From assembly GCF_056712565.1 (NCBI RefSeq), contig NZ_CM160072.1: a stretch of DNA of 64,000 nt. One strand, 5' to 3'. Shown here one piece after another: positions 1 through 64,000 of the stretch (position 1 is the first letter of the stretch; every line of letters starts with the position of its first letter). A program made the translations under genes and the position numbers. The notes under the pieces are model-generated. The model saw only the letters and a list, made by a program, of their open reading frames with translations. It searched no databases and was not told where the DNA came from.

Positions 1-830
1 CCACCCAGTTCGATAAACAGCAGGCAGTTAATGGTCAGGGCAAAAATGTGATACAGCGGCAGCGCCGTCACCACCAGCTCTTTGCCCGGATGCAACAGCG
101 GACCATAGGTCGCGTTAACCTGTTCCAGGTTCGCCAGCATATTGCGGTGAGTCAGCATCGCGCCTTTCGCCACACCAGTGGTGCCGCCGGTGTATTGCAG
201 GAAAGCTAAATCTTCCGGCACCAGTTCTGGTTTGACATACTGCATCCGGTAGCCGTTGTGCAGGGCGCTACGAAATGAAATGGCATCTGGCAGATGGTAT
301 TTCGGCACCAGACGCTTGATGTATTTAACAACGAAATTGACTACCGTGCCTTTTGCCGTAGATAGCTGATCGCCCATACGGGTCAGAATAACGTGCTGAA
401 CGGCGGTTTTATCAACCACTTTTTCCAGAGTGTGGGCAAAGTTAGACACGATAACAATCGCCGATGCGCCGCTATCGTTAAGCTGATGCTCAAGCTCACG
501 CGGGGTATACAACGGGTTAACGTTTACGACGATCATCCCGGCACGCAAAATGCCAAACAGCGCCACCGGATATTGCAATAAGTTAGGCATCATCAACGCA
601 ACGCGATCGCCTTTCTTCAGCCCCAACCCTTGTTGCAAATAAGCGGCAAACGCGCGACTGCGTTCTTCCAGTTTGCGGAAGGTCATCACCTCCCCCATAT
701 TCACAAACGCGGGTTGATCGGCGTAGCGCGCGACCGACTGCTCAAACATATCTACCAGAGATTGATAACGGTCAGGGTTGATCTCCGTCGGAACGTCCGC
801 GGGATAACGGTTAAGCCAAACCTTCTTCAA
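1..830 (-). CDS. fadD: Long-chain-fatty-acid--CoA ligase (acyl-CoA synthetase), 3' end truncated by window edge; TTG start
   Basis: Reverse-strand translation from 830 reads [51 protein letters not shown]...; AMP-binding motif [12 protein letters not shown]; frame stays open to window start. Confidence 0.85.
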
Positions 831-1034
831 TTCTTCACCTCTAAAATGCGTGTTCGTCGTCATCGCAACCCCAAGTAATAAACATATCGTTAACATAATA
901 TTAACTCATCATACCAGCTTGATAATTACCCAACGAAAAGGTTGCGAAGCGCGTCACTATTTATTTTTATCTTTACCGTAAGAATGCAGAAACAGCGGAC
1001 CGGCCGCTGTTTCTTTTTCTTTAAAAACAAGCAA

Positions 1035-1616
1035 TTATTCAGTTACAACTGTTTGTACTCTCGCGGGGCCGGGATTATACCAGCCCCATCCGCCGTAGCC
1101 ATAGGGCCAGCCACGACCGCCATAAAACCATGGATCAATCGGCTGAGGCGGCATAATCACCTGCTGGGTTAAATGCCAACGTTTGTAACCCGTTACTTGC
1201 ATCACCATAAATTTATAGGGCGTATTACCGATTTTGCCGTCAACCGCACCGGTGATTGGCCCGACTACCGTCACCAGTTGTCCGCGGAAATCCACCGGGT
1301 CCAGAAAACCGTTCACATCGGCATAAATGCGACCGCGAGAAGGTTCTCCCAGCGTCGGTCTGGCTCCGCTGTCCAGTGGTACGGTGGCAATTTCCAGGCG
1401 GGTTTTCCCTTGCTGGTTTTGTACCGCAACCACTTTGCCGCCAAAGCGTGCCTCCTGACCAACGTACAGCTGCGGCGCACTCATCACCCGAACTAAATCT
1501 TGTTGCGGCGTGGGACTGCTGCCTTTAATGGCGTCCGGCACAGTGACACAACCGCTCAGCATTAGCGCAAACGTACCTGCCAGTATGCCTTTGATAACAT
1601 TCTTTTGAACCGCCAT
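1035..1616 (-). CDS. yeaY: Slp-family outer-membrane lipoprotein
   Basis: 193-aa [26 protein letters not shown]... with lipobox LSGC; synteny next to fadD/tsaB. Confidence 0.8.
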
Positions 1617-1655
1617 GATGCGACTCCTTTTTTTCTCAGGGCATACTCTTAAGAT

Positions 1656-2351
1656 TCATTCTTTGCCCGGAAGTTTCTTCCATGCGACGTTGTTACGTAA
1701 ATAAACTGGTTCAGCATGTTCCACCGCCACCGTTTTACCCTCGGCAAACATCTGGCACGCAATCGGCAGCATATCTTCTGCAGCGGGCAGTAACTCTTCG
1801 CCATCGCGCAAAACCAGCCCGCTCTCTTTACCGAGATCCGGCCAGGCTTGCCAGCCCGTCCCTACTGTCACCCATTCGCCGGAAAGCTGTTGCATTCGTT
1901 CATGAACGAGTTCGGGTTTGAGTACGGCTTCGGTTTCTTCACCGTGCCAGATACCGTTTTCATCACGCTGATATTCGGCCCAGTAAACTTCGCCCATTCG
2001 CGCGTCAATAGCTGCCAGCACGCGGGTTGCGCCGTTTTTGCGCCACGCCCCTTGCGCCATCGTCATTAGCGTGGAGACGCCAATCATTGGTAACTCCGCG
2101 CCAAGTGCCAGTCCTTGCGCAATGCCAATACCAATGCGCACGCCGGTGAAGCTACCGGGGCCGCGCCCGTAAGCCAGAGCGTTTATGTCAGTCAGGGAAG
2201 TTCCGCTGGTGGTCAGGATATCCTGCACCATCGGTAAGATTCGTTGAGTATGTTCACGAGGGCAAAGCTCAAAATGAGCGTTGACAGTACCGTCGTTCCA
2301 CAGGGCGACAGAGCAGGCCTCTGTCGCGGTATCGATAGCCAGAATTCGCAT
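1656..2351 (-). CDS. tsaB: tRNA threonylcarbamoyladenosine biosynthesis protein TsaB (YeaZ)
   Basis: 231-aa [24 protein letters not shown]...; Kae1/YgjD-family inactive paralog signature. Confidence 0.9.
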
Positions 2352-2408
2352 GGGTCTTCGTGCTTAGATCAATAAAAAGGCGCGCATCATACCATACTCC
2401 GTAACAAA

Positions 2409-4319
2409 TTACCTGGAGGATGGTATCGCAAGGAAACGAACCGCACGGGCAATGTCACGGGTGCGCGGCGCTGGCGGCAGACTGGCGAGAAACGTCGCGC
2501 CGTAAGGGCGCATCACCAGCCGATTGTCGCAAATCACTAACACGCCGCGATCGTCGGCGTCGCGAATCAATCGCCCTACCCCCTGCTTGAGAGTAATGAC
2601 CGCATCCGGCAGTTGTACTTCATCGAACGGATCACCACCGCGCAAACGGCAATCTTCCATGCGTGCTTTTAATAGTGGATCATCCGGCGAGGTAAACGGC
2701 AATTTGTCGATAATCACCAATGACAATGTATCGCCACGCACGTCCACCCCTTCCCAGAAACTGCTGGTTGCCACAAGAAGCGCGTTACCGGCGCTGACAA
2801 ATTGCTGCAACAGTTGCCCTTTGCTGGTTTCCCCCTGCAACAAAACGGGAAGCGTCATGGTAGCGCGGAACTGCTCGGCCAGATCGCGCATCATGGCGTG
2901 CGAGGTACAAAGCATAAAACAACGACCGTTGTTAGCTTCGATGATCGGTCGCAGCATTGCCGCCAGTTGCCGTGCGGAACCCGGTTGATTAGTTTGCGGC
3001 AGGTTGCGCGGCACACAGAGTAACGCCTGGCGGCTGTAATCAAAGGGGCTGGGTAACAGCAACGACTCTGCCAGTTCAATGCCAAGCCGCGAGGTGAAAT
3101 GATGCAGATCGTCGTTCACCGACAGCGTTGCTGAGGTAAAGATCCAGCTACCGGGTTTTTGCGCCATTAACTCTTTGAATTTATCCGCCACGCTGAGCGG
3201 CGTGAGAGCCAGAGTAAAATGGCGCGAAGTGCATTCGTACCAGTAGCTGTAGCCCGGCTGATTGATCTCTTTTAGCCGTTTCAGCCGTGTGCGATATAAC
3301 GTGGCGCGTTCAAATGCCGCATCCAGCAAGGCGGAACGCCCCAGCGACAGTTTCGCCACGTCATAACAAAGTTCCAGAGTGTCATCGAGCAGTAAAAATG
3401 CCCGCTGAATTTGCGGATTAGCTAACAGCTCACGCAGGTTACCGCGATAACCTGGCTCACCGAGTTGCAGGCGAAAATCCTGCGCACTCTGGGCAAGACG
3501 GTCAGCGCACTTTTGTAACTGCTGGGTGTCTTTTAATTCGGTGCGGTAGGCGATGGTGATGTCTTTTGCCAGGTCGAGCAGTTGTCGACTGGAGAGTGAC
3601 TGACCAAAATACTGGCTGGCAATGTCGGGCAGCTGGTGGGCTTCGTCGAAGATCATGACGTCAGCTTCCGGGATCAGTTCGCCAAATCCACTCTCTTTCA
3701 CCACCATATCCGCCAGAAAGAGATGATGGTTTACCACCACCACATCGGCGTCCATCGCTTTTTTGCGTGCTTTGACTACAAAGCAATCTTTATACATCGG
3801 GCAGTCGCTGCCAAGGCAGTTATCGTTGGTGCTGGTGACCAGCGGCCACGCCTGTGAATCTTCCGCCACGCTGACGCAGGTGCTGATATCACCATCGACT
3901 GTTTGATTAGACCAGGAGCGCAGCAGGATCACATCGCTTAATATTTGTACCGGCAGATCGCCGCCCGCTAGCGCCTGTTGTTCGAGACGTTCGAGGCAGA
4001 GGTAGTTTGAGCGCCCTTTCAGCAACGCCACGTTGCCCGTATATTTCAACGCCTTTGAAACCGTTGGCAAATCGCGGCTGTAGAGCTGATCCTGCAACGC
4101 TTTTGAACCGGTCGAGATAATGACTTTCTTTTTCGCCCGCAGCGCAGGGGCCAGGTAAGCGTAGGTTTTGCCCGTACCGGTTCCGGCTTCCACCACCAGC
4201 GGCTGGCCTTTTTCTATCGCCTGGGTGACGGCTACCGCCATCTGTCGCTGTGGTTCTCGCGGCTTAAAGCCTGGTATCGCTTTCGCCAACTGACCGTCTG
4301 GTGCAAAATCGTCCGTCAC
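2409..4319 (-). CDS. yoaA: DinG-family ATP-dependent DNA helicase YoaA
   Basis: 636-aa ORF; Walker A AGTGTGKT, DEAH box (IFDEAHQL), Fe-S cysteine cluster region. Confidence 0.9.
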   Translation of the reverse strand: MTDDFAPDGQLAKAIPGFKPREPQRQMAVAVTQAIEKGQPLVVEAGTGTGKTYAYLAPALRAKKKVIISTGSKALQDQLYSRDLPTVSKALKYTGNVALLKGRSNYLCLERLEQQALAGGDLPVQILSDVILLRSWSNQTVDGDISTCVSVAEDSQAWPLVTSTNDNCLGSDCPMYKDCFVVKARKKAMDADVVVVNHHLFLADMVVKESGFGELIPEADVMIFDEAHQLPDIASQYFGQSLSSRQLLDLAKDITIAYRTELKDTQQLQKCADRLAQSAQDFRLQLGEPGYRGNLRELLANPQIQRAFLLLDDTLELCYDVAKLSLGRSALLDAAFERATLYRTRLKRLKEINQPGYSYWYECTSRHFTLALTPLSVADKFKELMAQKPGSWIFTSATLSVNDDLHHFTSRLGIELAESLLLPSPFDYSRQALLCVPRNLPQTNQPGSARQLAAMLRPIIEANNGRCFMLCTSHAMMRDLAEQFRATMTLPVLLQGETSKGQLLQQFVSAGNALLVATSSFWEGVDVRGDTLSLVIIDKLPFTSPDDPLLKARMEDCRLRGGDPFDEVQLPDAVITLKQGVGRLIRDADDRGVLVICDNRLVMRPYGATFLASLPPAPRTRDIARAVRFLAIPSSR

Positions 4320-4450
4320 ACTACCCCCTGTTGATTTGAACAGGGATTATGTCAGGATGAGGGCGCTTTCGCCAGTTGAAGTGGTGACGGCGACCTCACA
4401 TTGTGGCAGTCTTTGCAGCACGAAAATGGAAGGATAATGAGGACAAAATG

Positions 4451-4795
4451 ATGACTATCGTTCGTATCGATGCTGAAGCCCGCTGGTCTGATGTGGTGAT
4501 CCACAACAACACGCTCTACTACACTGGTGTACCGGAAAACCTCGACGCCGATGCTTTTGACCAAACCGCCAACACGCTGGCGCAGATTGACGCCGTGCTG
4601 GAAAAACAGGGCAGCAATAAATCGAGCATTCTGGATGCCACCATTTTCCTGGCTGATAAAAACGACTTCGCGGCGATGAATAAAGCGTGGGATGCCTGGG
4701 TTGTCGCGGGTCATGCGCCGGTGCGCTGCACGGTACAAGCGGGTTTGATGAACCCGAAGTATAAAGTTGAAATTAAGATTGTGGCTGCGGTGTAA
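4451..4795 (+). CDS. yoaB: RidA/YjgF-family protein YoaB
   Basis: ORF-track frame 4403..4795; recognised protein begins at internal MTIVRIDAEARWS (ATG 4451). Confidence 0.8.
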   Translation: MTIVRIDAEARWSDVVIHNNTLYYTGVPENLDADAFDQTANTLAQIDAVLEKQGSNKSSILDATIFLADKNDFAAMNKAWDAWVVAGHAPVRCTVQAGLMNPKYKVEIKIVAAV

Positions 4796-5216
4796 GCTTT
4801 ATCGAAGCAAAATAAGTCAGACGATAATTTATCGATAATACTGGTCGGTTTTACATAAATCGACCAGAGATTAAGATATTACTGTTGATGCTCCTGCTAA
4901 TTCATTATTTATTTTTATAATTTCAATTTTAGCTATAAAACTAACTATATAAATAAACATAACAATGCCGTTGTGTTCGCCCTTCGATTAGCGTCTCTGG
5001 TTTTCTTTCTTAGCTGAACAATTTGGTTATAGCGTGAGAACTGACCGTTAATTTTCTCCCTCTTACTGGATAACACACCATGAGCTGCTACCTTTAAAAC
5101 ACCTGAATGTCAACAGGTTAACTCGTGCCATATCGTTATAATCCCTTTGATATTAGATGCAAATTAAGGTCATATATAGCCTTATCGATAACATGGTTAA
5201 TTTTAAGGATAAGAAT

Positions 5217-5516
5217 ATGCCTGCTGTAATAGATAAAGCCCTGGATTTCATTGGTGCCATGGATGTATCAGCACCAACACCAAGTTCGATGAATGAAAGT
5301 ACGGCGAAGGGAATCTTTAAATATTTAAAAGAACTGGGAGTACCCGCGAGTGCCGCTGATATTACGACGCGAGCTGACCTGGAAGGCTGGAACCCGGGGT
5401 TCACGGAAAAAATGGTTGGATGGGCAAAAAAAATGGAGTCTGGTGAACGCATTGTGATTAAAAATCCTGAATACTTTTCAACATATATGCAGGAAGAACT
5501 AAAAGCACTGGTCTAA
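5217..5516 (+). CDS. yoaC: Uncharacterised protein YoaC (DUF1889-like)
   Basis: ORF-track frame 5157..5516; likely start at MPAVIDKALDFIGAMD (5217); synteny. Confidence 0.7.
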   Translation: MPAVIDKALDFIGAMDVSAPTPSSMNESTAKGIFKYLKELGVPASAADITTRADLEGWNPGFTEKMVGWAKKMESGERIVIKNPEYFSTYMQEELKALV

Positions 5517-5544
5517 GTTAAATTTACATCAGCATAAATGGGTC

Positions 5545-5583
5545 AGGACGCTTTTAATCACATATGAAAAGCGTCCTTTTTCT
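5545..5583 (+). terminator. Rho-independent terminator downstream of yoaC (possibly shared with convergent yoaH)
   Basis: Inverted repeat AGGACGCTTTT...AAAAGCGTCCT followed by TTTTTCT. Confidence 0.55.
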
Positions 5584-5635
5584 CACAATCAAATAACCAT
5601 CGGCTTCTATAACGAAAGCGATACGGATAAGTGTG

Positions 5636-5815
5636 TTACTCGTCTTCATCCTCAAAACGCGCCACGATTCGCTCGCCGGAATGGTTGGCACGCAGCTCTT
5701 CTGCCACCAGCGCGATTGCCTGGCCGCTGCTCATCCCTTGAGCCATCAGTTCCTGGATCCGCTCGACAGCTTTTTGCTGCTGTTCATGGGTGAGTGAAGG
5801 TAAACCTGCAAACAT
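5636..5815 (-). CDS. yoaH: UPF0181 small protein YoaH (59 aa)
   Basis: Hand translation of minus strand: [59 protein letters not shown]; below the 60-aa ORF-track cutoff. Confidence 0.75.
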
Positions 5816-5888
5816 TGTTAACTCCTGCTAAATTGTTGGCGCTAATTATTTCATGCTACCCGGCACATAGCCAGTAGAGTCAGGACTG

Positions 5889-7250
5889 ATGAAGACGTTA
5901 TCTCCCGCTGTGATTACTTTACCCTGGCGTCAGGACGCCGCTGAATTTTATTTCTCACGCTTAAGCCACCTGCCGTGGGCGATGCTTTTACACTCCGGCT
6001 ATGCCGATCATCCATATAGCCGCTTTGATATTGTGGTCGCCGAGCCGATTTGCACTTTAACCACTTTCGGTAAAGAAACCGTTGTTAGTGAAAGCGAAAA
6101 ACGCACAACGACCACTGATGACCCGCTACAGGTGCTCCAGCAGGTGCTGGATCGCGCAGACATTCGCCCAGCGCATAACGAAGATTTGCCATTTCAGGGC
6201 GGCGCGCTGGGGTTGTTTGGCTACGATCTGGGCCGCCGTTTTGAGTCACTGCCAGAAATTGCGCAGCAAGATATCGTTCTGCCGGATATGGCAGTGGGTA
6301 TCTACGACTGGGCGCTGGTTGTCGACCACCAGCGTCAAACAGTTTCTTTGCTGAGTCATAATGATGTCAATGCCCGTCGGGCCTGGCTGGAAAGCCAGCA
6401 ATTCTCGCCGCAGGAAGATTTCACGCTCACTTCCGACTGGCAATCCAATATGACCCGCGAGCAGTACGGCGAAAAATTTCGCCAGGTACAGGAATATCTG
6501 CACAGCGGTGATTGCTATCAGGTGAATCTCGCCCAGCGTTTTCATGCGACCTATTCTGGCGATGAATGGCAGGCATTCCTTCAGCTTAATCAGGCCAACC
6601 GCGCGCCGTTTAGCGCTTTTTTACGCCTTGAGCAGGGCGCGATTTTAAGCCTTTCACCAGAGCGGTTTATCCTTTGTGATAATAGTGAAATCCAGACCCG
6701 CCCGATTAAAGGCACGCTACCACGCCTGCCCGATCCTCAGGAAGATAGCAAACAAGCAGAGAAACTGGCGAACTCAGCGAAAGATCGTGCCGAAAATCTG
6801 ATGATTGTCGATTTAATGCGTAATGATATCGGTCGTGTTGCCGTAGCAGGTTCGGTAAAAGTACCAGAGCTCTTCGTGGTGGAACCCTTCCCTGCCGTGC
6901 ATCATCTGGTCAGCACCATAACGGCGCAACTACCAGAACAGTTACACGCCAGCGATCTGTTGCGCGCGGCTTTTCCTGGTGGCTCAATAACCGGGGCACC
7001 GAAAGTACGGGCTATGGAAATTATCGACGAACTGGAACCGCACCGACGCAATGCCTGGTGCGGCAGCATTGGCTATTTGAGCTTTTGCGGCAACATGGAC
7101 ACCAGCATTACTATCCGCACGCTGACTGCCATTAACGGACAAATTTACTGCTCTGCGGGCGGTGGAATTGTCGCCGATAGCCAGGAAGAAGCGGAATATC
7201 AGGAAACTTTTGATAAAGTTAATAAGATATTACGCCAACTGGAGAAGTAA
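5889..7250 (+). CDS. pabB: Aminodeoxychorismate synthase component I
   Basis: 453-aa ORF MKTLSPAVITLPWRQDAAEFY...; chorismate-binding family C-terminal motifs. Confidence 0.9.
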   Translation: MKTLSPAVITLPWRQDAAEFYFSRLSHLPWAMLLHSGYADHPYSRFDIVVAEPICTLTTFGKETVVSESEKRTTTTDDPLQVLQQVLDRADIRPAHNEDLPFQGGALGLFGYDLGRRFESLPEIAQQDIVLPDMAVGIYDWALVVDHQRQTVSLLSHNDVNARRAWLESQQFSPQEDFTLTSDWQSNMTREQYGEKFRQVQEYLHSGDCYQVNLAQRFHATYSGDEWQAFLQLNQANRAPFSAFLRLEQGAILSLSPERFILCDNSEIQTRPIKGTLPRLPDPQEDSKQAEKLANSAKDRAENLMIVDLMRNDIGRVAVAGSVKVPELFVVEPFPAVHHLVSTITAQLPEQLHASDLLRAAFPGGSITGAPKVRAMEIIDELEPHRRNAWCGSIGYLSFCGNMDTSITIRTLTAINGQIYCSAGGGIVADSQEEAEYQETFDKVNKILRQLEK

Positions 7251-7253
7251 GAC

Positions 7254-7832
7254 GTGGAATACCGTAGCCTGACGCTTGATGATTTTTTATCGCGCTTTCA
7301 ACTTTTGCGCCCGCAAATTAACCGGGAAACCCTAAATCATCGTCAGGCTGCCGTGTTAATCCCCATCGTCCGTCGACCGCAACCGGGGTTGTTGCTGACT
7401 CAGCGTTCGATTCATCTGCGTAAACACGCTGGACAAGTGGCATTCCCTGGAGGCGCAGTCGATGACACGGACGCATCAGTTATCGCCGCTGCGCTGCGCG
7501 AAGCTGAAGAAGAGGTCGCTATACCGCCTTCCGCCGTTGAGGTTATCGGCGTGCTGCCGCCCGTCGATAGCGTCACTGGCTATCAGGTAACCCCAGTGGT
7601 CGGTATTATCCCGCCCGATCTGCCGTATCGCGCCAGTGAAGATGAAGTCTCCGCCGTCTTTGAAATGCCGCTCGCCCAGGCATTACATCTGGGTCGTTAT
7701 CATCCTTTAGATATCTACCGCCGTGGCGATTCACATCGGGTATGGCTGTCCTGGTACGAACAGTATTTTGTATGGGGAATGACCGCAGGCATAATTCGTG
7801 AGCTGGCGCTGCAAATTGGTGTGAAACCCTGA
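7254..7832 (+). CDS. nudL: Nudix CoA pyrophosphatase NudL (YeaB)
   Basis: 192-aa ORF with Nudix box [25 protein letters not shown]; 3 nt after pabB stop. Confidence 0.85.
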
Positions 7833-8015
7833 CTATACTTATCTTTACATCTACAAAACACTACTTGAGACAATCATCGCAATATTAGTTAAATCGCGGT
7901 TTTTGATTAGTTTAATTCATGTGAATAGTTAAGCCAGTCGCCGCGTTCCCTCTTACACTATGCGCTGTTATTAGTTCGTTACTGGAAGTCCAGTCACCTT
8001 GTCAGGAGTATTATC

Positions 8016-9380
8016 GTGATTAGTCTATTCGACATGTTTAAGGTGGGGATTGGTCCCTCATCTTCCCATACCGTAGGGCCTATGAAGGCGGGTAAACAGT
8101 TCGTCGATGATCTGGTCGAAAAAGGCTTACTGGATAGCGTTACTCGCGTTGCCGTGGACGTTTATGGTTCACTGTCGCTGACGGGTAAAGGCCACCACAC
8201 CGATATCGCCATTATTATGGGTCTTGCAGGTAACGAACCTGCCACCGTGGATATCGACAGTATTCCCGGTTTTATTCGCGACGTAGAAGAGCGCGAACGT
8301 CTGCTGCTGGCACAGGGACGGCATGAAGTGGATTTCCCGCGCGACAACGGGATGCGTTTTCATAACGGTAACCTGCCGCTGCATGAAAACGGTATGCAAA
8401 TCCACGCCTATAACGGCGATGAAGTCGTCTACAGCAAAACTTATTATTCCATCGGCGGCGGTTTTATCGTCGATGAAGAACACTTTGGTCAGGATGCTGC
8501 CAACGAAGTGAGCGTGCCGTATCCGTTCAAATCTGCCACCGAACTGCTCGCGTACTGTAATGAAACCGGCTTTTCGCTGTCTGGTCTCGCTATGCAAAAC
8601 GAACTGGCGCTGCACAGCAAGAAAGAGATCGACGAGTATTTCGCGCATGTCTGGCAAACCATGCAGGCATGTATCGATCGCGGGATGAATACCGAAGGCG
8701 TACTGCCAGGCCCGTTGCGCGTGCCACGTCGTGCGTCGGCCCTGCGCCGGATGCTGGTTTCCAGCGATAAACTGTCTAACGATCCGATGAATGTCATTGA
8801 CTGGGTAAACATGTTTGCGCTGGCAGTTAACGAAGAAAACGCCGCCGGTGGCCGTGTGGTAACTGCGCCAACTAACGGTGCCTGCGGTATCGTTCCGGCA
8901 GTGCTGGCTTACTATGACCACTTTATTGAATCAGTTAGCCCAGACATCTATACCCGTTACTTTATGGCAGCGGGCGCGATTGGTGCACTGTATAAAATGA
9001 ACGCGTCTATTTCCGGTGCGGAAGTCGGTTGCCAGGGCGAAGTAGGTGTTGCCTGTTCAATGGCTGCTGCGGGCCTTGCCGAGCTGTTGGGCGGTAGCCC
9101 GGAACAGGTTTGTGTGGCAGCGGAAATTGGCATGGAACACAACCTCGGTCTGACCTGCGACCCCGTTGCAGGGCAAGTTCAGGTGCCGTGCATTGAACGT
9201 AATGCCATTGCCTCTGTGAAGGCGATTAACGCCGCGCGGATGGCCCTGCGTCGCACCAGTGCACCGCGCGTCTCGCTGGATAAGGTCATCGAAACGATGT
9301 ACGAAACCGGTAAGGACATGAACGCTAAATACCGCGAAACCTCACGCGGTGGTCTGGCAATCAAAGTCCAGTGTGACTAA
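8016..9380 (+). CDS. sdaA: L-serine dehydratase 1 (Fe-S)
   Basis: 454-aa ORF (GTG start) MISLFDMFKVGIGPSSSHTVGPM... Confidence 0.9.
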   Translation: MISLFDMFKVGIGPSSSHTVGPMKAGKQFVDDLVEKGLLDSVTRVAVDVYGSLSLTGKGHHTDIAIIMGLAGNEPATVDIDSIPGFIRDVEERERLLLAQGRHEVDFPRDNGMRFHNGNLPLHENGMQIHAYNGDEVVYSKTYYSIGGGFIVDEEHFGQDAANEVSVPYPFKSATELLAYCNETGFSLSGLAMQNELALHSKKEIDEYFAHVWQTMQACIDRGMNTEGVLPGPLRVPRRASALRRMLVSSDKLSNDPMNVIDWVNMFALAVNEENAAGGRVVTAPTNGACGIVPAVLAYYDHFIESVSPDIYTRYFMAAGAIGALYKMNASISGAEVGCQGEVGVACSMAAAGLAELLGGSPEQVCVAAEIGMEHNLGLTCDPVAGQVQVPCIERNAIASVKAINAARMALRRTSAPRVSLDKVIETMYETGKDMNAKYRETSRGGLAIKVQCD

Positions 9381-9390
9381 TACTTCTTAT

Positions 9391-9422
9391 TCGCCCATCT
9401 GCAACGGATGGGCGAATTTATT
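9391..9422 (+). terminator. Rho-independent terminator after sdaA
   Basis: TCGCCCATC-tgcaacg-GATGGGCGA hairpin followed by ATTTATT. Confidence 0.55.
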
Positions 9423-9510
9423 CCCGCTTTCTCGTCTGCTGTAATTTTCCCCACTACACTTCCACTGTTGCGTCAGGCGTTTGTCGCCATACGCTTACAG
9501 GGTGGCCCGC

Positions 9511-11109
9511 ATGCAAAAAGCACAACGGATCATTAAAACCTATCGCCGTAATCGAATGATTGTTTGTACGATTTGCGCACTCGTTACGCTCGCTTCGACC
9601 CTGAGCGTGCGATTTATTTCACAGCGTAACTTAAATCAACAACGGGTAGTACAATTCGCCAATCACGCTGTAGAGGAATTAGATAAAGTACTGCTTCCCC
9701 TACAGGCAGGTAGCGAAGTCTTGCTTCCGCTGATTGGTCTGCCCTGCTCTGTCGCCCATTTGCCATTACGTAAACAGGCGGCAAAACTCCAAACTGTGCG
9801 ATCCATTGGCCTGGTGCAAGACGGCACACTTTATTGCTCCAGCATTTTTGGTTATCGCAATGTGCCCGTCGTGGACATTCTGGCTGAACTTCCTGCACCG
9901 CAACCACTTTTACGACTGACGACCGACCGTGCCCTGATAAAAGGCAGTCCGGTTTTGATTCAATGGACGCCTGCAGCGGGCAGTAGCAATGCTGGGGTCA
10001 TGGAGATGATTAACATCGACTTACTGACGGCAATGCTCCTTGAACCACAACTGCCGCAAATCAGTAGCGCCAGCCTGACGGTGGACAGTCGGCATTTGCT
10101 CTATGGTAATGGGCTGGTAGATTCCCTTCCGCAACCTGAAAACAATGAAAACTATCAGGTTTCTTCGCAACGCTTTCCTTTTACCATTAACGTTAATGGT
10201 CCGGGGGCTACGGCGCTGGCATGGCACTATCTTCCAACACAATTACCGCTGGCGGTGCTGCTAAGTTTACTTGTGGGCTATATCGCCTGGCTGGCGACCG
10301 CTTACCGAATGAGTTTTTCCCGCGAAATCAATCTGGGCCTGGCGCAACATGAGTTCGAATTGTTCTGCCAGCCTTTGCTTAATGCGCGCAGCCAGCAATG
10401 TATTGGCGTAGAGATTTTGCTGCGCTGGAACAATCCGCGTCAGGGCTGGATTTCGCCGGATGTGTTTATTCCTATCGCGGAAGAACATCATTTAATTGTG
10501 CCACTGACCCGCTATGTGATGGCAGAAACCATTCGTCAGCGCCATGTTTTCCCGATGAGTAGTCAGTTTCATGTTGGCATTAACGTCGCACCCAGCCATT
10601 TTCGCCGTGGTGTGCTGATAAAAGATCTCAATCAGTACTGGTTTAGCGCTCACCCGATTCAGCAACTGATCCTCGAAATCACCGAACGCGATGCCTTACT
10701 GGATGTTGATTATCGGATTGCCCGCGAGCTACATCGTAAAAACGTCAAACTGGCGATTGATGACTTCGGCACCGGCAATAGTTCATTTTCCTGGCTTGAA
10801 ACATTACGTCCTGACGTGCTGAAAATTGATAAGTCATTTACCGCAGCTATAGGTTCTGACGCGGTTAACTCGACGGTGACCGATATCATCATCGCACTGG
10901 GGCAAAGACTGAATATTGAACTGGTGGCGGAGGGTGTGGAAACGCAAGAACAGGCGAAATATTTGCGCCGTCATGGCGTCCATATTTTGCAAGGGTATTT
11001 GTACGCACAGCCGATGCCACTATGTGATTTTCCCAAATGGCTGGCGGGCAGCCAACCGCCGCCCGCCCGGCATAATGGACATATCACCCCCATTATGCCG
11101 TTACGTTAA
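9511..11109 (+). CDS. pdeD: c-di-GMP phosphodiesterase with periplasmic CSS-motif domain and EAL domain (PdeD/YoaD)
   Basis: ORF-track frame 9481..11109; likely start MQKAQRIIKTYRRN (9511); EAL-domain motifs EFELFCQP and DDFGTG. Confidence 0.8.
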   Translation: MQKAQRIIKTYRRNRMIVCTICALVTLASTLSVRFISQRNLNQQRVVQFANHAVEELDKVLLPLQAGSEVLLPLIGLPCSVAHLPLRKQAAKLQTVRSIGLVQDGTLYCSSIFGYRNVPVVDILAELPAPQPLLRLTTDRALIKGSPVLIQWTPAAGSSNAGVMEMINIDLLTAMLLEPQLPQISSASLTVDSRHLLYGNGLVDSLPQPENNENYQVSSQRFPFTINVNGPGATALAWHYLPTQLPLAVLLSLLVGYIAWLATAYRMSFSREINLGLAQHEFELFCQPLLNARSQQCIGVEILLRWNNPRQGWISPDVFIPIAEEHHLIVPLTRYVMAETIRQRHVFPMSSQFHVGINVAPSHFRRGVLIKDLNQYWFSAHPIQQLILEITERDALLDVDYRIARELHRKNVKLAIDDFGTGNSSFSWLETLRPDVLKIDKSFTAAIGSDAVNSTVTDIIIALGQRLNIELVAEGVETQEQAKYLRRHGVHILQGYLYAQPMPLCDFPKWLAGSQPPPARHNGHITPIMPLR

Positions 11110-11112
11110 CGC

Positions 11113-12669
11113 TTACTCATCTTCATCGTGCGCCGGTTGCTCTTTAACAATGCGAACCAGATCAACACGATAATCATTGGCTTCAATGATGGTGATATGC
11201 AGTGGCCCTACATCAATCACATCGCCCACACGGGGAATGTGACCATTTGCCGAGATCACGAGGCCCGCGGCCGTCGCGATATCATCGTCATCGGCAAGGT
11301 GCTCAACATCAAGCGCCTGCTGCAAGGCATGCAAATCTGTACCGCCTTTTACCAGCCAGCCGTCACCGTCGGTAATGATTTCCGGCGTTTCGTCAGCGTC
11401 CGGGAATTCACCCGCAATGGCTTCCAGCACATCCAGCGGCGTGACCAGACCTTGTACCACACCAAACTCGTTGGTCACGATAACAAAGCTCCCGCGAGCA
11501 CGACGCAGCACGCCCAGCAGGTTGATCGGATCGAGGGTTTCCGGGACGATAATCGCCGGAGACGCCGAAGCTATCGCCGCCACATCAACTCCCTCTTCCA
11601 GCGCCACCAGCAGTTCTTTAGCACGTACGATGCCGATAATTTCATCCAGTTCACCGCGACATACCGGGAACAAACTGTGCGGTGAGGAGAGCAGTTGCTC
11701 GCGGATTTCATCGACCCCGAGATTAGCATCAACCCAGCTTATTTCACCGCGCGGCGTCATGATCCCGCGCAGAGAACGCGACGCCAGCGTCAGTACGCCG
11801 TTAATCATGTAACGTTCTTCTTCGGCAAACGCACCTTCCGGGATCGGCATCGGCATCGGGTTATCGGCATCGTGCTGAACATTGGCCTGACGTTTCCCGC
11901 CCATCAAACGCAGGATGGCATCGGCAGTACGCGCTCGCAGCGGCAAAGTCGACTGGTGACGAATAAAGTTGCGACGCGCAATCTGGTTAAACACTTCGAT
12001 GATGATCGAGAAGCCAATCGCGGCATACAGGTAACCTTTCGGAATGTGGAAACCGAAACCTTCTGCCACCAGACTCAGACCAATCATTAACAGGAAGCTC
12101 AGACAGAGCACCACCACCGTGGGGTGCTGGTTAACGAATCGCGTCAGCGGTTTTGATGCCAGCAGCATAACCGCCATCGCAATCACTACCGCCGCCATCA
12201 TCACCGGCAAATGGTTAACCATCCCTACTGCAGTAATTACCGCATCCAACGAGAAGACGGCGTCAAGGATGACAATCTGTGTGACGACCACCCAGAAACT
12301 GGCGTAGCCTTTACCGTGGCCGGAATCATGATCGCGGTTTTCCAGCCGTTCATGCAGTTCAGTTGTTGCTTTGAACAGCAAGAATATGCCCCCGAACAAC
12401 ATAATCAGGTCGCGTCCGGAGAAGGAGAAATCCATGACGGTAAATAGCGGTTTGGTCAGCGTGACCATCCATGAAATCAGCGACAGCAGCCCCAGACGCA
12501 TAATCAGCGCCAGTGATAATCCCAGCAAACGCGCTTTATCGCGTTGTTTTGGCGGCAGTTTGTCAGCAAGAATGGCGATGAAGACCAGGTTATCGATACC
12601 CAGCACAATTTCGAGAACAACAAGCGTGAGTAGCCCCGCCCAAATCGAGGGGTCCATTAAGAATTCCAT
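11113..12669 (-). CDS. yoaE: UPF0053 inner-membrane protein YoaE (TerC + CBS + CorC_HlyC domains)
   Basis: 518-aa [38 protein letters not shown]...; TerC-like membrane N-terminus and CBS pair C-terminus. Confidence 0.85.
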
Positions 12670-13131
12670 GACAAGCTCCTGCTTAAGGAATAGCTATTCG
12701 ACGCCAGAAATAATGCAGGCGTAACGACAAAATGCAAACGAAAGGTGCGGCATAAAGTGCCAGAAAGGCAGGCGTTAAAAGGCCTGATGCTGAAATGACG
12801 TCGGTGACGATCCATACTGCGGGCTACTGCCCTATACTCCATGGTTGTTAAACAGGAGTTAAACATATCAGAGACGCCTCTGATTTGGCAAAGATTTACC
12901 TTCCTTTGCAAACGAATGTGACAAGGATATTTTACCTTTCGAAATTTCTGCTAATCGAAAGTTAAATTACGGATCTTCATCACATAAAATAATTTTTTCG
13001 ATATCTAAAATAAATCGCGAAACGCAGGGGTTTTTGGTTGTAGCCCTTATCTGAATCGATTCGATTGTGGACGACGATTCAAAAACACATCTGGCACGTT
13101 GAGGTGTTAACGATAATAAAGGAGGTAGCAA

Positions 13132-14103
13132 GTGACCATTGCTATTGTTATAGGCACACATGGTTGGGCTGCAGAGCAGTTGCTTAAAACGGCAGAAATG
13201 CTGTTAGGCGAGCAGGAAAACGTCGGCTGGATCGATTTCGTTCCAGGTGAAAATGCCGAAACGCTGATTGAAAAGTACAACGCTCAGTTGGCAAAACTCG
13301 ACACCACTAAAGGCGTGCTGTTTCTCGTTGATACATGGGGAGGCAGCCCGTTCAATGCTGCCAGCCGCATTGTCGTCGACAAAGAGCATTATGAAGTCAT
13401 TGCAGGCGTTAACATTCCAATGCTCGTGGAAACGTTAATGGCCCGTGATGATGACCCAAGCTTTGATGAACTGGTGGCGCTGGCAGTAGAAACAGGCCGT
13501 GAAGGCGTGAAAGCACTGAAAGCCAAACCGGTTGAAAAAGCCGCGCCAGCACCCGCTACCGCAGCACCAAAAGCGGCTCCAACTCCGGCAAAACCAATGG
13601 GACCAAACGACTACATGGTTATTGGCCTTGCTCGTATCGACGACCGTCTGATTCACGGTCAGGTCGCCACCCGCTGGACCAAAGAAACCAATGTCTCCCG
13701 TATTATTGTTGTTAGTGATGAAGTGGCTGCGGATACCGTTCGTAAGACACTGCTCACCCAGGTTGCACCTCCGGGCGTAACAGCACACGTAGTTGATGTT
13801 GCCAAAATGATTCGCGTCTACAACAACCCGAAATATGCTGGCGAACGCGTAATGCTGTTATTTACCAACCCAACAGATGTAGAGCGTCTCGTTGAAGGCG
13901 GCGTGAAAATCACCTCTGTTAACGTCGGTGGTATGGCATTCCGTCAGGGTAAAACCCAGGTGAATAACGCGGTTTCGGTTGATGAAAAAGATATCGAGGC
14001 GTTCAAGAAACTGAATGCGCGCGGTATTGAGCTGGAAGTCCGTAAGGTTTCCACCGATCCGAAACTGAAAATGATGGATCTGATCAGCAAAATCGATAAG
14101 TAA
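13132..14103 (+). CDS. manX: Mannose PTS enzyme IIAB
   Basis: 323-aa ORF (GTG start) MTIAIVIGTHGWAAEQLLK...; Ala/Pro-rich IIA-IIB linker. Confidence 0.9.
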   Translation: MTIAIVIGTHGWAAEQLLKTAEMLLGEQENVGWIDFVPGENAETLIEKYNAQLAKLDTTKGVLFLVDTWGGSPFNAASRIVVDKEHYEVIAGVNIPMLVETLMARDDDPSFDELVALAVETGREGVKALKAKPVEKAAPAPATAAPKAAPTPAKPMGPNDYMVIGLARIDDRLIHGQVATRWTKETNVSRIIVVSDEVAADTVRKTLLTQVAPPGVTAHVVDVAKMIRVYNNPKYAGERVMLLFTNPTDVERLVEGGVKITSVNVGGMAFRQGKTQVNNAVSVDEKDIEAFKKLNARGIELEVRKVSTDPKLKMMDLISKIDK

Positions 14104-14165
14104 CGTATTGTGTTGATTATCATTCAGTTTTCACACTTTAGTCTTACGTAAACAGGAGAAGTACA

Positions 14166-14966
14166 ATGGAGATTACCACTCTTCAAATTGTGCTGGTATT
14201 TATCGTAGCCTGTATCGCAGGTATGGGATCAATCCTCGATGAATTTCAGTTTCACCGTCCGCTAATCGCGTGTACCCTGGTGGGTATCGTTCTTGGGGAT
14301 ATGAAAACCGGTATTATTATCGGTGGTACGCTGGAAATGATCGCGCTGGGCTGGATGAACATCGGTGCTGCCGTTGCGCCTGACGCCGCCCTGGCTTCTA
14401 TCATTTCTACCATTCTGGTTATCGCAGGTCATCAGAGCATTGGTGCAGGTATCGCACTGGCAATCCCTCTGGCCGCTGCAGGCCAGGTACTGACCATCAT
14501 CGTTCGTACTATTACCGTTGCTTTCCAGCACGCTGCGGATAAGGCAGCTGATAACGGCAACCTGACAGCAATTTCCTGGATCCACGTTTCTTCTCTGTTC
14601 CTGCAAGCAATGCGTGTGGCTATTCCGGCCGTCATCGTTGCGCTGTCTGTTGGTACCAGCGAAGTACAGAACATGCTGAATGCGATTCCGGAAGTGGTGA
14701 CCAATGGTCTGAATATCGCCGGTGGCATGATCGTGGTGGTTGGTTATGCGATGGTTATCAACATGATGCGTGCTGGCTACCTGATGCCGTTCTTCTACCT
14801 CGGCTTCGTAACCGCAGCATTCACCAACTTTAACCTGGTTGCTCTGGGTGTGATTGGTACTGTTATGGCAGTGCTCTACATCCAACTTAGCCCGAAATAC
14901 AACCGCGTAGCCGGTGCGCCTGCTCAGGCTGCTGGTAACAACGATCTCGATAACGAACTGGACTAA
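14166..14966 (+). CDS. manY: Mannose PTS enzyme IIC
   Basis: 266-aa polytopic membrane ORF MEITTLQIVLVFIVACIAGMGS... Confidence 0.9.
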   Translation: MEITTLQIVLVFIVACIAGMGSILDEFQFHRPLIACTLVGIVLGDMKTGIIIGGTLEMIALGWMNIGAAVAPDAALASIISTILVIAGHQSIGAGIALAIPLAAAGQVLTIIVRTITVAFQHAADKAADNGNLTAISWIHVSSLFLQAMRVAIPAVIVALSVGTSEVQNMLNAIPEVVTNGLNIAGGMIVVVGYAMVINMMRAGYLMPFFYLGFVTAAFTNFNLVALGVIGTVMAVLYIQLSPKYNRVAGAPAQAAGNNDLDNELD

Positions 14967-14969
14967 CAG

Positions 14970-15830
14970 GTGAGCGAAATGGTTGATACAACTCAAACTA
15001 CCACCGAGAAAAAACTCACTCAAAGTGATATTCGTGGCGTCTTCCTGCGTTCTAACCTCTTTCAGGGTTCATGGAACTTCGAACGTATGCAGGCACTGGG
15101 TTTCTGCTTCTCTATGGTACCGGCAATTCGTCGCCTCTACCCTGAGAACAACGAAGCTCGTAAACAGGCTATTCGCCGTCACCTGGAGTTCTTTAACACC
15201 CAGCCATTCGTGGCTGCGCCGATTCTCGGCGTAACCCTGGCACTGGAAGAACAGCGTGCTAATGGCGCAGAGATCGATGACGGTGCTATCAACGGCATCA
15301 AAGTCGGTTTGATGGGGCCGCTGGCTGGTGTAGGCGACCCGATCTTCTGGGGAACGGTACGTCCGGTATTTGCAGCGCTGGGGGCTGGTATCGCGATGAG
15401 CGGCAGCCTGTTAGGTCCGCTGCTGTTCTTCATCCTGTTTAACCTGGTGCGTCTGGCAACCCGTTACTACGGCGTAGCGTATGGTTACTCCAAAGGTATC
15501 GATATCGTTAAAGATATGGGTGGTGGCTTCCTGCAAAAACTGACGGAAGGGGCGTCTATCCTCGGCCTGTTTGTCATGGGGGCGTTGGTTAATAAGTGGA
15601 CACATGTCAACATCCCACTGGTGGTCTCTCGCATTACTGACCAGACGGGCAAAGAACACGTTACCACTGTCCAGACTATTCTGGACCAGTTAATGCCGGG
15701 CCTGGTACCACTGCTGCTGACCTTTGCTTGTATGTGGCTGTTGCGCAAAAAAGTTAACCCGCTGTGGATCATCGTTGGCTTCTTCGTCATCGGTATCGCT
15801 GGTTACGCTTGCGGCCTGCTGGGACTGTAA
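14970..15830 (+). CDS. manZ: Mannose PTS enzyme IID (start may be the ATG at 14979)
   Basis: ORF MSEMVDTTQTTTEKKLTQSDIRGVFLRSN...; follows manY by 3 nt. Confidence 0.9.
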   Translation: MSEMVDTTQTTTEKKLTQSDIRGVFLRSNLFQGSWNFERMQALGFCFSMVPAIRRLYPENNEARKQAIRRHLEFFNTQPFVAAPILGVTLALEEQRANGAEIDDGAINGIKVGLMGPLAGVGDPIFWGTVRPVFAALGAGIAMSGSLLGPLLFFILFNLVRLATRYYGVAYGYSKGIDIVKDMGGGFLQKLTEGASILGLFVMGALVNKWTHVNIPLVVSRITDQTGKEHVTTVQTILDQLMPGLVPLLLTFACMWLLRKKVNPLWIIVGFFVIGIAGYACGLLGL

Positions 15831-15846
15831 GACTGTTGTACACTAC

Positions 15847-15872
15847 CGGGGCCTTTTGGCCCCGTTTTTTTA
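15847..15872 (+). terminator. Rho-independent terminator of manXYZ operon
   Basis: CCGGGGCC-ttttg-GCCCCG hairpin followed by TTTTTTTAT. Confidence 0.7.
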
Positions 15873-15884
15873 TCTGGAGGATTA

Positions 15885-16343
15885 ATGACAATCACGGACC
15901 TGGTACTGATTCTTTTCATCGCCGCACTTCTGGCCTTCGCGATCTACGATCAGTTCATCATGCCCCGCCGTAACGGCCCCACCCTGCTGGCAATTCCTTT
16001 GCTCCGGCGTGGTCGCATCGATAGTGTTATCTTCGTCGGATTGATTGTCATTCTTATCTATAACAACGTCACGAATCATGGCGCGCTAATAACAACATGG
16101 TTATTAAGTGCACTGGCTCTGATGGGTTTTTATATATTCTGGATCCGCGTTCCGAAGATCATCTTTAAACAAAAAGGTTTTTTCTTCGCCAATGTCTGGA
16201 TTGAATATAGCCGAATCAAAGCGATGAACTTGTCGGAAGATGGCGTGTTGGTGATGCAATTAGAACAGCGCCGGCTGTTAATCCGCGTTCGAAATATCGA
16301 CGATTTGGAAAAAGTTTATAAGCTTCTCGTTTCAACTCAATAA
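15885..16343 (+). CDS. yobD: UPF0266 inner-membrane protein YobD
   Basis: 152-aa hydrophobic [26 protein letters not shown]...; synteny. Confidence 0.75.
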
Positions 16344-16388
16344 GTTATGAATTTAGCCAAAGCTATGTTTAGTGTATTTTTAATAATC

Positions 16389-16408
16389 AGACATAGCTTA
16401 GGCTATAT
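16389..16408 (+). promoter_or_regulatory. Candidate MntR operator upstream of mntP
   Basis: Near-palindrome ACATAGCttagGCTATAT; a second half-site-like AAAGCTATGTTT at about 16358-16370. Confidence 0.4.
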
Positions 16409-16464
16409 TACCTCTTCCCTTATTTGTTTTTTATTTTAACGTTTCATTGATATATAAATCTAAA

Positions 16465-16483
16465 TGAAAATCGTTATCAATAA
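16465..16483 (+). promoter_or_regulatory. Candidate Fur box upstream of mntP
   Basis: AATGAAAATCGTTATCAAT resembles Fur consensus GATAATGATAATCATTATC. Confidence 0.35.
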
Positions 16484-16544
16484 AACAATAAAATAATATA
16501 TTCCAACAGTTGTCTTATATTCTCAAAATATGTTAAGGTTGCGC

Positions 16545-16771
16545 CCTCATTTGGGGAGTAGCTGATTTCCAGATTCCGGAAATGTACGTGTCAACATACT
16601 CGTTGCAAAACGTGGCACGTACGGACTGAACACTTTCAGTCAGGCGAGACCATATGCACATCAATCGCTATGCCTGCATGAACGCGAAAACCATCGCGGC
16701 TTGTTGTTCATGTATGCATGTTTGCTGGGGGCGATGATGTGTTTTATGGATACCCCGGTCAGGACGTTGTC
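16545..16771 (+). promoter_or_regulatory. yybP-ykoY family Mn2+ riboswitch and long 5' leader of mntP
   Basis: Conserved aptamer elements GGGGAGUAG (16553-16561) and GAGACCAUAU (about 16645-16655) directly upstream of mntP. Confidence 0.6.
16654..16737 (+). CDS. Candidate 27-codon upstream ORF in mntP leader ([27 protein letters not shown])
   Basis: ATG immediately 3' of riboswitch aptamer, open for 27 codons, stops 34 nt before mntP ATG; no strong Shine-Dalgarno seen. Confidence 0.3.
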
Positions 16772-17338
16772 ATGAATATCACTGCTACTGTTCTTCTTGC
16801 GTTTGGTATGTCGATGGATGCCTTTGCTGCATCAATCGGTAAAGGTGCCACCCTCCATAAACCGAAATTTTCTGAAGCATTGCGAACCGGCCTTATTTTT
16901 GGTGCCGTCGAAACCCTGACGCCGCTGATCGGCTGGGGAATGGGCATGTTAGCCAGTCGGTTTGTCCTTGAATGGAACCACTGGATTGCGTTTGTGCTGC
17001 TGATATTTCTCGGCGGGCGAATGATTATTGAGGGTTTTCGTGGCGCAGATGATGAAGATGAAGAACCGCGCCGTCGACACGGTTTCTGGCTACTGGTAAC
17101 CACCGCGATTGCCACCAGCCTGGATGCCATGGCTGTGGGTGTTGGTCTTGCTTTCCTGCAGGTTAACATTATCGCGACCGCATTGGCCATTGGTTGTGCA
17201 ACCTTGATTATGTCGACATTAGGGATGATGGTTGGTCGCTTTATCGGCTCAATTATTGGGAAAAAAGCGGAAATTCTCGGCGGGCTGGTACTGATCGGTA
17301 TTGGCGTCCAGATCCTCTGGACGCACTTCCACGGTTAA
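16772..17338 (+). CDS. mntP: Mn2+ efflux pump MntP (YebN)
   Basis: ORF-track frame 16718..17338; recognised start [21 protein letters not shown] (16772); DUF204 repeats. Confidence 0.85.
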
Positions 17339-18144
17339 TAAGAACGCTGCCAGAGGTGAATATTAAAGTCCGTCTGGCAGTCGAACACTTCTTTTGCTGC
17401 CAGTGCTTGCCAGACTTCAGGCTTCGCACGCCAGGCAAACGGCGTCATCTGCAATAATGCGACGGCTTCATCACCGCGAAGACGCATCAGATAACACAAC
17501 TCATCACTCTGCTGTAATGTAAAACCTTTCAGTTGTTCTGCATGAGGTGCATGAAGATGTACTTCATTGTAAATCAGCCCCTTCAGCTCAATTAAGTGTC
17601 TCGGTCCCGGCGTGGCAGTAATGACCCAACCGCCGGGCTTCACTACTCGCACTAATTCTTCTGCTTTACACGGCGCGTAAATACGTATTATGGCGTCCAT
17701 ACTGGTATCGGAGAACGGCAAACGGTGGCTGGAAGCGACACAAAAAGTGACCTGCGGATAGCGTTTCGCCGCCGCTTTTATCGCTACCTTCGAGACATCC
17801 AGGCCAAACGTGGTGATTTCGGGCAACGCATCAGCAAATGCGTGTGTGTAATACCCTTCACCACAGCCAATATCCAGCACCGCCGCGGCCTTTTCATCAA
17901 GCCGTTCCCGCAATTGGCCGACAATTGCATCACGCAGCGGCTGATAATGTCCGGCATCTAAGAATGCGCGGCGTGCTTGCATCATTTCCGCGCTGTCGCC
18001 CGGATCACGAGACCGTTTATGCTGAACGGGCAGCAGATTGACATACCCTTCTTTCGCCATATCAAACTGATGTCGCTGGGGACAGATATAGCTGTTTTTT
18101 TCACGCGAAAGAGGCTGATGGCAAAGTGGACAGGAAAACGACAT
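17335..18144 (-). CDS. rlmA: 23S rRNA m1G745 methyltransferase
   Basis: 269-aa [31 protein letters not shown]... with N-terminal Zn-binding cysteines and SAM-binding motif [10 protein letters not shown]. Confidence 0.85.
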
Positions 18145-18235
18145 GACAACTCCGGCAGGATACTAAAGGCCGCAAGTGTAACGCGAATCATGCGGCGGGC
18201 AAATATCCGAACGACTGGAGCGAAGATAAAACAAA

Positions 18236-18262
18236 GTAAAAAGCCTCGCATTCGACGAGGCT
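18236..18262 (-). terminator. Rho-independent terminator after cspC
   Basis: On minus strand GCCTCGTCGAATGCGAGGC hairpin followed by TTTTT. Confidence 0.65.
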
Positions 18263-18309
18263 TTATAGCGAGATTGAAGCGTATTCACACTTCAGATCAG
18301 TGGATTCGA

Positions 18310-18519
18310 TCAGATAGCTGTTACGTTAACAGCTGCCGGACCTTTCTGACCGTCCTGAATTTCGAACTCAACGTTCTGACCTTCAGCCAGAGTTTTGAAA
18401 CCATTACCCTGGATAGCGGAGAAGTGTACGAACACATCTTTGCTGCCATCAGCCGGAGTAATGAAGCCAAAACCTTTAGACTCGTTGAACCACTTAACCT
18501 GACCTTTAATCTTTGCCAT
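18310..18519 (-). CDS. cspC: Cold-shock-family protein CspC
   Basis: 69-aa [40 protein letters not shown]... (RNP1/RNP2 motifs). Confidence 0.95.
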
Positions 18520-18531
18520 TTGAAAAATTCC

Positions 18532-18675
18532 TTAGATTGTTTTCTTCGCCCGCAGGCATAACATAGATAAAACTGACACATTACTGCATGAGGCACCAAT
18601 ATAAGGCTCGGCAGAGAAGCGGTATTCAACGTCAACGTGTTTACTCAGGACTTCTTTACTGAAAATGCCACACAT
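18532..18675 (-). CDS. yobF: Small protein YobF (47 aa), co-oriented immediately upstream of cspC
   Basis: Hand translation [47 protein letters not shown]; GAGGT Shine-Dalgarno upstream. Confidence 0.8.
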
Positions 18676-19345
18676 AAACAGAACTGTACCTCGTTTAACC
18701 CGAAATCTGTTATCACATACAACGTTAATTATGGCAAGCCATTTTTAAACATGTCTCGATCAGACGCACAAATCTCGATACGTCTTCCACTTTTTTGCAC
18801 ACTTATGCAACGGAATACGCGCCGATATATCATTGTGCTTAACCTTGCCAGTTCAGGCAGATACTTAAACTGGCGTATTTTTTCTAACATAGTTCAATAA
18901 GTTCAGTTGTTCCAGGCCAGTGAGAGAAGTTATTACATAGTGCGTGCAATATCACATTTTTTGCTATGCAATGAATAAAAAGTTATATCACTTTTTCTCA
19001 TAAAACAGTCAGTTAACGGCTATCAATTACCCTAAAGAGAAGTCAATCCCCAAAGGGATTGTAAATTTAAAATAAGAAAAATTGATGAATGAGCAAAAAA
19101 ATCAAGAGAGAAACGTTTCGCTAATAAATAATACCACGCTTAATCACAAATCCGATGTAAACATCCTAATAAATTAATGAGGGAAATATCTTTTTCTGAT
19201 ATCCCGTTACGCAAATTAATAATATGATAATTATTTGAAGTCAGACCAGAGTTTTAATTTGAAGCAGCTGCACCATGACAGTGCGTATAATCAGCATGAA
19301 TTGAGTAACCCTTCAACGACGGGGTTACTCAAGATTGAGGAAGGA

Positions 19346-19633
19346 TTATCGTTCGGCGACCAGACGAATAATATCTTCGTCTTCAACCGATTTTTGACTC
19401 TCAACTGTCTTTTTATCTGCTTTCTCAGGTTCGTTTGCTTCGCACAAACGACGTAACAGTGCATTTTGACGTTTTTGCTGATCCAGCAACGCCTCAAGCA
19501 GTTCAATCTGTTCGTTAGTCCGTGAACTGGCACGATTGATAAAAAACCACAAGATGAGCCCGATAAGAAGAACCACCACCGATACAACCAAAGACGCAAT
19601 GTTCATCACGCCTGAATTTACAACTTCGTTCAT
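19346..19633 (-). CDS. yebO: Small membrane protein YebO
   Basis: 95-aa ORF MNEVVNSGVMNIASLVVSVVVLLIGLILWFFINR...; single TM helix then charged tail. Confidence 0.75.
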   Translation of the reverse strand: MNEVVNSGVMNIASLVVSVVVLLIGLILWFFINRASSRTNEQIELLEALLDQQKRQNALLRRLCEANEPEKADKKTVESQKSVEDEDIIRLVAER

Positions 19634-19707
19634 TTCACCACCTCTGAGTAGAGGCGCTATTCTACCACTGCTGGAGAGGAAGAAAATCTAGTGCTGAAAA
19701 AATGATA

Positions 19708-19851
19708 TCACCACGGGATAAACTGGTTAAGGGCACAAATTCCGCTGAAAAATTGCACATCCTGATCGCACATCATGTTGAATACCTGCGCCCAAAGCAG
19801 CAAGCAAGCCAACACCACGACAACCAGAGCGACCCATCGAAACTTTTTCAC
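19708..19851 (-). CDS. mgrB: PhoQ-inhibiting small membrane peptide MgrB (47 aa, GTG start)
   Basis: Hand translation (V)[46 protein letters not shown]. Confidence 0.8.
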
Positions 19852-19869
19852 TCCAATCTCCGTTTCACC

Positions 19870-19905
19870 TACCTTATGTCATTAAACTAGCATGCGTTAG
19901 TTAAA
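19870..19905 (-). promoter_or_regulatory. Candidate PhoP-box region of mgrB promoter (GTTTAA direct repeats)
   Basis: In mgrB sense: cTGTTTAActaacgcatgctaGTTTAAtgacataagg; spacing does not fit the canonical 6-5-6 box cleanly. Confidence 0.3.
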
Positions 19906-20009
19906 CAGCGCCTAACTATGTCGATATTCGTGCTTTTTCGGAATGAGTCGCTTGCTTCAGCGCATATTGCCGCTACGATTAAGCGAACATAAAAAGAGAA
20001 GAGGTTGTA

Positions 20010-20249
20010 ATGCGATTCATCATTCGCACAGTTATGCTGATAGCGCTGGTATGGATAGGATTATTACTCAGCGGATATGGCGTTTTGATTGGAAGCAAAG
20101 AGAATGCCGCGGGATTAGGTTTACAATGTACCTATCTGACCGCCAGAGGCACCAGCACGGTACAATACCTGCACACTAAAAGTGGTTTTCTGGGGATAAC
20201 AGATTGCCCGTTGTTACGTAAAAGCAATATTGTGGTCGATAATGGTTAA
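20010..20249 (+). CDS. yobH: Small uncharacterised protein YobH
   Basis: 79-aa ORF MRFIIRTVMLIALVWIGLLLSGYG... with signal/TM segment; divergent from mgrB. Confidence 0.7.
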   Translation: MRFIIRTVMLIALVWIGLLLSGYGVLIGSKENAAGLGLQCTYLTARGTSTVQYLHTKSGFLGITDCPLLRKSNIVVDNG

Positions 20250-20350
20250 GGATAATAAATAACCAGATTCTCACTCATGAGTAAAATATTCTTATCGCAA
20301 GTGCGTTTAATATAACGCCACCTTCAACTTTATTTTTCTCATGCTAAATA

Positions 20351-20385
20351 AAGAACCTGTCTGTTTGATATTCAGACAGGTTCTT
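20351..20385 (-). terminator. Hairpin downstream of kdgR (probable terminator)
   Basis: AAGAACCTGTCTG...CAGACAGGTTCTT inverted repeat. Confidence 0.45.
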
Positions 20386-20392
20386 ACTCTCA

Positions 20393-21184
20393 TCAGAACG
20401 GATAGTCGTGATAACCCATTTGGGCAGAAATTTTGCGCGCCGCGGTATGCAACATTGCGACATATTCCTGTAAACGCTCTTCAGAGAAACGTAACGTCGG
20501 GAAGGAGATGCTCAAACCAGCAATGACCACGCCAAAGCGATCAAATACCGGAACCGCAATGCATCGCAGCCCTTCTTCCTGCTCTTCATTATCTTCGCCA
20601 TACCCCTGCTCGCGCACCTGGTCCAGAACGGGTAATAACGCTTCTGTACTGGTGATGGTCCGCTCGGTACTGCGTTTATACTCCACGCCCTCAAGAATTT
20701 GCATCACTTCATCGCGATCGCGCCATGCCAGCAGTACCTTACCAATCGCGGTGCTGTACAGCGGATTACGACGCCCAATCCGTGAATACATGCGCAAATT
20801 GTACATTGAGTCAATTTTGTGGATGTAAACAATACTGTCTTCGTCCAGTGCGCCGAGGTGGATAGTTTCTTTGGTCAGGCGGGAGATCTCACGCATCTGG
20901 ATATCTGCGCTACGAATTAAATCGACGTTTTGCAACGCGCGAGCGCCCAGTTCGAACAATTTCAGGGTCAGCGAATATTTCTCCGACTCCCCTTCCTGCG
21001 CCACATAACCTAAAGTTTTCATGGTCTGTAAAAAGCGATAAACGGTGCTTTTTGACATCATGACGCGCTGCGACAACTCGGTTATCCCTATTTCGCGCTC
21101 TTCACCCAGCGCCTGCAAAATGCCAAAAACTTTTAGCACGGAAGATACAGAATCAGGCTGTTTATCCAGATCTGCGTTAGCCAT
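20393..21184 (-). CDS. kdgR: IclR-family transcriptional repressor KdgR
   Basis: 263-aa ORF MANADLDKQPDSVSSVLKVFGILQALGEE... with N-terminal HTH. Confidence 0.85.
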   Translation of the reverse strand: MANADLDKQPDSVSSVLKVFGILQALGEEREIGITELSQRVMMSKSTVYRFLQTMKTLGYVAQEGESEKYSLTLKLFELGARALQNVDLIRSADIQMREISRLTKETIHLGALDEDSIVYIHKIDSMYNLRMYSRIGRRNPLYSTAIGKVLLAWRDRDEVMQILEGVEYKRSTERTITSTEALLPVLDQVREQGYGEDNEEQEEGLRCIAVPVFDRFGVVIAGLSISFPTLRFSEERLQEYVAMLHTAARKISAQMGYHDYPF

Positions 21185-21360
21185 TTATCACCTCATTGCG
21201 AGTGTTTTATAAAAATCAGAACTGTTTTTTATTATAATTTCGCACCTGGGTGGTCGCAATCCATCTTTTGCCGGTTAGTTACAATTCTGCGACATCCACC
21301 GTGAATATCAGTGCTAGAATCATACCCCTGTTGATTATTCACCAAAGATATAAAATTCCT

Positions 21361-22734
21361 ATGCCAAAAGTTCAGGCCGACGGCCTGCCATTGCCCCTGC
21401 GATACGGTGCGATATTAACCATTGTGATTGGTATTTCGATGGCTGTCCTTGACGGCGCAATCGCCAACGTCGCCTTGCCAACAATCGCTACGGACCTTCA
21501 TGCCACGCCGGCCAGTTCCATCTGGGTAGTGAACGCCTATCAAATCGCCATTGTCATCTCCCTGCTCTCGTTTTCGTTTCTGGGCGATATGTTTGGCTAT
21601 CGACGTATTTATAAATGCGGTCTGGTCGTTTTTCTGTTGTCTTCACTGTTCTGCGCCCTTTCTGATTCGCTGCAAATGCTCACCCTTGCGCGTGTCATAC
21701 AAGGTTTCGGCGGTGCAGCGTTGATGAGCGTTAATACCGCACTTATCCGCCTGATCTATCCACAACGTTTTCTGGGTAGAGGGATGGGCATAAACTCGTT
21801 TATTGTTGCCGTTTCTTCTGCTGCCGGGCCGACAATTGCTGCAGCAATCCTCTCCATCGCATCCTGGAAATGGTTATTTTTAATCAACGTACCGTTGGGA
21901 ATTATCGCCCTGCTTCTGGCAATGCGTTTTCTGCCACCCAATGGTTCTCGCGCCAGTAAACCCCGTTTCGACCTGCCCAGCGCCGTGATGAACGCGTTAA
22001 CCTTCGGCCTGCTTATCACTGCGTTGAGTGGTTTCGCTCAGGGGCAATCGCTGACATTGATTGGTGCGGAACTGGTGGTAATGGTTGTCGTTGGTATTTT
22101 CTTTATTCGCCGCCAGCTTTCTCTTCCCGTACCGCTGCTACCGGTGGATTTACTGCGTATCCCGCTGTTTTCACTTTCTATTTGCACATCTGTTTGCTCT
22201 TTCTGCGCACAAATGCTGGCAATGGTTTCCCTGCCCTTTTACCTGCAAACCGTGCTCGGGCGTAGTGAAGTCGAAACAGGTTTACTTCTGACACCGTGGC
22301 CGTTAGCAACGATGGTGATGGCTCCACTGGCAGGCTATTTGATTGAACGCGTACATGCAGGATTGCTGGGTGCTTTAGGGTTATTCATCATGGCTGCGGG
22401 GCTTTTTTCCCTGGTTCTGCTGCCAGCGTCACCTGCGGATATCAATATTATCTGGCCGATGATCTTATGTGGTGCTGGATTTGGCTTGTTCCAGTCACCC
22501 AATAACCACACCATTATTACCTCCGCTCCTCGCGAACGTAGCGGTGGAGCCAGTGGCATGTTAGGGACGGCTCGTCTTCTGGGTCAGAGTAGCGGCGCGG
22601 CTCTGGTAGCGCTGATGCTAAATCAGTTTGGTGATAATGGTACGCACGTCTCGCTGATAGCTGCGGCTATTCTGGCAGTGATTGCTGCCTGTGTCAGTGG
22701 TTTACGTATCACTCAGCCACGATCCAGGGCATAA
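21361..22734 (+). CDS. yebQ: MFS (DHA2-type) transporter YebQ
   Basis: ORF-track frame 21250..22734; recognised start MPKVQADGLPLPLRYGAILT (21361); 14-TM-like profile. Confidence 0.8.
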   Translation: MPKVQADGLPLPLRYGAILTIVIGISMAVLDGAIANVALPTIATDLHATPASSIWVVNAYQIAIVISLLSFSFLGDMFGYRRIYKCGLVVFLLSSLFCALSDSLQMLTLARVIQGFGGAALMSVNTALIRLIYPQRFLGRGMGINSFIVAVSSAAGPTIAAAILSIASWKWLFLINVPLGIIALLLAMRFLPPNGSRASKPRFDLPSAVMNALTFGLLITALSGFAQGQSLTLIGAELVVMVVVGIFFIRRQLSLPVPLLPVDLLRIPLFSLSICTSVCSFCAQMLAMVSLPFYLQTVLGRSEVETGLLLTPWPLATMVMAPLAGYLIERVHAGLLGALGLFIMAAGLFSLVLLPASPADINIIWPMILCGAGFGLFQSPNNHTIITSAPRERSGGASGMLGTARLLGQSSGAALVALMLNQFGDNGTHVSLIAAAILAVIAACVSGLRITQPRSRA

Positions 22735-22765
22735 AAAAAGCGCGTCGATCAGGACGCGCTTTTTA
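22733..22765. terminator. Bidirectional Rho-independent terminator between convergent yebQ and htpX
   Basis: AAAAAAAGCGCGTC-gatcag-GACGCGCTTTTT: A-tract and T-tract flank a GC stem. Confidence 0.7.
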
Positions 22766-22779
22766 GTATTTACTTCATA

Positions 22780-23661
22780 TTACTTCAGGTATTCACCCGT
22801 ACGCAGAGCTTCAATACGTTTATCCAGCGGCGGGTGAGTCATGAACAACTCACTGAGCGATTTCGACTTCCCGTTAATGCAGAAAGCCATCATGCTGGTT
22901 GCTTCTTGCGGTTCATAGCTGGTTTTCAGGCGCTGCAATGCAGCAATCATTTTCTCGCGACCAACCAGTTTTGCTGAACCCGCATCGGCGTGGAATTCAC
23001 GATGACGCGAGAACCACATGGTGATAATGCTCGCCAGAATACCAAACACCAGTTCCAGAACCGTTGCAACCGCAAAGTAGATCAGCGGGTTGCCGTTGCT
23101 CTCTTCACCTTCATCACGGTTTCCGCCCATAAAACCCGCGGCAAGCTGCGCCAGAATACGGGAAATAAAGATAACGAAGGTGTTCACCACGCCCTGAATC
23201 AGCGTCATGGTGACCATATCACCATTGGCGATGTGGCTGATTTCGTGAGCAATTACCGCCTCGGCTTCATCCGGGCTCATGTTCTGCAGCAAACCGGTGC
23301 TGACAGCAACCAGAGAGGCATCACGGCGCGCACCGGTTGCAAAAGCATTGATGTCCGGCGCATGGTAGATAGCCACTTGCGGCATAGCGATCCCCGCCTG
23401 ACGAGCCTGGGTTGCTACAGTATTGACCAGCCAACGTTCCCTTTCGTTACGCGGTTGCTCGATCACTTCCCCGCCAACAGATCGTAATGCCATCCATTTG
23501 GACATCAGAAGCGAAACGAAGGAACCACCAAAACCGAACAGCAAGGCCATGATCATCAGCCCCTGAACGCTGCTCGACTGTATCCCTGTCAGGCTCAGTA
23601 CCAGCCCGAAAACGACCATTACGGCCAGGTTCGTTAGCAGGAAGAGCGCGATTCGCATCAT
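22780..23661 (-). CDS. htpX: Membrane zinc metalloprotease HtpX
   Basis: 293-aa [22 protein letters not shown]...; HEISH zinc motif ([11 protein letters not shown]). Confidence 0.9.
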
Positions 23662-23814
23662 AATTTTCTTTTTACCTCAGTTTAACAAAACGCAATATGC
23701 GATACCCACATCGTATGGGTTACGCGACTATTTTCAAGTCTGGATAGTGCGTAAGTCATCAGAAAGACACAACTTTACATTTTGTAGCATCTGATTTACG
23801 GCATCTTGCCGCTG

Positions 23815-23847
23815 TTAAAAAATCAGGCACAATTTCTTGTGCCTGAT
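23815..23847 (-). terminator. Rho-independent terminator after prc
   Basis: AATCAGGCACAA-tttc-TTGTGCCTGATT hairpin with T-tract on minus strand. Confidence 0.6.
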
Positions 23848-23852
23848 TGATA

Positions 23853-25901
23853 TTACTTGACGGGAGCGGGTTGTTCCGCGGGTCTGGCTTTTTCAAGCTT
23901 CGCCAGATCGAGTGCGATATTCACCGTCTCATCCAGATAAGGATCTGGCTCCTGGTAATCTTTCGGTAGATCATCCAGTTTCTTCAACTCCGGTTTACCT
24001 TCGCGTTTAAAGCGTTCGTTCAAACGCGCCAGACGCGTCGCATCATCTTCATTATTCTCTTTCTCACGCACAGCGTAATTCAGAGAAACGATATTGCGCT
24101 TGTCCTTCATAGCGTTGAAGCGCGCGATATCCTTCATGATGTTCTGGAACTCAGGATCTTTCGCGATACGCGCATTATGTTCCTTCAGCAGCTCCGGTTC
24201 AAAGGCCGTTAAATCTCCTGATTTCACATAAGTCGCGGCATCAATGCTATCCCACGGCAGCGCGTTATCTTCGAATTTCTCACCCGTTTCCGTTTCTTCA
24301 TTACCCGTCGGCATGATGATGTCTGGCGTTACGCCTTTACGTTGCGTACTGCCGCCGTTAACGCGATAGAATTTCTGGATCGTGTACTGCACAGAACCCA
24401 GCGCTGGCCATTCAGGACGTAACATCTGATCGTAAATACGGTTCAATGAACGGTACTGCTGAACGGTGCCTTTACCAAATGTCGGTTCACCCACAACCAG
24501 GGCACGACCGTAATCCTGCATTGCCGCGGCAAAGATTTCTGAAGCCGAAGCACTGAAGCGGTCAACCAGCACCACCAGCGGGCCTTTATAGAAGACCTGT
24601 CCGTCGGTGTCGCTGTCTTCACGAACCTTGCCGTTGTTATCGCGGACCTGAACAATCGGGCCGGATGGAATGAACAGACCGGAGAGCGATACGGCTTCAG
24701 TCAACGCCCCACCACCATTGCTACGCAGGTCGATAATCACACTGCTGACATTCTGTTTTTCCAGTTTCTGCAGTTGCACTTTGACATCGTCTGTCAAACC
24801 CACATAGAAGCCCGGAATATCCAGCACGCCGACTTTCTCTTTACCGACGGTCTTCACCGACATTTTAACCGCGCGGTCTTCGAGACGAATACGTTCACGG
24901 GTCAACGTTACCGTACGGGTCTTGGTCCCTTTACCAGCAGGTAAAATTTCCAGACGAACTTTACTGCCCTTAGGCCCTTTAATTAAGGCCACCACATCAT
25001 CAAGACGCCAGCCAATCACGTCAACCATCGGCTTGCCTGTTTGACCAACACCGACAATTTTGTCACCAACGCTGATAGCTTTGCTCTTCGCTGCCGGACC
25101 TCCTGCCACCATCGAATTGATAACGGTGTAGTCATCATCCATTTGCAGCACTGCGCCAATACCTTCCAGCGACAAACTCATTTCAGTGTTGAACTGTTCG
25201 GTATTACGCGGGGAAAGATAGTTGGTATGCGGGTCGATTTCACGCGCAAACGCCGTCATTGCCAGCGAGAAAACATCTTCGCTGTTGGTTTGCGCCAGAC
25301 GACGAATGGCAAATTTGTAGCGGCGAGTCAGGGTTTCACGAATTTCCTTATCCGTTTTTCCTGTCAGCTTCAGGCTTAACTCGTCGAATTTGACTTTACT
25401 GTCCCACAGCGCGTTCAACTCAGCCTCGTTTTTCGGCCAGGGCGCTTTGCTGCGGTCAAGGTTATAAGTGTCGTTGCCGGTGAAATCCATCGGCTTTTCC
25501 AGTACCGACAAAGCGTACTGGTAACGTTCAAAACGGCGCTTTTGCGCCAGATTGTAGAGATCGTAGAAAACGTCGAGTTTACCTGAACGCAGTTCATCGC
25601 CTAACTCAGTTTTCTTTTTCGCGAACTGTTCAACATCGCTTTCCAGCAGCACATTGTGGCTGTAATCGAGCAGATTCAGGTAGCGGTCAAAGATTTTGGC
25701 CGAAAATGCCTGATCGAGGTCGAACTGGCGATAATGAGAACGGGTGAAGCGCGACGTTACGCGCTCACTCACCGTCGCATGCTGCGTCTCTTCCTTTAAT
25801 ACCGGAATTTGATCAGCACGCGTGATATCTTCTACAGCGAAGGTCTGGCCTGCTATTGCAAGCAGGCCAGCTAACGCGGTAAGCCTAAAAAACATGTTCA
25901 T
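23853..25901 (-). CDS. prc: Tail-specific periplasmic protease Prc (Tsp)
   Basis: ORF-track frame 23853..25949; recognised start MNMFFRLTALAGLLAIAGQTFA (25901); PDZ and S41 peptidase regions. Confidence 0.9.
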   Translation of the reverse strand: MNMFFRLTALAGLLAIAGQTFAVEDITRADQIPVLKEETQHATVSERVTSRFTRSHYRQFDLDQAFSAKIFDRYLNLLDYSHNVLLESDVEQFAKKKTELGDELRSGKLDVFYDLYNLAQKRRFERYQYALSVLEKPMDFTGNDTYNLDRSKAPWPKNEAELNALWDSKVKFDELSLKLTGKTDKEIRETLTRRYKFAIRRLAQTNSEDVFSLAMTAFAREIDPHTNYLSPRNTEQFNTEMSLSLEGIGAVLQMDDDYTVINSMVAGGPAAKSKAISVGDKIVGVGQTGKPMVDVIGWRLDDVVALIKGPKGSKVRLEILPAGKGTKTRTVTLTRERIRLEDRAVKMSVKTVGKEKVGVLDIPGFYVGLTDDVKVQLQKLEKQNVSSVIIDLRSNGGGALTEAVSLSGLFIPSGPIVQVRDNNGKVREDSDTDGQVFYKGPLVVLVDRFSASASEIFAAAMQDYGRALVVGEPTFGKGTVQQYRSLNRIYDQMLRPEWPALGSVQYTIQKFYRVNGGSTQRKGVTPDIIMPTGNEETETGEKFEDNALPWDSIDAATYVKSGDLTAFEPELLKEHNARIAKDPEFQNIMKDIARFNAMKDKRNIVSLNYAVREKENNEDDATRLARLNERFKREGKPELKKLDDLPKDYQEPDPYLDETVNIALDLAKLEKARPAEQPAPVK

Positions 25902-25920
25902 GCCTGGCCCGGCCTCCGTT

Positions 25921-26619
25921 TCAGAACACCAGGTGTTCTGCGCGCACAATCAAAGACATACCCGAATTCAGCTGGACGCGGACGCCGTCTTTGGTGATTT
26001 CTAATACGGTGGCATCCATCGCGTTTTGACCCGCTTTCACCTTCAGGGCTTGTCCGACAGTCAGAGCTGAAATGTCAGAAACCGGGGTGTGCTGTTCTTC
26101 GCGAGGTGCTTTTACTGTTTTTGGCGCTTTCTCTACCGGCTTTTGCGAACGAGGTTTACGTTCAGCGCCTTCTTTGCGGCGTGGCGTGGTCGGACGTGGC
26201 TTGCGTTCGCGGCGCGGTGCGTCTTCTTTCTCACCAGCAGCTGCGGCAGCTTCGCGTTTTTTCGCTTGCTGTTCAGCACGCTGTGCCTGAACACGCGCTT
26301 TCGCTTCTTCAAGCTGCTTGCGAGCATGCTCGACATGTTGCTCGTCCAGCTCACCGCATGGGTTGCCGTCAAGATCGACACGTGTTGCGCCGGGTTTAAC
26401 ACCGTAAAGATAACGCCAGCTCGAAGTGTAGAGACGTAAAGCGGATCGCAATTGCGTTTTGCTCAGGTTCATTTCCCCGGCAACACGATCGACCAAATCC
26501 TGAAAAATACCGATTTTCAGCGGACGCGCTTCACCTTCCGCACTGAAACAGTGGGGAAAACGTTCGGCCAGAAACGCGATTACTTCTTTACTGCTATTCA
26601 ACTTAGGTTGATTTTCCAT
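25921..26619 (-). CDS. proQ: RNA chaperone ProQ
   Basis: 232-aa [29 protein letters not shown]...; FinO-like N-domain, basic Ala/Pro/Arg/Lys-rich linker, Hfq-like C-domain. Confidence 0.9.
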
Positions 26620-26715
26620 GAAATTTCCTGATTACAACGGACGTAGCCAACAAGCGCAGGCATGAACAGGCGTCATTATAATGACGCTATCAGTAAATGC
26701 TACGTTATCCGTTGA

Positions 26716-27213
26716 TTATCCTGCGACGCTCGCAAAGAATTTTTTGTAATCCGTCGTTGCAAGCACTTTTTCAAGCTGTGCCACAAGCTGACGTAAGCCT
26801 TGCTCGTCCTCGTCTGTAAAGCGACCGAAGACGGTACTATCGATGTCGAGAACACCAATAATCTGATTTTTCACCACCAGTGGCAGAACAATTTCAGAAT
26901 TACTCGCCGCATCACAGGCAATATGCCCGTCAAACGCGTGAACATCCTCGATACGCTGCACTTGATTGCGGGCAACCGCAGTGCCGCATACGCCGCGCCC
27001 AACGGGTATCCGGACACAGGCAATTTTGCCCTGAAATGGTCCGAGCACCAGTGTATCGTCCTCAAGCAAATAAAAACCTGCCCAGTTTACGTCAGTGAGA
27101 CGCTCATATAACAACGCACTGGTGTTCGCAAGCGTTGCCAGAAAACTAGTTTCTCCCACCATCAGCGCGTTAAAGTCGCGATTTAAATCCGCGTAAAATT
27201 CTGCTTTGTTCAT
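26716..27213 (-). CDS. msrC: Free methionine-(R)-sulfoxide reductase (GAF domain) MsrC/YebR
   Basis: ORF-track frame 26716..27267; recognised start MNKAEFYADLNRDFNALM (27213). Confidence 0.8.
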   Translation of the reverse strand: MNKAEFYADLNRDFNALMVGETSFLATLANTSALLYERLTDVNWAGFYLLEDDTLVLGPFQGKIACVRIPVGRGVCGTAVARNQVQRIEDVHAFDGHIACDAASNSEIVLPLVVKNQIIGVLDIDSTVFGRFTDEDEQGLRQLVAQLEKVLATTDYKKFFASVAG

Positions 27214-27342
27214 TATATAATCACTTGGTTGTCTTACCTGGAACTGCCAGCCTATTAAAATAAGCATTAAATGCGTTAATGCTCAAGATCATTCCCATCA
27301 TGGGTTAAGATTAATGTTAATTCTTATTACATTTGGCACGTC

Positions 27343-28626
27343 ATGGCTCTTAACACACCACAAATTACGCCGACAAAGAAGATAACAGTGAGGGCTATCG
27401 GCGAGGAACTGCCGCGTGGTGATTACCAACGTTGCCCGCAATGTGACATGCTGTTTAGCCTGCCCGAGATAAATTCTCATCAAAGTGCCTATTGTCCGCG
27501 CTGTCAGGCAAAAATTCGTGACGGGCGCGACTGGTCGCTAACGCGCCTGGCGGCAATGGCCTTCACCATGCTGTTGCTTATGCCGTTTGCCTGGGGCGAA
27601 CCGCTGTTGCATATCTGGCTGTTAGGCATTCGTATTGACGCCAACGTTATGCAAGGCATCTGGCAAATGACCAAACAGGGCGATGCGATAACGGGGGCGA
27701 TGGTCTTTTTCTGCGTTATCGGTGCCCCCCTCATTCTGGTGACCTCCATAGCTTATTTATGGTTTGGTAACCAATTGGGAATGAATTTACGCCCGGTACT
27801 GCTGATGCTTGAGCGGCTGAAAGAGTGGGTGATGCTGGATATCTACCTGGTCGGCATTGGCGTTGCTTCTATAAAGGTACAGGATTATGCCCATATCCAG
27901 GCGGGTGTCGGCTTGTTCTCTTTTGTGGCGTTGGTGATTTTAACGACGGTGACGTTGTCACATCTTAATGTTGAAGAACTGTGGGAGCGATTTTATCCAC
28001 AGCGCCCCGCTACCCGTAGGGACGAGAAACTCCGTGTCTGTCTTGGGTGCCATTTTACCGGCTATCCTGATCAGCGTGGTCGCTGCCCGCGTTGCCATAT
28101 CCCGCTACGCCTGCGTCGCCGTCATAGTCTGCAAAAATGCTGGGCGGCGCTGTTAGCGTCAATCGTTTTGTTGTTACCTGCCAACCTGTTGCCTATCTCT
28201 ATCATTTATCTGAATGGTGGTCGGCAGGAAGATACGATTCTTTCCGGAATTATGTCGCTGGCAAGTAGCAACATTGCAGTTGCGGGAATCGTGTTTATCG
28301 CCAGTATTCTGGTACCGTTTACTAAAGTGATTGTTATGTTCACTTTACTGTTGAGTATTCATTTTAAATGCCAGCAAGGTTTACGCACACGCATTCTGTT
28401 ACTGCGGATGGTGACCTGGATTGGTCGCTGGTCGATGCTCGACCTGTTTGTCATATCTTTAACCATGTCGCTGATTAATCGCGATCAAATCCTCGCTTTT
28501 ACTATGGGGCCGGCTGCGTTTTATTTCGGCGCAGCGGTAATTTTGACTATTCTTGCTGTGGAATGGCTGGACAGCCGCTTACTTTGGGATGCACATGAGT
28601 CAGGAAACGCCCGCTTCGACGACTGA
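27343..28626 (+). CDS. yebS: PqiA-family polytopic inner-membrane protein YebS (LetA)
   Basis: 427-aa ORF with two CxxC...CxxC zinc-ribbon-like cysteine quartets, each followed by a membrane module. Confidence 0.85.
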
Positions 28627-31228
28627 AGCGCAGATTAAAAATAAACGCCGTATCTCACCTTTCTGGCTGCTGCCGTTCATCGCGCTAATGATTGCTGGTT
28701 GGCTGATTTGGGACAGTTATCAGGACCGGGGTAATACCGTCACCATCGACTTTATGTCGGCGGATGGTATTGTTCCAGGCCGTACGCCTGTTCGTTATCA
28801 GGGCGTTGAAGTTGGAACAGTGCAGGATATCAGCCTCAGCGACGATCTTCGTAAGATTGAAGTCAAGGTCAGCATCAAGTCCGATATGAAAGATGCGCTG
28901 CGCGAAGAGACACAGTTCTGGCTGGTGACGCCAAAGGCCTCGTTGGCAGGTGTCTCCGGGCTGGACGCCCTCGTCGGTGGTAATTATATCGGCATGATGC
29001 CGGGTAAAGGTAAAGAGCAGGATCACTTTGTCGCACTCGACACCCAACCGAAATATCGGCTGGACAATGGCGATCTGATGATCCACCTGCAAGCCCCCGA
29101 TCTCGGTTCACTGAGCAGTGGTTCATTGGTCTATTTCCGCAAGATCCCGGTGGGTAAAGTCTACGACTATGCCATCAATCCCAACAAGCAAGGCGTGGTG
29201 ATTGATGTCCTGATCGAGCGGCGTTTTACCGATCTGGTGAAAAAAGGTAGCCGTTTCTGGAACGTTTCCGGCGTTGATGCCAACGTCAGTATCAGTGGCG
29301 CGAAGGTGAAACTGGAAAGTCTGGCGGCACTGGTTAACGGTGCGATTGCCTTCGATTCACCTGAAGAGTCGAAACCTGCCGAAGCGGAAGATACCTTTGG
29401 TCTGTATGAAGACCTGGCCCATAGCCAACGTGGCGTAATAATAAAACTGGAACTGCCAGGCGGTGCCGGATTAACCGCCGACTCGACGCCGTTAATGTAT
29501 CAGGGGCTGGAAGTCGGACAGCTGACTAAACTGGATTTAAATCCTGGTGGTAAAGTCACTGGGGAAATGACCGTTGATCCCAGCGTCGTCACCCTGCTTC
29601 GTAAAAATACCCGCATCGAATTACGTAATCCGAAATTATCCCTTAGCGATGCTAATCTCAGTGCCCTGCTGACCGGCAAAACCTTCGAACTGGTGCCCGG
29701 CGATGGCGAGCCACGTAAAGAGTTCGTGGTTGTGCCAGGCGAAAAAGCCCTGCTGCAAGAGCCGGATGTTCTGACACTGACCCTGACAGCACCAGAAAGT
29801 TACGGTATTGATGCTGGTCAGCCGCTCATTCTTCACGGCGTGCAGGTAGGCCAGGTTATCGATCGTAAACTCACCAGCAAAGGCGTCACCTTTACCGTCG
29901 CCATCGAGCCTCAGCATCGCGAACTGGTAAAAGGCGATAGCAAATTTGTCGTCAACAGCCGCGTCGACGTGAAGGTAGGGATGGATGGCGTTGAGTTTCT
30001 CGGTGCCAGCGCCTCAGAATGGATCAATGGCGGAATACGTATTCTGCCGGGCGATAAAGGCGAGATGAAAGCCAGCTATCCACTGTATGCCAATCTGGAA
30101 AAAGCGCTGGAGAACAGCCTTAGCGATTTACCCACCACAACCGTGAGTTTGAGTGCAGAGACGCTGCCGGATGTGCAGGCAGGATCGGTAGTGCTGTACC
30201 GTAAATTTGAAGTTGGTGAAGTTATTACTGTGCGTCCGCGAGCTAACGCGTTTGATATCGATCTGCATATTAAGCCGGAGTATCGCAACCTTCTGACCAG
30301 CAACAGCGTGTTCTGGGCAGAAGGTGGGGCGAAAGTTCAGCTGAATGGTAGTGGTCTGACTGTACAGGCATCCCCGCTCTCCAGAGCATTAAAGGGGGCT
30401 ATTAGCTTCGATAACCTCAGCGGTGCCAGCGCCAGTCAGCGTAAAGGCGACAAGCGTATTCTGTATGCTTCCGAAACAGCGGCCCGTGCGGTTGGCGGAC
30501 AAATTACGCTTCACGCTTTCGATGCGGGAAAACTGGCGGTCGGGATGCCAATTCGCTATCTCGGTATTGATATCGGGCAAATCCAGACGCTGGATCTGAT
30601 TACCGCACGCAATGAAGTACAGGCAAAGGCGGTGCTCTATCCGGAATATGTCCAGACCTTTGCTCGCGGTGGTACGCGCTTCTCAGTGGTCACACCGCAA
30701 ATTTCGGCAGCTGGCGTTGAGCATCTTGATACTATCCTCCAGCCGTATATCAACGTCGAACCAGGCCGGGGCAATCCTCGCCGCGACTTTGAATTACAAG
30801 AGGCCACCATTACTGATTCGCGTTACCTGGATGGCTTAAGCATTATTGTTGAAGCGCCGGAAGCCGGTTCGTTAGGTATCGGTACACCTGTGCTGTTCCG
30901 TGGTCTGGAAGTAGGTACGGTTACCGGAATGACGCTGGGGACATTGTCAGATCGCGTGATGATTGCGATGCGCATCAGTAAACGCTATCAACACCTGGTG
31001 CGTAACAATTCCGTCTTCTGGTTGGCATCGGGTTACAGTCTGGACTTTGGTCTGACGGGCGGCGTAGTGAAAACCGGCACCTTTAACCAGTTTATCCGTG
31101 GCGGCATCGCCTTCGCCACGCCTCCGGGTACGCCACTGGCACCGAAAGCCCAGGAAGGCAAGCACTTCCTGTTGCAGGAAAGTGAACCGAAAGAGTGGCG
31201 TGAATGGGGAACTGCGCTTCCCAAATAA
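28595..31228 (+). CDS. yebT: Multi-MCE-domain periplasm-spanning lipid transport protein YebT (LetB)
   Basis: ORF-track frame 28553..31228; recognised start [28 protein letters not shown] (28595); repeated MCE-like modules. Confidence 0.85.
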
Positions 31229-31307
31229 TGCCCACTGCTCCGGCGTGCCTGCGCCGGAGCGTTTATGCTAAACTGCGCGCCTGTTTTTTTGCCAGTGGTA
31301 TATGCTC

Positions 31308-32747
31308 GTGGCCCAACACACCGTTTATTTCCCGGACGCCTTTCTGACACAAATGCGCGAAGCGATGCCTTCGACGCTCTCTTTTGATGATTTTCTTGCC
31401 GCCTGTCAGCGCCCGTTGCGCCGCAGCATTCGCGTTAATACGCTGAAAACCTCCGTTGCTGATTTCCTGCAATTAACTGCTCCTTATGGCTGGACGCTTA
31501 CGCCAATTCCGTGGTGTGAAGAAGGTTTCTGGATTGAACGCGACAGTGAAGATGCATTGCCGTTGGGTAGTACCGCCGAGCATTTAAGCGGCCTGTTTTA
31601 TATTCAGGAAGCCAGTTCAATGTTGCCTGTTGCCGCCTTGTTTGCTGACGGTAATGCACCACAGCGGGTGATGGATGTCGCTGCTGCACCAGGTTCCAAA
31701 ACGACGCAAATTGCTGCGCGGATGAATAACAAAGGGGCAATCCTTGCCAATGAGTTTTCCGCCAGTCGGGTAAAAGTGTTACATGCCAATATCAGCCGCT
31801 GTGGCATCAGTAATGTTGCGCTCACGCATTTTGATGGCCGCGTGTTTGGTGCGGCAGTGCCAGAAATGTTCGATGCCATTTTGCTGGACGCTCCCTGCTC
31901 CGGCGAAGGCGTGGTGCGTAAAGATCCCGATGCGCTAAAAAACTGGTCACCAGAAAGCAATCAGGAAATCGCAGCGACCCAACGGGAGCTGATCGACAGC
32001 GCCTTTCATGCATTACGTCTTGGCGGTACGCTGGTTTACTCGACCTGTACCTTAAACCGGGAAGAAAACGAAGCCGTTTGCCTGTGGCTGAAAGAGACTT
32101 ACCACGACGCAGTAGAGTTTTTACCGCTTGGCGATCTCTTCCCTGGTGCAAATAAGGCGCTGACCGAAGACGGCTTTTTGCATGTTTTCCCACAAATTTA
32201 CGACTGCGAAGGCTTCTTCGTTGCTCGTCTGCGTAAAACTCAGGCGATCCCCGTCTTACCCGCCCCAAAATACAAAGTGGGCAATTTCCCGTTTAGCCCG
32301 GTGAAAGATCGCGAAGCCGGTCAAATTCGTCAGGCGGCTGCAAGTGTTGGCTTAAACTGGGATGAAAACCTGCGACTCTGGCAGCGTGACAAAGAACTGT
32401 GGTTGTTCCCGGTAGGCATTGAAGCCCTGATCGGTAAAGTCCGATTTTCTCGCTTGGGGATTAAACTTGCCGAAACGCACAACAAAGGTTATCGCTGGCA
32501 GCATGAAGCCGTTATTGCCCTTGCCTCCCCCGACAATGTGAACGCTTTTGAACTGACACCGCAGGAAGCGGAAGAGTGGTATCGCGGGCGCGATGTTTAC
32601 CCGCAAGCCGCGCCAGTGGCGGATGATGTATTGGTTACTTTCCAGCATCAGCCGATTGGTTTAGCCAAACGGATTGGTTCACGACTGAAAAACAGCTACC
32701 CGCGTGAACTGGTGCGCGACGGGAAACTTTTTACCGGTAACGCCTGA
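31308..32747 (+). CDS. rsmF: 16S rRNA m5C1407 methyltransferase RsmF (YebU)
   Basis: ORF-track frame 31302..32747, probable GTG start at 31308 ((M)[21 protein letters not shown]); SAM-MTase motifs [10 protein letters not shown] and DAPCSGEG. Confidence 0.85.
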
Positions 32748-32864
32748 CAGCGCACAAAAAAAGCGCACTTTTTGACTGGCACATTCGACTGCCTCAACTA
32801 GGCTGAAAAATGGTGCGATCGGACTGGTCGTACCACAATCGGCAGCTAAATGGAGAGCACGAAG

Positions 32865-33101
32865 ATGAAAACCAGTGTGCGCATAGGCGCTTTTGAAATC
32901 GACGACGGCGAATTACACGGCGAATCGCCGGGTGATCGAACGTTAACCATTCCTTGTAAATCAGACCCCGATTTATGTATGCAACTGGATGCCTGGGATG
33001 CTGAAACCAGTATCCCTGCCCTGCTAAATGGCGAACACTCTGTCCTTTACCGTACCCGTTACGATCAACAATCTGATGCCTGGATTATGCGTCTTGCCTG
33101 A
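32865..33101 (+). CDS. yebV: Small uncharacterised protein YebV
   Basis: ORF-track frame 32850..33101; recognised start MKTSVRIGAFEIDDGELHG (32865). Confidence 0.7.
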   Translation: MKTSVRIGAFEIDDGELHGESPGDRTLTIPCKSDPDLCMQLDAWDAETSIPALLNGEHSVLYRTRYDQQSDAWIMRLA

Positions 33102-33205
33102 TCCAAAAAGAACCCGTCGGCATGGCGGGTTATTTGTCCGGGTTATTCCCCCGTTGTAAAATCTCTCCTAAACTTAACGGTACGGCACCACACTTCGGGG
33201 ATGAA

Positions 33206-33397
33206 ATGTTCGCGCTGGTACTTTTTGTTTGCTACCTGGATGGCGGTTGTGAAGATATTGTTGTGGATGTCTACAACACGGAACAGCAGTGTCTTTATTC
33301 TATGAGCGATCAACGGATCCGCCATGGCGGTTGTTTTCCGATTGAGGATTTTATAGATGGTTTCTGGCGACCTGCACAGGAGTACGGTGATTTTTAA
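33206..33397 (+). CDS. yebW: Small uncharacterised protein YebW (start uncertain; ORF frame opens at 33122)
   Basis: In-frame MFALVLFVCYLDGGCEDIVVDVYNTEQQCLYSMSDQRIRHGGCFPIEDFIDGFWRPAQEYGDF. Confidence 0.6.
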   Translation: MFALVLFVCYLDGGCEDIVVDVYNTEQQCLYSMSDQRIRHGGCFPIEDFIDGFWRPAQEYGDF

Positions 33398-34057
33398 TTA
33401 TTGCAATTGCACAAGAGTCAGTTCTCCCCCAAAGACAGCACCGGTATCAATATAATGCAGGTTGCCAATATCCACGCGATGGCGCAAAGGTGTATGACCA
33501 AACCAGAAATGATCAGCACCTGCAATTCCCTGCCCTTTTTGGCGTTCACCTAATCGCGAGCGGCTCCACAAGACCTGATGCAAATCGACGTCCTTTTGCC
33601 ATTCATAGACATCATCTGGATAATCGGCATGAGCAATAACATGTTTGCCGGTGCGACTGTGTAATTCAAGAATAAAGGGCAAATGCTGACATTTTTCCAG
33701 CGCCGTTTTCGCTTGTTTCTGGTGATTATCTGCCAGCGCAATAAACCAGTCGCCGCCATTTATCAACCATAAAGACATCTGCCGGGATGCCAGCGCATCC
33801 ATCGCCATCTGTTCATGATTGCCTCTTACCGCACGAACCCAATGTTGTTCCAGTAACTGCAGGCAACGTAAACTTTGCGGCCCACGATCGATAACGTCTC
33901 CCACTGAGATAAGTAAATCTCGCCACGGATCAAAACGACAATGCCATAATTTGCGGCGCAACTGCTCAAGACAACCGTGTATATCGCCTGAAAGCCAGAT
34001 ATGTCGCCATTGATGACCCGCAATTCTCTGATAAACGGGCGCAGGCTGTTTCATCAA
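33398..34057 (-). CDS. pphA: Ser/Thr protein phosphatase 1 (PPP family)
   Basis: 219-aa ORF MMKQPAPVYQRIAGHQWRHIWLSGDIHGC...; metallophosphatase motifs GDIHG, GDVIDRG, GNHE. Confidence 0.85.
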   Translation of the reverse strand: MMKQPAPVYQRIAGHQWRHIWLSGDIHGCLEQLRRKLWHCRFDPWRDLLISVGDVIDRGPQSLRCLQLLEQHWVRAVRGNHEQMAMDALASRQMSLWLINGGDWFIALADNHQKQAKTALEKCQHLPFILELHSRTGKHVIAHADYPDDVYEWQKDVDLHQVLWSRSRLGERQKGQGIAGADHFWFGHTPLRHRVDIGNLHYIDTGAVFGGELTLVQLQ

Positions 34058-34188
34058 TATTTTCCTCCCGCGCTAAAGATCACATAATCTTAACAAGAAT
34101 GTTAAAAAACGCTGGACTCAGACAGTAGAGTGTGTGTTATGGTTGACTATAAAGTCAGCGAAGGGAATGCTTCTGGCTTTTAACAGAT

Positions 34189-34291
34189 AAAAAGAGACCG
34201 AACACGATTCCTGTATTCGGTCCAGGGAAATGGCTCTTGGGAGAGAGCCGTGCGCTAAAAGTTGGCATTAATGCAGGCTTAGTTGCCTTGC
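34189..34291 (-). ncRNA. sdsR: SdsR (RyeB) sigma-S-dependent Hfq-binding sRNA
   Basis: Minus strand reads GCAAGGCAACUAAGCCUGCAUUAAUGCCAACUUUUAGCGCACGGCUCUCUCCCAAGAGCCAUUUCCCUGGACCGAAUACAGGAAUCGUGUUCGGUCUCUUUUU; sigma-S-like -10 (TCTATTCTT) just upstream. Confidence 0.8.
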
Positions 34292-34377
34292 TCTTTAAGA
34301 ATAGATGACGACGCCAGGTTTTCCAGTTTGCGTGCAAAATGGTCAATAAAAAGCGTGGTGGTCATCAGCTTAAATGT

Positions 34378-34419
34378 TAAAAACCGCCCGTTCTGGTGAA
34401 AGAACTGAGGCGGTTTTTT
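34378..34419. terminator. Bidirectional terminator (ryeA on plus strand, yebY on minus strand)
   Basis: AAAACCGCC...GGCGGTTTTTT with inner GTTC/GAAC stem; A- and T-tracts on both sides. Confidence 0.55.
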
Positions 34420-34448
34420 ATTGGAAATCAAAAGGCTATTTTAGGTAA

Positions 34449-34790
34449 TTAACAGAGTTTTTCAGCTCGCTCTATAAACGGTGCCAGACTCATTTTTTCG
34501 CCGGGATTGTTAGGATCATCAATCTGAATCACCGAAATGGGTTGGGCTTTAGTCTTCCCACTGGCAACTTCCTTTTGTGCGATATCGTTTAAAGGATACT
34601 GCACGAGGGTACTTGGGTTAATGACATACAAAGCATTACCCGGTCGGCAAGTCAACATCACCTCTTCGCGATTAAACGCCCATTTGTCTTTACCCACTTC
34701 AAAACGGCTGACGGTAATCACCTGCGGTGCCGCCAGCGCAGCTGCAGAACTGGTGAGTAACAGAAACGCCAGAATACTTTTTCTCATCAT
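34449..34790 (-). CDS. yebY: Secreted DUF2511 protein YebY
   Basis: 113-aa [26 protein letters not shown]... with signal peptide. Confidence 0.75.
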
Positions 34791-34802
34791 TTTCGTAATC
34801 CA

Positions 34803-35675
34803 TCAAAAAGGTTCGAGAGTCGCAAGCAGGCTGATGATCACCAGCACTACCGCACCTATCGCCCATTCGAGTTTAGTCATCCAGACAAACCAGGGAGCCG
34901 CACGATCTTCATCCTGCCTCATGCGCGGTACAAGAACATAACGATTAGCCAGCGCGATGACCACCATAATCATCACCAGGATGGCTTTGAGCAATAAGAG
35001 TTGGCCCCAGTAAGTCGTAAGCGTGGGGGGAAATCCGGTAATCAACAATGCATTAAGCACGCCGCTTGCCAGTACGCCGATCACCGCAAAATGCCCGCAC
35101 CAGGAAAAACGCATCAGCGCCTGAATAGCCTGGTGTCGCCAACGGCCTTTGATGAGTTGCATACACCAGAGCACCGGCAGTAATCCCCCAAACCACGCCG
35201 CCGCACAGATCAGGTGAATTGCGTGATTAGTCTGATGGATTTTCGCCGTTACCCCTTCATTCAACGTCGCATGCCCGACTCCCGCCAGCAGAATAAATTG
35301 CGCGGTAGTGAGCATAAACAGCAAACGTGGCATATTCCGCGGTTGCATAAGGGCGACGATCAATGTTACGAGGGCGAGAACAATTTGCCATAACCAGACG
35401 CCACCAAACTGCGTTTGCAAAACAGCCAGCCAAATGTTTGGCGAAAATACATCTGACCATCCCGTTCCCATCAACCCGCCCTGAACGGCGAGCATTGCAG
35501 TGGCACTGATCAAACTCCAGACGGCAGCGTGCTGTTGTAAACGCAGAAAACGCTTCGTCAGCAAGCGACGAATCGTTAAGGGGGCCAGCCAGGCACCGTA
35601 CATTGCGAAGCCAAAAACCAGCATCAGCGAGGTGAAATGGATAAATCGCAGCGCGATCCAGGTAAACGCCAGCAT
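34803..35675 (-). CDS. yebZ: CopD-family inner-membrane protein YebZ
   Basis: 290-aa polytopic ORF MLAFTWIALRFIHFTSLMLVFGFAMYG... Confidence 0.8.
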   Translation of the reverse strand: MLAFTWIALRFIHFTSLMLVFGFAMYGAWLAPLTIRRLLTKRFLRLQQHAAVWSLISATAMLAVQGGLMGTGWSDVFSPNIWLAVLQTQFGGVWLWQIVLALVTLIVALMQPRNMPRLLFMLTTAQFILLAGVGHATLNEGVTAKIHQTNHAIHLICAAAWFGGLLPVLWCMQLIKGRWRHQAIQALMRFSWCGHFAVIGVLASGVLNALLITGFPPTLTTYWGQLLLLKAILVMIMVVIALANRYVLVPRMRQDEDRAAPWFVWMTKLEWAIGAVVLVIISLLATLEPF

Positions 35676-35678
35676 GAT

Positions 35679-36053
35679 TTATTTCACACTAAAGGTGTAA
35701 TGTCCTTTCGTTTTATGCCCATCCACCGAAACAACATGCCAGTCAACGGTGTAGGTTCCGGGTTTCAGCGAATCGGCCAGTGGAACAATCAGTTGCTTTT
35801 GGTCCTGCTCATTCCGCTTCGCCGGTAATGTTTTAATATTTTCGTTTTTTGGCCCCGTGATTTTTGCACCACTGAATCCTGTTTCAACGCCTTCCGAGAA
35901 GTTTAAAGTGATTGCCTGCGGAGCTGCTGTCACTTGTGCATTTGCCGCAGGATACTGATGCGTTAAATGCGCATGTGCCCAGACGGAAGGTGTCACCAAC
36001 GAAGTGGTCAGGATTGCCAGCGCGTAGCGAAGGGAGCGTGCAGTTGAAGCCAT
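35679..36053 (-). CDS. yobA: CopC-family periplasmic copper-binding protein YobA
   Basis: 124-aa ORF with signal peptide and His-rich mature N-terminus (HAHLTHQ); 3 nt upstream of yebZ. Confidence 0.8.
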   Translation of the reverse strand: MASTARSLRYALAILTTSLVTPSVWAHAHLTHQYPAANAQVTAAPQAITLNFSEGVETGFSGAKITGPKNENIKTLPAKRNEQDQKQLIVPLADSLKPGTYTVDWHVVSVDGHKTKGHYTFSVK

Positions 36054-36191
36054 ATTATCTATTCCTTTTTGTAATAACTTTTTTACAGAGCATAACCTTG
36101 TCTAATGTCTGAGTCGAGGATCATCAATTCCGGCTTGCCATCAAGGCTCACTCTTAGTAACTTTTGCCCGCGAATGATGAGGAGATTAAGA

Positions 36192-36422
36192 ATGCTGAAG
36201 AATCTGGCTAAACTGGATCAAACAGAAATGGATAAAGTGAATGTCGATTTGGCGGCGGCAGGGGTGGCATTTAAAGAACGCTACAATATGCCGGTGATCG
36301 CTGAAGCGGTTGAACGTGAACAGCCTGAACATTTGCGCAGCTGGTTTCGCGAGCGGCTTATCGCCCACCGTTTGGCTTCGGTCAATCTGTCACGTTTACC
36401 TTACGAGCCCAAACTTAAATAA
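36192..36422 (+). CDS. holE: DNA polymerase III theta subunit
   Basis: ORF-track frame 36105..36422; recognised start [35 protein letters not shown] (36192). Confidence 0.85.
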
Positions 36423-36523
36423 AACTTATACATAGTTACACTTTCTTACATAACGCCTGCTAAATTATGAGTATTTTCTAAACCGCACCCATAATTTGCA
36501 GTCATTTTGAAAAGGAAGTCATT

Positions 36524-37180
36524 ATGTCGTTCTGGAAAGTTGCAGCAGCGCAATATGAGCCCCGTAAAACCTCACTCACCGAACAGGTAGCTCATCATCT
36601 GGAGTTTGTGAGGGCCGCCGCCAGGCAACAATGTCAGCTGTTAGTTTTTCCATCGCTTTCTTTACTGGGGTGTGATTATTCGCGACGTGCCCTTCCTGCC
36701 CCACCCGATCTCTCGCTATTAGACCCGCTTTGTTATGCCGCAACGACCTGGCGAATGACCATCATTGCCGGCCTTCCCGTTGAATATAACGATCGCTTTA
36801 TTCGTGGAATTGCGGTATTCGCACCGTGGCGAAAAACGCCAGGGATCTACCATCAGAGTTATGGTGCATGTCTGGGCCGTCGTTCCAGAACCATCACGGT
36901 GGTCGATGAACAACCGCAAGGTATGGATATGGACCCGACCTGTTCACTGTTTACGACAGGGCAATGTCTGGGAGAACCCGACCTGCTGGCGTCGGCCCGT
37001 CGCTTACAATTTTTTTCACATCAGTACTCGATTGCAGTGCTGATGGCAAATGCCCGTGGTAACAGTGCACTATGGGATGAACATGGTCGTCTCATCGTTC
37101 GCGCCGATCGTGGTTCATTATTGTTAGTCGGTCAGCGTTCATCACAGGGTTGGCAAGGCGATATCATTCCATTACGCTAG
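36524..37180 (+). CDS. yobB: Carbon-nitrogen hydrolase-family protein YobB
   Basis: 218-aa ORF MSFWKVAAAQYEPRKTSLTEQVAHHLEF... Confidence 0.7.
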   Translation: MSFWKVAAAQYEPRKTSLTEQVAHHLEFVRAAARQQCQLLVFPSLSLLGCDYSRRALPAPPDLSLLDPLCYAATTWRMTIIAGLPVEYNDRFIRGIAVFAPWRKTPGIYHQSYGACLGRRSRTITVVDEQPQGMDMDPTCSLFTTGQCLGEPDLLASARRLQFFSHQYSIAVLMANARGNSALWDEHGRLIVRADRGSLLLVGQRSSQGWQGDIIPLR

Positions 37181-37202
37181 GCTTTTCGGCCTGGAGCATG
37201 CC

Positions 37203-39949
<2,747 letters not shown>

Positions 39950-40130
39950 TTATAAGGGTGGCAAAACTCACCGGGGATGCAAGCGAAACAGGGTAGTCAT
40001 TGCTTAGATGATGACAGGTAATGGCGCGGATATCGACTGTTATGCAGACAGAGAAAATCAGCCTGTTCAAATGGCTGTGCGGTTCTGGATAACCCGAAAT
40101 AGTCAACTTCAGGCTATCCAGAGAGCGGAA

Positions 40131-40790
40131 TTACTCCGCCAAAGTACGTTTTTGCTGTTCGAGATCGCGTTCAATGCCTTCACGAACATCCTGGGGGATT
40201 TTCAGCGCATCACCCAGTGCATTCAGGTAACTGCGTTCCATAAAATGGTCAATATCAATAGCCGCGCAGCTCAGGAAATAGATTTCCAGCGCCTCTTCTT
40301 CATTGCGGACCCCGGTAGCCAGGCGTTGTGGATCCAGCGGTTGTTCGATTGCCTGCTCAATGAGTACACGCCCCTTCTCTTCCACACCGGCTTCTCGCAA
40401 TTGCTGGTCGATTGCCGCACGTTCTTTGGCATCAATATGACCATCACTTTTAGCGGCAAAGACCAGCGCAAGGATCAAACGTTCCGTACGCTCATCCAGC
40501 GGCGTACTTTGCGCGCCAAACTGCGGTTCATCCTGATGCGCCGCGCGAATTTTATCTTTGTATTTATTCCACAGCACCGTACCCGCTACCGCTCCGCCGC
40601 CAACCAGTAACGCGTTTGTGCCATATTTCGTAAGAAGTTTACGTGCTGATTTATTTGCGACCAGCAGCCCAGCCAGTCCGCCTAATGCGCCAGGCACTAA
40701 AAGTTTGCCCAATCCCTGATCCGCAGACGAGGAGGTAGAAGAACGGCTTTGCCCAAGCAGGGATTGCAGTTGATTTAACCAGTTAGCCAT
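40131..40790 (-). CDS. yebE: DUF533 inner-membrane protein YebE
   Basis: 219-aa [32 protein letters not shown]... Confidence 0.75.
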
Positions 40791-41116
40791 ATTTGCTCCT
40801 CAATAACCATTTTTAGTGCCTGTAGCATAGCGGATGAGGATGTCAGAAAATGTATATTGAGACAAAAGATGCGCAAATAAGCGGGGCGGTAGGCCGTTAT
40901 TCAAAGAAATTCGCGCCAGGTAAGGTGTTCACTGTATATAAGGTGATAAGGGTATTTTAGGTGAAAGTAGTTTGACGTTTTGAGTGGAACTGTTTGATGC
41001 TGATTGCCCGGTTCGACGCTGCTGCGTCTTCTCAGGACTACGATTGTGTTGCGTTGTAGGGCGGACAAGGCACTCGCGCCGTATCCGCCAACGGTCAATC
41101 GAATTATCAGAAGCCA

Positions 41117-41521
<405 letters not shown>

Positions 41522-41539
41522 TCAGGAGCGCAAGTTGCT

Positions 41540-41830
41540 TCAGGCCGCGTGTGAGGCATCTTCCTCTTCGGATTCAGCACCGACGACCTGTGGGGACGGT
41601 AATTTGCCGGTTTTCAGAATGGTGCTCAGCACATCTTTTTGTTCTGCCAGCCATAGCGAAAGGGCTTCACGTTGCTCATCTTCCATTTGCACTGGAGAAT
41701 TTGTCAGCCAGGTGTCAAGCAGATCGGCCGTATCAAGCATCTTGTCATAAGCATCGGCTTCCTTTTTGCTGGTAAACGACATTTTCTCTTCGCCCTCACG
41801 AATGACTACGTATTTAACTTCAACCGCCAT
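41540..41830 (-). CDS. yebG: SOS-inducible DNA-damage protein YebG
   Basis: 96-aa ORF MAVEVKYVVIREGEEKMSFTSKKEADAYDKMLDTADLL...; LexA box immediately upstream. Confidence 0.8.
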   Translation of the reverse strand: MAVEVKYVVIREGEEKMSFTSKKEADAYDKMLDTADLLDTWLTNSPVQMEDEQREALSLWLAEQKDVLSTILKTGKLPSPQVVGAESEEEDASHAA

Positions 41831-41847
41831 TTGCAGCCTCTCATAAT

Positions 41848-41867
41848 AACTGTGATTTTATACAGTA
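41848..41867. promoter_or_regulatory. LexA (SOS) box in yebG promoter
   Basis: AACTGTGATTTTATACAGTA: CTG-N10-CAG with AT-rich core, 18 nt upstream of yebG start. Confidence 0.75.
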
Positions 41868-41910
41868 TATTTATTTTCAGCTGGGAAATCAACATCAGCA
41901 ATAAAGACAC

Positions 41911-41926
41911 GCGCAAACGTTTTCGT
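41911..41926. promoter_or_regulatory. PurR operator in purT promoter
   Basis: GCGCAAACGTTTTCGT matches PurR consensus aCGCAAACGTTTtCnT, about 40 nt upstream of purT ATG. Confidence 0.7.
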
Positions 41927-41963
41927 TTATACTGCGCGCGGAATTAATCAGGGGATATTCGTT

Positions 41964-43142
41964 ATGACGTTATTAGGCACTGCGCTGCGTCCGGCAGCAA
42001 CTCGCGTGATGTTATTAGGCTCCGGTGAACTGGGTAAAGAAGTGGCAATCGAGTGTCAGCGTCTCGGCGTAGAGGTGATTGCCGTCGATCGCTATGCCGA
42101 CGCACCAGCCATGCATGTCGCGCATCGCTCCCATGTCATTAATATGCTTGATGGTGATGCATTACGCCGTGTGGTTGAACTGGAAAAACCACATTATATC
42201 GTGCCGGAGATCGAAGCTATTGCCACCGATATGCTGATCCAACTTGAAGAGGAAGGACTGAATGTTGTCCCCTGCGCTCGCGCAACGAAATTAACGATGA
42301 ATCGCGAGGGTATCCGTCGCCTGGCGGCAGAAGAGCTGCAGCTGCCCACTTCCACTTATCGTTTTGCCGATAGCGAAAACCTTTTCCGCGAAGCGGTTGC
42401 CGCCATTGGCTACCCCTGTATTGTTAAACCGGTGATGAGTTCTTCCGGTAAAGGGCAGACGTTTATTCGTTCTGCAGAGCAACTTGCTCATGCATGGGAG
42501 TACGCTCAGCAAGGTGGTCGCGCCGGAGCGGGCCGCGTAATTGTTGAAGGCGTCGTTAAGTTTGACTTCGAAATTACCCTGCTAACCGTCAGCGCGGTGG
42601 ATGGCGTCCATTTCTGTGCACCGGTAGGTCATCGCCAGGAAGATGGCGACTATCGTGAATCCTGGCAACCACAGCAAATGAGCCCGCTTGCCCTTGAACG
42701 TGCGCAGGAGATTGCCCGTAAAGTGGTGCTGGCACTGGGCGGTTATGGGCTGTTTGGTGTCGAGCTGTTTGTCTGCGGTGATGAGGTGATTTTCAGTGAA
42801 GTCTCCCCTCGCCCGCATGACACCGGGATGGTGACGCTAATTTCTCAGGATCTCTCGGAGTTTGCCCTGCATGTACGTGCCTTCCTCGGACTTCCGGTTG
42901 GCGGGATCCGCCAGTATGGTCCTGCTGCTTCTGCCGTTATCCTGCCGCAACTGACCAGTCAGAATGTCACGTTTGATAATGTGCAGAATGCCGTAGGCGC
43001 AGATTTGCAGATTCGTTTATTTGGTAAGCCGGAAATTGATGGCAGCCGTCGTCTGGGGGTAGCACTGGCTACTGCAGAGAGTGTTGTTGACGCCATTGAA
43101 CGCGCGAAGCACGCCGCCGGACAGGTAAAAGTACAGGGTTAA
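41964..43142 (+). CDS. purT: Formate-dependent phosphoribosylglycinamide formyltransferase 2
   Basis: 392-aa ATP-grasp [33 protein letters not shown]... Confidence 0.9.
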
Positions 43143-43162
43143 ACCCGGCCAAAAAACGCTAC

Positions 43163-43197
43163 AAAAATGCCCGATCCTCGATCGGGCATTTTGACTT
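43163..43197. terminator. Bidirectional terminator between convergent purT and eda
   Basis: AAAAATGCCCGATC-ctc-GATCGGGCATTTTGACTTTT. Confidence 0.7.
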
Positions 43198-43839
43198 TTA
43201 CAGCTTAGCGCCTTCTACAGCTTCACGCGCCAGCTTAGTAATGCGGTCGTAATCGCCCGCTTCCAGCGCATCTGCCGGAACCAGCCAGGAACCACCGATG
43301 CACAGCACGCTTTTCAGCGCCAGGTAGTCACGGTAGTTAGCCGGAGAAATACCACCTGTCGGGCAGAAACGGACCTGAGAGAACGGACCCGCGATCGCCT
43401 GCAGGGCTTTCACACCGCCGTTAGCTTCAGCCGGGAAGAATTTGAACTCTTTCAAACCGTAGTCCATACCCAGCATCAGTTCGGAAACAGTGCTGATCCC
43501 CGGAATCAGAGGAATAGTCCCTTCGGTAGCAGCTTTCAGCAGCGGCTCGGTCAGACCCGGGCTAATTGCAAACTGTGCACCTGCTTCAGTGACTTCTGCC
43601 AGCTGCTGTGGATTCAGCACCGTACCGGCACCCACAATCGCTTCAGGCACTTCTTTGGCGATAGCACGGATAGCGTCAACTGCGCACTCGGTACGCAGAG
43701 TCACTTCCAGAACGCGCACCCCACCAGCAACCAACGCTTTTGCCATCGGCACCGCGTGTTCCAGTTTTTTTACCACGATAACCGGTACAACCGGGCCGGT
43801 GGTCAGGATTGATTCTGCACTTGTTTTCCAGTTTTTCAT
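43198..43839 (-). CDS. eda: KHG/KDPG aldolase
   Basis: 213-aa [43 protein letters not shown]... Confidence 0.9.
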
Positions 43840-43875
43840 CAGAGTTTTCTCTCGCCTGATTACAAATTTGTCGTC

Positions 43876-45687
43876 TTAAAAAGTGATACAGGTTGCGCCC
43901 TGTTCGGCACCGGACAGTTTTTCACGCAAGGCGCTGAATAATTCACGTCCTGTTCCCACGCGTGACGCGCTCAGGTCAGGAATGTGCGGTTCGCGAGCAG
44001 CCAGTTCCGCTTCGTCTACCAGCAGCGTCAGTTCGCCTGTCTGTCCATTCACACGAATGATGTCCCCGTCGCGCACTTTTGCCAGCAGCCCGCCATCGTA
44101 GGCCTCTGGTGTTACGTGGATAGCTGACGGCACTTTACCTGAAGCGCCGGAGAGTCGTCCATCGGTAACTAACGCAATTTTGAAACACCGGTCCAATAAT
44201 ACACCAAGTGGCGGCATGAGTTTATGTAATTCTGGCATTCCGTTCGCTTTTGGCCCCTGATGACGGACAACAACGACACAATCGCGGTCCAGTAAACCCG
44301 CTTCAAAGGCCGGCATAACGTCATGCTGGCTTTCAAAAACAACCGCTGGCGCTTCAATCACCTGGTTCTCTACCGGCACGGCAGAGGTTTTCATAACCGC
44401 TCGCCCCAGGTTACCGCTTAACACTTTTGTCCCACCATGATGAGAGAAAGGTTGTTCGAAGGACGCGATCACATTGTTGTCGAGTGATTTTTCTGCCCCT
44501 TCCCGCCAGTCCAGTTCACCATTATTCAGCCATGGTTCAAGGGTATAACGAGACAGACCAAAACCTGCCACCGTATTGACATCTTCATGCAGCAGGCCTG
44601 CTTTGAGCAGTTCACGTACCAGAACCGGTACGCCACCTGCCGCCTGGAAGTGGTTAATATCGGCCGGACCGTTCGGGTAGAGACGTGCCATCAGCGGTAC
44701 AACATCAGAAAGGTCAGAGAAGTCATCCCAGTTAATCTGAATACCGGCTGCGCGCGCCATCGCCACCAGGTGCATGGTGTGGTTAGTGGAACCACCGGTC
44801 GCCAGCAGTGCAACGATACCGTTCACCACCACTTTCTCATCGATCATCTTACCGATCGGCATCCATTCATTACCATTACCGGTCATGCGCGTAACCTGGC
44901 GCGCAGCTGCAGCGGTCAAAGCATCGCGCAGCGGAGAATCCGGATGAACAAAAGAAGAGCCTGGCAACTGCATCCCCATAAACTCCACCACCATCTGGTT
45001 GGTGTTGGCAGTACCGTAGAAAGTACATGTTCCCGGCGCATGATAAGACGCGGCTTCTGACTCCAGTAATGCCATGCGGTCCACTTTACCTTCGGCATAA
45101 AGCTGGCGAATACGCACTTTTTCTTTATTTGGCAAACCGCTTGCCATCGGTCCAGACGGCACAAACACCGCAGGCAAATGACCAAACGACAGGGCTGCCA
45201 TGGTCAGACCTGGGACAATCTTGTCGCACACACCGAGAAACAGAGCACCATCAAACATGTTATGGGACAGCCCCACCGCCGCAGACATCGCAATCACTTC
45301 GCGGCTTAACAGCGACAATTCCATTCCATCCTGCCCCTGGGTGACACCATCACACATCGCCGGAACACCGCCCGCAACCTGACCAACCGCATTCGCTTCA
45401 TGCAGGGCTTTACGAATGATTTCCGGATAGTGTTCATAAGGCTGGTGAGCGGAGAGCATGTCGTTATAGGAGGTGATGATGGCGATATTGTTACGCAACA
45501 TGCTTTTCAAAGAGGCTTTGTCTTCTGGCTGGCAGGCAGCGAAACCGTGTGCCAGGTTACCGCATGCCAACTGCGAACGATGAACGGTCGAAGTTTTCGC
45601 TTGTTCTATCCGGGCGAGGTAAGCAGAGCGAGTCTCGCGCGAACGTTCAATGATTCGATTTGTTACGCGTAACAATTGTGGATTCAT
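43876..45687 (-). CDS. edd: Phosphogluconate dehydratase (Entner-Doudoroff)
   Basis: ORF-track frame 43876..45753; recognised start [25 protein letters not shown] (45687); IlvD/Edd family. Confidence 0.9.
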
Positions 45688-45808
45688 AAAGGCTCCTGAA
45701 ATTGAGTTGTCAGAGCAGGATGATTCACAACACGTTTCATTCAGAGGATTCATGACTGAAACGCCTGTAACCGGAGCTCATAGGGCAAAAACGTTTCAGT
45801 CAGTGTAA

Positions 45809-45843
45809 TAAAAAAAGCCTCGTGGGTGAATCCGCACGAGGCC
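45809..45843 (-). terminator. Rho-independent terminator after zwf
   Basis: Minus strand: GCCTCGTGCGGATTCACCCACGAGGC hairpin followed by TTTTTTTAT. Confidence 0.65.
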
Positions 45844-45921
45844 TGAAAGTGTAAAAATTGTTCTACAATCTGTGCAAGATCATGTTACCGGTAAAATAAC
45901 CATAAAGGATAAGCCCAGATA

Positions 45922-47397
45922 TTACTCAAACTCATTCCAGGAACGACCGTCACGGGTAATCATCGCCACCGAGGCAACGGGGCCCCAGGTTCCGGCCTGA
46001 TACGGTTTCGGCGCATCATTGTCCATCGCCCACGCCTCAGTAATGGAGTCTACCCATTTCCAGGCTTCTTCCACTTCATCACGACGTACAAACAGTGCCT
46101 GAATACCACGCATGGTTTCCAGCAGCAGACGTTCATAGGCATCTGCCAGATGCGTTTGATTAAAGGTTTCTGAATAGCTCAGATCCAGCTTGGTGATTTG
46201 CAGGTTATGTTTGTGGTCAAGGCCAGGAACTTTATTCAGTACCTGGATATCCACGCCTTCATCAGGTTGCAGACGGATAGTCAGTTTATTCTGCGGCAGA
46301 TCCTGCCACGACTCTTTAAACAGATTCAGTTCAGGTGTTTTGAAATAGACCACGACTTCAGAACATTTGGTCGGCAGACGTTTACCAGTACGCAGGTAGA
46401 ATGGCACACCGGCCCAGCGCCAGTTATCAATGTCGATGCGGATCGCCACGAAGGTTTCTGTATTGCTGCTCTTGTTCGCGCCCTCTTCTTCCAGATAGCC
46501 CGGCACTTTTTTGCCCTGAGCGAAGCCCGCAGTATATTGCCCGCGTACAGTTTTTTCGCGCACGTTGGAGCGGTCGATGCGGCGCAGAGACTTCAGTACT
46601 TTCACTTTTTCATCGCGGATGCTGTCTGCGCTCAGGTCAGACGGCGGAGACATCGCAATCATGCAAAGAATTTGCAGCAGGTGGTTCTGGATCATGTCGC
46701 GCATCTGACCGGCTTTATCAAAATAGCCCCAGCGCCCTTCGATCCCCACTTCTTCTGCCACGGTAATCTCAACATGATCAATGGTGCGATTGTCCCAGTT
46801 GTTCACAAACAGAGAGTTAGCAAAACGCAGCGCCAACAGGTTCAGCACTGTTTCTTTACCAAGATAGTGGTCGATACGGTAAACCTGGCACTCCTCGAAG
46901 TATTCGCCAACCTGATCGTTGATTTCCTGCGAGGTCGCCAGCGACGTCCCCAGCGGTTTCTCCATGACTACGCGTGCCGGTTTAGCATTCAGTTTTGCCT
47001 CACCAAGCCCTTTGCAAATTGCGCCAAAAGTGCTGGGCGGCATGGCAAAGTAGTTAATGGTGATACGATTTTTTTGATCCAGCATCGCGCCGAGACGGCT
47101 GAATGCAGCAGTGTCATTGACATCAAGATTACAAAAATCCAGACGTGCACTCAGGGTGTCCCATAAACCTTCATCAATGGTTTCTTTCATGAAAGTTTCG
47201 AGCGCCTCGCGGACAACTTTGGTATAAGCCGCTTTATCCCAGTCAGCACGCCCTACGCCGATAATCCGGGTGTCCGGGTTGAGCTGACCGGCTTTTTCCA
47301 GTTGATACAGGGAAGGCAGCAATTTACGACGCGCAAGGTCGCCTTTCGCGCCGAAAATGACCAGGTCACAGGCCTGGGCTGTTTGCGTTACCGCCAT
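45922..47397 (-). CDS. zwf: Glucose-6-phosphate 1-dehydrogenase
   Basis: 491-aa [35 protein letters not shown]...; active-site motif RIDHYLGKE. Confidence 0.9.
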
Positions 47398-47445
47398 GTC
47401 ATTCTCCTTAAGTTAACTAACCCGGTACTTAAGCCAGGGTATACT

Positions 47446-47460
47446 TGTAATTTTCTTACG
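47446..47460. promoter_or_regulatory. Candidate HexR operator (TGTAAT-N-TTACG half-palindrome) in zwf promoter
   Basis: TGTAATTTTCTTACG about 50 nt upstream of zwf start; resembles TGTAAT...ATTACA-type HexR motifs, which I recall only approximately. Confidence 0.3.
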
Positions 47461-59778: not shown

Positions 59779-61551
59779 TCAGTTATTCTCAGCCTTCTTC
59801 ACAACCTGAATGCTCAGCTCAGCCAGTGCAGTCGGGTTAGCAAAGCTCGGTGCTTCAGTCATCAGACACGCTGCCGCCGTGGTTTTCGGGAAGGCGATAA
59901 CGTCACGGATATTGTCGGTGCCGGTCAGCAGCATCGTCAGACGGTCAAGACCGAATGCCAGACCTGCGTGCGGCGGAGTACCGTATTTCAGGGCGTCGAG
60001 CAGGAAGCCGAATTTCTCGCGCTGTTCCTCTTCGTTGATACCCAGAATACCAAACACCGTCTGCTGCATATCACCATTATGGATACGCACAGAACCACCG
60101 CCCACTTCGTAACCATTGATGACCATATCGTAAGCGTTAGCCACCGCATTTTCCGGTGCAGCTTTCAGTTCTGCTGCCGTCATGTCTTTCGGTGAGGTGA
60201 ACGGATGGTGCATTGCTGTCAGGCCGCCTTCACCGTCGTCTTCAAACATCGGGAAGTCGATAACCCACAGCGGTGCCCATTTGCTTTCGTCGGTCAGACC
60301 AAGGTCTTTACCCACTTTCAGGCGCAGTGCGCCCATCGCGTCGGCAACAATTTTCTTGTTGTCGGCACCGAAGAAAATCATATCGCCATCTTGCGCGCCA
60401 GTACGCTCCAGGATGGCTTCGATGATTTCTGCATTAAGGAACTTCGCTACCGGGCTATTGATACCTTCCAGACCTTTCGCGCGTTCGTTAACTTTGATGT
60501 AAGCCAGACCTTTCGCGCCGTAGATTTTAACGAAGTTACCGTATTCGTCGATCTGCTTACGGGTCAACGATGCGCCGCCCGGAACACGCAGAGCGGCAAC
60601 ACGGCCTTTCGGATCGTTCGCCGGACCTGCAAATACTGCAAACTCAACAGATTTCAGCAGATCGGCAACGTCGGTCAGTTCCATCGGGTTACGCAGATCC
60701 GGTTTATCAGAACCATAACGGCGTTCTGCTTCTGCAAAGGTCATTACCGGGAAATCGCCCAGATCCACGCCCTTCACTTCCAGCCACAGATGACGCACCA
60801 GCGCTTCCATCACTTCACGCACTTGCGGCGCGGTCATGAAAGAAGTTTCCACATCGATCTGAGTAAATTCAGGCTGACGGTCAGCACGCAGGTCTTCGTC
60901 ACGGAAGCATTTAACGATCTGATAGTAGCGGTCAAAGCCGGACATCATCAGTAGCTGTTTGAACAACTGCGGGGATTGCGGCAGCGCGTAGAATTTACCT
61001 TTGTGCACACGAGAAGGCACCAGGTAGTCACGCGCGCCTTCCGGCGTGGCTTTGGTCAGCATCGGAGTTTCGATGTCGAGGAAGCCGTGGTCATCCATAA
61101 AACGGCGCACCAGGCTGGTGATTTTAGCGCGGGTTTTCAGGCGCTGAGCCATTTCCGGGCGACGCAGGTCGAGGTAGCGGTATTTCAGACGCGCTTCTTC
61201 GGTGTTGACGTGGTTAGAGTCAAGCGGCAGAACATCTGCACGATTGATGATAGTCAGCGAGGACGCCAGTACTTCGATTTCGCCAGTCGCCATATCGCGG
61301 TTAATATTTTTTTCGTCACGCGCACGTACGGTGCCCGTGACCTGAATGCAGAACTCATTACGCAGTTCAGAGGCCAGCTTTAACGCGTCCGCACGATCCG
61401 GATCGAAAAATACCTGCACGATACCTTCGCGGTCGCGCATATCGATGAAGATCAGGCTACCAAGATCACGACGACGGTTGACCCAACCACACAGAGTCAC
61501 CTGCTGCCCCACGTGGGACAAACGGAGCTGTCCACAATATTCTGTACGCAT
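59779..61551 (-). CDS. aspS: Aspartate--tRNA ligase
   Basis: 590-aa class-II aa[36 protein letters not shown]... Confidence 0.95.
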
Positions 61552-61860
61552 GAGATATCCCTTAACTTAGCTGCCGGCGGATGCCCCCTGCTGCGCAGGT
61601 GACCAAGTCGCAGCGTTAGCTGTATGTCACAACTGAATGAAAAAAGGCGGCTATTATACTGGAAATTCTGCCGCACCGTAAGAGCCTGGCCCGCGCTGGA
61701 ACGCCTCGTTACCACTTTATATCGGGCCTGAAATCAGACTCTACGCCAGTTTGCTATAAAGGTGTTGCCCGAACTCATAAAAATTAACAAAATTTGTCGT
61801 TCCGCCATCGGCTAATCGCATTAAGGTGAGAGGCACGATTTTGTTTTGTCAGGAGTCATC

Positions 61861-62427
61861 ATGCTTGAACTTAATGCTAAAACCACCGCGCTGGTGGTGA
61901 TTGATTTACAAGAAGGCATCTTACCTTTTGCCGGAGGTCCACATACTGCCGATGAGGTGGTTAATCGCGCCGGGAAGCTGGCGGCGAAATTTCGCGCCAG
62001 CGGTCAGCCCGTGTTTCTGGTGCGCGTTGGCTGGTCTGCCGATTACGCCGAAGCATTAAAACAGCCGGTTGATGCCCCCTCCCCCGCAAAAGTGTTGCCC
62101 GAAAACTGGTGGCAACATCCTGCTGCATTAGGTGCAACCGACAGCGATATCGAAATCATCAAACGTCAATGGGGTGCGTTTTACGGTACGGATCTGGAGT
62201 TGCAATTACGCCGCCGGGGTATCGATACAATAGTGTTATGTGGGATCTCGACCAATATCGGTGTTGAATCCACCGCCCGCAATGCCTGGGAACTCGGTTT
62301 TAATCTGGTGATTGCCGAAGATGCCTGTAGCGCCGCTAGCGCCGAGCAGCACAATAACAGCATTAATCATATCTACCCGCGCATCGCCCGTGTGCGCAGT
62401 GTGGAAGAGATCCTCCACGCGTTATGA
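61861..62427 (+). CDS. yecD: Isochorismatase-family hydrolase YecD
   Basis: ORF-track frame 61846..62427; recognised start [20 protein letters not shown] (61861). Confidence 0.8.
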
Positions 62428-63242
62428 TTTACATCGGTTTGCCGCAATGGTCGCATCCTAAATGGGTGCGGTTGGGGATCACCAACCTTGAAGAGTATGC
62501 CCGCAACTTTAACTGCGTGGAGGGTAACACCACGCTTTATGCCCTGCCGAAACCCGAGGTTGTCCTGCGCTGGCGTGAGCAGACCACAGATGACTTCCGC
62601 TTCTGTTTTAAGTTTCCGGCGACCATTTCGCATCAGGCAGCATTACGGCATTGCGATGATTTAGTGACTGAATTTTTGACCCGCATGTCACCGTTGGCTC
62701 CGCGCATTGGACAATACTGGCTGCAACTGCCTGCCACATTCGGCCCACGAGAGCTGCCTGCGCTTTGGCATTTTCTCGATTCTCTTCCCGGTGAATTTAA
62801 TTATGGGGTGGAAGTCCGCCATCCACAGTTTTTCGCCAAAGGGGAAGAGGAACAAACGCTTAATCGCGGTTTACATCAGCGCGGCGTTAATCGGGTGATT
62901 TTAGACAGCCGCCCGGTTCATGCAGCACGTCCACACAGTGAAGCTATTCGCGACGCTCAACGAAAAAAACCTAAAGTTCCGGTACATGCTGTACTGACGG
63001 CGAAAAATCCACTGATCCGTTTTATCGGTAGTGATGATATGACGCAAAACCGGGAGTTATTTCAGGTCTGGTTACAAAAATTAGCACAGTGGCATCAGAC
63101 CACTACGCCTTATCTTTTTTTACATACGCCAGATATTGCCCAGGCCCCGGAACTGGTACATACCCTGTGGGAAGACTTACGTAAAACGCTTCCAGAGATC
63201 GGAGCAGTTCCGGCTATTCCACAGCAATCTTCTCTTTTCTGA
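62424..63242 (+). CDS. yecE: DUF72-family protein YecE
   Basis: 272-aa [32 protein letters not shown]...; overlaps yecD stop by 4 nt. Confidence 0.75.
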
Positions 63243-63294
63243 ATTTGCCACCTATCATAGACAGGTGCCATCGGCCATTTTAAAGGGAGTTTGT

Positions 63295-64000
<706 letters not shown>

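Follow-up and report, generated by a model that had tools for sequence, protein, structure and literature searches.

The yebG gene of Escherichia coli is a textbook member of the SOS regulon, and the LexA box upstream of it is already known. For the K-12 box, the literature cites Lomba et al. 1997, Fernandez de Henestrosa et al. 2000 and Courcelle et al. 2001, and it has been listed as TATACTGTATAAAATCACAGTTATT (PMC3009722). UV induces yebG in K-12, and a UV-induced transcript 'yebG, yebF' has been described, with yebF fully controlled by LexA (PMC3009722). With ciprofloxacin, the log2 fold change of the yebG mRNA in K-12 was up to 4.06 and that of yebF was 3.44 (PMC11002266). With AZT, yebG was upregulated 4.4-fold and showed a 9.7-fold dependence on LexA cleavage (lexA3) (PMC11228462). 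The regulation of yebG has been experimentally dissected, down to a Sort-Seq map of the K-12 yebG-purT intergenic region, in which LexA and RNA polymerase sites were found for yebG; induction by mitomycin C was confirmed (PMC6003448).

Three further systems are close enough for comparison. In Salmonella, yebG is induced 41-fold with nalidixic acid and is preceded by a single box 17 bp from the ATG, and the swap of a box SNP alters yebG expression (ON subpopulation) (PMC8072944). The second is ruvA, which is preceded by another LexA operator of the gammaproteobacterial type. The third is the PurR operator of purT, for which the motif ACGAAAACGTTTGCGT was found by ChIP-chip in K-12 (PMC3159470). 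In the Sort-Seq analysis, the purT side had a PurR repressor site, which was lost in a purR deletion, as well as -35 and -10 sites of RNA polymerase (PMC6003448).

Sequence and gene context of the box

The window, i.e., the whole 64-kb stretch of DNA that was analyzed, is part of an E. coli chromosome. Among 5,426 complete E. coli genomes, 5,425 have a match to its region 41400-42100, and the identity is 100% with ATCC 11775, NU14, and others. The following features are of importance for yebG:

41848..41867, minus strand: LexA operator (SOS box) of yebG, assigned from its sequence, heterology index, identity with K-12, and conservation
41540..41830, minus strand: yebG, 96 aa, from the open reading frame list, NCBIfam NF007475 (206 bits, cut-off 161), and RefSeq
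41117..41473, minus strand: yebF, 118 aa, from the RefSeq annotation and NCBIfam NF041240
41837..41842, minus strand: Shine-Dalgarno-like GAGAGG, read from the sequence, 6 nt before the yebG ATG

The 20 bp at 41848-41867 read AACTGTGATTTTATACAGTA on the plus strand and TACTGTATAAAATCACAGTT on the minus strand, which is the strand of yebG. The latter is the same sequence as that listed for K-12. The box is an imperfect palindrome that fits TACTG(TA)5CAGTA and has both half-sites (CTGT and ACAG) intact. Its CTG (41850-41852) and its CAG (41863-41865) are separated by 10 nt, TGATTTTATA, nine of which are A or T. Upstream of yebG, the box ends at a distance of 17 nt from the ATG, the A of which is position 41830 on the minus strand. 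The sequence-only reading, which had described a CTG-N10-CAG motif with an AT-rich centre at this position and had taken the downstream gene for yebG, was thus right on both counts: the family match to NF007475 exceeds its cut-off, and the RefSeq annotation agrees.

The locus closely resembles that of K-12, as the 20-mer, its distance of 17 nt to the ATG, and the neighbors yebF and purT are the same. An alignment with MG1655 showed no difference in the box or in its flanks as far as the ATG. Four substitutions were found in the spacer between the -35 and -10 elements of yebG, and a further one affects the PurR box at its outermost base. The difference is one of strain background only, the window being a 100% match to genomes of the ATCC 11775 type. 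The Salmonella enterica box is likewise a single box 17 bp from the start codon of an orthologous, strongly damage-inducible gene (PMC8072944), but it differs in its spacer sequence, e.g., TACTGTATATAAATACAGTT in S. enterica subsp. arizonae.

In an E. coli genome that is 100% identical in this region, RefSeq names the product 'DNA damage-inducible protein YebG'. The RefSeq gene order in the identical region is ptrB, yebE, yebF, and yebG on one strand, followed by the divergent purT and then eda (kdgA). At the position of the box, the RefSeq records, including that of MG1655, contain no annotated binding-site feature. A scan of 41450-42050 yielded no terminator-like site between yebG and yebF, and yebF is probably co-transcribed with yebG and hence under the control of the same box.

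Taken together, the yebG(-yebF) transcription unit almost certainly has 41848-41867 as its only LexA operator. For the strain from which the window stems, binding of LexA can be expected by analogy with the identical K-12 sequence. Damage-dependent and lexA-dependent induction of yebG would likewise be carried over from K-12, where the box is the same and the promoter spacer differs by the four substitutions. Beyond its correct annotation, the box matters little. The biological question at this locus is the function of YebG, and the operator does not address that.

Conservation of the box and the divergent purT gene

The conservation of the box was analyzed by scanning one genome per species, which yielded 80 yebG loci from Escherichia, Citrobacter, Salmonella, Kosakonia, Klebsiella, Raoultella, Erwinia, Pantoea, Serratia, Yersinia, and others. 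The best LexA-like site within 300 nt upstream of yebG was scored. The heterology index (HI) was calculated as the sum over all positions of ln[(consensus count + 0.5)/(observed count + 0.5)], with counts based on Table 4 of PMC3009722, which lists K-12 LexA sites. For the scores in the window, yebG and ruvA were omitted, leaving 16 sites.

The box is kept in 79 of the 80 Enterobacterales loci, with HI values from 0.4 to 8.9 and with its end 14-38 nt before the ATG. A MAFFT alignment and a gap-free stack anchored at the box both showed that the half-sites are conserved at 0.9 or more and that the centre of the box is variable, while the values for most of the other intergenic DNA were 0.2-0.6. 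The block AGAGGCTGCAAATG at the Shine-Dalgarno-like site of yebG is also conserved in the alignment.

The yebG gene and the divergent purT gene are separated by an intergenic region of 133 bp, and three features belong to the purT side:

41964..43142, plus strand: purT, 392 aa, from the open reading frame list and the RefSeq annotation
41904..41933, plus strand: candidate purT promoter AAGACA-18-TATACT, from a promoter scan
41911..41926, plus strand: PurR operator of purT, GCGCAAACGTTTTCGT, in the spacer between the purT -35 and -10 elements

This gene arrangement raises the possibility that the box is a shared bidirectional operator and that purT is also under SOS control, and the divergent orientation across 133 bp, found in 59 of the 80 loci, would be in agreement with it. 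Nevertheless, we assign it only a slight probability. The box lies upstream of the purT -35 hexamer, with 36 bp in between. In 21 loci (Yersinia, Serratia, Edaphovirga, Chimaeribacter) purT and yebG are not neighbors, and in 20 of these the LexA box has stayed with yebG; therefore, the box belongs to yebG and not to purT. Furthermore, the Sort-Seq features are directional, LexA for yebG and PurR for purT (PMC6003448). The distance, the retention, and the directional features all contradict a bidirectional control of purT by LexA. In addition, purT is absent from the listed LexA-dependent genes and has been described as SspA-dependent instead.

The PurR box had been placed about 45 bp from the LexA box on the divergent side, and the gap turned out to be 43 bp. 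PurR operators are 16-bp palindromes, ACGCAAACGTTTTCNT, at pur promoters, and the box of the window has a single mismatch, which is at an outermost base. It is present in all 59 loci with a divergent purT (Enterobacteriaceae, Erwiniaceae). The motif reported for K-12 is the opposite strand of the PurR box in the window and differs solely at the outermost base. This base (41911) is G in the window, in the E. coli GTDB representative, in E. albertii, and in some other genera, and it is A in K-12 and in most Citrobacter and Kosakonia; the palindrome core is unchanged. As in the described purT operator (PMC3159470; PMC6003448), the palindrome lies between the -35 and -10 elements of purT, an arrangement of simple repression. 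In contrast to the LexA box, it has a separate regulator and a separate promoter and is outside of the LexA mechanism. The PurR box represses the divergent purT promoter independently of LexA.

The yebG promoter

A promoter scan of 41450-42050 yielded exactly one promoter-like site on the minus strand, TTGATT-17-TATACT. Together with a second candidate for the -10 element, the features are as follows:

41887..41892, minus strand: candidate yebG -35 element TTGATT, from the promoter scan, with a 17-nt spacer to TATACT
41864..41869, minus strand: candidate yebG -10 element TATACT (model A), from the promoter scan, sharing 4 nt with the promoter-distal half-site of the box
41855..41860, minus strand: alternative yebG -10 element TAAAAT (model B), read from the sequence, in the centre of the box and 9 nt downstream of TATACT

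LexA operators overlap or abut promoters, and the box, which had been read as lying over the probable yebG promoter, indeed shares 4 nt with TATACT. Model B was considered only because the RNA polymerase site of yebG has been reported 9 bp farther downstream than an earlier computational annotation had placed it (PMC6003448). The comparative data favor TATACT as the likely -10 element over TAAAAT. Among the 81 box-anchored sequences, TATACT occurs in 68, and the two bases preceding the 20-mer on its 5′ side reach a conservation of at least 0.9. A hexamer starting with TTG is found 16-18 nt upstream of TATACT in most loci, with at least four of six matches in 48 of the 81 sequences. TAAAAT is poorly conserved in the same sequences and lacks a conserved -35 partner. 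The mechanism of LexA does not depend on the choice of the -10 element, because either candidate is located under the box.

The overlap with the promoter raises the question of whether the conservation might reflect just the yebG core promoter, i.e., the -10 region and the start site, with no repressor site at all. The upstream half-site does overlap the conserved TATACT, and the centre of the box resembles AT-rich -10 regions. However, the promoter-proximal ACAGT is conserved at 0.9 or more, and it lies downstream of the -10 element, where promoters constrain the sequence little. Fixed half-sites around a free centre are the pattern of LexA and not that of a promoter, and the swap of a box SNP in Salmonella alters the expression of yebG (PMC8072944). 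The probability of this explanation is smaller still than that of a shared operator. In summary, the LexA operator co-evolves with yebG and extends into the best match to a yebG promoter.

LexA binds its operators as a dimer, occludes promoters sterically, and undergoes self-cleavage that is stimulated by RecA. At yebG, a LexA dimer would thus occupy the operator in undamaged cells, with one winged-helix monomer on each CTGT half-site. Because the operator overlaps both the -10 element of the yebG promoter and the site at which transcription would be expected to start, bound LexA would exclude RNA polymerase from the promoter. Upon DNA damage, RecA filaments on single-stranded DNA would induce LexA to cleave itself, and the operator would be vacated. 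The free operator would then allow transcription of yebG and, probably by read-through, of yebF.

Match scores, other LexA-like sites, and box variants

The loose pattern CTG-N10-CAG occurs 26 times in the 64-kb window, compared with 13 matches expected by chance, and is too permissive to be good evidence on its own. The tighter pattern CTGT-N8-ACAG has two matches, compared with an expectation of 0.54. A search of the window with the consensus TACTGTATATATATACAGTA and up to three mismatches had zero matches. This search was too strict, because the yebG box departs from the consensus at four positions, and it was therefore replaced by the position-weighted HI.

With the 16-site matrix, the yebG box has an HI of 4.8, the lowest value in the window. 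In a leave-one-out calculation the HI was 5.17, which ranks seventh among the 18 known sites. The published value for yebG is 6.3 (PMC11228462); the two differ because our matrix was rebuilt and is not that of Lewis et al. 1994. Genes are usually taken as LexA-repressed when the HI is below about 15 (PMC11002266), and both values place the box among LexA operators of the gammaproteobacterial type. When 64 kb of sequence were simulated 60 times with a first-order Markov model, no HI fell below 8.41, and the minima had a median of 12.0. The box is far beyond chance. That it is nevertheless a chance palindrome in AT-rich promoter DNA, unused by LexA, is hardly credible: the loose pattern is indeed common, and about 12 sites with an HI of 15 or below are found per 64 kb of random sequence with our matrix, but none of the simulations approached 4.8, a box-like sequence is found at the same place in nearly all loci while the flanks diverge, and a lexA-dependent induction of yebG has been published.

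The sequence-only reading had suggested an HI calculation and SOS induction of yebG as checks. The HI is far under the threshold, and induction is documented in K-12 with UV, ciprofloxacin, AZT, and mitomycin C, so that neither result speaks against the LexA operator.

The next-lowest HI in the window, 8.0 (published value 7.6), belongs to the known ruvA box, CGCTGGATATCTATCCAGCA, at 57179-57198 on the minus strand, which is identical to the published K-12 ruvA SOS box. A 203-aa open reading frame (56518-57129) with a GTG start begins about 50 nt downstream of it and is followed by one of 336 aa. Like the yebG box, the ruvA box is a CTG-N10-CAG motif with an AT-rich centre at a promoter, but its half-sites are CTGG and CCAG, whereas those of the yebG box, with its lower HI in the same matrix, are CTGT and ACAG. 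The two boxes serve as a positive control, as the matrix scan of the window recovered the known sites, and no other site came close to their strength.

Two weaker sites were noted. The only other CTGT-N8-ACAG match in the window is CCCTGTTCAAATCAACAGGG at 4326-4345 on the minus strand, a weak match with an HI of 15.2 in our matrix. It is 6 nt upstream of the GTG of yoaA, the product of which matches the DNA repair helicase YoaA (NF053712, 920 bits). The yoaA gene is listed as an SOS gene with an HI of 13 (PMC11228462), and the site meant there may differ from 4326-4345. A candidate for a second LexA box of the yebG-yebF-yebE cluster, AACTGGTTAAATCAACTGCA at 40765-40784, was rejected, because its HI of 11.5 is at chance level compared with the median minimum of 12.0. 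It is situated in the first codons of yebE, a gene for which a partial LexA dependence has been reported, and is probably meaningless.

Within E. coli, the yebG box is polymorphic in its centre, at 41854-41855 of the window. The E. coli GTDB representative has TACTGTATAAAAATACAGTT instead of the TACTGTATAAAATCACAGTT of the window and K-12. Its centre, ...AAAAATACAG, has an HI of 2.65, compared with 4.8 for the ...AAAATCACAG of the window and K-12. A 28-nt word of the window's 40-mer is common to 4,451 of the 5,426 complete E. coli genomes, and the roughly 18% of genomes without it presumably carry another allele. Natural variation of the box might tune the behavior of yebG between E. coli lineages, a possibility that we regard as rather doubtful.

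A related case is Yersinia nurmii, the sole exception among the 80 loci. Its best site (1154-1174 of locus L054), TCGCGGATATTAATACAGTT, has an HI of 12.9; it retains the downstream ACAGT and has a degenerate upstream half-site. Judged from this site, yebG may have left the SOS regulon in Yersinia nurmii.
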